Positions 1 through 54,160 of a stretch of DNA of 54,160 nt are shown here, in pieces. The stretch's first letter is position 1; every line of letters starts with the position of its first letter. Made by a program: the position numbers and the translations under genes. The stretch comes from a virus. Taxonomy: Duplodnaviria > Heunggongvirae > Uroviricota > Caudoviricetes. The DNA is taken from the IMG/VR virus record IMGVR_UViG_3300029305_003293, positions 1 to 54,160 of that record. One strand, given 5' to 3'. The notes under the pieces are model-generated. The model was not told the DNA's origin, did not search any database, and worked only from the letters and a program-made list of their open reading frames with translations.

Positions 1-1
1 G

Positions 2-2731
2 GGAAAAGAATTAGATAAATTAGAAAAAGCTAAAAATAGGGCTTATGGTGCTAAATATACTGATTTAATAGATCAAGAAACTGCGGCGCTGAAAAAAGAA
101 ATTGAAGCTTAGCGTGAATTGCAAAAAGAAGCAAAAGGATATATTAATTCAGATGGTTCTTAGTTAAAAAGCTTGGGTGCAATTATTGATGAAAATGGTG
201 TTATCGCGAATTATGAAGAATTAATGCAAAATTGGATAGATGATTATAATGCTGCGATTGAAAAATGGAATAATAGTGAGCAAGAAGAATCAGATCAAGA
301 TAAATTAGATGAAGCAGAGTAGCTATTTGAGGACAGAAAAAAATTAATTGAAGATTATGAAGAAGCTTTAGACAAATATGCGGATGCTCAAATTGCTATT
401 GAAGAAAATATTAATTAGATTTCAGAAAATACTCTTGAAGGTATTACCTATAAACTTGAACTTGAACTTGAAGTAAACGAACGAGATATTGAATTATTAG
501 AATATTATTAGAGTAAATATGAAGAAGCATTAAATAATTAGGATGATTTATTTAATACTTTGATGTAGCAAGCTTCAAATTATGAAAGTAATTTTATTGC
601 TTTACAAGAAGCTTATGATAATTTATTATATGAATATAGTCAACGAACTGAATTTGATGGATTGCAAGATGTGCATTTCGCAGAAGGTCTTGAAGAATTA
701 CATGAGCAAATGCTTGAAAATCTTTCAAATCTTGAAGATATTAAAGATCAAATTACTGAAATTTATGCCGAGACATTAGATTTAGCCGCGGAAGAAATTG
801 AAAATGCCACAGAATCTTTAGAACATATGAATGAGACTATGGAATCTTATATTAGTATTATGGGGTTGGCTGGTCGTGAAACAGATTTTAAAGCATTACA
901 AGCATTTTATGATGCACAGTATACAAATAATTTAAAGCGTTTAGAAATTCAAACAAAACATTTAGAAGAATTAAGAAAACAAGAAGCCGTATTCAGACAA
1001 AAAATTGAAGAAGATGGTCAATTAACTGAAATTGAAAAAGAACAATATCAAGCTTTAATGGAACATATTCGAGAAACTGAATCTACTATTGCTTCTACTA
1101 CAGAAGAAACATTAGATACTTTAAGAGCTGGTTATGAGAATACCATTAATGGTATTATGAAAGATCTTGATGATTTTATGGCCGGTGCCGCCGATTCTAT
1201 TTCTCAATTACAAGAACAATATGGATTCTTCCAAGAGGAGCAAAGTCGTTATGTTTCTACCGCAAAAGAATTATATGAAGTATCTCAATTGAATAGAGAT
1301 ATTGAATTGACTCTTGCTGAAACAACTTCTGAAGCCTCAAAAGAAGCATTAAAAGCTTTACAAGAAAAAATTAATAAACAAAGTGAATTAAATGAATTAA
1401 CTGAATATGATATTGAAATGAATAAATTGCAATATCAATTATTACTCGCTAGAATTCAATTAGAAGAAGCGCAAAATTCTAAAGATACTGTACGACTTAC
1501 TCGTGATGATAATGGCAACTATGCTTATCAATATACCGCAGATGAAGACAAAGTTGCCGAAGCAATGCAAAAATATGAAGATTATTTACAACAAATTAAT
1601 GATCTTACTACCGAAAGAGTATCTGAACTTGAACAATAGTTTATTAACTTAATGCAAGAAGAGCAAGATCGTATTAATGAAATTGCTTTAGATACTACTT
1701 TAACAGAGCAATAGAAGTATGATCGCATGCTAGAAATTCAATCTTATTATGCAACGCAAAGATTGTATATACAAGAACAAGCAGATATTGCGAGTTAGAA
1801 TTTATTAACTAATCAAGAAGCTATTGCTGATCATTACGGAGTTAATATTACAACAATTACTGCATCTACCGCGGGAAATGTTAATGCTAATATTCAAAGT
1901 ATGATTGCAGAAGCTGAGCGCTATAATGATGCAATGTATGAGGCATTATTTGGTCCAGATGGAATTGCGAATGCATTATCTGATTACGGTCAAGCAATTA
2001 GTGCCATTACATCTGCGAGCGGAACTTCATATGGAAGTATGATTGAAAACATGCAAAATATGGGCGAAATAAATAATGAAGCATTACAATCTGCGATTGA
2101 AACAATTGAAACGTTAGGAGATACTCTTGATCCTATTAATGATATGACCAATGCATGGAATGCTCATAATGAAACCCTCCAACAAACAATAGCATATTAT
2201 GAACAATTGGCTAATAAAATCAATATTGATTTAGCTGATTTAGGAGATGTTAATGCGATTGCAGGAGCAGGAAGAAATGCTTATGCAGATCTTGATACTG
2301 CGCAGTTAACAGATGAAATTAAACATGATATTGATGTTGAAAACATGACAGAAAAAGAAATTACCAAGCAATATTTGGCTCGTATGTATGATGAAAATCT
2401 TACTACCGCAGAACGCTTAAAATTAATTGCTGAATATGAAGAATCTTTAATGAAAGCTGCGGCGAAAAACGAAGAAGAAAGTTATGGTCGTCAAGGCGTA
2501 TCCTTAAATGTATCTAATGGTTTGATTGATTATCTTGCTGGTTTAACACAAATGCAGATGTCATATTATGATCGTTACGATCATTCAGTAAAAGATAGAC
2601 CTTCTTAGACTCTTGATCAAAATGTATCAATTCAGGTAGAATTCCCGAATGTAACTAGTCAAGAAGATATTATTGAAGCGTTTAATAGCTTAATTAACCA
2701 AGCGGCACAACTTGCCAGCGTAAGAAAATAA
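2..2731 (+). CDS. Tape measure protein, C-terminal part (5' partial; TAG=Gln)
   Basis: One frame is open from base 2 to TAA at 2729-2731 when TAG is read through, joining ORFs 662-1639 and 1901-2608. It is E/Q/L/A-rich coiled coil and ends TLDQNVSIQVEFPNV...AFNSLINQAAQ, an ending typical of tape measure proteins. It lies upstream of the tail genes. Confidence 0.8.
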
Positions 2732-2739
2732 TGATATAA

Positions 2740-2770
2740 TAATGGGGAAGAGGAATACTCTTCCCCATTA
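2740..2770 (+). terminator. Hairpin after the tape measure gene
   Basis: 13-bp stem TAATGGGGAAGAG/CTCTTCCCCATTA with a 5-nt loop; the downstream T-tract is weak. Confidence 0.6.
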
Positions 2771-2853
2771 TGTTTATTTGGGTGAAAATAAATAATATTT
2801 ATAAAAAAATCTTTATGATGATATAGAGTAATGAGGAAAAGGAGTGAGTCATA

Positions 2854-5800
2854 TTGGCTGATCAAAAAGGTTCATTGGCTACTGCAATATCTGATGGTAT
2901 TTTGGGTAGTCTAGAAACATATTACTCCAAGATGATGGAAAAAAATCAATATGATATTACTGTAGATGCGGTCATTACAAATATAGATAATAAGCTTGAT
3001 GGTATTTACAGAGTAAAAACTGATGGCGCAGAATTTGATGCATATGCATCTTCTGGATCTTATTACAAGGATGATCAAGTCTTAGTCCAAATTCCGAATG
3101 GTAATTATGGAAATTAGAAATTTATTTTAGGCAGAAAAGTTGATGAAGATATTGCCAATCAAGTTTTTAATTTTAAACTGCCTTTTGATGATTTTATTCC
3201 ATTACAACATTTGGATAAAGATCATGAGCCTCGTAGTGGAGCTCATTGGGCCAATTATCCAGGATTTGCAAGAGAAAATTTACCAACTGGTCGAATTGAT
3301 GAAAATGGAGTTGCGATAATAGAAAATCCAACATTAGTTTGGAAATGGGTTAATTCTGGTCAAAGTACAATTGGTAATACTAAATTAGGCATTCAAGCTG
3401 ATTGGTAGACAATGCTTGGAATGTATCAACCTCTTAGAGGAACATATGGTTTTAGAATTATAACTAAAGGAACAACTAGTGCTACTGAAACTGATGCTTC
3501 AGTAGAGAGAGTCCAAGAAGATTATTTTACTAATAGAGATATGTATGGTAATACATATGCATTTTATGTTCCTTATTCTCAGCAAAAAGTAATTGATATT
3601 AGTGAATTTTTAGAAATTCATTCTGTTGAAATTCATTTTTATCAAGATTATAATTTTGCAGATAGTAATAATGTATATATTTCATATGAAGAAACAGATG
3701 CAGATGGAAAGCCATTAGTTCCTGAAAATATTTTATTTAATTCAATTGATGTATTTTTAGGTGTAAGTAATCAAGATTTATCAGAAGAAACTGCGTTATT
3801 ATATTCTTATGATCCATTAAGTTATACTGGTATAGAACATCTTCCAGAAGTCGCAGGAGAGGTTTCAACTTGGACCTGCAATGATATTAGAACTTTATAG
3901 TTTGTATGGATTCATAAAGAAGCAAATAAAACTTTTACAGTTATTGATGATATAAATGAATTACTTGCTCAAGGAGAAGCATCTGGTAAAGATACTCATG
4001 TTTATTGGTATCGTCGCGATTATGATGATGAAATTGTTGGAACGCAAGAATCATTATTCCCTGGTCAAAAATATATTATAAATGAAAATGGTCAATATGA
4101 GCCGGCCTTTGAAGAAGAAAGTGGATTACCATTATTTGATTCTGAGGTTCCTCGTGCAAAAGAATATAGAGAATTATTTTTAGATCTAAAAGATGCTGAA
4201 AATAATATTAATTATCAATCTCGTATTACTCGCTATGGAGGAGAAGGATGGACTTTTATTCCTGCGGCGACAGATAAATTTGTTTATGCAGTAAATCCTC
4301 GCGGTAACAAGAGTAGAGAAAAATTTAAAGTTGTAGTATAGCATCATGGTACTCATACAACAAGTGAAGAATTAATTTTAAATAATACAAGAGATGTAGA
4401 GGCAGAATATGCTTATGGCGCTCGTAATGATGCAATTATTATTCAAACATATAAAATAATAAAAACAAGAGATAGTAATGATGAATGGACTGGTGAATAT
4501 CACGCGAAACCAGATAATTCAATGAATGCATTTCATGTTTATGATGAGAATAATAAAATTCTTTATAATGATGATGATGAAAGATACGATGATCATTTTT
4601 ATTATTTGCAAGTACGGGCAAGAAATGAAGAAACATATGAGTATGAAACACTTCCTACGGTTACAGAAAATGGTTTAAGCACAGGAACAGTAATTTCATG
4701 GGCTATGCCTCATGATTATACTATGATTAAATCTTCTTTAGAAGTAACCAAAGAAGATGCAAAATTATTTGGTATTGATCCAGAAAATGAACCAGTACGA
4801 TATGATAATTTTCATAATGCTACAATTAAATTTTAGATTAGTGAAATATTAAATAATAGATATTAGAATAATACTGTTAATGCGGTTATTACAAAAAATA
4901 ATAAAACGCATCATATTGAAAAGGCGTTAAATTTTGGACGCGCAGAAGGCCAAGGACATGAATTTGTTCCTATTATAGAAATTATTGAACCCGCAGGTGG
5001 AACCTATATTTGTCAAGGTGAACATTTTTAGTTAGGTGTTGCAGTTTATAATAGAGATGGCTCTTTATTTGAAAATCCTGCTTTATTGTCTTTTTCTTGG
5101 AAAGAGCTTGGTGGACAAAGTACATTCTGTAATTATGGTACTAAAAATGAATTGGAAGAATCTCAAGATGGATATTTGATTGGGAATTATTATTTTACAG
5201 AAGATACTTTTGATCCTGAATTTGATTAGAAATATAAAGGATATTCTAATAATGTCGTTAGAGGATATTTGATAAATGAATACCCGCCAATTTTTGAAGT
5301 GACTATTTATGGAGCTGGGGATTATCCTTTAGTAGCTCGTTTCGCGCCAATGATATGTAATAATTATCAATATAAACAATAGCGAGACATTATGGTTCCA
5401 TCCAGAGTAGAATTTAAATCAGATGGCACTAATCCAATTTATTACAATGAATATTTTATGATAGATGTATTAACGATTGGTGCGGATTAGATTGCTGTTC
5501 ATCAGGCAGAATGGCCAGAATGGCATTTAAATGAAAATGGTAAAAAATTATTTTATTTAGACTCTACTACAGTGAAACAAAATATGGTTGCTTCGCATGA
5601 AGATGGAACGACAGCGCCTCAAGAATGGGAATATACAAAATATCGTTTGCGTTCTAATGCAATTTTTACTGATGATTTAGGCAATAAAATTGATAGATTG
5701 CAATGGACTGAAAAACTTTTAAAGCCAGAATATTATAGCTATATTTATTATACTACTGAAGATAATATTTATATCGCTTAGGCTTTAGCATTTGACCGCA

Positions 5801-8800
5801 ATTATTATTCTTCTTCTCTTGTTAATGATTGGAATGGAACATCTTTAATTTGGGACGAAGAAAATGGTGCAGTATTTTCTACTATGATTGCGGCAGGTTC
5901 TAAAGATTCTGAAAATCGATTTACCGGTGTTATGATGGGCGACTGGGGCGCTAAAGGAGATGAATCTCTTGACACTCCTGGTATGTATGGTTATCATCAA
6001 GGTGAATAGAGTTTTGGATTTAAAACTGATGGTACTGGTTTTATCGGAAAATCTGGAAAAGGTCGTATTCAGTTTGATGGAACTGAGGCTATTATTAGCA
6101 ATGCGGATCGTAGTTGCTACATAAACTTGAATCCTATTAGTGTAAAAAATGGTCCTGCTAATATTAATAATTAGAGTTTCTCATCTAATTTTATGTATTG
6201 TAAAGTCCCTCGCGCGGAAAATAGTTTTACAAGTTTAACAGATGGAATTTTAGGAATTAATAGCTGGGTTAGAGAATATTTTAAAGATAGCAGTAATGAT
6301 TATTTTATTGTTGATCCTAATTATGGAGTTTTAACTACTGGCGGTATAGTTGCGAAGTATGGCGCTCTTGGCAATTGGATGATTAGTAATGAAGGTATGT
6401 ATCAAAAGTCTGAAGAAAATTAGGCTTATATGTATCTTGGTTTTGACGATATGAATATTAGCACAAGTAGTGCTTGGCAGGCAAGAGATGCTGAGATTGT
6501 AAAAGCGAAAAATGATTTAACTACTAAATATGAATAGTTAAATATAGTCAATTCTTAGATCGAAACCGCAAGTAAAGAAGTAGAAGAAGCTTTAGAGAAA
6601 TAGAGTAATGATAGTGAAAAATATAATTCTGAAATTGAAATATTAGAAAATTAGATTAAAGAATTAAATAATACCGTTATTGAATTAGAAAAATAGAATA
6701 GTGATTTAGAAAAAGATAATAAAGATAAAGAAGCAGCGATAATTGAAAAACAAGCATTAATTTAGGATTATTTAGATGCTAAGTTAAAAGCTTCTGAAAA
6801 TATCGATACTCATTATTTAGAGTTATATAATTTAAGATAGCAACTTCTTGATTTAGATTCTGAAAATGCTGTTAAACTTTCTGAAATTATTGATAATATA
6901 GCAAGGATTCAGAATGTTGAAACTGATTTAATTGCATTATAGGGATTATAGTTAGAATATGAAAATACTTATAATAATTTATTAAAACATGAAGAATAGA
7001 TATAGAATAATTTAACTACTATATAGAATACAATAAATGACCAATAGGCGCAGGTAGGTGTTTTACAGGCTGAATATAATACCTATTCTTCTCAAGAACA
7101 AACTCTTAATTCTGAAATTTTTATAGTTACTAATAATATTTCTAGTGCAGAGTAGAGTCTTTTAGAAAAAATGTAGAAGATTTACTCAAATGATGAATAC
7201 AGTGAAATAAAAACAACAGAAGAGTTTCAAAACGATTACAATGATAAATTAAATGAAATAGAAGATTTAGAAACAGAAATTTCACAAATTGAAAAAGATA
7301 TTGAAATTTTAGATAATTAGATAAAAGTCTTAACAGAAAATAATCAAGATAATATTAATGATGAACGAATTTCGGCATTGCAAGAACAAAGAACTAATTT
7401 AGTAAATGATCAAGAAGAAAAACAAGAAACATTAGATCATTTAATCGAAGATAAAAATTATTTATTTAATGTTCTTATTCCTAAATCTACTGAATTAGAT
7501 AATTTATATACTCAATTAGAAAATTTAAATAATCAATTAACAACAGTTTCTACAGCTCGTGAAAAAGCAGATTCTGATTTAAAATTATTAACTGAATCTT
7601 TAACTGCGAATCAAAATATTAAATAGTCTTATGCAAATGATTTAACATCAAATGCTTCTGAACTTTCAGCATTAAATAGTAAAGTTAATGTATTAAATAT
7701 AGATTTAAATAATATCTACGCTGCGGTAATGACTTTTAATGAGATAGAAAATTATTAGGAAAATATTATTTTTAGTAGTGAAGATATTAAAAGTTAGATA
7801 CAAGAATTATTAACTTTTACAAAAGAAAAATATACCCTTTTATCTAATACAGTAGATAATATTATTGATACTTTAACCACAGAAAAAGAATAGTAGGAAA
7901 AACTTATACAAGAAAATCCTGATGCTGTTTAGACAAATGAAAAAATATAGACTGTATCTGATAAAATTGAACAAGAACAAACTAATTTATAGAATGCCAT
8001 TGATAATATTAATAATACTAAAATAGAAATAAGTAATTTAGAAAATGCGATTATTTTAAATACAAAAACTATTGATAAAAATTTAATCTTAATATATGGT
8101 GGCTATATAATAGAACAAGATTCAACTACTTTTGTTGAAGGATACAATAATACTAAAAATGATTTACAAGATAAAATAAATAATTATATAATTGCGATTC
8201 GTAATTTAGAAACAAATGTTAAAAATAAAGAATTTGCGGTAGATGAATTAGAGCAATTACAAATCAATATTTAGTCAGAAATTGTTAAAATTATTTTTAA
8301 TTTAGATTAGCTGCAAAATATTATAAAAGACGCTTTATCAACACCATATGAATCTGGTACTTTTGTAGAAGAAAATAATGCATATATAGATACTATCGCG
8401 CGAATGAGATAGGCAATTGAAAAAATTATTTTTGAAGGATCTACAAGATATGCAATATATGTTGCCGATAAAGAGCCAAATTCATTAACAGTATAGTATG
8501 ATAGTCCGGTGTAGCCATATTTTTCTGTAGACTGGAATGGTACATTATTTGCAAGAAAAGGATTAATTGCAAATACTTGGACTATAGACGATACGAGTTT
8601 GACATATAGAAAAAATAATGATAAAATTTATATTGGTTAGGAGATACCTAATATTGGTTATGTACCTAACTATTCTTTATAGGATGAAACAAAAGAAAAA
8701 ACAACTGGTTGGGTAATATCTGCTGGCGAATCTATTATTAATGAAAACAAAGAAGAAGATTATACTGTAAAATTTGGTGTTACATTAAATGGTAGATTAT

Positions 8801-10239
8801 ATTCTGAACTCGGTCGTATCGGCGGCTGGGATATTGGGAAAACTACATTAAGTAGTGTCCCAGCTACAGAAAATTCTCCTTATATCATTTTTGATGGTGC
8901 TTCTAATGAAATTAAATGTAGTAATGGTGCTTTTAGTTTAAAAGCTTCTAATGGTGAAGTTTATTTTGGCCAAGTAATTGGAAATACTGAAGATGGTTCT
9001 ACTATTCGAGGAAATGTTTATCTTGCTGAATTTCTATTAAGCGGTAGGTCAACTACTCAAGGTGATACAATATCATATGTAGATAAAGTATTAATGTAGA
9101 ATTCTGATACTAACACTCCAGTAACAGTTGGAGGTACTTCTGATAATTATGGTTGGGGAAGCGTCTCTGTTGGAGGAACCACAATTAATGTTGGTTCTAA
9201 TGGATTAGTTACTAATTTAAACTTTTCTCTTGATGCGAGTGATACGAATTATTTACAATTTTTAGATCGAGGAGAAGGACATTCTGAATACGGAATGGTT
9301 CTTGCAGTAGGTAAAAAAAATAATTCTAATGATGCAGCTTCTATTCTTTATCCCGTTTAGGATGGTGGAATTTTAGGATTATCTAATCATAAATGGAATA
9401 TTGTAGCAAAAAATATTGCTGCGGAAATGATTAATGCAGATGCAGTTAATGGCACTAAAATGTATATGGATATGAAATTATTAGCTACTCAGGAATGGGT
9501 CAGTGAATAGTTGTAGAAAATTTGGGATGCTTTAGCAGATCTATCTAATCAAACCGCAAAAGCAAGTGCAACAAGTCACGCTAAATCTGTTGTTGCAGCA
9601 GATTGGGGTGGCACTATTAATGGTAATGGTACATATTCAATTTATATGATTTTTACAAGAGGAAATGGATCTACATTTAATTCTAGCGCAACAGGTGAAT
9701 TGGCTGCAGGAGCACATAGCCACGATATTTCATTTGCTCGTTCAGGAACTGATTTAAAAGTTCAAGTTGCAAAAGGATGTACTTAGAACGGACAAGAAGT
9801 GTCAGTTTCAATTGATCATACTCATGATATAAATGGTGAGTTTTCAGATGGCGTTTTTACAGTTGCATCAGGTGGCGCAAATTTTAATGGAGCCAGCAAG
9901 TCTTATAATTTTGATGTGCGCACGACTAGCTGGTTTAAGTCTGAAATGCAAAAAACTGCTGATGCAGTTATCGCAAGCGTACGATCTGCTTTTAGTGGTT
10001 CTATTACCACAACTGGAAATATAAGTTGTAGCGCAGGAAGTGGAAGTAAGTCAGGAACTGCAAGAGCAAGTGCTTCAGTAGGATGTGCAATTAGTAGAAC
10101 AGTATCTGGTAGTACAGCATATGCATCTTGGAGCACATCAGTTACTATGACAGGCTCTTGGCATGGTAGTGACTCTGATGGTTGGACTTGTACCGCTAAT
10201 CATAGAGTAGCAACTGGTAATAAAATTACGGAAACTTAA
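2854..10239 (+). CDS. Giant tail hub/spike protein, 2461 aa, with a ~670-aa internal coiled coil (TAG=Gln)
   Basis: TTG start after AAGGAG. ORF-track fragments at 2854, 3211, 3412, 4522, 5572, 6193, 7378 and 9799 share one frame and are separated by TAG; the frame ends at TAA 10237-10239. The C-terminus has HxH motifs (AHSHD, DHTHD) and a Ser/Gly/Thr beta-rich tip like phage spike proteins. Confidence 0.75.
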
Positions 10240-10265
10240 TGTATTATAAAAGGAGAAAAAGGATT

Positions 10266-10658
10266 ATGAAACTTAGTTTTGGCAAAGTTGTTGATATGCT
10301 CAATGTTTGCAAGGAATTAAAAGAAGTTAGAATGCCATTTAAACTTAGTTTAATTCTTGCAAAAAATATAAAAACACTTGAATTAGAAAATGATTTTTAT
10401 ATTGAGCGTGAACGAGAGTTTGCGATGAAATATTTAGAAATTGATAATGAAACAGGTCAATTTAAAATGATTTCAGATGGAATTTTTAAAATTAAAGAAG
10501 GTCTTGAAGACGAATGTAGAGAAGCGCGTGAAGAATTAAATAAGTTTGAAGTTGAACTTAATCTTCATAAGATTCCAATGTCTCTGATTGAAAATATGGA
10601 CTGTTTCACCCCTGAGCACTTAATGGCTCTTGAAGAACTTATCGCAGAGGAGGAGTAA
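10266..10658 (+). CDS. Hypothetical tail-region protein (130 aa)
   Basis: ATG at 10266 with AGGA upstream; no TAG; ends TAA. Confidence 0.75.
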   Translation: MKLSFGKVVDMLNVCKELKEVRMPFKLSLILAKNIKTLELENDFYIEREREFAMKYLEIDNETGQFKMISDGIFKIKEGLEDECREAREELNKFEVELNLHKIPMSLIENMDCFTPEHLMALEELIAEEE

Positions 10659-10661
10659 AAT

Positions 10662-13600
10662 ATGGATAAATTGTATCCTCCTATTATAGCGGGTACATTA
10701 CCATCATTTTACAAATCAGATTTTGGGACCACTAATATAGTGGTCCCTTTTTCTATGAATAAAACCGTTAGTGTATCCGCAATTAAAGGTTTTAGTCTAA
10801 GAATCAAAACTACAAATACAGATATTTTATACGGCATTTTAGAATCTAATAAATGGAATCCTTTAGAAATCGCCAGTCCAGAAGTTGCTTTTGAAATTCC
10901 TGATAGTGTATTAAATAGATTGGCAATAGGATCTTTTTATAAAGTATAGTTAGCATATGTAGATATAGATGATGTTGTTGGCTATTATTCTACCGTAGGG
11001 ATTATTAAATACACTGCAAAGCCAGAGGTTCAAATTGTTGATTTAATTTCATCAATTACAAATATGGCGAAAACAGAATATCTTGGTTCTTATTATAATA
11101 AAGAAGATCCAACAGAAAAAGTTTATCAATATCGTTTTTGTCTATATGATAAAAAAGATAATTTATTAGAAACATCCGGCTGGCGCACTCATAATACTTA
11201 TGAAGATACTTCATTAATAGAATCTGTAGATAGATACACAATGAGATATGCGCTTGACCGCAATGTGACTTATAAGATTTAGTATTAGATTTTAACAAAT
11301 AATAATTTACAATTAAACTCTTTAAAATATTTAATTATGGACGCAGAATCTATTGACCCAGAATTGAGAGCAGATTTAAAGGCAGAGTTAAATTACGAAA
11401 ATGCTTGTATAAATTTAAATTTAATCGGTCATAAGCGTCCAAATGGATCTGATTATGCAATTTCAGGAAAATTTTTATTAAGTAGAGCTTCTTCTCTTGA
11501 TAATTATGCTACTTGGTTACCGATTTCTCAATTTACAATGACAGGTGAATTACCGCAAGCATTTTTGTTTAGGGATTATACGATTGCGCAAGGCGCTACT
11601 TATATTTATTCATTGCAACAACATAATGATTATGGTATTTACTCAAATCGTATTTTAACTGATTATGTTACTGCACATTTTGAAGATGCTTATTTATTTG
11701 ATGGAGAGCGTCAATTAAGAATTCGCTTTAATCCAAAAGTATCTTCTTTTAAAACAGTTGTTCAAGAAGTTAAAAAAACTACTTTAGGTTCAAAACATCC
11801 TTTTATTTTCCGCAGTGGTGCTGTTGAGTATAAGGAGTTTCCTATTGCAGGTTTGATTTCTTATATGATGGACAATGATGAATTCTTTTTATCTAAATCG
11901 GATGATTTATATATAAATGATTGGGAAGATACTACAGACATTATTGATGAAAACATTTTGGTTGAAAGATTATTTAAATTGCAAGTTTTAGATTGGTTAA
12001 ATGATGGTAGACCAAAATTATTTAAGTCTCCTCAAGAAGGTAATTATATTGTACGCTTAATGAATGTAAGTTTATCTCCTATTGATTCAACAAGTAGAAT
12101 GATTCATAATTTTAATTGTACAGCAACTGAAATTGCAGATTTTACTTCAGAAAATTTAGATAAATATGGATTAATTAATGCACACGATGTTGTAACTTAT
12201 TAGATGAGATGGGAAACTGTTTTATTAAGAGATCTTCAAATTGCTCTTGCAAAAGATGAAGAAAGTATTTATAACAGAGATTTACTAAAAGGTTAGAGTG
12301 CTTATTATGTTAAATTTACTGATACAAGAATGGGTACAACTTTTAGATTTTTAGATAGTAGAAATGAATCTCATACAATTATGATCGGCGCTACCGGTTC
12401 GTATGAAATTCAACTTGATGAACCAATTACAAAATTAGAATTAATTACTGTAAATAATTCTTCAAGTGGATAGCTTACTAATTCAACTCCTGTATATGGA
12501 TCTTTAACTTTCTCTATTTTATCTGCGGCGCTTAATAGATTTAATACAATTGAAGAAGTTAATAATCTTGATGTAGTAATGCATCAATTATTTGGACCAG
12601 TAGATAATGTTATTGCGGACTATTCCACTTTAAAAAGAAAAGTTACTCGTATTTATTTTGCTAAATTTTCTAAATTAGAAGTTAGAGAAGTATATTCTCC
12701 TTTATTTGGAAAACAAACTATTGATGGTTATTTAACCGGTGTAATTCAAGATTTATCTTTTAAGACTTTATATGATATTTAGAGTATTAATCCTACTAAT
12801 AATGAAGTGGATCATTATTATTGTAGATATATGAGTTAGACTCAATATTATGAATTAATGCAAGAGTCATATAAAATTATTTATAAAAATGATTATGATC
12901 CAAATTATATTTGGTTAGATGAAGAAATAGCTGTAAATAAAAATGAATATGATGCTTGGCAAGAAATTACTGCTTTTAAACATGCTATGGATTAGAATTT
13001 AACTCAAGATGGAAAATTATATACCTATCCTCATTTTGCATCTATTATGCCAGAATTAAAATATGGAACGCAACAAATCCAAGTATTGGATGCTTATACG
13101 GTGTATAGAGATCCTAATACTAAAAAACAATACCGCCTTATTGGACATCAACTAGCAGATAATGAGTGGGAAGTTATTCAATCTGGTGGAAAATATTATT
13201 TTAATTATACTGATTTAACTCCATATGTAGTATATTTAAAAAAATATTATGAAAATGGAAGATTAAATGAGGAATATTATAAATATGATGGTGCCAGATT
13301 AATGAAATTAGAAGATTATTCAACTAAAATTCAATATGGCAATGTTGAATTAGATGTAATGGATAAATCTATAGTTTTTGTTGATGAAATTTCAAATGTT
13401 CCAGAAAAAATTACTATTGGTTCGGGCGTATGCGCAGAATTAAGTATGCAAGTAAAATTTATAAAATACACACTTGAAGCTCTCTGTAAGAATGAAAAAG
13501 ATTTATATGAAGAAGCAATGATGAAATATTATCTCGCAGTTTTAAATTTAAAACCAGTTGCAGATAATTCCACTTTACAAGATGATGGAATTTATTATGT

Positions 13601-13808
13601 TTGGGAGCGAGATATGTTTAATCGTTTAGAAGCTCGTAATATTGAATCGTACAAAGAACGCACAACTGTAGTATATGAACCGGTAACAGATGGATCATAT
13701 TATTCACAAAATGTTATCAATGATTATTATAATCAAATGAAAACATACGAAAAAAATTTCTTAGATATTTTATAGACCCATCTTATTGAGTATGAGGAGA
13801 ATGTTTAA
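10662..13808 (+). CDS. Putative baseplate/distal tail protein (1048 aa, TAG=Gln)
   Basis: Fragments at 10662, 11064, 11337, 12579 and 13047 are in one frame. Read-through reaches TAA 13806-13808, which overlaps the next ATG (TAATG coupling). Function is inferred from position only. Confidence 0.7.
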
Positions 13809-16033
13809 TGATAAATAATGTTTTATTAAATAAAGATTTTTTAAAATCTTTAGATGAGTGGACTGAAAAAGAAGTCTATGTTAAGCTTATTTCATTAAGT
13901 TTTGATGAACATCCTCGCTCTGAAATTACTGGCTATGCGACCGGAGGCTCTGTCAAAGTAGATGGAGCTTCCGCGGTTCGCAGAATATGTAGCGTTAATA
14001 TGGTTGCGGAGAATGCAAGAATTAATGAATTAGATTGGGCTTTTGAATCTAAATTTAAACTTGAAGTTGGAATAAGAAATTTTATTAATAAAAATTATGA
14101 TGACATCATATGGTTCCCGCAAGGAACATACATTATAACTTCTTTTTCTTCTACTAAAAACGCTTAGGGATATTCTATCGCTATTCAGGGCAAAGATAAA
14201 ATGTGTTTATTGGATGGATCTATTGGCGGAAATATATTTGCGGCACATGATTTTGGAAAATTAGAATTAGTCCATGATGATGGATCAAGAGAATTAGAAG
14301 ATATTTTAATTTATGATATTATAAAAAATGCTATACACGAATATGCTTTTGAACCGTATGAAAATATTATAATTAATGATTTAGAAGATTGTTCTGTAGA
14401 ATTGTTGTCATATAGGGCAAAGAATAAAGATTTAATTATATATGACTCCTGGTCAGAAGAAGAAGATAGTGGAAGATATAGTAGCAATATTGCTTTTGAC
14501 GGCAATGAAATATTTACTTTATTAGCTGATAAAGTTGCAGGAACAGAAGTGAAAAAAGATAGTAGAATTTATAGATTAGTTAAAAAAGTAACTTATGGTG
14601 AAACAATAGGTTATCGTTTAACTGATTTAACATATGCGGGAGATTTAATTCTTGGAGCTGGTTCTACTATAACGCAAATGTTAGATGCAATTGTAAAACT
14701 ATTAGGTGAGTTTGAATATTTTTATGACTTGGAAGGTCGTTTTGTTTTTTAGCGCAAAAAGATTTATTATAATGTTTCTTGGACAAATGCAGTAACAACT
14801 GAAAGAGAAACCAGATATGATTCTATTGAAAATGGATCTGAGAATGCGTATGAATTTGCAAAAGGTATTTTAATTGAATCATATAATAATAAGCCAAATT
14901 TTAATAATATAAAAAATGATTATACTATTTGGGGCAAGCGCAAAGGTGTCAGCGGACAAGAATTATCTATTCATTTAAGATGTGCTATTGATGATAAACC
15001 AGTGTATTATTATCCAATTTTAAATGGTGATAACGGAACTCAGTTATGGTGTACTTCTGAATATATTGAAGATGATGATGGAAATAAAATTTATGCTGAT
15101 GTAATTTGTGACTGGCGAGAATTAATTTATCAAATGGCTTATGATTATTCACAAAGTGATACTTAGATTGCAAAATATACAAAATTAATTGGAGCAATTG
15201 AATCTAATGAAATTACTGTCACTGAAGATGGAAAAGAAATTACTTATACCTTAGAAGAATTACAGGATAATTTACAAAAATGGGAGAATACCTGGAATAC
15301 AAAATATGTTTCATATTATACTGACATGCTGGAATTTTGGAGACAAATTTATAATAGGGATGAAAATACTTGGGCATTTAATTGGTGGTGGAATCCAGAT
15401 TTTGTAGCTTGCACAAGAAAATATCGTTATTATGAAAGTCCAACTGGAAAATATTATTATGATGAAACTCTTAACGAATGGAGACAAAGTTCTGTAAATG
15501 GAACTCATGGAAGAATTTTAGATCATGAAGAAATAAAAATTATTAATCATGAAACTCATAATTTTTGGATCGATTTTTTAGATGATTCTTATTTAGAGAA
15601 ATATAAACCTGCTAATGTTGGAAGACGGACCAAAGTAGTTAATGATACAGATGTTAAAGCTATATTCTTTGAAGAAACTCCAAATGTTCTTTTTATTAAT
15701 CCTAATGATACGAATATTGAAACAGATACTTCACTAAGTTATGTAAGAATGAATCTTACTAATGGTATGCAGAATTACATAAGTATTAGCACTCAAGGGA
15801 AAAGTGCAAAAGAAGTGCTGGATAATTTAGTTTATCAACACACTTATTACAGTGAAACGATTACTTTAAATTGTGTTCCAATTTATTATTTAAATCCAAA
15901 TGTTCGTATTTCAGTATATGATTATGAAGCTGGCATTAATGGAGAATATATTATAAAATCTTTTACCATTCCATTAGCTTTTAATGGTTCTATGCAAATT
16001 ACTGCAACGAAAGCAGAAGATTTGATCTTATAA
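13808..16033 (+). CDS. Putative baseplate hub-like protein (741 aa, TAG=Gln)
   Basis: Fragments at 13808, 14201 and 15326 are in frame. Motifs such as LGEFEYFYDLEGRFVFQ and the C-terminal GEYIIKSFTIPL resemble phage hub proteins. Confidence 0.65.
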
Positions 16034-16047
16034 GGAGGAGAAGGAGA

Positions 16048-16392
16048 ATGGCGAAATATGTTAATCAAGTTCGTTATTATGGAGATAGCGCGGCAAAAAC
16101 CAAAAATTCACCAGAGAATGTAACATATAGAACTCTACAATCTGGTGCGGTATTTGAAAGCACTATGCCTATTGTTCAATTAGGTATTTAGACTTTACCT
16201 GGAATGAAATTCTATATTAATGAACACCCAAATCCTGTTGTTGTTGGTTAGACAGGTATTTATGAATTGAATGTTGATGGAATTTCTTACATTACAAGAC
16301 TTCGTTTTGATGGCCAAACATTGAGCACAATTAATAATAATTCAAATACAGCATATTTAATTATAGATTATATTTATGAGAAGGAGGATTAA
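16048..16392 (+). CDS. Small structural protein (114 aa), paralogue of 21665..21943 (missing from ORF track)
   Basis: ATG after GGAG with 3 in-frame TAG. LGI*TLPG...VG*TGIYEL aligns with LGIQAPVG...IGATGIYEL of the paralogue. Confidence 0.8.
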
Positions 16393-16395
16393 TAA

Positions 16396-19300
16396 ATGGG
16401 TTTTTACGGAAATGTAACAAACACAGATAAAACAACCTTCTCTTTTGACTTAACTTACACTACTCGTATTGACATGGATAAAAATGCCGATACTGATGGC
16501 GTATTTTTAGGTCGTTATGTTTTAATTGATTATGATGGAGAAGTAATTAAAGCTTATTACAATCCGGAAACAGATCGTTTTTATAATACTGTAAATTTTG
16601 CAGTTTCAAGTATGATTGTTCCACATGAAGGTATTATTGTTCAAAATCTTCATGATGCAATGAGTCCGCAAAGTTTTTATCAATGGTCTGAAGTCCAAAA
16701 AGCTTATCGTAAATTAGATTCTAATACTCCATATCAAGCTCGTTTTGCGCAAGATGTGAGAGAATATGGTCGAGCTTATGACTCTACAGTATGGGTAAAA
16801 CGATATGATACTGCTTCTAATGGTTATAAATATGCAATGATTGCGGAGCTTAATGCAGTAGTTCCAACTTTGCATATGGTGGTTAATTAGCCGAATGCGA
16901 TTCCAGTTACTCCATATTTTGATAGAGATACAACTAATATTGATTACTATTTACATATGTAGAGTGATTTTGGCACCAGAGTTAAAAAAGCTGATTAGAA
17001 TATTAAATCTGATGAAGAAGCGACTCGTATAATGGCTCATTGGACTCAAGATGCAAGTGGTTATCAAACATATCATGAATATACTGAAACAGTTCCTGCC
17101 GATATTTATTATAATAATGCAGGTTTCGATCATGTAAAACGAACTTTTATGCAAGACAAAGTTACTTATCAATTAATTGATGATAATGGAGAAGCTATTA
17201 ATGGTGCTCCGCTAAAAGAAATTGATTATTCTAAAAATGCTATCGGATATGATATGGGTCAGAGTGGTCGAAAATATGGCGTAGATGCTGACTTTGGAGT
17301 ATATACAAATGGCATTCAAGCTGATGATATATATGATTGGTATTTTAGACTTCCTGGAATCGGCAATGCAATTTGTAAAATGTGGGATAAGGTTTATGAT
17401 GATAGAGGTAATGGCCAAATTCGGGCATTAAATAAATCACAAATGAAAAATGACACCAATGCTCATTTAGTTTCTTACGATAAAGAAACATTAATTGGTA
17501 TGATGAATACAACTCAAGAGCTATTGGGTTATTAGTTTGTTCCTACTGATGACACTTATAAAAAGGGATATGAAGTTTCTGATGCTGATGACGTAATTAA
17601 TTTAAAATTAAGTTATAATACTTTTAATCCAGATCCTGAAAAACCACAAATTTTAGAATAGAATATAAGTTATAAAATACTTAATTGTTTATTTTATGAT
17701 AAGCCAACCAATCCAAATTCTGCAATTAGCCAATATTATCATTTCGCTTTTACACCAGAATATATTGAAGTTGCAGAAGAAGATTTTGACTGGTCTGGCA
17801 ATACTATTTATTATCATGAAGTTGATGGAATATGGAAGGTTGCTAATCCTTTATTATTTAAGGCCAAAGACCGCAATGGAGATCCTCTTTTGGATGCGAA
17901 CGGAAATACTATTGCGGAGATCGGTGATTATAGAACTTAGAAACCTAAATGGACTTTGGTTGAATTGGATCATACCGCGGAAGATGATGTATATTCTTTA
18001 ATTAAATTAATACATGATATTATTGGCACTGACGCTGATGATGTTCGTTCTTTAAATACTATGCGAGGAACAATTAATCATATTAAAGATATTATTTCTA
18101 ACATTGATACTGATTTAGCTCCATAGCGTTTCTTAAGAACAAATGATTTTGGCACTATTGAAACTTCTGATACTTATTTTCCTTCCGCAGAATGGGATAA
18201 AGATGAATTACTTGCTGGAGATGGAACTTGGGTAAGTAGATATGCTTCTGTAAAGGTTCGTGAAAACTCAAACAATGCGAATAGAAAAAACCCAAAGGTT
18301 GTTTCGTTTGAGGAAACGGAAGTCTCGCCCGGCGTCGTGCAGATGAATTTACAAAATTCTTTGGCGACCTTAAGATCTGATAACCAGAGAATGTCTTGTG
18401 TAAACGCAAGAGCAGAAGCTGAATATCAAAAAGCTATAGATGAATTGATTTATCAGAATGCTGTTCGAGATCATGAACAAGAACTTATTTCTCAATATGA
18501 ATTAGAACAAGCAGAAGATAAATATAATAAAGCTCTTATGAGATATGAGTCAATTATTGCAAAGATTGAAGGACATAAAGATACGGATATGATTTATTTA
18601 CCAGATCATGATCCTAATACTTTGATTCTTGCAACAAGAGACAAGTGGATTAAATTACATCCTGACACTATTGATGATAGCATTGAATTTGAACATACTA
18701 AATCTCCTATTGTTAATCGTTTAACTTATCAAAATCAAGATGATGCCGATAATACTATAGCAATAGAAAGTCCTCAAAATGAAAATAATAGTTATGTAAA
18801 CACTGCCAATTTTAAAGCTAATGCGGATGGAACTGAAATTACACTTGTTCCAGATCATGATGATGCTCTTGTATATGATTTAAGTACACCTGACGCAAAT
18901 GATAACCGTTTAACAATTCCATATATTACAGTTGATAATGCAGGACATGTTGTCGCAGCGAGTACTTTAAATTATAATATTCCTCACAACTTCAAAAAAG
19001 TTTCTACTACTACTATTGATGATAGTAATGAATCTGCTTCATTAGATCAAGCAGGTATTTCTATTGCAGAAAATATCAATGACACCTTAAATCTTGCTCC
19101 CCGCAATCGTTGGATTGATATTGCTACTGAAACTACCAATAATGATGAAGGTGAGGAAGAAGATACAATTACTTGGAGCCATAGACTTGCTCCAATTGAG
19201 CATTTTAAAACTGATATAGTATTAAACGGTGAACGTAGAACTAGTGAGAATGAAATTCCTACTGTGTATCGTTATGGTTTACCAGCAAATAAAGATATTT

Positions 19301-21615
19301 CAACTCTTGACAATACCAATGGAAATGAAGCTACTAATACTTTTAATATTCCATATATTGAAATTGATAAAGCTGGACATATTGTTGCGGCAGAAACTCA
19401 TACTGTTGAACTTCCTGAGAATTTTACAACAGTAATATTATAGCCACAAAATGAAAGTACTCTTCAAGAAGCAGATATTGTTTCTGCAGAAGTTAAATTA
19501 GAAGCAGATACTTTAACAGATAATCTTACTTTAAAGACTACAAATAGATGGATCGGTCTTGGTTTAACTGATATTGAAAATGATGATGTTATCACTTTTG
19601 GCCATAGACTATCTGATATTAAAGATGTAACACCTCTTGAATTAAATGGCGAGCGTCGTGCAGATGAAAAATATTCTAAAGTATATCGATATGGTTTACC
19701 GCAAAATAAGACTGTTGCTAATTTAGATTCTCAATATGGAATAGAAGCAGCAAATACTTTTAATGTTCCATATGTAGAAATTGATGAAGCAGGACATATT
19801 GTTTATGCTGAAACTAATACTATTACTTTACCTGAGAATTTCACTACTTTAACTTTAAATCCTTAGAATGAAAGTAGCAGTGATGAAGCTCACACTATTA
19901 GCGAATAGAAAGTTCTTGAAGCAGATACACTTACTGATAATCTTACATTTACTACTGTTAATAGATGGATTGGCCTTGGATTAAATTCTGATAATGATGA
20001 GGTAACTTTTGGACATAGACTTTCTGATATTAAAGATGTTACTCCATTAAAACTTAATGGCGAACGTAGAGCTAATGAAAAATATGAAAAAGTATATCGT
20101 TATGGTTTGCCGCAAGATAAAGATATTAAAGATCTTGATGCAGAAAATGGCGTTGAACCTGCGAATACATTTAATGTTCCTTATGTAGAAATTGATGAAG
20201 CGGGACATATCGTTTATGCAGAGACTCATACAGTAAAACTTCCAGAAGGATATACAACTATTAATATTGGTAAACCTGAGAGTGATGATTTAACTAGTGA
20301 TGAACTGGCTGGAGAAGCAACAGTAAAGGCGGATACTTTAACTGAGTCATTAACAATTAATCCATCGAATAAGTGGATTCGTCTTAATGCAGAAAATACA
20401 GCTGGTTCTGATACAATTACAATCGGACACGAAATTCATAAGATTACTCCTACTACCAGTGAAGAAGATTTAGATATAGAAGATAATCAAAAATCTACTT
20501 TTACGACATAGATTATTAGTTGGGATGAAGCAGGTCATATTATTGGCGAAGATACTAAAACTTGGACTTTACCAGACTCTTTCCATAATATTGAAGTAGT
20601 TGGCGAAAGTAAGTCTGTCAATAATGGTAATTTAAAAGATGGTACTATTATAGCAGATGATACTTTTGATACTATTACTTTGGAACCTTCTAATCAATGG
20701 ATCCGTTTACACGCTGATGAAGATACAGACGTAATTAGTATAGGACATTTAACTCAAGGTACGGCTGGAGAATATACTGGAACAGATTTAGATTTTGCTG
20801 AATTTGGTGGAACAATAACTATTTATGGATATGAAACCGACAATGCAGGTCATATTATTAGTAATCCAACATATAATTTAATCTTACCAAAAGGCAGTTA
20901 TACAGAAGATGAAAATAATAATGCTAATGTATTAACATCTTTAAGTTTTACTGATACTACTGGTGCATTAGAAGGTCATAAAACTAATATTGGTGATTTA
21001 CTTTTAACTGGTTATACAACAGAGAATATTGCTTCTGCTGCGATCACAGCGACAGATTCATTGAATAAAGCAGTAGCTAAAATTGAAGCTTAGATCTTAA
21101 AAGAACAAACTGATAGAATTGCTGATATTGATGCTGAGGCAGAAGCAAGAGCAGATGCTGATACAATTTTACAAGAAAATATTAATAAAGAAATTGAAGA
21201 TCGTGAGACTGCAATTTCTGAAGAAGCTTCTGCAAGAGCTAAGGCTGATGAAGACGAAGTCACTGCGAGGGACGAGGCAATTGCCGATGCTGTATAGGCA
21301 CTTTGGCAAGACTTACTTCAAAACTATAATTTAGTATTAACACCACCAACTATTAATTCTATTTCTAAAACTGCTATTGATAGTAATTATTCAGTTTAGT
21401 TAGTTGCGAACATTACCACAATTGAAGGTGACACTTATTCTTATAGCTGGAATACTGGAGAAATTGGTAATACTATAGAAGTAACAGCGGCTGGTACTTA
21501 TACTTGTACAGTTACTCGCACTCATAATGGTTACACTTCAACTTCTTCAAAAGATATTGAAGTTTTAGAGAGTGAAATACCAGCTCCTGAGATTCCAGAA
21601 GAACCTATTGTGTAA
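16396..21615 (+). CDS. Large repetitive tail fibre-like protein (1739 aa, TAG=Gln)
   Basis: Fragments at 16396, 17032, 18337, 20107 and 20680 are in frame to TAA 21613-21615. Six internal repeats carry N/K-x-WI-x-L and D-x-AGH motifs, followed by an Ig-like C-terminus. Confidence 0.75.
18600..20900 (+). repeat. Six degenerate ~110-155 aa intragenic repeats
   Basis: The conserved Trp codons lie at 18646, 19111, 19549, 19966, 20374 and 20698. Units 3 and 4 are also similar at DNA level (e.g. 19600-19710 vs 20009-20120). Confidence 0.85.
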
Positions 21616-21620
21616 TTATT

Positions 21621-21650
21621 AAGGAGGGCTTAAGCCCTCCTTTCTTTTTA
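21621..21650 (+). terminator. Rho-independent terminator
   Basis: Palindrome AAGGAGGGC-TTAA-GCCCTCCTT followed by TCTTTTT. Confidence 0.8.
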
Positions 21651-21664
21651 TGGAGGAATGAAAT

Positions 21665-21943
21665 ATGAAAAATGGATATTATACTGGTCATGTTGGACAG
21701 TTAGATCAAATTTTCCAGCCAGAAGAAGATTTAATTGCTATTATCCGCACCAAGCACAATCTTCGTGATTTTAAAGGTTTGGTAAAACTTGGTATTCAAG
21801 CACCTGTTGGCACTCGTTTTGTACTTAATGGTCAAGCTATTAGAATTGGTGCTACTGGCATCTATGAATTAGATTATACTGTAAATGTAAAACAATTACA
21901 TTTTGAAGCAGAAACTGAGGCTCTCGTGGACTACATTTATTAA
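21665..21943 (+). CDS. Small structural protein (92 aa), paralogue of 16048..16392
   Basis: GGAGG RBS and intact ORF; shares the LGIQ...G-x-TGIYEL motif. Confidence 0.8.
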   Translation: MKNGYYTGHVGQLDQIFQPEEDLIAIIRTKHNLRDFKGLVKLGIQAPVGTRFVLNGQAIRIGATGIYELDYTVNVKQLHFEAETEALVDYIY

Positions 21944-21996
21944 TAGTCTAAATCTATTTTTAAAGTTATTTAGAAGAACGAAAGGAGAGAGCTACT

Positions 21997-22341
21997 ATGG
22001 CAAGTTTCTATGGTGGAGGCGGCGCAGCGGCTGGCTCCGGTAGCGGAACTTCTGGTGTTGGTATTGCTAATATTGAAATTAACACCAATCATCATTTAAT
22101 TGTGTTCTTAACAGATGGGACACGAAAGGATTTGGGTCGAGTTCGTGGAGCGACTTTTACACCAGCAATTATTGATGGTATTTTAAGTTGGGCGAATGAT
22201 GCCGGTCTTGAAAATCCAGAAGCATTCGACTTTAATTCTCTAATCGAGGATGAAGGAGAAATGTGGTTCCCTGTTGATAGTAATTCTGAAGAAGAGACTC
22301 CTTCAGACAATGAAAATTACAATGCTTGGGAACGTATATAA
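21997..22341 (+). CDS. Hypothetical tail-associated protein (114 aa)
   Basis: AAGGAG RBS; intact ORF; NHHLIVFLTDGTRKDLGRV resembles motifs in collagen-like phage tail proteins. Confidence 0.7.
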   Translation: MASFYGGGGAAAGSGSGTSGVGIANIEINTNHHLIVFLTDGTRKDLGRVRGATFTPAIIDGILSWANDAGLENPEAFDFNSLIEDEGEMWFPVDSNSEEETPSDNENYNAWERI

Positions 22342-22368
22342 AAAAATATTTTAAGGGGGTAAAATATA

Positions 22369-23619
22369 ATGGCTAAACTTCCCGTAGTATTTAAATACGG
22401 CACAAGAGCGGAATATGATGCTCTTGAAACTAAGTCTAGTGAAGCATTATATTTCTTAACTGACACTGGTGAGATTTATCGCGGCGATGTTAATCTTGCT
22501 CGCGGTAATCACTATGAAGGAATTCGTGGAATGAAAGAAGTTGAAGGAGCTCAAGTTCCTGAAACTGATAATGAAGTCATTGCACGTGTTCTTGGTTCTA
22601 ATCACGCTATCAAAGATGACATTTTTGTTATTAAGACTTTGATTGGCGGAGATGCTTATTCTTATATTTCTTTAATTTACGATGGCGAACATTGGAAAGC
22701 AATGGATGGAAATTATAATGCTGAGAATGTTTACTTCAGTGAAGATTTTACTGTAACTAATAATATTGGTGCTTTCTTACTCCCAGAAGGACAATCTAAC
22801 ACTAAGTTGGAAGCAACTGGTAAAAATTTGAAGCAACTTTTAAGTGCCTTATTAGCTGCTACAGTTTTACCAGAAGTTACCAATCCTGCTGTTACTGTAA
22901 AATTTACTAATGCTACTAAAGCATTGGAGGTAGGATCTAAAGTAACTCCAAGCTATGAAGCTTCTTTGAGCGCAGGTTCTTATACCTATGGACCTGATAC
23001 TGGCATTGTTGCAACCGCTTGGTCTGTAACAGATACTTTGGGTAATACTAAAGATACCGCGACCGGTTTTTTCCCAGAAATTACCATTGAAGCAAATACT
23101 TCTTATGGCGTAACCGCCACTGCCACTTACGATGATGGTGCAGTTCCTGTTGACAATTTAGGAGAGCCTGCTCCATCCAAGCAGATTCTTGCTGGCTCTG
23201 ACGATGGAAGTGCTTCTACTAAAATTACTGGTTATCGTAATAGTTTCTATGGAATTTATACTGCAAAAGAAGTTGACGGTGTTCAGACTGGTTCTACTTC
23301 TGATTCTATTCGCACTCTTAATAAGAGCGGTAAAACTTTAACTAATGGTGCGACTTTTAATATTAGTATTCCTACTAATGCTCAACGCGTTGTAATTGCT
23401 TATCCTGCTACTTTAAAGGATCTTGAATATGTTAAAGATGCCAACGATTCTGATGCTAATATTGTTAGCGCTTTCACCAATGAAGATGGAACCGCAAAAG
23501 CAACTATTAAAGTATCTGGTGCAAATGGACATGATCCTATTGATTATAAAGTATTTAGCACTGATTTCGCAGGAGATTATGGTGCAACTAATACTTTCAA
23601 AGTAAAAATTAAGGCGTAA
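22369..23619 (+). CDS. Putative tail fibre/structural protein (416 aa)
   Basis: Intact ORF with no TAG. The N-terminal EALYFLTDTGEIY motif is shared with other fibre genes here; Thr/Ala-rich beta region. Confidence 0.7.
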   Translation: MAKLPVVFKYGTRAEYDALETKSSEALYFLTDTGEIYRGDVNLARGNHYEGIRGMKEVEGAQVPETDNEVIARVLGSNHAIKDDIFVIKTLIGGDAYSYISLIYDGEHWKAMDGNYNAENVYFSEDFTVTNNIGAFLLPEGQSNTKLEATGKNLKQLLSALLAATVLPEVTNPAVTVKFTNATKALEVGSKVTPSYEASLSAGSYTYGPDTGIVATAWSVTDTLGNTKDTATGFFPEITIEANTSYGVTATATYDDGAVPVDNLGEPAPSKQILAGSDDGSASTKITGYRNSFYGIYTAKEVDGVQTGSTSDSIRTLNKSGKTLTNGATFNISIPTNAQRVVIAYPATLKDLEYVKDANDSDANIVSAFTNEDGTAKATIKVSGANGHDPIDYKVFSTDFAGDYGATNTFKVKIKA

Positions 23620-23633
23620 GGAGGAGAATAGTT

Positions 23634-25436
23634 ATGGCTTTAAATTTCGGTAAAGGTAATAGAAGCATAGCGTTCGCCCCAACAGCGGCATTTCCGCTTA
23701 ACGCGAATAGCTATTTTGAAAGTTATGATCTCGCTCTTGCTGCTGCGTTAACCGCAAAGCCAGCTGGCGATACTACTACTAAATATTATTTCGGTCAAGA
23801 AATCGCAGTTGCCGAAATGATTGATAATGTACCTTAGAGTGCAAAATTATATATTATTGCTCCAGAAGTTCAAGAAGATGGTTCTGTTGTAGGAACTCTT
23901 CAAGAAGTTGGATCTGCGACTAACGGAGATGGAGCTTCTATTGAGCTTGTTGATGGAGTTCTTTCTGTAAAAAATTTCGGCAAGCGTTATTATAAATATA
24001 TTGCTGCTGTTGAAGGCGGCGAAGCAGCTCATTATGAATTAACTGATGGATGGGTTGCTGGTCTTGAGCCAAGAGTTGTTGAAGAGGATGGAAAAATGGT
24101 CCTCGGTTGGTATGAACCAAATCCAACAACTGCCGAAGGCGTAAAAGATCAAGTCGTTGAAGTTCAAGGTGAAGTTGAGCAAGCTAAAAAAGATATTGAT
24201 GCCGCTGAACAAGCAATTGAGACCTTAGAAGGTAGCGTTGCAGAAGCAGAAGAAGCCATTGATAATATCAACGACGCTCTTTATGGAACTGGTGAAGGTG
24301 AAGAAGCTGTTGCAGGTCTTGTTGAAAGAGTTGAAACTCTTGAAGACGAGATGGATGCGGTTCAACCTGATGTTGAAACTTTAAAGACTGATGTCGCTGG
24401 ATTAAAGACCGCAGTCGGTAATGTATATACAAAAGAAGAAACTTACACCAAGGAAGATGTTAATGACTTAGTAAGTAATGCCATTAGCGGCGTTTTCCAT
24501 TTCCGCGGTTCTGTTGAATCTTTTGACAAGTTACCTACTGAAAAGGCCGAAGGCGATGTATATCAGGTTGTTGATAAAGAGTATGCTTGGAATGGTACGG
24601 AATGGGTTGAACTTGGTTTCCTTGTTGACCTTAGCTCTTATGCCACAAGAACTTATGTTGATGATGCTGTAAAAGCTGTTGCTGATGATCTTGATCTTGC
24701 AGAAGAAGCTATCGAAGCTTTACAGGGCGTCGATGAAACTATTAATGGTCGCCTTGATGGCCACGATGAAGCCATTGAAGATTTGCAAGGTGCTGATACT
24801 GCAATTGGCGAGCGCATTGATGGTATTGAAGAAGATATCACTGCTCTTATTGAAGAAGATGAGAGACTTGCGGGTTTAATTGAAGGTCATGATGATCGCA
24901 TTGAAGCTCTTGAAACTGCAAAGACTGGTTTCGACACTCATTTTGAAACTGTTGATGGTCAAATTAAAGCACTTCAAAATGCGGATACTGATTTCGTACA
25001 ACAATTTGCAGCTGTAAATGGTACAATTGAAGCGCTTGGATTGGCCGATGAAGGTTTTACAACTAAAATCGGTACATTGGAAAACTATGTTGGAACTCCA
25101 ACTGGCAATCTTGGTGCTCTTTATCCTGCTGTTGAATCTTTAAATCAGCGTTTAAATGATATCGTTGCTGAGGGTGGAGAACCTAACCAGTTAAATGGTA
25201 TTTCTATTAATGGAACTCTTGTTCCTGTTAATGATAGTTTAATTGCTGAATTGCCAGTGTTTGCTGGAGCGACTGCTGGACTTGTTCCTGTTGCTGCGAA
25301 TGAATTAACTGATTATCATTTCTTGTCTGCTACTGGAAATTGGACTAATCCTTTCGGTGATTTAGGAAACCTCACTGTTAAAGAATATGTTGATAAAGCA
25401 GCTGAAGAAATTGTTGTTGAATGGTCTGCTATTTAA
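23634..25436 (+). CDS. Coiled-coil fibre protein (600 aa, one TAG)
   Basis: ORFs 23634-23837 and 24096-25436 are in frame. GGAGGAG RBS; acidic heptad stalk and an FHFRGSV...W...G motif. Confidence 0.75.
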
Positions 25437-25458
25437 TTATGGAAAAGAGGAATAAATT

Positions 25459-27321
25459 ATGGCTATTGATACCACTAATTTAGTAAAATTTAAGAAAGGT
25501 CTGTTGGCTAACTACCAAGGACTTGCTACAAAAGATAGCAATACTCTTTATATTACTACTGACGAGCGCGCGATTTATTTAGGCGATAAACGTCTCGGTG
25601 ATTATATTAGAGTTGCTAATGTTGAAGCTTTAAAAAATGTTGAGAAGAAGAGTCTTGACGCTCTTTACTATGCAGAAGCTGAAAATGTATTAGCTCGTTA
25701 TAATGGAACTACTTGGGTCCAGATTAATGCCGCTGGTTTAACTCGCGTTATTGTTTCTGGTACTGGTAATGCTGTTGCTAAGGTTGAAGTTGATTCAGAT
25801 AATGCCAATGCTTTGAAAGTTACTTATGCTGATTATGCTACTCTTGAACAGCACAACACTCTTAAAGATGATGTAGATGAATTAACTGAATCTTTTAACG
25901 CTTTGGCTGGAACTGGTGAAGGTTCTGTTCAAGATCGTATTGATGCAATCCAAGGCAATACCGATAAGACTATTGCTGATGTTGCGGCTGAAGTAGCGGA
26001 TAATGATAGTGATATTACTGCTCTTCAAAATCGCGTAACTGCAACCGAGGGCGTAGCAAATAAAGCTACTTCTGATCTTGCCACTTTAACTGAGACTGTT
26101 GCTGCTAATCATACTGCTGCTTTGAAAGCTGCTAAGGATGTTCAGGGCAATACTACTAAAACCGTTGCTGGTTTAGCTCAAGAAATTGCTGATAATGATA
26201 CCGATATTCTCGGTCTCCAAAATCGTATGTCTGCTGTAGAAGGCGTTGCTTCCGGTGCTGCTAGCGCAGTTGAAGAAGAAGCTGAGGCACGCATTGCCGC
26301 AGTTGCCGCTCTCCAAAAAGAATTGGATGACACTCAGGGCGAAGTAAGTGCTGATTATAATTCTCTTGCTAAGCTTGAAGCTAAAATTAAGGCTAATGCA
26401 ACTGCTATTGGATCCAATGATCAAGATATTGCGGCTTTACAACAGGCTGATACAAATATTCTTGCTGCCATTAGTGAGAACAGTGAAGCTATCGGTTTAT
26501 TGAATGGCGCGGCTACTACCGAAGGTTCTGTAAAGCATACCATCGCTACTGAAATTGCTAAATATGTTAATGCAGATGGCGATGAAGATCATTTTGATAC
26601 CCTTCGTGACATTGGCACTTGGTTAAGTGAGCATAGCACAGATGCTATTGACATGGACAATCGTATCGGTGCTAATGAGGAAGCAATTGAAACTCTCCAA
26701 GGCGATCTTAGTGAATTGTCTGAATCTGTAGCTGGCAATAAGACTGAAGCTACTAATGCTGTAAATGGTTTACGCAATGAGCTTCTTGCTGGAACTACTG
26801 ATTACAAGACTCTTGGTGCTCTTGAAACTGCTGTAAAGGCAGCTAAGACTCAAGCTAATACTGCTGAGGGAAAAGCAGATACTAATGCATAGGCAATTGA
26901 AACCGCCAATGGTGAAATTACTAAAAATGCTGAAGCAATTGCTGCTTTGGATACTAAGACTGCCAACAATCTTGCAACTGCCAAGACTGAGATTAAAGGC
27001 GTAACTGATGCTCTTGATGGCCGTTTAGATACTGCCGAGAGTGATATTGATTCTCTCGAAGGCCGTATGACCGCAGCCGAAGGTAATATTAGTACCAATG
27101 CTGGAGCTATTTCTGAAAATGCTGAAGGTATTGCTGCTAATACAGCTGCTATTGCACAAGAAGTTACAGATCGTGGCAATGCGATTACTGCTCTTGAAAC
27201 TGCCTATAAAGCAGCTGATAAGACTCTTACCGACTCCATTAATGGTGTAGATGGTAAGGCTGATCAGAATGCTTCTGATATTGAAGCTATCGTTGCACAG
27301 CTTACCTGGGGAAGTTTTTAA
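25459..27321 (+). CDS. Coiled-coil fibre protein (620 aa, one TAG)
   Basis: ORFs 25459-26892 and 26947-27321 are in frame. N-terminal NTLYITTDERAIYLGD motif, an A/T/D/E-rich stalk and a C-terminal LTWGSF. Confidence 0.75.
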
Positions 27322-27339
27322 TTAATTAATACATTCATA

Positions 27340-27379
27340 AATGGGATTAGATTATGACAAATAATCTAATCCCATTTTT
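27340..27379 (+). terminator. Rho-independent terminator followed by TACTATAT
   Basis: 16-bp stem AATGGGATTAGATTAT/ATAATCTAATCCCATT with loop GACAA and a T-tract. Confidence 0.8.
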
Positions 27380-27416
27380 ACTATATTATAAAAAAAAATG
27401 AGAAGGAGGAGTAAAA

Positions 27417-30400
27417 GTGAGTTCAGCACCGTTGAATATTTATCGTGGATCTTTGGCATCTATTAAAGAAAAAATGCCTAATATTGTTGATGGCTCTTTA
27501 TACTTTGCAGTTGATACAAAGTAGATTTATTTAGACTATGCGGCAGACAATGATATTTATGAAGGTCCAGAACGTATTAAATTCGGTGGCTCTACCGGTA
27601 TTTGGTATGGTTTAAAAACTGACGCTGGCGAAGAAGGTAAAGTTGTATTTAGATTACAAGAGTTAGAAGATACAACTGAATATCCTTCTCCAAAAGACTT
27701 AATTCTTAATACTGATGGCTCTTTTTTCAAAGTTGATGAAGTTGATGCTGAATTAAATGAGATTATCGCTACACGCTTGACTGTCTCTGGTGTAGGTGGC
27801 GGTGGTGGCGGACCAGGAGCTTCAGGTTCTTCCTATATCGACTATAAACGTGTCGGTATTAAAAATCGCTATTTCTCTGTACAAGATGACAGAATGTTAT
27901 TAACTCTTTAGGCATATAGCACCGCGGGAGAAGATACTGAAATGGGTGCTACAATTTATTTAATTGATGCTGGTGGAGTATAGCATGAAATTGGTACAGT
28001 TAATAATATAGGACAAAGCTGGGGCGATCAAGAGCCAATCTCAATTGACATTAAAGCTTTTTTGACCGCTTATGGATATGTTCAAAATACTGGATATAAT
28101 ATTGAAATTTCTTTATTTGACGACGTTGGAAATGTTTCTTTAAAAACAATTCCTTATACTGTTACTATTTTTGATATGCAAGTTAAAGCGCAAATTTCAA
28201 ACGTAGGAACTCAAAAAGGCGGTTTTACTTATCGTTGTATCCCAGTATTCTACACAGAATTAGAAAATGTACAACTTTTTTATCGAGTTGTAAATATTGC
28301 TTATGGCCAAGTCGTATAGACAAACTATCCAGAAGAAGGAATTAAATTAGCAAAAGCAGATAATAATAATACTCAATTAATTGATATCTTGGGCGATATT
28401 CCTGTTGGAGCTTATAAGATTCAATCTTGGGTTAGTGCGACGATCCCAGGTACAAACGGATTAACCGTTGTTGAGAGCAACCCTCTTGAACAGACTTTCA
28501 TTCGTCAATCTGCCGATTCTAGTGACCCAATTCTTTCTATTAATTTCCCAATTGAAACTTTTTAGCAATATAATATTATTCAAATTCCTTATTTTATTGC
28601 TTATGGTAATTCAACTATTAGCGTTAAAAGAATTATTGAATACACTAATCCAGATGGAATTACATCAACTACCTCAGAAAATTTAACTCAAGCTACAGAG
28701 ACTGAACACATTTGGTCTTATCGCTTTATGGAAATGGGTTCATATAAATTTACCGTATAGATCGGTGCAAATACAATGAATGCATCTACTTCTGATTTGT
28801 ATCATATTGAAAAATCAGCTTCTGTAATGCCTGAAGTCACTGCGGCGGGTCTATTATTGAATCTTAAAGCAAATAAAGATAATGATGCAGTTGATCGTGA
28901 TTCTTGGACTTCGGTTACTTCTTCATAGATTGTAAAGAGTTCTTTGAGTGGTTTTAACTGGATCTCAAATGGTTGGAGAACCATTGATGGCGAGACTAGT
29001 TTGTATTTAAATAATGGAGCCAAGGTTGTAGTTCCATATTCTCCTTTTGCCTCTGCGGCAGAACAATTTGGTACTACTATTGAATTTGACGTAAAAATTT
29101 CTAATATTAGAGATCGTCATGCAGAATTAATTAAATGTGTTTCAAGAGATTCAGATGGAACTCTTCATGTAGGAACAATTATTAATGGTGACTATTTTAC
29201 ATTAAATAGTAGCTCTTAGAAACCAATTGAAGATTATAATGAATTAGGATATATTAACTTAAGTCGTGCGGGTATGACTGCAACTTACGTACCTGGAAAA
29301 CGTGTTCGTATTAGCTTTGTTATTACTCCTGATGGATATAGCCCATATTCTGGTATGGCTTCCAATATGATTTGTACTTATGTTAATGGTGTTTTATCTG
29401 GATTCGTTGCTTATGGCGAAGATACTTTCTTGAATTCACCTTCATAGGATATGAATTCTGGTAAATTTATTTTTGATTCTACCTATGCAGATATTGATAT
29501 TTATAACTTACGCGTATATCAATCTGCTTTAACAGATTAGGCAATTTTAGGAAATTATCTTGCTTCTATTGCTGATTTTGATGAAGCGGCAACAAGATGG
29601 GCCGATAATAAAGAATTGCTTGATGATGATGGAGAAATTAGTCTTACTAAAGTAATTGCGCAAAAGAATATTCCATATTTATTAATGCGCGGTGGTATCA
29701 CTGTTGATGGTAAAAAAGGCAAGAACTTTATTACCCCTATCACAACAGGATTGCCAACTAGCAAAAAAGATTATAAACTTGTTGACGTATGCTATATTGA
29801 TCCAGACCACCCAGAAAATAATATCGGTGGATTAGATTCTGCTAATCGTAAAGAATGGGTTATTTATGCACAGGGAACTTCCTCTATGGAATATCCTATC
29901 AAGAATTTACGTTCAATTTATTCTCGTGAAAATCGCGGAGAAACTTATAAATTATTTGAAGATCTTCCAGCAGTTGATTTATTCTGCTTTAAAGCTGACT
30001 ATATGGAATCTTCTAGCGCGCATAATACGGGTCTTGGTAATATGCTCAATGAACTTTATGGTAATATTAAGCCACCTTCTCGTTTAATTGAAGATACTGA
30101 TGAAAATGGTAATAAATATGACTATGTAACTGCCATTAAAGGACGTCCTTGTGTAATTTTCTTCAAAGAAACTTCAACAGATCCAAAAGAATTACGTAAA
30201 ACTGCGGATAATTTCCAGGGTTATAAATATATTGGACGTTATAATTTTAACTTAGATAAATCAACTCATGAACCTTTTGGATTTTACAGTGATTATGATA
30301 AACATTATGGCGTCGCAGTAATGAATCCACCAGCTCTTGGTCCAAATTATGCTGATAATTTACAAGATGTTAGTCCTATTGATAATCTTTATCATGCCAC

Positions 30401-33400
30401 TATTGATGAAAATCCTGAGGAAGGAAAAGACTATTATAAAGATCCCGAGGGAAAAGTCAAATGGACTTGGGAAGAAATTGCTGAATGGGATGCAGAAGAA
30501 GGCGAATTTGTCTGGAAATGTAAATCTCCTGCTTATGAATATCGCGGAACAGAAGGTACTAATTCAATTTAGGTTTGGGAATGTTTGGATAACAATAAGC
30601 CATTAACTCACTTCACTTAGCATTGGTATGAGGAAGATGATCCAGAAAATGCTTTATGGGTAGAAAATTTTGAATCTCGTTATCCAGAGTATGAAGTACA
30701 AGAAATGTCTGACAAACGTGACTTACAGCGTTTGGTTAATTGGATTGCAGATACAAACTGCATGTATACGACTTCACATGAAGAGACTACAATAAATGAA
30801 AAAGGTGAAGAAGTTACTTCTACTGTTACCGAATATTTCTTGCATTCTCATGAACCATCTTATGAGGATATTATTAATGAGAATATACCAGAAGACTTAA
30901 CTCCATTGGTACCAGCTATTGCAGGAAGCAAGTTACCAGCAATTGAAAGTTATTCTGAATCAACTGGAATTTATACTTATAAAGGTATTGATGGTTATTT
31001 ATATGATTCTTATGAGTATCGTTTATACAAATTCAGAAAAGAATTTGATGATTACTTTGAATCAGACTTAACAATGGTTTATTATATAATTTCAGAATTC
31101 TTGCTTATGACAGATAGCCGCGCAAAGAATATGATGCTCTGTACCTTTACCGCACGTTGTACTGACAGAAATGGTGCAAGCAAAACAAAATGGTTCCCAA
31201 TCTTTTATGATATGGATACTGGTCTTGCTGTTAATAACATGGGTTAGTTGAAATTTACATATAAAGATGAAGACTGGTATGAAGATATTTTTAATGCCGA
31301 AGCCGGATATGTGAATCAAAAGGGTACTATTAATAAGAGTTATAGTGCTTTATGGTCTAATATTCAACTTACTATGTATGATAGATTAAAGGCAGTTTAT
31401 ACAACATTGAGAAATGGTGCTTTTAATTTTGAATATCTGTTAAATGGTTATAATAAAAATCAAGCTGAAAAATGGAATGAAACATATATTAATAAAGACG
31501 CTTATTTAAAATATGTTGAACCATATGTAAATCCGACTTCTTGGAAAGTTATGATTGATGCTTGCCAAGGAACTCGTTCTTTACATAGAGAGCAATTCCT
31601 TGAAAGACGTTTCTTATATATGGATAGTAAATATGCTTATATTAAGGGCGGCATGGGCTTGTCTTTACGTGTTAACGACTTGTAGAAAAATCCAGGTGAT
31701 ATCTTTAATTTTGATATTACAACAAATGATGCTATGTATTTAGTATCTCAATTTGGTAATGAGCAGCCTGTTCGTAGTGATAATGTGATTGGAGAAAATA
31801 CTACTGTTAATATTAGCACTCGCGCACCAAGCGGTGGCCAAGTTGGTGAGCAACCATATTATTTATATTTAATTAATAATATAAGAAGTTTTGGCGATAT
31901 GTCTGATATGGGTATTCAAACATTTGACCCATTCCAAACTGCGCCTGTTGTTCCTAGCGATCCAAGCGTTGTTTATGATAATAATTTGAAGTTAGAAAAT
32001 TTAGTATTAAGTACAAATGAGCCGGGTTATGAGTATGAATTAAAACTCAATAACCGCATGGCGGCATTGAATATTGTCAAGTATTTCCCAATGCTAAAAG
32101 ATTTAAATGTTGGCTATTGGAATAACTTAGGTACTCTTGATTTAAGATATAACAAAAACTTATAGACGCTTGAAGCATTTGGTACTAAATTAAGTTCTTG
32201 CCAATTCCCAGAAGGCGGAGTTTTAGAACATTTACAGTTACCTGCTACTTTAAATAGAATTGCTTTAACTGGTCATTATAATCTTAATACTATTGAGTAT
32301 AAAGATTATGCTTCAAATTATGAAAATAATTAGGTAAATATTGATATTACGACAAATAGAGATAATGCTTGGGATAAATTAATTGGTTTGTCTATTGAGC
32401 AATGTCCTCAATTAGACACAAAAGCTATCTTCAAAGCAATGAAAGAAGATAACTTATAGATCTATTTCCCAGACTTAGATTGGACTATTGAAGCTAATGA
32501 ATTAACTGTAGAAGATAATGTAATTCAAAGTATTGATATCTTAGATAAGTTATTAAGACAATCTGGTTATAATGGTGAGTTAAGAGATTAGCCAGTATTA
32601 GATGCGGATGGCCAAGAGACTTATGATGATAATGGCAATAAAATTACTGTACCTGCGACAAATAGAAGTTATGTTGGAGGACATATTTTAATTAAAAACA
32701 AGGGAACAAATATTGGTATTGATGAAGCTTTGATTTATACCAAATATACTAAGTATTATCCATTACTTGTTATTGAAGTTGAAGAATGGAACGATAACTG
32801 TGTTCGCGCTTATAGTTTAAATACTCATGATGCGAATGGTGAGTTAATGGTTGGTAACAGTCCTAAATTTACTTCTGAAAATGTAAATAGTGAATTTACA
32901 TTAGAGAAAGTATTTGGAACCGCCGGTAATCCAATTATCGCGCCTATTGAAAAATCTCCAACTAATGAGTATGTTTTCGAGTTCAGAGGATGGAATACTG
33001 AAGGCGTTTTAACTTTTACTGAAAGAGATTATAAAACTGCTGACAATACTATCCAAGAGTCTGTTCAACTTGCTGAAAATGCTTGCGCAGAAAAATTAAT
33101 TATTGCTTGGGAAGGTAATGAATATGTTGCCGCAAATGGATTTGATTTTAGTAAAGTCTTTGATGAAAATAATCAAGAATTAAATATTTATCCTACTTTT
33201 GTTGCTACTGTAAGAACTTGGACTGCAACATTTATTGACGGTTTAGGCAATACTATTAGTACTCAAGCAGTTCGTTATGGTGAAAAAGCAGAAATTCCAA
33301 CTATGGTGCCTATTAAATTAGAATTAGATCCTAATTTAAAAGATAAAGCTTATGTATATCCTTTCTTGCGCTTTGGTTCAGCATCAGAAACATTTATCGT

Positions 33401-34475
33401 AGTAAATGATAAAACTTATGAAGCGGTATATGCCACAAGTAAAGTTGATATCCATAATGCCGAGGTTTTACCTTCTGCTGATTATTTTGATTTCAATACT
33501 AGCACTGGAACATTAACTTTATCTAATCGTTATTTCGCCGAGGCAATTTGCTTCCCAAAAATGTACAATGGCGAAATAGTGAAAAAAGTTCAAATCGCAT
33601 CTGGCTTAAAGATGAAGCGTATTTATTTCGAATTATAGAATGAAATTCTTGAAATCGGCGAAAGAATATAGACTGAAAATACTGATTTAGAATTTGTTGA
33701 ATTTAGTAAATTGGGAGCACTGGAAAAAATAGGTTCTTACGCTTTTGACGGCTGCGTTAATTTGACGATTGACGTATTGCCTTCTGTGGAATGGGTTGAT
33801 TCATTTGCTTTCAGAAAATGTACCTCTTTACAAATTCCTAGTTTCCCACAGAATTTAACTCAAATTAGTATGAATGCTTTCCATAGTACAACAGGAATGG
33901 GGGCGGTAGTTTTTAATTGTCCTCTCTTGGAAAAAATTGATACAAACTGTTTCCAATATTCTACTTTAACAGTTGTTGGAGAAAGCTTGCCTGACAGTGT
34001 AACTGAAGTTGGTGCTAATGCATTCGCTTATTGTCCTAATTTAGTAATGAATTTCAATAATGGCTCTGGTGCGGCAGGATTAAAAACTATCAATAATGCG
34101 GCGTTCGGTTATGATCCGCAAGTAAACTTAGCGAATTTACCTGCTAATGTTGAAACTATTGCATCTAATGCTTTCCGTGCTACAGCATAGGCAGCCGGTG
34201 GTGGCGTAGTAGAATATATAGGAGTTAGTATGTTCCCAGCTTCTGTTACTACTATTGGTGAGAATGCTTTCCGTTATAAGACTTCTCTTACTGGCGTATT
34301 GAATTTAAGTCAATGTACTAATTTGGAAGATTGGAATAATAACAAAGGTATTAACGCAAAAGCATTCGAAAAAGTCTTAAATCTTTCTACTATTATCGTT
34401 CCTAAAAATAGAAAATTCACTATTCCTGAAGATCGTTGGGGAGCGGGAATAGAAGTTGCTATTGAGGAGGCATAA
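27417..34475 (+). CDS. Giant multidomain virion protein (2352 aa): LamG-like, CotH-kinase-like, LRR and BspA-type LRR regions (TAG=Gln)
   Basis: GTG after GGAGGAG; nine ORF-track fragments are in one frame to TAA 34473-34475. CotH-like motifs: AQGTSSMEYPIKN, FKADYMESSSAHN, GRYNFNLDK, DSRAKN, WFPIFYDMD. BspA-like repeats include KIGSYAFDGCVNL and EVGANAFAYCPNL. Confidence 0.75.
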
Positions 34476-34476
34476 T

Positions 34477-34686
34477 ATGAAAAAGATTGCCTTATACACT
34501 ACTTATATTGAGGGGATTAAGAGAATTTCTCTTAATCCCCCAGAATCTTTAACTGAATGCAGTATAGAATATTAGTTAATTCCTGAAATTGGGAAAGTCC
34601 TTAAAAATACTAAAACTGGTGAACAGTCTCGTGGTCTAATTATCCCCCACTGGAAGGAAAAACAATGGATTGAAGAGGACATTTGA
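34477..34686 (+). CDS. Small hypothetical protein (69 aa, one TAG; missing from ORF track)
   Basis: ATG after GAGGAGG, ends TGA; reads MKKIALYTTYIEG...YQLIPEIGKVLKN. Confidence 0.65.
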
Positions 34687-34726
34687 AGTTAATTTATTTA
34701 AAATAAATATTATGAATAATAGATAG

Positions 34727-34762
34727 TTTGGGAAGGCTACAATAGCCTTCCCAAATATTTTT
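34727..34762 (+). terminator. Rho-independent terminator
   Basis: 13-bp stem TTTGGGAAGGCTA/TAGCCTTCCCAAA followed by TATTTTT. Confidence 0.75.
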
Positions 34763-34775
34763 AGGAGGTTGTAAT

Positions 34776-35249
34776 ATGGCGGCGCCTAATTTTATTATGG
34801 GTGGTAATAGTCAATTACGTGCAACCAACTTTCTTCCAGACTCATAGTATGATATTGGTGAATTAAATTTTTATGTCTCGTCTAATACACCTTCAACTCA
34901 TCAAGTTTTTTTAATTTTAATAGATTAGAAAAAAATGGTGGAAATAATTGAGTTGCAAAAAGTTGGTACGTAGGGGAATAATATTCTATATAAAGTGCCA
35001 CTTAATCAAACATTAAGAATTAAAGATGGACAGGTCTTAGTGTCAATTATGATTCTTGATGGTAAAAATGGAACTTATGATATAAGTTCTAAATATGCTG
35101 TTAATATTACTATTAAGTAGTATGAGCTTGCTCGTCAAATTTATATTGCTTAGTAGATTAACACATAGACACAAGCTGCATATGCTAAAATTTTAGCTAT
35201 GACAGAGGAAAATCGTAAAATATACGATGAAATAAAGGAAAGGGGATAA
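34776..35249 (+). CDS. Hypothetical protein (157 aa, several TAG; missing from ORF track)
   Basis: AGGAGG RBS; frame open to TAA 35247-35249 under code 15. Confidence 0.75.
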
Positions 35250-35253
35250 TTTA

Positions 35254-36873
35254 ATGAAAGTTCTTTTTAATAATGAAACTGCTGAATTATACAGACCTTT
35301 ATTTACCGCGGCAATGGAAGTTTTAAATAAGGATAAGCCCGAAGAAGAATGGATTACTATTGAAGACCTTCCAACTTACTATTCTCATCTTGACACTTTG
35401 AAAACTCAAGGTCAAGCAAGATTTGTTCGTGTGCCAGTGGTAGAACAAGAAGGTTATTTCGAAATTGATACTAATACTCGTGAAATTAAAGTTCCAGATG
35501 CTTTCAAAGAGAATGGTATTGCTGTCCAATTTGATCACACCGCAGAAATTATTTATTTCAACATGGATCGTTATTTTGATGACTTTGATCTTGCAGTATG
35601 TAACCCTGCTAACGCTCAAGAGGGTTATGTTGGTCGCTGCATGATTCAATGGCAAACCGCAAATGGATTTGGATATGATAAAGCCTATATGTTTGACGAA
35701 GGTTCTGATGTTGAAGAAGATGGTGTTTATGCCTATAACCGTATTACTTTTGGTTGGCCTCTTCATGATGAAATTACTCGTTCAAGCGGTTCTTTAAAAT
35801 TCTCTGTAATTCTTGAAGTTGTTGAAAACGATGTAGAACTTAATTCTAAAGTTCTTTACAGTTTCAATACCAAAGAAGCAGAATGTTTTATCCATCCAAA
35901 TTTGGTTCCAAGAGCTGAAGATTATAAGAAAGCTTTACCTGAAGATGTTTCTGCTTTAATGTCTTCTGCGCTTCGTCCTAGTTTTTCAGGTGTATTTAAC
36001 AGTACTCTTGGTCAAAAAGCCTACTTCCTTACTGATGGCGATTTACCACCTACCGCTAATTTGGTTGACGGTGCTTATATTCTTGAAGTTCAAGCAAGAG
36101 GAACCGGAGATCAGGAACTTCTTTATAAATGGTATCGTATCAATGAAAATGATGAAATTACTGAATTAACTGGAAGTGTAGAGAGTTCTTATATTGCAGA
36201 TACCGCCGGTCGTTATTATGTAATGGTTGGTAATCAGAATAAAGACCGTGTTCGTTGGACCCAATCTCAGATTTGCGATATTCCTGGCGCAAGTGAATTG
36301 TATTATATTGTTAACACTTCTGATAAGGCTTATGCCGATGGGACAATTCTTTCTGTTGAAGTTGGTGGAATGAATAAGAAGGGCGAATTACTTAATAATA
36401 TTGTCGGAGAAGTTTCTTATCAATGGTATAAGAGAGATTGGGATGGAGAAGTTTCTGCTCTTGAAGGCGAGACTACTGCTTATCATACTCTCGATGCAAA
36501 AGATGGCCCTGGAACTTATTGGGTAGAAGCTGTTGCTCATAATAACAATGACTCTTCTGAGATTAAAAAGAGTTTTGAAACCGAGGTTAAATTACCTGCT
36601 CATAGCCCAACTAGCGTAACTGTTGAGTGGGATGTTACTAATAAGAAGTTAATTGCTCATCCAGTTATTGATTATAACAATGATTTGGTTTATGTTTGGG
36701 AACAAATTGGTTCAAGTCAGGCTTATGTAGTAAAAGATTTTAACGAATTTATTCCACCGGTAAGTGGTTCTTATTATGTTCGAGTATATCAAAATACATG
36801 GCCAGGACATCCAATGGAGCAGACCTCCGAAAGCTTGCCAGCTATTTCTGGTGCTGTCGCAGTAACTCTTTAA
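35254..36873 (+). CDS. Upper-baseplate-like protein with Ig-like domains (539 aa)
   Basis: Intact ORF with no TAG. The N-terminal EIDTNTREIKVP...YFNMDRYFDDFDL is paralogous to the next gene; repeated Y-x-WY Ig-like motifs. Confidence 0.7.
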   Translation: MKVLFNNETAELYRPLFTAAMEVLNKDKPEEEWITIEDLPTYYSHLDTLKTQGQARFVRVPVVEQEGYFEIDTNTREIKVPDAFKENGIAVQFDHTAEIIYFNMDRYFDDFDLAVCNPANAQEGYVGRCMIQWQTANGFGYDKAYMFDEGSDVEEDGVYAYNRITFGWPLHDEITRSSGSLKFSVILEVVENDVELNSKVLYSFNTKEAECFIHPNLVPRAEDYKKALPEDVSALMSSALRPSFSGVFNSTLGQKAYFLTDGDLPPTANLVDGAYILEVQARGTGDQELLYKWYRINENDEITELTGSVESSYIADTAGRYYVMVGNQNKDRVRWTQSQICDIPGASELYYIVNTSDKAYADGTILSVEVGGMNKKGELLNNIVGEVSYQWYKRDWDGEVSALEGETTAYHTLDAKDGPGTYWVEAVAHNNNDSSEIKKSFETEVKLPAHSPTSVTVEWDVTNKKLIAHPVIDYNNDLVYVWEQIGSSQAYVVKDFNEFIPPVSGSYYVRVYQNTWPGHPMEQTSESLPAISGAVAVTL

Positions 36874-36900
36874 TAAAAATAATACACAGGAGGGAATGAG

Positions 36901-37530
36901 ATGTCTTTTATAATTGCAGAACATTATTATGATATTCTGAAAAATTTTACAATAGATTATACCCCGACTTGGGGATACATCCCTCTTGACGAAGATCGCA
37001 TAGTAGTTGATTTAGACACTCGTGAGATGTTTCTTCCGGACAGTCTTACAGATTTTATCGCAATGACCAACGATCATCGATCACAAACAGTTTATTTTGA
37101 AGTTGATAGATATTTTGAAGATGTCGATTTAGCTGGATTAACTTGTTGTGTTGAATATGTTACTCCTGAAGATAAAGAAAATAAAGTTGAAAGTAGATTT
37201 AGACTTTATCCAATTACTTTAAAGAGTATGATTAAGCAGGGAACAACTGAAAAATTATTACTTGCTTGGAATCTTGGATCAGAAGCGACTAGTCAAGCTG
37301 GTGTATTATCTTTTGCATTACATTTTTTTAAAGTTAATTTTGAAACTGAGAGTTTAGCATATAGTTTATATACTAAGCCCTGTTTTGGTAATATTTTAGA
37401 AGGTTTAGAAGCAATTACTTCTGATAAAGCGAAAGAGGAATCTTTAGCTTATTATGAAATTGAAGCAGAGCATTTTAAAATATTAACGGCTATGATTGAA
37501 TAGAAAAATGTATATTGGAATGATGTCTAA
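36901..37530 (+). CDS. BppU-like baseplate protein (209 aa)
   Basis: VDLDTREMFLP...YFEVDRYFEDVDL is paralogous to 35254. One TAG at 37501-37503, true stop TAA 37528-37530. Confidence 0.65.
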
Positions 37531-37568
37531 AATAGGATGGTCCGTCATGGACCATCCTATTTTTTTTA
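37531..37568 (+). terminator. Rho-independent terminator
   Basis: 13-bp stem AATAGGATGGTCC/GGACCATCCTATT followed by a long T-run. Confidence 0.85.
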
Positions 37569-37613
37569 TTTTTATTTATAATAGGAATAATAAAAGAAAG
37601 GAGCTGCTGAAGA

Positions 37614-38417
37614 TTGGCACTCTTTAAAATTTATAAGGGACCTGCTTCTAATCTTGGAAAAGCAGGTAATGTAACACAATATGCGCAAGAAGGTTTTGCA
37701 TATTTTACTTAGGATGATGGTAAATTTTATATTGATGTTGCTGGTGATGGAACCACTGAAGCAGTATTAGGAAATAATCGTTTACCATTAAACGCAGAAT
37801 AGGCAGATAAAGATTCTGCGGGTAATGTAATTAATGAAACTTATGTTACTATTGATTTAAATGATTCTGAACAAGGAAATCCTTCTGGCGTTAATGCAGA
37901 TACTCTAGGTGGAGTCTTAGCTTCTGATTATGCTTTAAAATCAGACTTAGACAATTTAACTGGATCAAATATAGATTTAAGTAATTATGTTACAAGAACT
38001 GAATTGGAAGAATATGTTCCAGATATTGATTTAACTGAATATTATACTAAAACCGAAACTGATGATAAATATGCTTTAAAATCAGATATTCAGTCTGGCG
38101 CAGTAAGATTAGATTTTACTGTTTCTTTACCAGCTTCGGGATGGAGTAATACTTCTCCTTATTCTCAATCAGTAACAGTTTCTGGCATTAGCGAAACTGA
38201 TTGGCCGCAAATGAGTCAAGATTTGTCTATGGCGACGGATGATACCGTTGATGATTTAGAAAAGAATTATGCTTATATTAAGTATGGTGAAGCAACCTTA
38301 GATACAATTACTTTTTATTGTTTAAAAGGTAAACCTACTGTTGATTTAACTTTGATTGGTCAAGTTCTCAGGGGGGGGGCTTCTAATTATGAAAGTGCGA
38401 TTGGAGTTGAATTTTAA
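37614..38417 (+). CDS. Accessory tail fibre protein (267 aa) with an in-frame G9 tract near its 3' end
   Basis: TTG start after AAGGAG; in frame with ORF 38004 through TAGs. Contains NADTLGGVLASDYALK and a C-terminal VSLPASGWS...PYSQ domain. Confidence 0.7.
38371..38379 (+). repeat. G9 homopolymer tract (in frame)
   Basis: Nine consecutive G directly in the sequence. Confidence 0.95.
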
Positions 38418-39523
38418 TGTATTTAGTTGAAAAAGAAGTTTTAACTTCTATTGCAGATAGAATTAGAAATAAAACAGGAAAAACTGATAAACTTACTTTC
38501 CCGGATGAATTTTTTGAAGAAATAAAAAATATTGAAACTAGTCCAGCGACGACATTGCCGGTATTGAATATGAATTATCCAGAAGATGTTATGGTAATGG
38601 AAGGTTTAAATGTTAATGCTAATTTTAATATTGTAATTACTGAGCCAGGAATACCAGCTATTTATACTTATTAGTAGTATTTTAATGGTCAAGCAGTGGA
38701 AGGCGCTAATAGTTCTAGTTTTTCTATTAATTAGGAAATTACAAAAGGAACATATAATGTATATTGTGAAATAACTAATGAAGCAGGGACGGTCACTAGT
38801 AGAATTAGTAATTTAATAGTAGAGAGTTATTTACCAGAATTTAGTTATTCTGGAACTTATAATTTAATTGAAGAAGGAAATTATAATTGGAAAATTAAAT
38901 TATTAACTAGTGGTGAGTTTATTTTTAGTAAACTTCATACTGATATAGAAGCTTTTCTTGTTGGAGGAGGCGGAAATGGCGGATATGATTGTGGTGGCGG
39001 TGGTGGAGGAGGAAAAACAGCTACTATAAATTATAATCCTAATATAAATGAAAGTTATACTATTACAATTGGAGGTTCTGGAGGCTCAACTTCCGCTTTT
39101 TCTACTACTGTTGCCGGTGGAAATGCTGGTGGTTCATGGAGTGCTGGACGAAAAGGGGGCACTGGCGGTTCCGGTGGCGGTGGAGGTTCAACTAATAATG
39201 GTGGAAAAGGTGGCTCTGATGGTGGTTCAGGAGGAAGCGGTTCTGGAAGCTACGGTTCTAGTGGAGGCGCAGGACAAGGAACAACTACTTATGAATTTGG
39301 AGATAGCTCATTAACTTTATATGCTGGTGGAGGCGGCGGTGGCGGAACTACTGGAGGTTCTGGCGGTGCTGGCGGCGGTGCAAAAGGCGGTTCTGGTACT
39401 GGAGTAAAAGGCTCTTCTGCTGTTGCAAATACAGGCGGCGGTGGCGGCGGAGGTAGTAATAAAAGTGGCCAAGGCGGAGCTGGTGGTTCTGGTATAGTAA
39501 TTATTCGTAATAAACGTTCTTAA
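38417..39523 (+). CDS. Ig-like plus glycine-rich-domain receptor-binding-type protein (368 aa)
   Basis: The frame continues past TAGTAG at 38672-38677 into FLVGGGGNGG...GGSGIVIIRN, the typical glycine-rich tail domain; TAA at 39521-39523. Confidence 0.8.
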
Positions 39524-39538
39524 TAAAAGGAGAAATAA

Positions 39539-40405
39539 ATGATTAATTTTTATCTTCCAGATTTTTATTATTATTACAATTTAAATATGGTTTTAATTAA
39601 TATATTAAAAAAAAATCCGGATTATTTTTATGATAATATAAAAATAGCAGCAATTTATGGCTCTTTTCCTGGACAAATATGGAATGGAGGTAGATTAGTT
39701 AGTGGTTTTTCTTATTCGGACAATATTGAAGCAACAATTAACAATTATAATGATTTAAATATTCCTATTAGACTTACCTATACTAATCCACTTTTGGATG
39801 AAACTCATTTAAATGATACATATTGTAATTTTATTACAAAAATTGCTAATAATGGGATGAATGAAATTGTTGTTAATTCTTAGATTTTGGAAGAATATTT
39901 AAGAGAAAAATATCCAAATTTTAAATATATTCTTTCAACTACAAAAAATATTCGAGATGTAAATGAAATAAATAAAAAAAGTAAAAAATATGATTTAATT
40001 GTAACTGATTATAGAGATAATAATAATGATATTTTTCTTAATAAAATAGAAAAAAAAGATAAAATAGAATTATTAATTAATGAATATTGTTCTCCTAATT
40101 GTAATCAAAGAGCTAATCATTATAAAGAATATGCGAAAGCACAATTAAATTTTATTTCTTTTCCTAATTTTTCTTTTGAGTGTAAATGTGGAGTAAGCAA
40201 TTTTTTTGAAAGTTTAAAACTTCCTACGGTTATAAAAGTTGAAGAACTATATAATAAATATTTAAAAATGGGTTTTAATAATTTTAAAATTGTTGGTCGT
40301 TCTATTCATATTTTAAATGTTATTGAAAGCTATGTTTATTATTTGGTAAAACCTGAATATAAAGATTTGGTAAGATTTGAATTAACACATTCCTGTTGGA
40401 ATTAA
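39539..40405 (+). CDS. Putative U32-family-like TIM-barrel enzyme (288 aa, one TAG)
   Basis: ORFs 39539 and 39887 are joined by TAG 39881-39883. Motifs IYGS...WNGGR, RLTYTN, ELLINEYCSPNCNQRANHY and FKIVGR resemble the U32-like family. Very AT-rich. Confidence 0.5.
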
Positions 40406-40424
40406 AATGGGAGGAAAATAACAA

Positions 40425-40697
40425 ATGAATTATGCACTAATTGAAAACAACATCATCACCAACATCATCTGGCTCTATCCCGGCAACGCATCCGATTTCC
40501 CGAATGCTGTGCCGTTAGATGATGTGCCTGCGAGCATAGGTGATGAATATATAGATGGAATATTTTACCGCAATGGTGAAAGAATCTTGACAGAAGTAGA
40601 AAATTTGCGTATAATTAATTAGGAGCAAGCAGAAACTATTGCTGAATTAGATTCTGCACTTTTGGACACTACATATGCAAATTTAGTAGGTGAATAA
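40425..40697 (+). CDS. Small tail-fibre-associated protein (90 aa)
   Basis: GGAGG RBS; MNYALIENNIITNIIWL is a type of gene commonly found after glycine-rich tail genes; reads through TAG 40620-40622. Confidence 0.75.
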
Positions 40698-40700
40698 TAA

Positions 40701-41243
40701 ATGGGAAAAGTTTTGTTTTTAAAAAATCTTACTCATACTAATATAATTGAAGCGCCAGAAACTGGCCCTGAACTTTTAAGTGATGCAACTGTTACTGCGC
40801 TTGCTAACAAAGGTGTTACTGCCGAGACTGGAGTATCTACTACTGATGATTTACCTAATTTAATTAATAGTATTGAATTAGGCACAAAAGTTTAGATTAA
40901 AACGGGATTTGTTACTCTAGGTGGGGATTATGGTAGTGCTACTGTAAATTGTGGCTTTGTTCCAGATTTAGTTATTTTACCACTTGAAGCAACTATAACT
41001 ACTGACTATGGAACTATGGAATATAACACTGTAGTAGATTTTTTACATAGATCTACTTCTTATCCGTTAGATGCGCTTTCAGCGGTTATGTTTGGAAATG
41101 TAGTATTTGAAAATCATACAGTTATGGATACAACTTCAAATGGTTTTGAAATTCAAGGCTGTTGGTTTGTAAATATTAGTGATGGTTCTGTTAATTTTGT
41201 TACTGGTACTTCAGTAGAATATGTAGCAGTAAAATATACTTAA
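40701..41243 (+). CDS. Accessory tail protein (180 aa)
   Basis: ORFs 40701 and 41016 are in frame through TAG; ends TAA. Confidence 0.7.
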
Positions 41244-41257
41244 CATTGGAGGAAAAT

Positions 41258-41410
41258 ATGAGTAATGTAATTTACAATGCTTGTAAGCGCACTATTCAAC
41301 GCGGCAATTATATTATTGAAGATATTAATCTTAAATTAGATGCTTTTGTTAAAGCAGAATTAATTACTAATGAACAATATGAAGAATTAAAGAATATAAT
41401 GGAGGGATAA
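41258..41410 (+). CDS. Small XkdX-like protein (50 aa; missing from ORF track)
   Basis: GGAGG RBS; KLDAFVKAELITNEQYEELK resembles small XkdX-like fibre partner proteins. Confidence 0.6.
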   Translation: MSNVIYNACKRTIQRGNYIIEDINLKLDAFVKAELITNEQYEELKNIMEG

Positions 41411-41413
41411 TAT

Positions 41414-42599
41414 ATGGCATTTTTAAAGCCTTAGAATCCCCATTAAAAAAGGTGAGGATTTTGTTTATCCTCTTACTACCGTTGATTAGATTATTTTAGA
41501 TGATAATTCTAGATTAAATTCTAAAATGGTAACGGTAGATTTAGATACTGAAAATGATGAAGTTTCAGAACTTCCCACAAGAGATGCGGAAACACTTGGC
41601 GGTATTCCTGCTAGTGAATATGCTTTAAAAGAAAATATTCCATCTCTTGAACCCTATGCATTAAAGATTGATACTGCTCCTGATTCTGCGATGCTGGGCG
41701 GCAAGGCCCCGGAATATTACATTTAGCCAAAAAATTTGCTGGACAACTCGGATTTCACGAACCCGGTGTGTTAGAGGGGTACAGATGTTCTTACATCCGC
41801 AGTTTCTGGCTATAAACTGGATCGATGGAAGCAAAATACAGGTGCAACAAATCTTGAACTATTATCCAACGGCGTTAAAATTACTAATACCAATGCTGGA
41901 AATGGTGCGTTCATGCTGTAGCAGATAGTAAAGTAGCCGCAGCGATTTGCAAATAAAGCATTAACGCTTGCTTTAAAAGTAAATGAAGTATCCAGCACAA
42001 ATGGGGTGTATGCACATGCGTTTATCGGATTTGTGTATGGAACTAGAGTATATACAAGCACTATTACAGCGCCAGGAATCTATATTGCCGTTCTAGAGCC
42101 ACAGAGCATAATGGATGACCTGACTGTTTGTGTTCGTCAAAATGGTGCAAGCACAGATGCAACGAACACAATAACCATCGAATGGATTGCCCTATACGAG
42201 GGTGCGTACACAATTGACACCCTACCGCCATATGTACCGAAGGAAAAAAATGCGGAATTGGATGCATGTCATGAACAACTGTATTATTTTGACTAGCTTT
42301 ATCAATTTATTGGTTCTGGATTTATAGCAATAGATGGAAACTACGCCCTTATATCTCTTCCAGTCCCTTATCTTAACGCAGACGCAAGGCCGACTGTGAT
42401 AGGAAATGTTCACATTGCAATTCCTACAGCAGCATTCGATGCTGCTCCAACTACATCTACTTTTTCAGCGGAACTCGCTAGCGATGGTTGGATTAGATTG
42501 CAATGTACGTTTGACACAACAGACACAACGATTGCTGGACAGCCTTGTGCTATTACAATCAGATCTGGCGATTTTCTACAAATCAGCCGCGAATTATAA
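41414..42599 (+). CDS. Tail fibre/receptor-binding protein, out of frame at CCCC 41438-41441
   Basis: ATG 41414 with GGAGG gives MAFLKPQNPH then TAA. Removing one C gives KPQNPIKKGEDFVYPLTTVDQII, matching the N-terminus of the paralogue at 43090 (KPQSPL...VFPLTTYDQVI). The body contains NLLDNSDFTNPVCQRG. Confidence 0.7.
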
Positions 42600-42611
42600 G
42601 GAGGAAACACA

Positions 42612-42974
42612 ATGGACGACTATATAGAGCAACCTTATATTGTTTACATCAAACCAGATGATGCACACCGTATCACTGCTGTAAATTCTAATGCGTTTCT
42701 TACTAACCTTACAGGATGGATGGAGATTGATCGGGGGTATACTCAACACTATTATCACGCGTAGGGCAATTACTTTCCTGATACCATTATGGACTAGCGT
42801 GGTATTTATCGTTATCTTTACACGCCTGATACTGAGCCCAAATGGCGCGAGCGAACGCAAGAAGAGATGGATGCGGATTATGTGGAGCCAACACCAACAC
42901 CCTCTCAATTAGATATCATTGAAGCTCAGGTAACCTACACTGCGATGATGACAGACACCCTGTTGGAGGTATAA
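42612..42974 (+). CDS. Tail fibre assembly/chaperone-like protein (120 aa; missing from ORF track)
   Basis: GAGGA RBS; contains ITAVNSNAFL...WMEIDRG...HAQGNYF where Q is TAG; ends TAA. Confidence 0.75.
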
Positions 42975-42977
42975 CCA

Positions 42978-43097
42978 ATGAAAGAAAAAATTATTAAATG
43001 GTATAAACTTGGACTGTGGACAAAAGAAATGGTTCAAAATGCCGTATTAAAAAATATTCTTACTCAAGAAGAAGCGGAGGAAATAATTAATGAATAA
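42978..43097 (+). CDS. XkdX-family small protein (39 aa)
   Basis: GGAGG RBS; MKEKIIKWYKLGLWTKEMVQNAVLKNILTQEEAEEII matches the XkdX pattern. Confidence 0.75.
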   Translation: MKEKIIKWYKLGLWTKEMVQNAVLKNILTQEEAEEIINE

Positions 43098-43557
43098 TTA
43101 TAAACCGCAAAGTCCATTAATAGTTAATGGAAATGGTGTTTTCCCATTAACTACTTATGATCAAGTTATAATGAATGATGGTTCTCGCTGGAACGGTGAA
43201 GCTAATAATATTCATATTGGTGAGAATGAGCCGGATGTAAAATATAAAGTATGGATTGATACTTCGGAAGAAACAACTACTGAATTGATGCGTTCTGACA
43301 GTATCATTTATATTGGTTTTTCTATTAATACAGAAGATTGGATTGACAATACTTATACTTTTAATCGAGCAGGTATTACTACATCTCATGTAGTAATTAA
43401 TCTTACTTTAGATGCAAATTCTCAAAAAAATCAAGTATCTGCATTAAATTGGGAAACTACACAAGATAATGTAATTTTATCAACTGAAACCATTCCATCT
43501 GGAAATATTACTGGATATATGATTTTACTTCCAGTAATTGATAGAACTAATGGATAA
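43090..43557 (+). CDS. Accessory tail protein (155 aa)
   Basis: Intact ORF; its N-terminus is paralogous to that of 41414. Confidence 0.7.
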   Translation: MNNYKPQSPLIVNGNGVFPLTTYDQVIMNDGSRWNGEANNIHIGENEPDVKYKVWIDTSEETTTELMRSDSIIYIGFSINTEDWIDNTYTFNRAGITTSHVVINLTLDANSQKNQVSALNWETTQDNVILSTETIPSGNITGYMILLPVIDRTNG

Positions 43558-43592
43558 AAAAATCCTCTTCTATAATTTAGAAGAGGATTTTT
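43558..43592 (+). terminator. Rho-independent terminator
   Basis: AAATCCTCTTCTA/TAGAAGAGGATTT stem with A and T flanks. Confidence 0.75.
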
Positions 43593-43620
43593 AAAATTAT
43601 AGTAAAGGAGTGGCTGAAGA

Positions 43621-44475
43621 TTGGCTACTTTTAAATATAGAGATAATAATGGAAATTTTATTTCAATGCCTGCCTTTAAAGGTGATAAAGGCGATCAAGG
43701 TGTTAGTATTTTAAAAGTTGAATAGACTACTACTTCATCTGAATCAAATGGTGAAAATATTATTACTGTTACTTTAACCAATGGACAAAGATTTAATTTC
43801 TCAATGCGCAATGGCGCAAAAGGTGAGACTGGTAACCATGGCGGCATTTAGGCAGTAACAACATCTGAAACGCCTGGTTTTATTAGTGTTACAAAGCAAG
43901 ACGGCACAATAGAAGATATCAGTATCGGTGCAGCATTAAACCTCATGCAAGATTCAACTACAACTAAGTCATATGTTTTAGGCACTACGTCTATAGATGA
44001 TATGGATTTAAAATTTAGCACTGGTGTTTATGTTGATTGCGCAAATGGTGTTCTTTATGGCGCGGCTTGGAACGATTATGCTGAATTCCGCGATCAAAAT
44101 GAATCCATTGAACCCGGTTATGTTGTCTATTGTGATGACGATGGAAAAGTGAAGAAAACAATTGAAAAACTTCAAAAATTTGAAGGTGTTGTTTCTGATA
44201 CTTATGGTTTTAGTATTGGTGAAACTGATACTTGTAAGACTCCTCTTGCAGTTTCTGGTAGAGTATTAGTTTATGCCGACCCTGAAGAAGAACATTTCCA
44301 TTCTGGTGATGCAGTTTGCGCGGGTCCAGATGGTTTAATATATAGAATGACAAGAGAAGAAATTATGGAATTTCCTGATCGTATTGTTGGTATTGTTTCT
44401 GAAATTCCAACTTATGACACTTGGGGAACTAATAATATTTCTGTAAACGGACGCATTTGGATAAAGGTGAGATAA
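43621..44475 (+). CDS. Tail spike/fibre protein with a C-terminal autocleaving chaperone-like (peptidase G2-like) domain (284 aa)
   Basis: TTG after AAGGAG; collagen-like GDKGDQG and VEQTTTS (Q=TAG); C-terminal WNDYAEFR...GVVSD...AVSGRVLV...GIVS. Confidence 0.65.
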
Positions 44476-44478
44476 AAT

Positions 44479-44970
44479 ATGGTTGGATCAAAAGAATTAT
44501 ATGATATTTTTGAAGTAATTTATCCAGTCGGAATTATTATTGAGCTTGCTACCGACGCCAATCCTAAAGATTTATTTGGGATTGGCGAATGGGAGTAGAT
44601 TAAAGATAGGTTTATTTTAGCGGCTGGAGAATCTCATAATCTTGACGAAACAGGCGGGTATTCTGAAACTCAATTAACTGTTTCTCATATGCCTTCTCAC
44701 ACACATGGAACTGGAAAAACTTCTTCAGCGAGTACTTATCCAGAATATTATTTTACAGTGAATAGAAGTACTTCTACATCTGCAGTTGGAAGAATGGGAT
44801 TGGCTTCTGGTTCATCATATTACGCAATGGGAACTAATACTAGCGCTTCTGACTCTATAGGTATTGATGATATTATTCAAATATCTAAAACTGGTGCGAC
44901 AGGAGAAGGTAAAGCCTTCTCCAATATGCCACCTTATTATGTCGCCTATATGTGGAAGAGGGTGGCGTAA
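44479..44970 (+). CDS. Baseplate/fibre protein with a T4 gp10 C-terminal-like domain (163 aa)
   Basis: IYPVG...NP...FG.GEWEQIKDRFILAAG...MPSHTH...NMPPYYVAYMWKRVA; joined to ORF 44689 through one TAG. Confidence 0.75.
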
Positions 44971-45569
44971 TTGAAAGGTATATTAACCGCCCCCCTATTC
45001 AAATTTTAAGTAAATCTGGTTCTACAATTTCTTTATCTGGACCAGGTTTACCAACTTAGACAATAACAGATAATAATACCACTTATAATGTAGCAACAGC
45101 ATCAGTCAATGGATTGTTAAGCGCTGATGATAAAGTTGCTCTTGACAAATTGAAAGAAGAATCTCCATATTTTTTAACTTATTATACTACAACTACTGGG
45201 GATACTGAAATAAGTGGAACAACAGTAGTAAAATTTAATGTAAAAGTTAGAGATACACATAATTCTTATGATACATCAACTGGTAAGTATACTGTCCCAA
45301 TAGCTGGAATATATTTATTTAATTTTAATTATTATACAAATAATAATACAACAGGAGGCTCTTATCGTCCTTGTATTCATATCGATGGAGGAGACTCGAG
45401 TGCAACTGTGCAAATGAGCTCTATGGCACCTGGCAGTATCTCAGTAATCGCCAGAATGCCAGAAGGAGCAACTGCCTATGTTGGTCCTTATTCTTCTAGT
45501 TATAAAATGGCTTTTTATGCAGGATTTTTACATACTAGTTTTAGTGGTACATTATTATCTTATATTTAA
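44971..45569 (+). CDS. C1q-like-domain tail protein, out of frame at C6 44990-44995
   Basis: TTG at 44971 after GAGGGTGG stops at TAA 45007-45009. One extra C gives MKGILTAPPIQILSK... in frame with the C1q-like body (SYDTSTGKYTVPIAGIYLFNF). Confidence 0.65.
44990..44995 (+). repeat. C6 homopolymer tract
   Basis: ACCG-CCCCCC-TATT, about 7 codons after the start. Confidence 0.9.
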
Positions 45570-45590
45570 TATAAAGGGAATGATTTATTT

Positions 45591-45949
45591 ATGATAGGCA
45601 TTGCAGCCCCCCCCTGTTAAATAAAATATTAGAAATTAATTCTTTATATAATAAATTAAATAATGAAAAAGCAATTACTTTTGAACAAGAAATTGTAATT
45701 GAAACTACTGACTGGAATGATACTGCTCCTTATATTTGCACTAAAGAAATGGATGGAGTTATTCTTGGAGATAAGCCTTTTGTAGATATTAATTTGGATT
45801 ATTATTCTACATTAGATGAAAAATTATCAGCAAAAGAGAATTGGATATATGTAGATGATATTTCAGGAGGAATGAATAATGTTATTTTTACTTGTTTAGA
45901 AAATAAACCTGAAGTAACATTATCTATTTCTTGTAAGGTGGTGCATTAA
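45591..45949 (+). CDS. Accessory tail protein, out of frame at C8 45607-45614
   Basis: ATG 45591 gives MIGIAAPPC then TAA. C6 or C9 would give an open frame containing EIVIETTDWNDTAPY...FTCLENKPEVTL, homologous to the C-terminal domain of 37614. The body frame has no ATG/GTG/TTG between TGA 45581 and the tract. Confidence 0.7.
45607..45614 (+). repeat. C8 homopolymer tract
   Basis: GCAG-CCCCCCCC-TGTTAA. Confidence 0.95.
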
Positions 45950-45951
45950 TA

Positions 45952-46710
45952 ATGAGTGGTTTTATTACTCGTCGTGGCGGAGGAAGTAATTTAAAAATTA
46001 TTCAAGCAACTTCATTACCATCAAAAGGAAAAGATGGACAATTAATTATTATTAGCTCTATTCCAATTAATAATATTACTTATAATACAACAACAACTAA
46101 ACCAAGCAATCCTGTAAATGGAGATCTTTTTATTTGTTTTGGGATATCTGATTATCATAAAGTATTACAATATACAACAACAAACTCTTGGAATAGCGTA
46201 GATAGTTATGTGTGGATCAATAGTAGTTGGATTTAGTTTACTCGTAAATCTTTAGTAATTTTTGATGGAATTTTACATGATTCTTATTCAACTTTACAAG
46301 TAAGAAAAGGTTCTGGTGGTTCATCAGGATATTGGAAAGTAACTTCTTCAGTCTTAAAATTATATGCTCCTGCAGCGACAGAGTCTTGCTAGTTAGGTAG
46401 TTTTTCTAATAAAATTGATACTGGAGCTTGGTCAACTTGTTCTGTTAAAGCTACGGTGCGAGGATGGAATGGTGGTTGGTGGGGTTTTGCGCCGGCTTTT
46501 GCTTCTGTGGGAATATTATCTTCTAATTATACCACTGGATATACAAAAATTCAAAGACCAACTACTACATCCAATTCATCTGTCACAGGAATTTATAATA
46601 TTGATGTTAGCAGTTTAACCGGGACTTACGATTTAGTATTTGGTATTGCAGGATCGGGAGGGTCTAATTATACAGGAGAATTTAATATTAGTTCTATTAT
46701 TTTAACTTAA
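45952..46710 (+). CDS. Receptor-binding-type tail protein (252 aa, two TAG)
   Basis: MSGFITRRGGGS start; ORFs 45952 and 46456 are in frame; Ser/Thr/Gly beta-rich C-terminus. Confidence 0.7.
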
Positions 46711-46718
46711 AAATTTTT

Positions 46719-46754
46719 CGGGTGCACTTTGTTAAGAAGTCGCACCCAATTTTT
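46719..46754 (+). terminator. Terminator hairpin followed by TACTATAT
   Basis: GGGTGC-ACTT...AAGT-C-GCACCC followed by AATTTTT. Confidence 0.65.
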
Positions 46755-46763
46755 ACTATATAG

Positions 46764-47090
46764 TGAAGGGAAGGAGATTTCCTTAACAAGAGCAATTCTT
46801 TACAGTAGTAAAGTCTGGGCGACGACGGTTAAGAAATCATATCTAAACTTCAAGATATAATGTGAGGGAAGGAACCAGTGGGCTCCTTCAGTAACTTCAC
46901 AGTTAACCTACGCGAGTATGTTTATCCACAGTGTTGTTACAGACGCTGCTGGAAAAACATATGGAGGATTAATAAGCAGATGTTGTGTTGGCACTAACGC
47001 CGTTTTGAGATATACATATAATTATAGGGTCTGCTTCCTCAGTTTAAATTTGGTGCGCCCTTTGGGCACCTGTGGGTAAACTACTTCAGC
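46764..47090 (+). ncRNA. Candidate structured non-coding RNA (family unrecognised)
   Basis: A ~330-nt non-coding gap, more GC-rich than its flanks, with at least 12 nested complementary pairings (listed in findings). Strand is inferred from the upstream -10-like TACTAT. Confidence 0.6.
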
Positions 47091-47125
47091 GACAGGGCAA
47101 GAATATTGGAGAGTTTTTGGTTTTT

Positions 47126-48517
47126 ATGTTTTTAGGTTTAACATTAAAGAAAACGAGCAATATTAACTACCATGGGGCCACTGAAGTAGTTTTAGAGCTT
47201 GAGGACTATATAGCAGGATGCGTCGCCCAAGAAATCGGCGATGCCCATTTAGAAGCATGTAAGGCGCAAGCAATCGCCGCGCGAACGAATTGCCAGCCTT
47301 ATATATTAAATAACAAAATGGCATCAGACCAATCCTCAACTTTCCAAGCATACGAAGGTTCCAAAGCCAAATATCCTAATCCAAACAAAGCAGCCCAAGA
47401 GACAAAATCAATGGTTCTAATTTACAATGGCAAAATTGCCTTACCGGCATCTTTTTCGGCAAACAATGGAGGCAAAATGACATCATCCGCTGAACGCTGG
47501 GGAGGCACGCGCAACTGGCTCATTTCGAAGGAAGATCCATATGATGTAGGTCAAAAGACCGGTCACGGGGTCGGAATGAGCTAGCGTGGAGCCAAACGAA
47601 TGGCCGAATTGGGTTATACTTATTTAGAAATTTTACAGTTCTATTATCCAGGAACTGAAATAGGCTTATTAAATGAAGATGGGAGTGTTAAACTTATGGA
47701 TAAGGCTTCTATCGTCAAAGAATGGGCGCTATCAAAAAAAGATTGTGGATATGTTTGGGGCGCGACCGGATATACCCTTACTCAGTCTAAATTAAATGAG
47801 TTGATTAATCAATATCCGCAATATGTTTCGCAATCCAAAAACGGCAAATGGATCGGCAAGCAAGTTTTTGATTGTGCTTCTTTTGTTCGATTCGCTTTAA
47901 AAGAAATTAATATATCAATGGTTTCCGGGGCTTCCAGCCAATGGAAAAAGACTAATTGGGAAGTAAAAGGAACAATTGATACTTTACCTAAAGATAAAGT
48001 ATGTATTTTATATCGTGAAGCACCTACTGCAAATCCAATGTAGCATACCGGCATTTATCTCGGTGATGGCAATGTAATGGATGCAAGAGGTAGTTCATCT
48101 GGAGTAGTTTATTCTGCTCTTGGTAAATATCCTTGGACTCATTGGGCAATTCCAAAAGGTCTTTACGATAATTTAGATTTAAAAGATTAGGAGGTTTTAC
48201 CAGTGCTTTATCAAGCAACAGTCGTAGCAACTTCTGGATCAACAGTAAGAATGCGTTCAGAAATGTCAAGCGCAGCAAGTGTTCTCAAGCAAATCAAGCT
48301 TGGTAAGACCGTTGATGTAGTAGCCGAATATGATGGTTGGAAAAAGATTGTTTATGAAAATCAAACCGGCTATATGATGGATAAATTTTTACAGAAGATT
48401 GAGGCTCCTACCCAGGGAACTTGGTATGTAAAAGTAGAATGTGGGAGTGAAGAAAATGCAAGAGCAATTGCAGAAGCCCTTAAACTCTGCGGCAACGCAA
48501 CGGCGTTAGAGGGCTAA
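47126..48517 (+). CDS. Endolysin: SpoIID/LytB-like + NlpC/P60-like + SH3b (463 aa, three TAG)
   Basis: GHGVGMS*RGA matches the SpoIID motif GHGVGMSQxGA. Also FDCASFV and M*HTGIYLGDG (NlpC/P60 Cys/His) and VRMRSEMS...GWKKIVYENQTGYM (SH3). All in one frame to TAA 48515-48517. Confidence 0.9.
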
Positions 48518-48785
48518 AAAGAAAAAGAAATTAGAATTTTCTAAAAAATTAACTATTGTAGATATCATCACTTGGGGAGTAATTACTGTATTACTTCTTG
48601 TAGTAATGCTTGTTTAGCCGAGTCTCGCAACTTATTGTGTTGGTATCTTTAACGCGACAACCGCGGCATATGTATCATTGAGGTTGGGCTACACCGCTAA
48701 AGCGGGCGTAGAGAACTATAAAAAAATTTCGCAGACCTACACTGAAATTGCCACTGCGGCAAACGAAGTAGAGTCTAATGGATAA
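48456..48785 (+). CDS. Putative holin-like membrane protein (109 aa, two TAG; missing from ORF track)
   Basis: ATG after GGGAG, overlapping the lysin 3' end. KKKLEFSKKL is followed by two hydrophobic segments and YTAKAGVEN. The start is uncertain. Confidence 0.6.
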
Positions 48786-48799
48786 GGAGGAGAACTCCA

Positions 48800-49201
48800 T
48801 TGGCTTTAGCAGAATTTATACCTATTGTATTTCAGGTTATAATTTTACCACTATTAGGAATTTTAACCAAGTATTTAGTTGCTTGGATTTCAGCCAAAAC
48901 AGACGAATTGAAACAGAAAAAAGATAACGAATTATATGATAAATATTTGGATCTTTTGGAAACTACTATTACTGATTGCGTTATCGCAACTAATCAAACT
49001 TATGTAGATACACTAAAAGCCGAAGGCAAATTTGACGCAGAGGCTCAAAAACTTGCTTTCCAAAAAACTTACGAGGCTATTATGGCAATTTTAACCGAAG
49101 ACGCAAAAGAATATCTAATTCACGCAATTGGCGATTTCGATGCTTTTGTTAATGCAAAGATCGAAGCAAATGTCAAAGCGGGCAAAACAAGTAATGGATA
49201 A
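48800..49201 (+). CDS. Putative holin, LL-H-like (133 aa)
   Basis: N-terminal transmembrane helix, then TNQTYVDTLKAEGKFDAEAQK; lies next to the lysin. Confidence 0.7.
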   Translation: MALAEFIPIVFQVIILPLLGILTKYLVAWISAKTDELKQKKDNELYDKYLDLLETTITDCVIATNQTYVDTLKAEGKFDAEAQKLAFQKTYEAIMAILTEDAKEYLIHAIGDFDAFVNAKIEANVKAGKTSNG

Positions 49202-49210
49202 GATAAATTC

Positions 49211-49250
49211 TGGGGTCTTCGTTTAAAACACGAAGACCCCATTTTTTTTT
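49211..49250 (+). terminator. Rho-independent terminator
   Basis: 12-bp stem TGGGGTCTTCGT/ACGAAGACCCCA followed by T9. Confidence 0.85.
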
Positions 49251-49264
49251 ATTGACAAAAGGAG

Positions 49265-49648
49265 ATGCTTAAAATGATTCCAAATTACAATCCTTATCAA
49301 ACGGCAGTGCCGCAACAACCGAGATTCCAATTCCAAGATCCTAATTTTTTAAAAGGCCGTCCGGTTACCTCTATCGAGGAAGTCCGCGCTACTCCGATTG
49401 ATTTTGATGGTAGCATCTTCTATTTTCCGGACTTGACAAACAATCGAATTTACACAAAACAAATTAATATGGATGGCACACCATTATTTAAAGTATATGA
49501 ATTAAAAGCACTTCCGCTCGAACCGCAAATTCCAACTGGAAATTTTGTAACTCGAGAGGAGTTTGAACAGGTAATTACTCAACTAAAGACAATGCTAACT
49601 CCACCGCCGCAATCTTCGCCAGTGGATAACATAATTGCTCAATTCTAA
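49265..49648 (+). CDS. Hypothetical protein, cassette gene 1 (127 aa)
   Basis: Intact ORF with AAGGAG RBS; P/Q-rich N-terminus. Confidence 0.8.
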   Translation: MLKMIPNYNPYQTAVPQQPRFQFQDPNFLKGRPVTSIEEVRATPIDFDGSIFYFPDLTNNRIYTKQINMDGTPLFKVYELKALPLEPQIPTGNFVTREEFEQVITQLKTMLTPPPQSSPVDNIIAQF

Positions 49649-49661
49649 GGGGGCTAATTAA

Positions 49662-49892
49662 ATGATGAACTATATTTTATCTATGCTTAGAAATGGCTAG
49701 AACCCTCAGCAGATTGCGATGCAGTTTTTACAAAATAAACAAAATCCAATGTTATAGAATTGGATTAATTTAGCTTAGCAAGGAAAAACTGAGGAGTTAG
49801 AGAACATTGCTCGCAATATAGTAAAACAATAGGGCAGAGATTTTGACGCAGAATTTAGAGCCTTTAGACAATAGTTTGAAGGTTTTAAATAA
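49662..49892 (+). CDS. Hypothetical Q/N-rich helical protein, cassette gene 2 (76 aa, five TAG; missing from ORF track)
   Basis: MMNYILSMLRNGQNPQQIAMQ...; ends TAA 49890-49892. Confidence 0.8.
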
Positions 49893-49919
49893 ATAAACTA
49901 ATCTTAGGAGGATGACAAA

Positions 49920-50780
49920 ATGTTTAACGGAACAAATGGTGGTTACTCTTTGGCTGATATCGCTGCGGCTACCGCAGGAACTGGAAATGGTGGCTTCGGC
50001 GGCGGTTGGGGCGACGGCGGCTGGTGGATTATTATCTTCCTCTTGGCTCTCGGCGGTGGCTGGGGCAATGGAGGCTGGGGTAATGGCGGTGGAAACAACG
50101 GAACTACCGCAGTAGTCGGCCGTGAGGTATCTTATGGATTTGACATGAATAATCTTGAAAATGGTATTCGTGGAATCCAGAATGGTTTGTGTGATGGTTT
50201 CTATGCTATGAATAATGGTTTGTTAACAACCACCGCACAATTACAGAGCACTCTTGCTCAGGGCTTTGGTGGCATTAATACCGCACTTATGGGATAGACT
50301 GGCGATATTAATAATGCCTTCCACAATGTAACTCTTGGTAACCTACAAAACACTAATGCAATTACCGCTCAGTTGAATGCTATGGCTGCTAATGACGCTC
50401 AATGCTGCTGCGAGACCAAGAACTTAATTAATTCTAATTTCGCAGATTTGAGTTATCGCTTAGCAACTCAGGATTGCGCAACTCGTCAGGTAATCACTGA
50501 CTCTACTCGTGATATTATCGCAAGCCAAGAGGCAGGATTCAGAGCAATCCTCGATCGCATGACTACTGATCGTATTTCTGAACTTGAGAATGAAAACAAC
50601 GCTTTGCGCAATGCTCAGTCTCAATCTAATCAGAATGCGTTCCTCATTAGTCAGCTTGCACCTAGAGCAATTCCTGCTTATATTGCTCCTAACCCATATA
50701 CTGGTGTTTTTGGCGCATATGGCGGAGCAGCTTATGGTGGATGCGGATCCAATTATGGCGTAACAACTTGCGGATGCTAA
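49920..50780 (+). CDS. Gly/Trp-rich membrane segment plus Cys-rich coiled-coil protein, cassette gene 3 (286 aa)
   Basis: ORFs 49920 and 50373 are in frame through one TAG; contains GGWWIIIFLL, LCDGFY, QCCCETK and a C-terminal CGC. Confidence 0.85.
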
Positions 50781-50806
50781 TTACTAATTAACAAAGGAGA
50801 TATATT

Positions 50807-51229
50807 ATGGAAATTACAGCAATTGCGCTACAAACTGTAGCGGCTAATCAAAATGTTTTATTCACAGAAACAGCGGTTGGTGCTAATAACTCCATGATAC
50901 ATCGCGAGGGAAGCGGGCTCGTAACTTTACGAGCCTCTTCCGCACGCCAATGCCGTGCCCGCTTTAAAGTTTCCTTTGGCGGAAATATCGCGGTGCCTAC
51001 TGGAGAAACTGTCGGCCCAATCTCCTTAGCTATTGCTATCAACGGTGAAGCAATCGCTTCTACCACTATGATTGAAACTCCAGCAGCAGTTGAAGAATTT
51101 AACAATGTTTTTACTGCGATTTTTTTGGATATTCCTACTGGATGTTGCCAAACTCTTAGTGTGAAAAATATTAGTGAAATTCCAGTAAATGTGCAAAATG
51201 CGAATTTAATTGTCGAAAGGGTGGCGTAA
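50807..51229 (+). CDS. BclA-CTD/C1q-like beta-sandwich protein, cassette gene 4 (140 aa)
   Basis: QTVAANQNVLF...FKVSFGGNI...SLAIAINGEAI...NANLIVERVA pattern. Confidence 0.6.
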   Translation: MEITAIALQTVAANQNVLFTETAVGANNSMIHREGSGLVTLRASSARQCRARFKVSFGGNIAVPTGETVGPISLAIAINGEAIASTTMIETPAAVEEFNNVFTAIFLDIPTGCCQTLSVKNISEIPVNVQNANLIVERVA

Positions 51230-51883
51230 TTGAAGATGAAGCAACTTAAATAGATGAAAGAAACTTTAATGATGGCCGTCCAAGGACAATTAAGCAATCT
51301 TTCGCAAACAGACACAAAAGAACTCGGATGCGCTATTGATATGATCAAAGATCTTTCAGAAGCAATTTATTACTGCACTATTACTAAATCAATGGAAGAA
51401 GCTGAGGAAGAAAAAGAAGAAATGATGAAGATGATGAAATACTCTCAGCAAAACGACTAGGGTAATAGTTAGATGTATTATTCTGAACGCAAAAGAGAAC
51501 CATATTATATGCCAAGAGATATGGATAGATGGGAAGGCCGCATGTATTATAATGGCGGTGGAATGAATGGCAGGAGCAGCAATAATTCTAGCGGTTCTTC
51601 TAGCGGTGGTAACAATGCGCGTGGCGGTGGCAGTCGCGGCTATTCTGAACCTACTTATATGAATCAATATGAACGCGATCCAAGAGAAGGTAAAGCACCA
51701 GAACGCAGACGCATGTATATGGAATCTAAACAGATGAATAGCGATAAAACAATGCATATGCGCGAACTTGAAGAATATGCCCATGATTTAACAGATGATA
51801 TTCTTGATATGTTAAAAGATGCTTCTCCAGAAGAGAAACAAACTCTTAAAAAGAAAATGATTGAGTTAACTGGTAAAATGTAA
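51230..51883 (+). CDS. Hypothetical protein with a low-complexity G/S/R/Y linker, cassette gene 5 (~217 aa)
   Basis: ORFs 51254 and 51473 are in frame through TAG; the start is TTG 51230 or ATG 51236. Confidence 0.8.
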
Positions 51884-52194
51884 TGGTTCGATTAAATGGA
51901 GAAGATTGGGATATAAGAATCTGTGAACCATGTAGCCCGGCATTAGCAACGAGCGCAGGTTATTGCGCTCTTGGTGTTTGCGATGATAATACTAAAACAA
52001 TTTATATTTAGACAAATTTAAGCAGGGAAAAAATGCGGAAAGTTCTCTGTCATGAGCTCACACATGCCGCGATGTTTAGTTACAATGTCAATCTTGACTA
52101 TTGGACTGAAGAATTAGTAGCGGATTTAATAGCAACTTATGGTGAGCAAATAGCTGGCGAAACAGACCGCATGTTTGATTACCTTACAGAATAA
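51883..52194 (+). CDS. Small HEXXH zincin-like metallopeptidase, cassette gene 6 (103 aa; missing from ORF track)
   Basis: TAATG coupling; VLCHELTHAAMF...EELVAD; one TAG. Confidence 0.75.
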
Positions 52195-52202
52195 CAAAAA
52201 AA

Positions 52203-52243
52203 AAATATTGGGGAGACTTATTAAGGTCTCCCCTATTTTTTTT
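52203..52243. terminator. Bidirectional terminator between convergent genes
   Basis: GGGGAGAC/GTCTCCCC stem, preceded by an A-run and followed by a T-run. Confidence 0.8.
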
Positions 52244-52811
52244 ATTTTTCTACAAAATCTTCAATTTCAGGATAAACAACGGGTAATCTGTTTAAGCGCT
52301 CAATCCAAGGCTCAATATCACCATTACCACCCCAGGCTTTATATTGATCATATCTCTTTTTAAAGTTTGCTTTCTATTGAGGCGTCCACATTTTATTAGC
52401 TAAGTAAGACTTTCCATCTACAATTAAATCTCGTTGATAAATTTGGATGAAAGCATCTGTATTTTTAGCTTCTAATGAATCTAATCGATCATGAAATTGC
52501 GTATTGTTATTTTTAATTTCTTTAAGAATTGCTTCAAGCAATAATTGAGTTGTACTTTCTTTATTTTCTAATGCTTGAATTTTTCCTTCTAATTCAGAAG
52601 CATCTGCGCAATGATGATTTTCAAGCGCAGTGATTCTTGATTCAAGATCACTTTTCATTTTAGTAGAACGATTATCCCATTCTTCTTGGTCTTCAATTTC
52701 TTGACCTTTTTTATGAGTTTTAATAAAAGGTTTAATTAAATAAGTAACAACCGCAACGCAAATTACTGGAACGCCCCAAGAAATAACTTTTTCCAAAATT
52801 AAATCCACCAT
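52242..52811 (-). CDS. Putative holin-like membrane protein (189 aa, one TAG)
   Basis: N-terminal transmembrane helix and a coiled coil. Read-through of TAG gives YDQYKAWGGNGDIEPWIERLNRLP, the Y..Y...GGNG pattern seen in Bacillota phage holin-like proteins. Confidence 0.6.
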
Positions 52812-52881
52812 TGGAAACTTCCACTCCTTTCATAAAGAATAAAAGTAGGTTTAGATGGATTAATAAAAAGCGCCTAAAGTG

Positions 52882-53367
52882 TTAATCCCACTCTAAGCGC
52901 TTATCTTCTTGAATACTGGCTGAATAGCCTATACAAATCGCATCCGATTCGTCTTGCGTGCATTTTAAATTGTAAGTATCTTTTACCCACTATTGAGCAA
53001 TCTTCTTTTGGTTTTCTCTATGCTTATCCTACTTCTTTAAGAATTCGCAATCAGAACGCCAGTCAGAAGAATAAACCATTTTATATTTAATTTTCTTTTC
53101 TACGAGTAAAACTAAGATTCCGCCTTGAACTTGTGCTAATTTCTAAAAAGTTTGCACATCTCCATGCTGCATCTAAATGTTTTCTAAAACGACAAGGTCT
53201 GGTTCATACTACTAGATTTTGCTTTCAATTTCCTTACAAAGGCTATGAATACGAACAGCAATGTCGTCATGCGTCTTTTCCCAATGTCCAAAATCAATTA
53301 GGTCGCCATCTCGGAATACTGACCATCCGCTAGTCCTCGTTGCTTGATCTAATGCCAAAATTGTCAT
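52882..53367 (-). CDS. ruvC: RuvC-like Holliday junction resolvase (161 aa, six TAG)
   Basis: ILALDQATRTSGW, VVLENIQ, LAQVQG and DESDAICIG provide the acidic RuvC catalytic motifs; GGAGG RBS. Confidence 0.8.
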
Positions 53368-53368
53368 A

Positions 53369-54022
53369 TTATTCTTTAAACCTCCACTTATATCCATAAG
53401 CAGTATTTCTTTTCCCTTTACAAGCATTTAATATATTTGAACATCCTGTCTTATCAATGCCTAAAGCAAGTGCTGCTGCAGTTGCGGAAACATAATTATT
53501 TAAAATCTAATTTGTATTTTTATCTAACTGTATAACAGCTTTCCTATTTGGAGGAATACTACCCTATTTTGTTTTACTAATTTTCTTTTTTGTTTCTTCA
53601 CTTAGTGGAGGATGTGGTAATGCTTTTAAAATTTTACTTACTTTTTCTCGATGCTCAGGGTTCTACCACATTTTTTTTGTATTTTCTGAAATTTTTTTTC
53701 TACCTTCTGGAGTTAAATGTGCGGAAGCGCCTTGCGGTTTGCCACCTTTATCCAAATTGTATCCAAATTTAGGATTGGTTAAATTATATAGAGCAATAAT
53801 TTCTTTTTCTTTATTCAAAGCTTCTTCCATTATTGGAGAAGAATAAATTATTGTTTTAATAATATTTTCCCAGCCATATTTCTATATAGCTTTCCATACT
53901 AACGGGCATTTTTTATAACCAGTTCCACCGTGCCACCTATTATTAATATTTTCCTATGAAGTATAACCACAATACTTTTTTCCATTCGGAAAAATAAATA
54001 AATAAACCTTATATTTATACAT
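53369..54022 (-). mobile_element. Free-standing GIY-YIG homing endonuclease with NUMOD3/NUMOD1-like DNA-binding domains (217 aa, four TAG; missing from ORF track)
   Basis: KVYLFIFPNGKKYCGYTS...RW...EKEII...GYNL; SEETKRKISKTKIG; TAYGYKWRF. Confidence 0.8.
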
Positions 54023-54123
54023 AAAATCTCCACCTTTCATAAATATATGAAAGATGGATAATAATTATAAATTAAAATTGACCACTCAACCTAACTAACT
54101 TATAAAATCAAGAGCTAAAATTG

Positions 54124-54159
54124 TCATTCAGAAGTAGAACCGAAACCGCCTTCGCGAGC
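54124..54159 (-). CDS. dut: dUTPase, C-terminal end (5' partial)
   Basis: Reads AREGGFGSTSE then TGA, matching dUTPase motif V (RxxGFGST). Only 11 codons are visible. Confidence 0.7.
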   Translation of the reverse strand, partial: AREGGFGSTSE

Positions 54160-54160
54160 G

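Follow-up and report, generated by a model that had tools for sequence, protein, structure and literature searches.

Runs of C close to the starts of accessory fibre genes in a large gut phage probably serve as slippage-driven on/off switches for predicted host-recognition fibre proteins. These runs are genuine and non-random, and their positions are conserved, whereas their lengths differ between near-identical relatives with an on/off consequence. The switched gene is kept intact by selection. We infer that switching is frequent and reversible in phage populations and that it affects which bacteria can be infected.

The source phage has a genome of 173,283 bp, from which a stretch of 54,160 bp with a GC content of 33.6% was analysed (the window). 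It is a stop-codon-recoded phage, and a code that reads TAG as Gln is required to make its fibre genes visible. Its endolysin carries SpoIID, NlpC/P60 and SH3 domains, suggesting that the host is probably a member of Bacillota. The late region of the window is a cluster of accessory tail-fibre and tip genes (Table 1). Loci of relatives and homologues are labelled with L (such as L021), and homologous proteins with P (such as P0122).

Table 1. Fibre genes, homopolymer tracts and neighbouring features in the window
Feature	Position	Strand	Details
Fibre gene, 267 aa	37614..38417	+	Ends in a 90-aa fibre tip domain that is widespread
G9 tract	38371..38379	+	In frame; the stop of ORF 37614-38417 follows 15 codons later
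Tail-fibre leader frame MAFLKPQNPH, then stop	41414..41446	+	ATG at 41414; extra C at 41438-41441 (C4)
Fibre body frame, 390 codons open	41427..42599	+	phrog_4492 tail fibre, E 1e-6
Small genes after the C4 fibre (120-aa phrog_24451 member and 39-aa XkdX-like)	42612..43097	+	
Gp10_C-domain baseplate/fibre gene	44479..44970	+	PF21939, E 4e-18
C1q leader frame MKGILTAPLFKF, then stop	44971..45009	+	TTG start at 44971; GAGGGTGG 6 nt upstream
C6 tract	44990..44995	+	Codons 7-9, off phase; C7 would yield MKGILTAPPIQIL...
C1q/TNF-like fibre-tip body, 190 codons, intact	44996..45569	+	PF00386, E 1e-8
13-bp hairpin within the C1q gene	45010..45051	+	-16.8 kcal/mol, z -3.3
C8 leader frame MIGIAAPPC, then stop	45591..45620	+	Start ATG at 45591, not 45592
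C8 tract	45607..45614	+	Codons 6-8, off phase; frame restored by C9 or C6
C8 body, ~119-aa protein, little beyond the fibre tip domain	45615..45949	+	BLASTP and homologue comparison; frame open from 45584 to 45949

Distribution and authenticity of the tracts

A count over the full window agreed with the initial annotation that G9, C6 and C8 are its only G/C runs of at least 6 nt. A single additional run of this length, a G9 at 147650, was found across the entire 173,283-bp genome, in which G runs of length 6-8 were absent. Markov models (orders 1-4) predict about 0.02-0.35 runs of at least 8 nt for each base type, whereas three were observed. Among the Pro codons CCC is used least (7.7%), and none of the 33 Pro-Pro pairs in long ORFs was spelled CCCCCC. 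The excess of runs and the use of the rare CCC codon indicate that the tracts are non-random. The three C runs (C4, C6 and C8) each disrupt the frame of a fibre gene at codons 6-9; checking the frames thus bore out the earlier observation that each run follows soon after a start codon and puts its gene out of frame. Outside the C runs and the first 10 codons, no break was found across about 700 otherwise open codons of the three genes.

Homopolymers are prone to error on some platforms, and a sequencing or assembly error could produce such breaks, but we consider this highly improbable. Independent metagenome contigs of the same strain, assembled from JGI and ENA samples with different assemblers, carried C8 in six cases, C4 in four, G9 in two and C6 in one. 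These matching lengths indicate that the tracts are not assembly errors; generic sequencing error had been argued against before on the basis of A/T runs. The gene spacing in several further records without DNA agrees with the same tract lengths. The strain is present in the JGI samples 3300018475, 3300018493-95, 3300022660, 3300024268, 3300024270, 3300024303, 3300029705, 3300031555 and 3300032167, in ENA ERZ27248306, ERZ27248314, ERZ27248351, ERZ27248370 and ERZ27248446, and in SRR7031497; its relatives occur in SRR12529362, SRR12529335, SRR28204438 and SRR31605623. The whole genome contains 41 A/T runs of at least 8 nt, and the earlier claim that such runs leave their genes unbroken holds for the 15 that lie well inside long open frames; the other 26 are located outside any ORF of at least 100 aa (15 runs) or within 60 nt of an ORF end (11 runs). 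All four tract lengths were identical in every recovered contig of the strain, with all C-run genes off, and none of these contigs ended at a tract. Because the contigs represent essentially one clone, the fixed lengths are weak evidence against switching.

On and off alleles of the C1q-like tip gene

The stop codon of the Gp10_C gene abuts the TTG start of the C1q gene. A Shine-Dalgarno-like site precedes the TTG or ATG start of the leader at a suitable distance. Seven C1q-gene homologues (67-96% identity) begin with MKGILTAPPIQIL, MKGIVTAPP or MLGYLAPPP. The existence of intact homologues starting with MKGILTAPPIQIL shows that the reconstructed N-termini are real. We also considered the in-frame GTG at 44952 as the start, and rejected it: a ribosome site is lacking there, every intact homologue begins with the leader, and the matching GTG in L021 falls within the Shine-Dalgarno sequence of an ATG-started leader.

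A comparison of tract lengths in related genomes, which the initial annotation had proposed as a check, revealed both states of this gene. L021, L038 and L039, from three samples and about 95% identical to this strain, have C6 and are off, whereas L027 has C7 and is on, encoding the 199-aa P0122, which starts with MKGILTAPPIQIL. Over 11,672 nt, L021 and L027 share 99.974% identity, and two of their three differences are at the tract. C7 gives the full-length protein and C6 a 12-residue leader peptide. This was the only near-identical on/off pair found. The more distant L028 (82% identity) has C8, in frame and on. The tract is thus kept at the same codons in diverged relatives with lengths of 6, 7 and 8. 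L029, L030 and L031 are in frame without a tract, and L029 and L031 encode A-P-P in mixed codons. The occurrence of relatives with the same run one C longer and in frame makes switching the most likely reading of the C6 site.

Tracts of this kind recur in other fibre genes of the relatives. The L028 fibre module contains C8, G9, C8, C9 and C11 in a span of 3.5 kb; three of these tracts are on and two are off. L031 has a C7 tract that is on. The tract of the MIGIAAP leader is C5 in L014 and C11 in L028, and neither gene is on. No close relatives were present in the INPHARED phage records or in IMG/VR. Five IMG/VR loci were reached via the Gp10_C protein and are distant (31-38% identity); only L017, an unrelated AT-rich phage, was informative, with a G8 in its Gp10_C gene, off. 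Pattern scans for the leader in JGI metagenome contigs and GTDB genomes yielded nothing or chance matches.

Between this strain and L021, both with C6, the C1q body differs by 20 nt and four amino acids over 189 codons, corresponding to a dN/dS of 0.069. The low ratio indicates purifying selection, and hence that the C1q gene is not decaying. This bears on the possibility that the three accessory fibre genes were broken by ordinary frameshifts and are being lost, which we regard as unlikely. Such decay would fit the off state of all three genes in every contig of the strain, the outright deletion of the C8 ORF and its neighbour in L021, the single-base insertion in a short run at C4 and the failure to find an intact close homologue of the C8 ORF. 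However, every break is located in a C run no further than codon 10, relatives share the tract and include in-frame versions of it, and the rare CCC codon is used specifically there. The bodies of the C4 and C8 genes are likewise open, and they are without a close orthologue for a selection test. An in-frame version of the C8 ORF was not found in a collection of 5.8 billion proteins.

The G9 and C4 sites

The G9 tract is located exactly where the fibre tip domain canonically ends. A BLASTP alignment of the 37614-38417 product with the C8-ORF body (E 8e-8) ends at ...GQVLR, and 245 of 245 representative homologues of the tip domain terminate at the same point (..VVR). All three frames stop within 20 codons just beyond the end of the conserved domain, which means that G9 is not an off-switch; G8 or G10 would alter merely a short C-terminal tail. 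The earlier designation of G9 as an ON/OFF switch was thus abandoned, since a tract at the 3' end cannot turn off its own gene. Fusion of ORF 37614-38417 to the next gene by a change in G9 length was also rejected because both other frames stop within 20 codons. The corresponding site in L021 reads AGAGAGG, and homology is lost 10-16 nt downstream. G9 is a tract of the same mutable kind that is able to change only a short C-terminal tail.

The body of the C4 fibre gene belongs to a large fibre family with 902 homologues. The paralogue at 43090 and homologues including P0004, P0014 and P0036 align across the C4 break, and L021 has C3 at this site, in frame. L001 was discarded as a homologue because it matched solely the generic fibre motif NTTYNVAT...DK..LD. 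C4 had been listed among the candidate switches, but it results from the ordinary insertion of a single base into a C3 run, which relatives retain intact. The C4 fibre gene is off via one extra C, a slower event of the same kind. The earlier idea of slippage switches across the accessory region thus survives for sites of the C6 and C8 type and not for G9 and C4.

Proposed switching mechanism

The initial annotation had noted a shared leader, and our comparison extends this: a ribosome-binding site followed by M-x-G-I-x-x-A-P-P precedes unrelated fibre bodies. In its general form the leader reads M-x-G-(I/L)-x-x-A-P-P, with the Ala-Pro-Pro codons formed by a G and the C run. Slipped-strand mispairing during phage DNA replication would gain or lose a C, which would bring leader and body into one reading frame or separate their frames. 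The outcome would be either a full-length fibre tip or a peptide of 9-12 residues. In this strain, two genes are off phase at their tracts, namely those for the C1q-like tip (C6) and for the small protein with the tip domain (C8).

Several features resemble those of contingency loci, in which a mutable tract of about 7 nt or more lies in the promoter or the 5' coding region. C8 and the leader tracts of C7-C11 in relatives are of this type, C6 is borderline, C4 is too short, and G9 is long enough but located at the 3' end. Tract length differs in near-identical genomes (C6 and C7; C4 and the C3 of L021) and not within the strain. It toggles between a full and a truncated product, and the C1q gene is intact under purifying selection. 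Two further points speak against a switch. The off allele C6 predominates in two lineages that differ by about 5%, where a fast switch would be expected to scramble the lengths, and C4, C5 and C6 are short for hypermutable tracts.

The persistence of C6 off in two lineages while the C1q body is under purifying selection would also suit programmed recoding. Here the out-of-frame alleles would be expressed by a ribosome slip or RNA polymerase stutter, with the tract setting a low, fixed level. The shift would be -1 on C_CCC_CCC (C8) or CCC_C (C6) and +1 on CCC_C (C4). Read in the leader frame, C8 makes up a perfect X_XXY_YYZ heptamer; C4 provides a +1-prone CCC_C context, while C6 would permit P-site slippage only. 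In addition, the zero frame ends 2-5 codons past each tract, CCC is rare, and none of the 34 phage tRNAs found by ARAGORN is for Pro. We nevertheless doubt this explanation. The orthologues are in frame at the C6 site (C7 in L027, C8 in L028, no tract in L029, L030 and L031) and L021 is in frame with C3 at the C4 site, showing that the out-of-frame layout is not conserved. Shifts of opposite direction would be needed at different loci. No structure was found 5-9 nt downstream of C8, C6 or C4; the sequences after C8 (z 0.06) and C4 (z -1.15) lack a stimulatory structure, and the C6 hairpin begins 14 nt past the tract and is kept in six of six orthologues, including the tract-less in-frame ones. 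Decoding of CCCC as a quadruplet by a suppressor tRNA-Pro was also rejected: it would mend C4 and, in L014, C5, while leaving C6 and C8 out of frame, and the phage tRNA set contains no tRNA-Pro. Programmed +1 frameshifting occurs at CCC codons in Listeria phage structural genes, which likewise have a CCC Pro codon near the zero-frame stop, as at the C4 site. Here, however, L021 is in frame with C3 and the shift is not conserved. Recoding could also operate alongside DNA slippage, making the off state leaky.

The slippage switch, which we favour, may be combined with further roles of the leader, although this joint reading is tentative and on balance unlikely. The ribosome site, the M-x-G-I-x-x-A-P-P leader and the poly-C run may form a portable switch cassette. 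This unit may double as a common docking peptide for interchangeable fibre tips, namely the C1q head, Gp10_C-type proteins, the small tip domain and coiled-coil fibres. It may serve recombination as a joint, too: the L021 deletion has its junction within the cassette, and both long tracts are at cassette borders. Off alleles may be leaky by -1 slippage on the rare CCC codons, which no phage tRNA for Pro serves. If so, tract length would act as a rheostat for the stoichiometry of tips on the virion rather than as a binary switch.

Comparison with known systems

Public gene calls at these sites are fragments of 66 and 151 aa. Because gene callers split or drop genes with such tracts, fibre repertoires from metagenomes and the host-range predictions based on them are systematically incomplete there. 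The conserved leader offers a simple sequence signature to search for further cases.

The closest precedent is found in the Fletchervirus phages of Campylobacter, whose genes for receptor-binding proteins contain hypermutable polyG tracts (Sorensen et al. 2021, Cell Rep 35:109214, referred to in PMC10579305 and PMC10877375). Homopolymer switching of phage receptor-binding proteins has so far been published only for Campylobacter phages. The present phage resembles them in having several G/C homopolymers per genome inside fibre or receptor-binding genes, with length setting the frame and both states among relatives. However, a tblastn search of the in-frame C1q tip (P0122) against 50,697 phage records gave no match, including to Fletchervirus, and neither did a megablast search of 37500-47000 against the phage collection. 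Unlike Fletchervirus, this phage reads TAG as Gln, and its host is probably a member of Bacillota and not Campylobacter. Its tracts are shorter (C6-C11), and most are located in one conserved polyproline leader, at codons 6-10, common to unrelated fibre bodies. The present phage is uncultured, and its switch is predicted from sequence. If confirmed, phage homopolymer phase variation would reach beyond Campylobacter phages to a large TAG-recoded gut lineage of Bacillota phages.

The contingency loci of bacteria, such as the poly-G/C surface genes of Campylobacter, Neisseria and Haemophilus, would share the same slipped-strand mechanism at a 5' coding homopolymer, by which a frameshift reversibly turns a surface-recognition protein on or off. 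The tracts described here are instead in a virus genome, and their rate would depend on the phage replisome and host mismatch repair. Phage host-range switches listed in PMC10579305 include the invertible G/C segments of Mu and P1 and the diversity-generating retroelement of Bordetella BPP-1. These serve the same purpose: within one lineage of phages, the tail end that binds the receptor is varied. They use a site-specific invertase or a reverse transcriptase, whereas the poly-C tracts of this phage need neither.

Genome, genetic code and host

The first 54 kb of a 173,283-bp phage genome make up the window; the genome has a terminal overlap of 150 bp. Translation with table 15 (TAG = Gln) gave ORFs of 2,461, 2,352 and 1,739 aa, which table 11 broke into fragments. 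Long genes thus show up only with TAG taken as Gln. ARAGORN found 34 tRNAs on the whole genome contig (G000:C1:109226-122800), covering most amino acids, among them a CUA suppressor and one with a UCA anticodon. None is a tRNA-Pro. Pro codons are the putative switch-forming codons. The SpoIID, NlpC/P60 and SH3 domains of the endolysin closing the tail-fibre module point to a Bacillota host.

Long G/C tracts and the genes that they interrupt

A homopolymer census agreed with the initial annotation that G9, C6 and C8 are the only G/C runs of at least 6 in the window, and only one more, a second G9, was found in the rest of the genome. Markov models of orders 1-4 predicted about 0.02-0.35 runs of at least 8 per base type, and three were observed. 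G runs of length 6-8 were absent from the whole genome; the long G runs are thus outliers. Among Pro codons CCC is used least (7.7%), and ORFs of at least 200 aa contain 33 Pro-Pro pairs without a single CCCCCC. An ATG directly 5' of the second G9 starts a low-complexity ORF of 112 codons that is questionable as a gene, and about 65 nt upstream there is a terminator-like hairpin.

Translation confirmed that at C4, C6 and C8 a short leader runs into a stop and the body is out of frame. The 41414 gene belongs to a fibre protein family of more than 900 members; intact N-termini of this family (MAYLKPQSPIKYKEDYIYPPTTIDQII and similar) match it across its break, as does a paralogue at 43090. A C1q/TNF-like head (PF00386) closes the C6 gene. 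The C8 ORF encodes hardly more than one domain of about 90 aa, which in 245 representative proteins is always at the extreme C-terminus, ending ..VVR.

Tracts, leader codons and genes in this phage and in compared loci
Feature	Phage or locus	Position	Sequence	State or remark
Tail-fibre module	this phage	34-48 kb		ends in endolysin
G9	this phage	38371-38379	G9	in frame
41414 gene (C4)	this phage	ATG 41414; body frame open 41427-42599	MAFLKPQNPH then stop	body out of frame
C1q gene	this phage	TTG 44971; C6 44990-44995; C1q-domain body to 45569	MKGILTAPLFKF then stop	off
C8 ORF	this phage	ATG 45591; C8 45607-45614; body open 45584-45949	MIGIAAPPC then stop	body out of frame
Second G9	this phage, outside window	G000:C1:147650-147658 (L041 1651-1659)	G9	~340-nt gap between gene blocks, non-fibre
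C1q leader tract	L021, L038, L039 (one phage, three samples, ~95% identical here)		C6	off
C1q leader tract	L027 (99.974% identical to L021 over 11,672 nt)		C7	on
C1q leader tract	L028 (~82% identical)		C8 (CCT -> CCC)	on
C1q leader codons	L029, L030 (distant orthologues)		GCA CCT CCT CCC, no run	on
C1q leader codons	L031 (distant orthologue)		GCC CCA CCA, no run	on
Fibre tract	L028		C8 in MIGLGKTAPP	on
Fibre tract	L028		G9 mid Gp10_C gene	off
Fibre tract	L028		C8 in C1q gene	on
Fibre tract	L028		C9 in MKGLTIATPP	on
Fibre tract	L028		C11 in MVGIGAPPP	off
G8, second Gp10_C-domain gene	L017 (unrelated phage)	6471-6478	23 codons into gene	out of frame; G7 or G10 restores

Tract lengths are reproduced in independent contigs

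Independent JGI and ENA contigs of this strain, recovered by exact-protein look-up, were all 99.8-100% identical to the window. Tract lengths equal to those of the window were found in six contigs for C8, four for C4, two for G9 and one for C6, and none of the recovered contigs ended at a tract. Gene spacing was identical in several further records without DNA; Logan also contained one contig of this strain, likewise without DNA. The initial annotation had argued from A/T runs against generic sequencing error. Of 41 A/T runs of at least 8, 15 fall deep within long frames that are intact, 15 are outside any ORF of at least 100 aa, and the other 11 are no more than 60 nt from the end of an ORF. 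Together, these results show that the out-of-frame lengths are the true consensus of this strain, fixed across all contigs recovered. Assembly error is excluded, as independently assembled contigs carry the same lengths.

Tract length and frame vary among relatives

All C1q-gene homologues (67-96% identity) open with an in-frame leader (MKGILTAPPIQIL, MKGIVTAPP or MLGYLAPPP), and the tract occurs among relatives as C6, C7, C8 or no run, in both on and off states. Of only three differences between the near-identical L021 and L027, two fall at this tract. The C1q body has a dN/dS of 0.069 between this phage and L021 (0.18-0.32 in other differing pairs), which indicates strong purifying selection. 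The fibre module of L028 holds five tracts within 3.5 kb, and L031 also carries one C7, on. In L014, MKGILTAPP heads a different 295-aa gene in frame without a run, and MIGIAAP is followed by a C5, off. A tract also occurs in L017 (IMGVR_UViG_3300012979_000037), an unrelated AT-rich phage with standard code and 29% GC. The L038 contig, from a third sample of the L021 phage, carries a 49-nt deletion (~3313, versus L021 5183-5233) in the interval from the small gene that follows the Gp10_C gene to the C1q leader.

That tract lengths differ among relatives is observed; the step beyond this is inference. Sites of the C6/C8 type are probably classical slipped-strand contingency switches, given the conserved tract position, the specific use of the rare codon CCC to build the run, near-identical genomes that differ in length and on/off result, the mixed states across the lineage, and purifying selection acting on a gene whose consensus state is off. 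Plain decay would account for the C4 break, a site at which the L021 gene is intact with C3, and perhaps for the C8 ORF, but not for the C1q gene. Programmed recoding may be a source of leaky expression from out-of-frame alleles, the C8 run being a perfect C_CCC_CCC heptamer. Against it, the out-of-frame layout is not kept across relatives, the shift directions needed differ between loci, and no suitable stimulatory structure was found at the tracts; a 13-bp hairpin 14 nt past C6 is equally present in tract-less orthologues. This hairpin, located in the C1q gene (45010-45051, -16.8 kcal/mol, z -3.3), has a 5' arm invariant in six orthologues despite dS up to ~0.9, with only one-sided changes, and represents a nucleotide-level constraint.

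Leader cassette and the G9 tract

A nearly identical 5' unit, consisting of the ribosome site, GATTTATTTA(A)ATG and the leader, precedes mutually unrelated bodies: the C1q head, Gp10_C-type proteins, the tip domain and coiled-coil fibres. L021 lost the C8 ORF and the neighbouring 252-aa gene by deletion (window 45607-46643), and one end of the deletion falls within the leader, where there is an ATTGCAG microhomology (ATG -> ATA). It also lacks window 38390-40410 (Gly-rich and U32-like genes), the break lying 10-16 nt after the G9 position. These junctions place both long tracts at cassette borders.

The proposed phase-variation system probably applies to the C6/C8-type sites, whose lengths are polymorphic in relatives, but G9 is not an on/off switch of its own ORF (37614-38417). 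Unlike the three C runs, G9 leaves its ORF in frame and precedes the stop by 15 codons. This ORF closes with the same ~90-aa domain as the C8 ORF, and G9 starts exactly at the canonical domain end. The G8, G9 and G10 versions all stop within 20 codons, so that a length change at G9 could alter only a short C-terminal tail, or perhaps translational coupling to the next gene. At TAATG the stop of the G9 gene shares bases with the start of a 368-aa gene at 38417-39523. The product of this 368-aa gene has a LTSIADRIRNKTGK-type N-terminus, and its C-terminal half is long and rich in Gly (PF21722); L021 lacks the gene.

Comparison with known systems

The only published phage homopolymer switch found in the literature was the polyG system of Campylobacter Fletchervirus phages (Sorensen et al. 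2021, cited in PMC10579305 and PMC10877375), and such tracts appear undescribed outside Campylobacter phages. No homology to that system was detected. The present tracts are its analogue from another phage lineage and another host phylum, and the common polyproline leader is their distinctive feature.

Follow-up and report, generated by a model that had tools for sequence, protein, structure and literature searches.

The closest described system is that of the Campylobacter Fletchervirus phages, whose receptor-binding genes, among others, contain hypermutable polyG tracts (Sorensen et al. 2021, Cell Rep 35:109214, cited in PMC10877375). As far as that citation conveys it, the system combines G/C homopolymers in fibre or receptor-binding ORFs with an AT-rich genome and several tracts per phage, features that recur in the phage described here, and changes in tract length shift the reading frame and give rise to mixed progeny, as we propose below. 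In contrast to the Fletchervirus phages, the present one is an uncultured, 173-kb phage with TAG recoded to glutamine and a lysin of Gram-positive type, and its switching at a C8 tract is something that we infer. Moreover, the tract considered here lies in an N-terminal leader motif of 8 to 9 residues that is shared by small accessory fibres.

Other systems offer partial parallels. In phages T2 and T4, short homopolymers within ORFs behave as contingency loci, undergoing reversible frameshifts by polymerase slippage, which has been read as bet-hedging; these are mostly A/T runs of at least 6 nucleotides, spread over many classes of gene, and coliphage tail fibres have fewer homopolymers than expected (Gomez, Barrick and Waters, bioRxiv 10.1101/2025.10.21.683753), whereas the rare G/C runs reported here are concentrated in fibre genes. 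The poly-C/G contingency genes of Campylobacter, Helicobacter and Neisseria have their tract near the 5' end of the ORF (PMC8355987, PMC2831843). Likewise, the present tract is found a few codons after the start, in a position where an indel of one nucleotide toggles the frame, and it runs against the codon bias of the genome; however, the carrier is a virus, so that switching would occur per burst rather than per cell lineage. The -1 frameshift of the lambda G/GT genes also belongs to a phage tail module, and formally a homopolymeric heptamer could support a -1 shift here. In lambda, the shift takes place near the 3' end of the upstream ORF, yields two products, uses A/T-rich heptamers and is conserved in its site across phages, while here the zero-frame product would be a 9-residue peptide, relatives have a sister gene in frame and a stimulatory structure is lacking.

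The window, by which we mean the whole stretch of 54,160 nucleotides that was analysed, corresponds to the first 54 kb of an IMG/VR phage record of 173,283 bp with a completeness rating of 97%. When TAG is read as a sense codon, plus-strand ORFs cover 17,464 codons instead of 11,988, and fragments merge into ORFs as long as 2461 codons, from which we conclude that this phage decodes TAG as glutamine. The C8 locus is part of a tail-fibre module of about 37.6-46.7 kb, whose genes match PHROG tail-fibre and tail families, Gp10_C, the C1q domain and a Gly-rich domain, and carry strong ribosome-binding sites of the GGAG type 6-10 nt before their starts. The SpoIID/NlpC-P60/SH3 lysin encoded 3' of the module indicates that the host is probably a Gram-positive bacterium. 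Neither DNA nor protein searches matched the phage to any GenBank phage, and exact-pattern scans with the flanks of the C8 run retrieved nothing from viral_contigs or metagenome_contigs. Locus scans seeded with proteins (the body of the C8 gene, the downstream gene, the lysin, a baseplate-region gene and an alignment of the C1q gene) found no close relative, their sole match being a locus, L003, with a fibre at 31% identity.

The C8 tract and the gene that it interrupts

The sequence ATG ATA GGC ATT GCA GCC CCC CCC TGT TAA, at 45591-45620, opens a frame that is closed immediately after the C run (Table 1). The initial annotation had proposed that this run puts a tail-domain gene out of frame six codons after its start and that C9 or C6 would restore it, and both statements agree with the sequence and its frames: the product of a C9 allele would be MIGIAAPP followed by 111 residues, 119 aa in total, and that of a C6 allele 118 aa. 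The frame of the body, -1 relative to ATG 45591, is open from 45584 to a TAA at 45947-45949. The run thus lies inside an ORF where a length change of one nucleotide shifts the frame. It had also been stated that the body shares homology with the C-terminal domain of the gene at 37614-38417 and has no conventional start of its own 5' of the conserved domain. Indeed, BLASTP aligns the two with an E value of 7e-8, and the first ATG, GTG or TTG in the body frame is ATG 45749, about 26 codons inside the region of homology. This ATG, at which gene callers begin, has no Shine-Dalgarno site upstream of it and corresponds to residue 46 of the structural model discussed below, so that initiation there would forfeit a helix and two strands; for these reasons we do not regard it as a plausible true start.

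Table 1. Features of the C8 locus and of related fibre genes, in window coordinates
Feature	Position	Strand	Remarks
Paralogue with the same tip domain	37614..38417	+	In-frame G9 run 38371-38379 where the domain ends
Third frameshifted fibre gene	41414..42599	+	ATG 41414, MAFLKPQNP; C4 run 41438-41441; body in +1 frame
Sister locus, C1q-domain fibre gene (Pfam C1q; listed as 44952-45569)	44971..45569	+	OFF; C7 would be ON
Shine-Dalgarno-like AAAGGGA	45573..45579	+	11 nt before ATG 45591
Leader frame MIGIAAPPC(stop)	45591..45620	+	True 5' end of the gene; TAA 45618-45620 in the C8 state
C8 homopolymer, proposed slippage tract	45607..45614	+	In frame if C9 or C6
Gene body, -1 frame	45614..45949	+	111 codons and stop; neck helix and beta-sandwich fibre-tip domain
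Internal ATG of gene callers (66-aa product P0003)	45749..45751	+	Not a plausible true start

Several lines of evidence bear on the coding status of the body. In the body frame, the 45 codons that precede ATG 45749 have a score of 0.98 bit per codon, to be compared with a mean of 0.93 for true genes and -1.47 for off-frame sequence. In this genome, chance would leave 111 consecutive codons open in an off frame with a probability of about 3e-5, which argues that the frameshift is the only lesion of the body. A profile built from three sequences retrieved 3370 proteins with the tip domain among 1.84 billion searched, the gene's own fragment being recovered at 4.5e-27. The domain is C-terminal in all 3370 members, with KVVR as the usual ending, and some members are stand-alone proteins of 100-130 aa; W34, P55 and P99, which are invariant in the family, are kept in the body. 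An AlphaFold2 model of the body, calculated from an alignment of 68 sequences, reaches a pLDDT of 95.8 and consists of a helix (residues 2-17) and a beta-sandwich. We conclude that the body encodes a genuine tail-fibre tip domain that folds well, and that it is coding 5' of ATG 45749.

No Pfam or PHROGs model matches the body. A structure search with the model gave weak best matches (Z 4.2-4.8, below the level that shows kinship) to the C-terminal beta-sandwiches of phage receptor-binding proteins and tailspikes, a pyocin fibre and a snail lectin; these predicted resemblances fit a fibre tip and prove nothing. The family that comprises the body (45614-45949) and the paralogue's domain (38061-38417) has over 3000 proteins, no Pfam or PHROG model and, with a best Z of 4.8, no clear solved structure. 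In L003 (positions 2410-3699), which belongs to a distant relative, a tip-domain gene is followed by a Gly-rich gene that starts with MGDCYVVRRGGG, mirroring the MSGFITRRGGG found at 45952 of the window, an arrangement that suggests that the two genes form a conserved unit.

The run is not what the codon usage of the phage would lead one to expect. In 29 structural genes, CCC makes up 14 of 452 proline codons (3.1%) and GCC 8.5% of alanine codons, and CCC is absent from the 9 other Pro-Pro pairs; the chance of Ala-Pro-Pro being written GCC CCC CCC is about 8e-5. Given the rarity of CCC, the C8 run is not a by-product of coding for Ala-Pro-Pro. At the scale of the whole 173,283-bp genome, only 3 G/C runs of at least 8 nucleotides are observed, where a first-order Markov model predicts about 0.6: the C8 run and two G9 runs, one at the 3' end of the tip domain in the paralogue and the other right after an ATG at 147647. 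With its rarest codons and this excess of runs, the tract appears to be kept against mutational and codon bias. A genome-wide scan for frame breaks linked to homopolymers suffered from excessive noise and was not used.

Public copies of the gene are all of one kind. The 66-aa call P0003 is present on 9 contigs from JGI, NCBI and ENA, which are perhaps not independent assemblies, and P0004, a variant with two substitutions that is also called as 66 aa, on a tenth; both alleles keep the body open. The 119-aa in-frame form was absent among 5.8 billion clustered proteins, in which these roughly 10 contigs all have 66-aa protein calls. Since the body contains no TAG, an in-frame copy would be called full length by any pipeline.

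Related tracts in neighbouring fibre genes

The gene that adjoins the C8 gene upstream, which encodes a C1q-domain fibre, has the same layout. A GAGGGTGG site precedes TTG 44971, which opens MKGILTAP and is followed by a C6 run at 44990-44995; the leader frame stops at 45009 and the body continues in the -1 frame after the run. Seven homologues of this sister gene, at 67-96% identity, all start in frame with MKGILTAPPIQIL or MLGYLAPPPIQTL. This indicates that the window's copy is one C short and that MIGIAAPP is a version of the same N-terminal motif. Indeed, the MIGIAAPP leader matches the N-termini MKGILTAPP and MLGYLAPPP of the sister homologues, and the start-anchored pattern x-G-[IYLV]-x(1,2)-[APT]-P-P is expected by chance at 0.07 matches per genome. 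From this resemblance, the leader is to be taken as the fibre gene's own N-terminus.

The 90% cluster of the sister gene contains two proteins of particular value. P0154, of 199 aa, comes from one ENA contig and starts MKGILTAPP; P0163, of 203 aa, comes from three Logan/ENA contigs and starts with MIYLNERYIDRPP, as results when that leader is read in the -1 frame. The two agree at 192 of 192 residues counted from PP, and they differ in frame before the tract. Judged by this comparison, P0154 and P0163 are the ON and OFF alleles of one strain background, differing only in run length. Identity after the tract together with different frames before it shows length variation of the sister tract at the level of DNA, and a polymorphic tract in the adjacent gene gives strong indirect support to the same reading of C8.

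Two observations concern the surroundings of these leaders. The sequence ATGATTTATTTA, at 45580-45591, just 5' of and into ATG 45591, translates to MIYL, with which the OFF allele P0163 of the neighbouring gene begins in another strain; by their sequence, the ribosome-binding region and the leader seem to form a cassette common to fibre loci. In the sister gene, a 13-bp hairpin (45010-45051; MFE -16.8 kcal/mol, z -3.6) begins 14 nt after the C6 run, within the conserved coding stretch for SKSGSTISLSGPGL, and may be a by-product of repeated Ser-Gly codons.

A third fibre gene of the module is likewise frameshifted (Table 1), its C4 run being inside the conserved N-terminal motif KPQ(S/N)PI. An in-frame form exists in relatives, as P0197, which starts with MAFLKPQNPIKKGEDFVYPLTT. 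The first ~110 residues of P0197 and of the third gene are nearly identical and the tip is swapped, for an overall identity of 50%. The ENA contig of P0154 is 12,774 bp long, and one of the P0197 contigs is likewise of 12,774 bp. Because the third site is a mere C4 against C3, too short for hypermutability, at least some of these frameshifts may be plain mutations.

Proposed slippage at C8 and its alternatives

On balance, we lean towards the view that the C8 run is a slipped-strand contingency switch, which is OFF in this genome. The run would be a slippage-prone homopolymer placed within the N-terminal motif M-x-G-I-x-x-A-P-P of a small accessory tail-fibre gene, whose full extent, from ATG 45591 to the TAA ending at 45949, would specify a 119-aa protein in which a short anchor peptide is followed by a neck helix and then by a beta-sandwich tip domain. 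Being one C below the in-frame C9, the present allele would have its translation ended after nine codons, and the fibre would not be made. Slipped-strand mispairing during phage DNA replication could then change the length of the run, so that part of the progeny would be ON and the rest OFF, and the sets of receptor-binding fibres would be mixed. The adjacent C1q-domain fibre gene would have the same device and a homologous leader. We infer the reversibility and the polymorphism of the C8 tract, as well as the benefit to the phage. The switch proposed in the initial annotation thus retains its foundation, a genuine fibre-domain gene interrupted after a start with a Shine-Dalgarno site, but in the approximately 10 contigs available the C8 gene is seen only in its OFF state. 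Also weighing on this proposal is the 12,774-bp ENA contig, in which both sister genes are ON and no 119-aa product is recorded, although the contig may not reach the C8 gene.

The uniformity of the public copies (about 10 of 10 contigs OFF, the variant allele included) is what would be expected of a young pseudogene, that is, of a redundant accessory fibre gene inactivated by an indel at a hot spot, with no meaningful back-switching and no benefit. That three fibre genes of the strain are simultaneously out of frame, one of them at a mere C4, and that the C8 gene has no close homologue outside its own cluster, also favour such an account. We nevertheless think it unlikely: the body, with full coding statistics, has kept 111 codons without any other lesion (3e-5 by chance), it is open in both alleles, which are two residues apart, and the writing of the run in the rarest codons (8e-5 expectation) argues for a run that is maintained. 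In addition, a C8 reverts at a high rate for physical reasons. A plain sequencing or assembly error in a genome that truly has C9 deserves very little credence. Homopolymers are classic sites of indel errors; however, the 66-aa product recurs on 9 contigs from JGI, NCBI and ENA and a tenth contig carries its variant allele, three independent Logan/ENA contigs have the sister gene OFF, and in this genome ORFs of 1700-2460 codons remain intact in spite of their many A/T runs, which indicates a low homopolymer error.

Absence of an in-frame copy is also what a programmed signal predicts, although the public copies are near-identical, and the initial annotation had mentioned ribosomal or transcriptional slippage as an alternative to switching in the DNA. 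In such a scheme C8 would be fixed and the DNA never in frame, and -1 ribosomal frameshifting, or transcriptional insertion of one C, on an all-C slippery site six codons after the start and without downstream structure would provide each infection with a fixed share of full-length 119-aa fibre. We hold this to be improbable. A heptamer in the right register does exist, C CCC CCC at 45608-45614 in the zero frame, atypical in being all C, with the zero-frame stop one codon later, and the C6 site of the sister gene also requires the -1 direction. To this extent the ribosomal alternative is formally possible, but folding of the region 3' of the run (45615-45700) revealed no stimulatory structure (MFE -8 kcal/mol, z -0.79 versus shuffles), and all-C heptamers are poor -1 shifters in the bacterial systems in which they have been tested. 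Also weighing against recoding are the sister gene, which is in frame in its seven homologues and lacks a slippery heptamer in its OFF form, and the third site, a C4 that needs a +1 shift, so that no single recoding rule covers all three. Decoding of a CCCC quadruplet by a frameshift-suppressor tRNA-Pro was also considered and rejected, as it fits C4 (+1), while C8 and C6 would need +2 and their second word is not CCCN. Finally, the body could be expressed from a non-canonical start in its own frame, ATT 45587 or CTG 45614. The former is just 3' of TGA 45581-45583 and, at 7 nt after AAAGGGA, is well spaced; yet starts at ATT or CTG are very rare, the M-x-G-I-x-x-A-P-P motif common to the neighbour's homologues would be missing from the product, and ATG 45591 would compete for the same ribosome-binding site. 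The chances of such an expression appear slight.

If the C8 tract does act as a slipped-strand switch, one phage genotype would give particles with different sets of accessory receptor-binding fibres, in what could be bet-hedging against variable host surfaces, with at least three genes of the module gated by C runs and two of them sharing a leader. The polyG mechanism of the Campylobacter phages would then extend to uncultured, TAG-recoded gut phages with probable Gram-positive hosts. Since gene callers truncate or miss such genes, leaving in the public record nothing other than a 66-aa stub, the fibre repertoires and host-range predictions of phages of this type are understated.

Other G runs in the genome

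The two G9 runs are also built from rare codons, GGG representing 2.6% of glycine codons and AGG 2.8% of arginine codons. In the paralogue, the run is written AGG GGG GGG GCT exactly where the tip domain ends. The tail NYxSAIGVEF that follows it is conserved in P0013, and in the other frames the conserved 14-residue tail would be replaced by 4 or 20 other residues. Near relatives of the paralogue, sought for a test of G9 polymorphism, were not found above 52% identity, and a fusion through the run into the downstream gene was rejected on account of stops in that frame. The other run, in a non-structural region of the genome outside the window (147647-147986), directly follows the initiator (ATG GGG GGG GGT), heads an open frame of about 110 codons and is a further candidate switch.

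What the first reader, a model, noticed from the sequence alone, without database searches (positions are those of the whole stretch)
46764..47090. Highly structured ~330-nt non-coding element directly upstream of the endolysin
Seen pairings: TGAAG 46764/CTTCA 47084 (closing); AAGGA 46771/TCCTT 46780; CTTTAC 46798/GTAAAG 46808; GGTTAA 46827/TTAACC 46903 enclosing ATATCT 46839/AGATAT 46853, TGTGA 46861/TCACA 46897 and GAAGGA 46868/TCCTTC 46884; TATGTTT 46917/AAACATA 46955 enclosing TCCA/TGGA and CAGTGT/ACGCTG; GAGG 46964/CCTC 47037 with AAGCAGAT 46974/GTCTGCTT 47029; AGTTTA 47041/TAAACT 47077 enclosing GGTG..CCC-TTT-GGG..CACC. It starts just after a terminator and a -10-like TACTAT, and ends ~35 nt before the lysin ATG. 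Other intergenic gaps here are much shorter and AT-rich. I cannot match it to a known family. Inference: a new phage ncRNA, ribozyme or 5' leader that times lysis, possibly linked to recoding.
Basis: partly seen in the sequence, partly recalled or inferred. Interest (0 to 1): 0.8.

Follow-up and report, generated by a model that had tools for sequence, protein, structure and literature searches.

The report
Folded RNA leader before phage lysin
The gene-free stretch in front of the cell-wall-cutting lysis gene of this stop-codon-recoded phage is a real, conserved, elaborately folded RNA of a family not in Rfam. It is most likely a control leader for the lysis gene, but what it senses is unknown.

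Summary
Window 46711-47125 has no conserved reading frame, is GC-richer than its surroundings and folds better than shuffled sequence. The same element lies directly 5' of the SpoIID/NlpC-P60/SH3 lysin in eight related TAG-recoded phage contigs, whatever gene lies upstream.

Base-pair covariation supports two 5' hairpins (P2, P4), a hairpin P6 and a stem P7.

No Rfam family matches the window or its relatives. It is not an intron, because the lysin is complete from residue 1. It is not a T-box.

There is no terminator between the element and the lysin start, the spacing to the start is constant, and a promoter-like -10 precedes it. This makes a cis-acting 5' leader the best reading (about 0.5). 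A second, local partner for one strand of P5 is also conserved, which suggests a two-state switch. However, thermodynamic modelling shows no consistent masking of the ribosome site.

Expression, ligand, ribozyme activity and any link to recoding remain untested. I found only nine members. The scan has reported other undescribed lysis-region RNAs, but not this family.

The parts
46720..46754 (+). Intrinsic-terminator-like hairpin (46720-46747) plus T run (46750-46754) ending the upstream tail-fibre-like gene
   Evidence: Read. Relatives have a different hairpin sequence at the same place (alignments). It is absent in L004, where the upstream genes are on the other strand. The simple scan missed it because the loop is longer than 8.
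46749..46764 (+). Promoter-like element: T-rich tract and a -10 hexamer at 46759-46764
   Evidence: The hexamer keeps A at position 2 and T at position 6 in all seven homologues while positions 3-5 vary. It is kept in L004, which lacks the terminator. The 13-base motif at 46749-46761 recurs once, at 27374-27386, again just after a terminator and in front of the 2352-aa ORF 27417-34475. Inference, not shown.
46771..46784 (+). P1, 5'-proximal hairpin
   Evidence: A hairpin of -3.4 to -7.9 kcal/mol lies within the first 34 nt of all seven homologues, with different sequences.
46798..46813 (+). P2 hairpin, 6 bp, AG-start tetraloop
   Evidence: helix 1: 97% of cells paired, 3 of 6 pairs changed on both sides.
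46814..46860 (+). Most conserved block of the element, mostly unpaired in the consensus. It includes 46817-46821, the candidate 5' strand of a long-range pairing (P3).
   Evidence: Near-invariant across all clades, including the divergent L140. The P3 partner at 47056-47060 pairs in all homologues, but only through one-sided (C/U opposite G) changes. This was read and is not proven.
46861..46901 (+). P4: 7-bp base, 5-nt asymmetric internal loop (46890-46894), 9-10-bp apical stem, tetraloop 46877-46880 like that of P2
   Evidence: helices 2 and 3: 100% and 93% of cells paired, with 6 of 10 apical pairs changed on both sides. L140 keeps the base and second stem but carries an insert of about 90 nt at the tip.
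46914..46931 (+). X: 5' strand of the long-range helix P5 (5-bp extension, 1-nt bulge, 12-bp core)
   Evidence: Pairs with 47070-47086. On a plain MAFFT alignment of 8 sequences, 14 pairs give 93.7% paired cells, 4 pairs changed on both sides and a covariation score reached by 0/500 shuffles; slid controls give 30-44% paired. The hand-registered table gives 8 of 17 positions compensatory. The covariance model aligns the distant L005/L148 the same way.
46930..46947 (+). P6 hairpin
   Evidence: 3 of 5 pairs changed on both sides.
46950..46961 (+). X'1: local alternative partner of X, near-duplicate of the P5 3' strand
   Evidence: 9-10 bp with X in the window and main clade, 94% of cells paired but with only one-sided changes. 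In L005/L148 a hand-registered 6-7 bp version shows compensatory changes. The two states are within -5.9 to +4.0 kcal/mol of each other in four homologues.
46964..47040 (+). P7: long stem (outer 4 bp, inner 8 bp) with a variable tip
   Evidence: Alifold and the model alignment. L141 keeps the inner 8 bp through changes on both sides (read). L005/L148 have a different 7-bp stem that covaries between the two of them.
47052..47070 (+). Small hairpin P8. Its 5' strand (47056-47060) is also the candidate 3' strand of P8's rival, the long-range pairing P3.
   Evidence: P8 is 3-4 bp in most homologues, broken in L005 and absent in L140. P3 is possible in all of them. Unresolved.
47070..47086 (+). X'2: 3' strand of P5
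   Evidence: See P5.
47087..47125 (+). Conserved tail running into the lysin ribosome-binding site (47108-47113), with no terminator
   Evidence: Sequence conservation continues to the SD. The distance from P5 to the start codon is 35-39 nt in all homologues (counted). No terminator-like site was found.
47126..48517 (+). Endolysin, 463 aa with three in-frame TAG codons
   Evidence: Pfam SpoIID, NLPC_P60 and SH3_3. It aligns from residue 1 with the lysin of an element-less relative.

Best explanation
The element is the roughly 360-nt structured 5' leader of the lysin mRNA. It is probably transcribed from its own promoter just downstream of the terminator of the tail-fibre gene (inferred).

Fold:
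- The 5' domain has hairpins P1, P2 and P4 around a near-invariant 47-nt core.
- The 3' domain is a multi-stem junction (P6, P7) closed by a 17-bp long-range helix, P5.

Proposed action: I think it acts in cis, after transcription starts, to gate or time expression of the lysin and the holin-like gene behind it. One strand of P5 has a second, local partner that is also conserved, so the leader can probably adopt two states. The conserved 5' core, perhaps with the two identical tetraloop hairpins, would bind the factor that chooses between them. That factor could be a phage or host protein, a small molecule or an RNA.

Shown: conservation, covariation, fixed linkage to the lysin start, and the absence of a known family.
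Inferred: the transcription start, the switch and the output.
For: Distribution and linkage:
- There are nine instances. All lie directly 5' of orthologous lysins of 68-87% identity, and the upstream 300 nt is unrelated among them (about 50% identity).
- One carrier (L004) has divergent genes upstream on the other strand yet keeps the promoter-like motif and the element.
- Six loci with lysins of 45-54% identity lack the element, and there the lysin abuts the preceding gene.
- No terminator separates the element from the start codon, the P5-to-AUG spacing is 35-39 nt, and conservation runs into the SD.

Structure:
- Covariation supports P2 and P4 and P5 and P6.
- About 21 G-U cells in these helices would be A-C on the other strand, so the + strand, which is the lysin strand, is the one that folds.
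- The alternative pairing X:X'1 is conserved. The two states are nearly iso-energetic in the window and the main clade.
Against: - There are no expression data.
- Thermodynamic modelling gives no consistent masking or unmasking of the SD or AUG between the two states.
- In L005/L148 the long-range state is favoured by 14-16 kcal/mol, and L140 has no X'1. The switch may therefore not be general.
- X:X'1 shows no both-side change on the unbiased alignment.
- Nine members in four clades give limited statistical power.
- The promoter is a motif match only.
Confidence: 0.5

Rival explanations
1. It is a stable non-coding RNA in its own right, released from the 5' end of the lysin transcript or simply co-transcribed. 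It would act in trans or as a partner of a phage protein, in the manner of the large phage RNAs GOLLD and ROOL or of Y-RNA-like partners of Ro60.
For: - Its size and complexity are unusual for a leader.
- Two hairpins carry the same tetraloop, as protein-binding sites often do.
- Palindromic stretches could mediate self-association.
- This genome encodes a Ro60-like protein and other odd RNAs (earlier notes).
- In another genome the scan judged a 415-nt RNA beside a recoded lysin to be a separate gene (e1-1680391).
Against: - There is no terminator or obvious 3' end before the lysin RBS in any homologue.
- Spacing to the AUG is constant, and conservation continues into the SD.
- The element is always next to the lysin and never elsewhere. 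There is a single copy in the genome.
- No Rfam model of GOLLD, ROOL or YrlA matches.
Confidence: 0.25
2. It is a constitutive processing or stability element. The 5' hairpin would protect the mRNA, and the 17-bp bulged P5 helix would serve as an RNase III-type processing site, as in T7 early mRNAs or the lambda N leader. No sensing would be involved.
For: - A 5'-terminal hairpin is present in all homologues.
- P5 is a long, bulged duplex of the right size.
- No effect on the SD is predicted.
Against: - It does not explain the near-invariant 47-nt unpaired core, the conserved P4 internal loop or the conserved alternative partner X'1.
- 330 nt is far more than such sites need.
Confidence: 0.12
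3. It is a T-box-like or otherwise tRNA-sensing leader that opens lysin translation only when the phage's amber-suppressor tRNA is present, coupling lysis to recoding.
For: - All carriers are TAG-recoded.
- The lysin has three in-frame TAG codons.
- The genome encodes tRNA(CUA).
- A two-state element exists.
Against: - RF00230 does not match, and the T-box core motif is absent in all nine.
- No invariant UAG is displayed. The one recurrent UAG alternates with UGG and overlaps P7.
- No conserved uORF carries a TAG.
Confidence: 0.05
4. It is a self-cleaving or self-splicing ribozyme, or the remnant of an intron or mobile element.
For: - A pseudoknot-like order of long-range pairings (P3 with P5) is possible.
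- Phage lysin genes elsewhere do carry group I introns (my own knowledge).
Against: - No intron or ribozyme model matches, even at E<=10.
- The upstream gene ends with a stop codon and a terminator.
- The lysin aligns from residue 1 with an element-less orthologue, so there are no exons to join.
- There are no terminal repeats and only a single copy.
Confidence: 0.04
5. There is no function: it is a chance structure or a decayed coding sequence.
For: L140 has a 106-codon open frame across the element.
Against: - That frame is not shared, and all frames carry stops in the others.
- Compensatory changes occur in four helices.
- Blocks of the element are more conserved than the flanking gene.
Confidence: 0.02

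Closest known systems
RCd22 / abiF-motif RNA (Rfam RF03085) in the lysis module of Clostridioides difficile prophages (PMC12373285)
   Same: A structured RNA in the 5' untranslated region of a gene inside a phage lysis module. It is proposed to control the downstream gene in a riboswitch-like way.
   Different: - RCd22 precedes abiF, not the lysin.
- It acts by premature termination and binds the AbiF protein.
- It is an Rfam family, and that model does not match here.
- The present element has no terminator.
GOLLD and ROOL, large ornate phage/prophage RNAs (PMC12286853; PMC5737381)
   Same: Large, elaborately folded, phage-encoded RNAs of unknown function. GOLLD rises during lysis.
   Different: - They are 580-800+ nt and are independent genes, usually near tRNA islands.
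- They form homo-oligomeric cages.
- Their Rfam models do not match.
- The present element is about 330 nt, far from the tRNA island (109-123 kb) and fixed to the lysin start.
Riboswitch-type leaders with mutually exclusive helices, e.g. translational T-box leaders (Rfam RF00230)
   Same: A long 5' leader with a conserved sensing part and a strand that has two competing partners.
   Different: No T-box sequence, no specifier loop, no Rfam match, and no demonstrated masking of the SD.
Late leader of phage lambda (pR', 194-nt 6S RNA, tR') in front of the lysis genes S-R-Rz (my own knowledge)
   Same: A dedicated promoter and a non-coding leader immediately upstream of the lysis cassette, through which late expression is gated.
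   Different: The lambda leader works through a terminator and the Q antiterminator acting at the promoter. The present element has no terminator and a far more complex, covarying fold.

Membership tests
Any Rfam 15 family (4227 models) | Match to the covariance model at or near the gathering score | tested here: not met
   No hit at gathering score in the whole window. At E<=10 on 46600-47250 there were only three chance-level hits, none a structured-leader family. At E<=5 there were no hits inside the element in six relatives.
T-box leader (RF00230) | Conserved T-box sequence in an antiterminator/antisequestrator bulge | tested here: not met
   The core motif and a loose version are absent from all nine sequences, and there is no RF00230 hit.
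T-box leader (RF00230) | Stem I with a specifier loop displaying an invariant codon | tested here: not met
   The only conserved internal loop (46890-46894) is lost in L140. No invariant UAG is displayed.
Group I intron (RF00028) | Interrupts a gene whose exons join to a complete product | tested here: not met
   The upstream gene ends in TAA plus a terminator. The lysin aligns from residue 1 with an element-less orthologue.
Group I intron (RF00028) | Conserved catalytic core recognised by the family model | tested here: not met
   No RF00028 hit at E<=10.
GOLLD / ROOL / YrlA-type phage RNAs | Match to the family model; an independent gene, usually near tRNAs or a Ro60 gene | tested here: not met
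   No model hit. The tRNA island is about 60 kb away. No terminator of its own.
Riboswitch (general kind) | Conserved aptamer-like core with covarying helices | tested here: met
   the near-invariant block 46814-46860.
Riboswitch (general kind) | Mutually exclusive pairings that control a terminator or the SD | tested here: inconclusive
   Competing partners X'1 and X'2 are conserved and near iso-energetic in 4 of 6 homologues. No consistent effect on the SD is predicted.
Riboswitch (general kind) | Specific ligand binding | not testable with these tools
   Needs in-line probing or ITC.

The most novel reading that the evidence does not exclude
A new class of large two-state leader RNA that senses a phage- or host-derived signal and releases lysin and holin synthesis only then. 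One candidate signal is the amber-suppressor tRNA or another marker of the late, recoded phase of infection. This would add an RNA checkpoint on top of stop-codon recoding.
Probability: 0.12. Interest if true: 0.85.

Novelty: new variant of a known kind. Interest (0 to 1): 0.55.

Why it matters
- **Lysis timing.** Lysis timing is central to phage fitness. In recoded phages it is thought to be set by in-frame stop codons in lysis genes. A dedicated promoter plus a 330-nt covarying leader in front of such a lysin would be a second, RNA-based layer of control, absent from close relatives whose lysin is simply fused to the late operon.
- **A new large RNA.** Structured RNAs above 300 nt with no known family are rare, and they have repeatedly led to new biochemistry.
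- **Annotation.** Gene callers start the lysin inside the element in several database entries (170-173-aa products). That is probably wrong.

Tried and rejected
- **Searches that found no further members.**
  - BLASTN against INPHARED phages found no match.
  - The lysin-based search of IMG/VR found no relative.
  - Five pattern scans of IMG/VR, one of JGI metagenomes and one of GTDB genomes gave only chance or GC-rich hits. The first pattern was too loose and wasted a scan.
- **Covariance models.**
  - Its alignment A6 also contains reverse-strand and one spurious row, so I did not run the pair counter on it. I used a plain MAFFT alignment of the exact P5-to-P5 interval instead.
- **SD masking.** Modelling gave no consistent result. 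The "state B" energies are unreliable, because my way of forbidding pairs over-constrained the fold.
- **Other long-range pairings considered and not adopted.**
  - The 5' end with the 3' tail.
  - The 3' strand of P1 with the SD.
  - The conserved core with the SD region, which is 6-8 bp in the main clade only.
- **Chance features.**
  - A tetraloop-receptor-like motif in L002 is not conserved.
  - The start-stop minimal uORF at the base of P4 has no SD.
- **Not a gap.** The large "gap" 52364-53132 is coding on the minus strand.
- I derived the coordinates from earlier outputs instead.

Full report
**Setting**

The window is the first 54,160 bases of a 173,283-base IMG/VR phage record. Reading TAG as sense raises plus-strand ORF coverage from 35,964 to 52,392 bases. 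It also joins the lysin fragments into one 463-aa protein with SpoIID, NlpC/P60 and SH3 domains. The genome has 34 tRNA genes far outside the window, including one with anticodon CUA.

Under this code the stretch 46711-47125 is the only long plus-strand gap that is GC-richer than the window: 0.40 against 0.336, with other true gaps at 0.21-0.30. It lies between a 252-aa gene of no Pfam family, ending in TAA at 46710, and the lysin ATG at 47126.

**Is the structure more than chance?**

The 416-nt interval folds to -128.3 kcal/mol against -103.2 +/- 6.8 for dinucleotide shuffles, giving z = -3.67. The reverse strand scores similarly, z = -4.15, so energy alone does not give the strand. Two relatives give z = -3.5 and -4.5.

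**Relatives**

- BLASTN against phage records found no relative of the element, and the lysin-based locus search of IMG/VR found none either.
- Searching the protein collection with the first code-11 fragment of the lysin gave relatives at 68-87% identity.
- The contigs encoding these relatives all carry the element directly upstream of the lysin. They are L002, L003 (partial), L004, L005, L140, L141, L147 (partial) and L148.
- nhmmer E-values against them run from 1e-100 to 3.5e-4, and the window's own genome holds a single copy.
- The relatives' lysins are split at the same places by code-11 gene callers, and an upstream L148 gene needs three TAG codons read through. They are therefore TAG-recoded too.
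- Leader identity is 72-82% within clades and 52-60% between clades. The 300 nt further upstream are unrelated, at about 50%. L004 even has divergent genes on the other strand there. The element travels with the lysin, not with the upstream gene.
- Six loci with more distant lysins (45-54% identity) lack it: L142, L143, L144, L152, L153 and L154. In them the lysin abuts or overlaps the preceding gene.
- Pattern scans of IMG/VR, JGI metagenomes and GTDB genomes found no further member.

**Not coding, not an intron**

- Every frame has TAA/TGA stops in every full-length homologue, and the longest open stretches are not homologous.
- The window lysin aligns from residue 1 to residue 1 with the lysin of element-less L142, at 50% identity over 466 residues. 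No upstream exon is missing.

**Fold, 5' domain**

On a plain MAFFT alignment of six sequences, P2 (46798-46813) and P4 (46861-46901) give:
- 96.3% paired cells;
- 9 pairs changed on both sides;
- a covariation score of 0.49 against 0.23 for shuffles (0/500 as high);
- only 39-57% pairing when the partner is slid by 1-3 columns.

P1 (46771-46784) is a 5'-proximal hairpin in all seven full-length homologues, built from different sequences. P2 and P4 are capped by the same kind of tetraloop. Between them lies a 47-nt block (46814-46860) that is nearly invariant, even in the divergent L140.

**Fold, 3' domain**

RNAalifold and a covariance model both recover a long-range helix, P5, between 46914-46931 and 47070-47086. 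I aligned exactly the P5-to-P5 interval with MAFFT, which is not fitted to any structure. On that alignment of eight sequences:
- the 14 consistently aligned P5 pairs are 93.7% paired, with 4 changed on both sides;
- together with P6, the covariation score is reached by 0/500 shuffles;
- slid controls pair at 30-44%.

With registers set by hand, 8 of 17 P5 positions and 3 of 6 P6 positions are compensatory.

P7 (46964-47040) is kept in the window and the main clade, and L141 changes both sides of its inner stem. The L005/L148 clade has a different stem there, which covaries between those two.

The helices hold about 21 G-U cells, which would be A-C on the other strand. The folding strand is therefore the lysin strand.

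**Two partners for one strand**

- The 5' strand of P5 can also pair locally with 46950-46961 (X'1), which is a near-copy of the P5 3' strand.
- In five sequences X'1 gives 94% paired cells, but only one-sided changes.
- In L005/L148 a shorter version, hand-registered, shows U-A to C-G exchanges. L140 lacks it.
- Constrained folding puts the two states within -5.9 to +4.0 kcal/mol of each other in the window, L002, L004 and L141. In L005 and L148 it favours P5 by 14-16 kcal/mol.
- A second possible competition is between a long-range pairing of 46817-46821 with 47056-47060 and the small hairpin at 47052-47070. It rests on one-sided changes only.
- I could not show that either state masks the ribosome-binding site.

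**Boundaries**

- Upstream there is a terminator-like hairpin plus T run (46720-46754). Its stem differs in sequence in relatives.
- It is followed by a hexamer at 46759-46764 that keeps the two most diagnostic -10 positions in all homologues while the others vary.
- The 13-base motif around it recurs once in the genome, again behind a terminator and in front of a very large structural gene.
- Downstream there is no terminator, conservation runs into the SD, and the distance from P5 to the AUG is 35-39 nt throughout.

These points favour a leader over a separate gene.

**Known families**

- Rfam 15 gives nothing at gathering score in the window.
- It gives nothing meaningful at E<=10 on the region, and nothing inside the element in six relatives at E<=5.
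- The T-box core motif is absent.
- Full-text searches found no paper describing a structured RNA in front of a phage lysin. The nearest analogue is RCd22/abiF-motif RNA within the lysis module of C. difficile prophages (PMC12373285). The large phage RNAs GOLLD and ROOL are the nearest in size and mystery (PMC12286853).
- Earlier notes of this scan list several other undescribed RNAs in phage lysis regions in other genomes, one of them judged a separate gene. A look-up by sequence found no copy of this family elsewhere.

**Verdict**

This is a real, new, clade-restricted structured RNA. It is most likely the cis-acting leader of the lysin mRNA, with a possible two-state element. Its signal and output are unknown.

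Noticed in passing
window 27374-27416: The same 13-base T-rich/-10-like motif as at 46749-46761 follows a terminator hairpin here. It precedes the 2352-aa ORF 27417-34475. It is a candidate late-promoter motif of this phage.
   Followed up: partly
window 47072-47125 (and the same place in L002, L003, L004, L148, L140): A GTG/ATG inside the P5 3' strand is in frame with the lysin and gives an 18-codon N-terminal extension. Gene callers used it (170-173-aa database entries). The frame is broken in L141 and L005, so the extension is probably not real.
   Followed up: partly
L140 204-332: This divergent member carries an insert of about 90 nt at the tip of P4. It also has a non-conserved 106-codon open frame across the element.
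   Followed up: partly
L144 986-2119 and L152 124-546: Element-less relatives have a reverse-transcriptase gene (RVT_1) a few genes upstream of the lysin, followed by a CmpB-like membrane protein gene. This may be a diversity-generating or other retroelement near the lysis genes.
   Followed up: no
genome 116104-116196 and 109750-109821 (outside the window): ARAGORN calls a 93-nt tRNA with anticodon CUA that has a long extra arm, and a 72-nt tRNA with anticodon UCA. Yet only TAG, not TGA, looks reassigned in the window.
   Followed up: no
window 48441-48785: A 114-aa membrane-type ORF with two TAG codons overlaps the 3' end of the lysin gene and is a likely holin. It has only a weak sub-threshold Pfam hit.
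   Followed up: no
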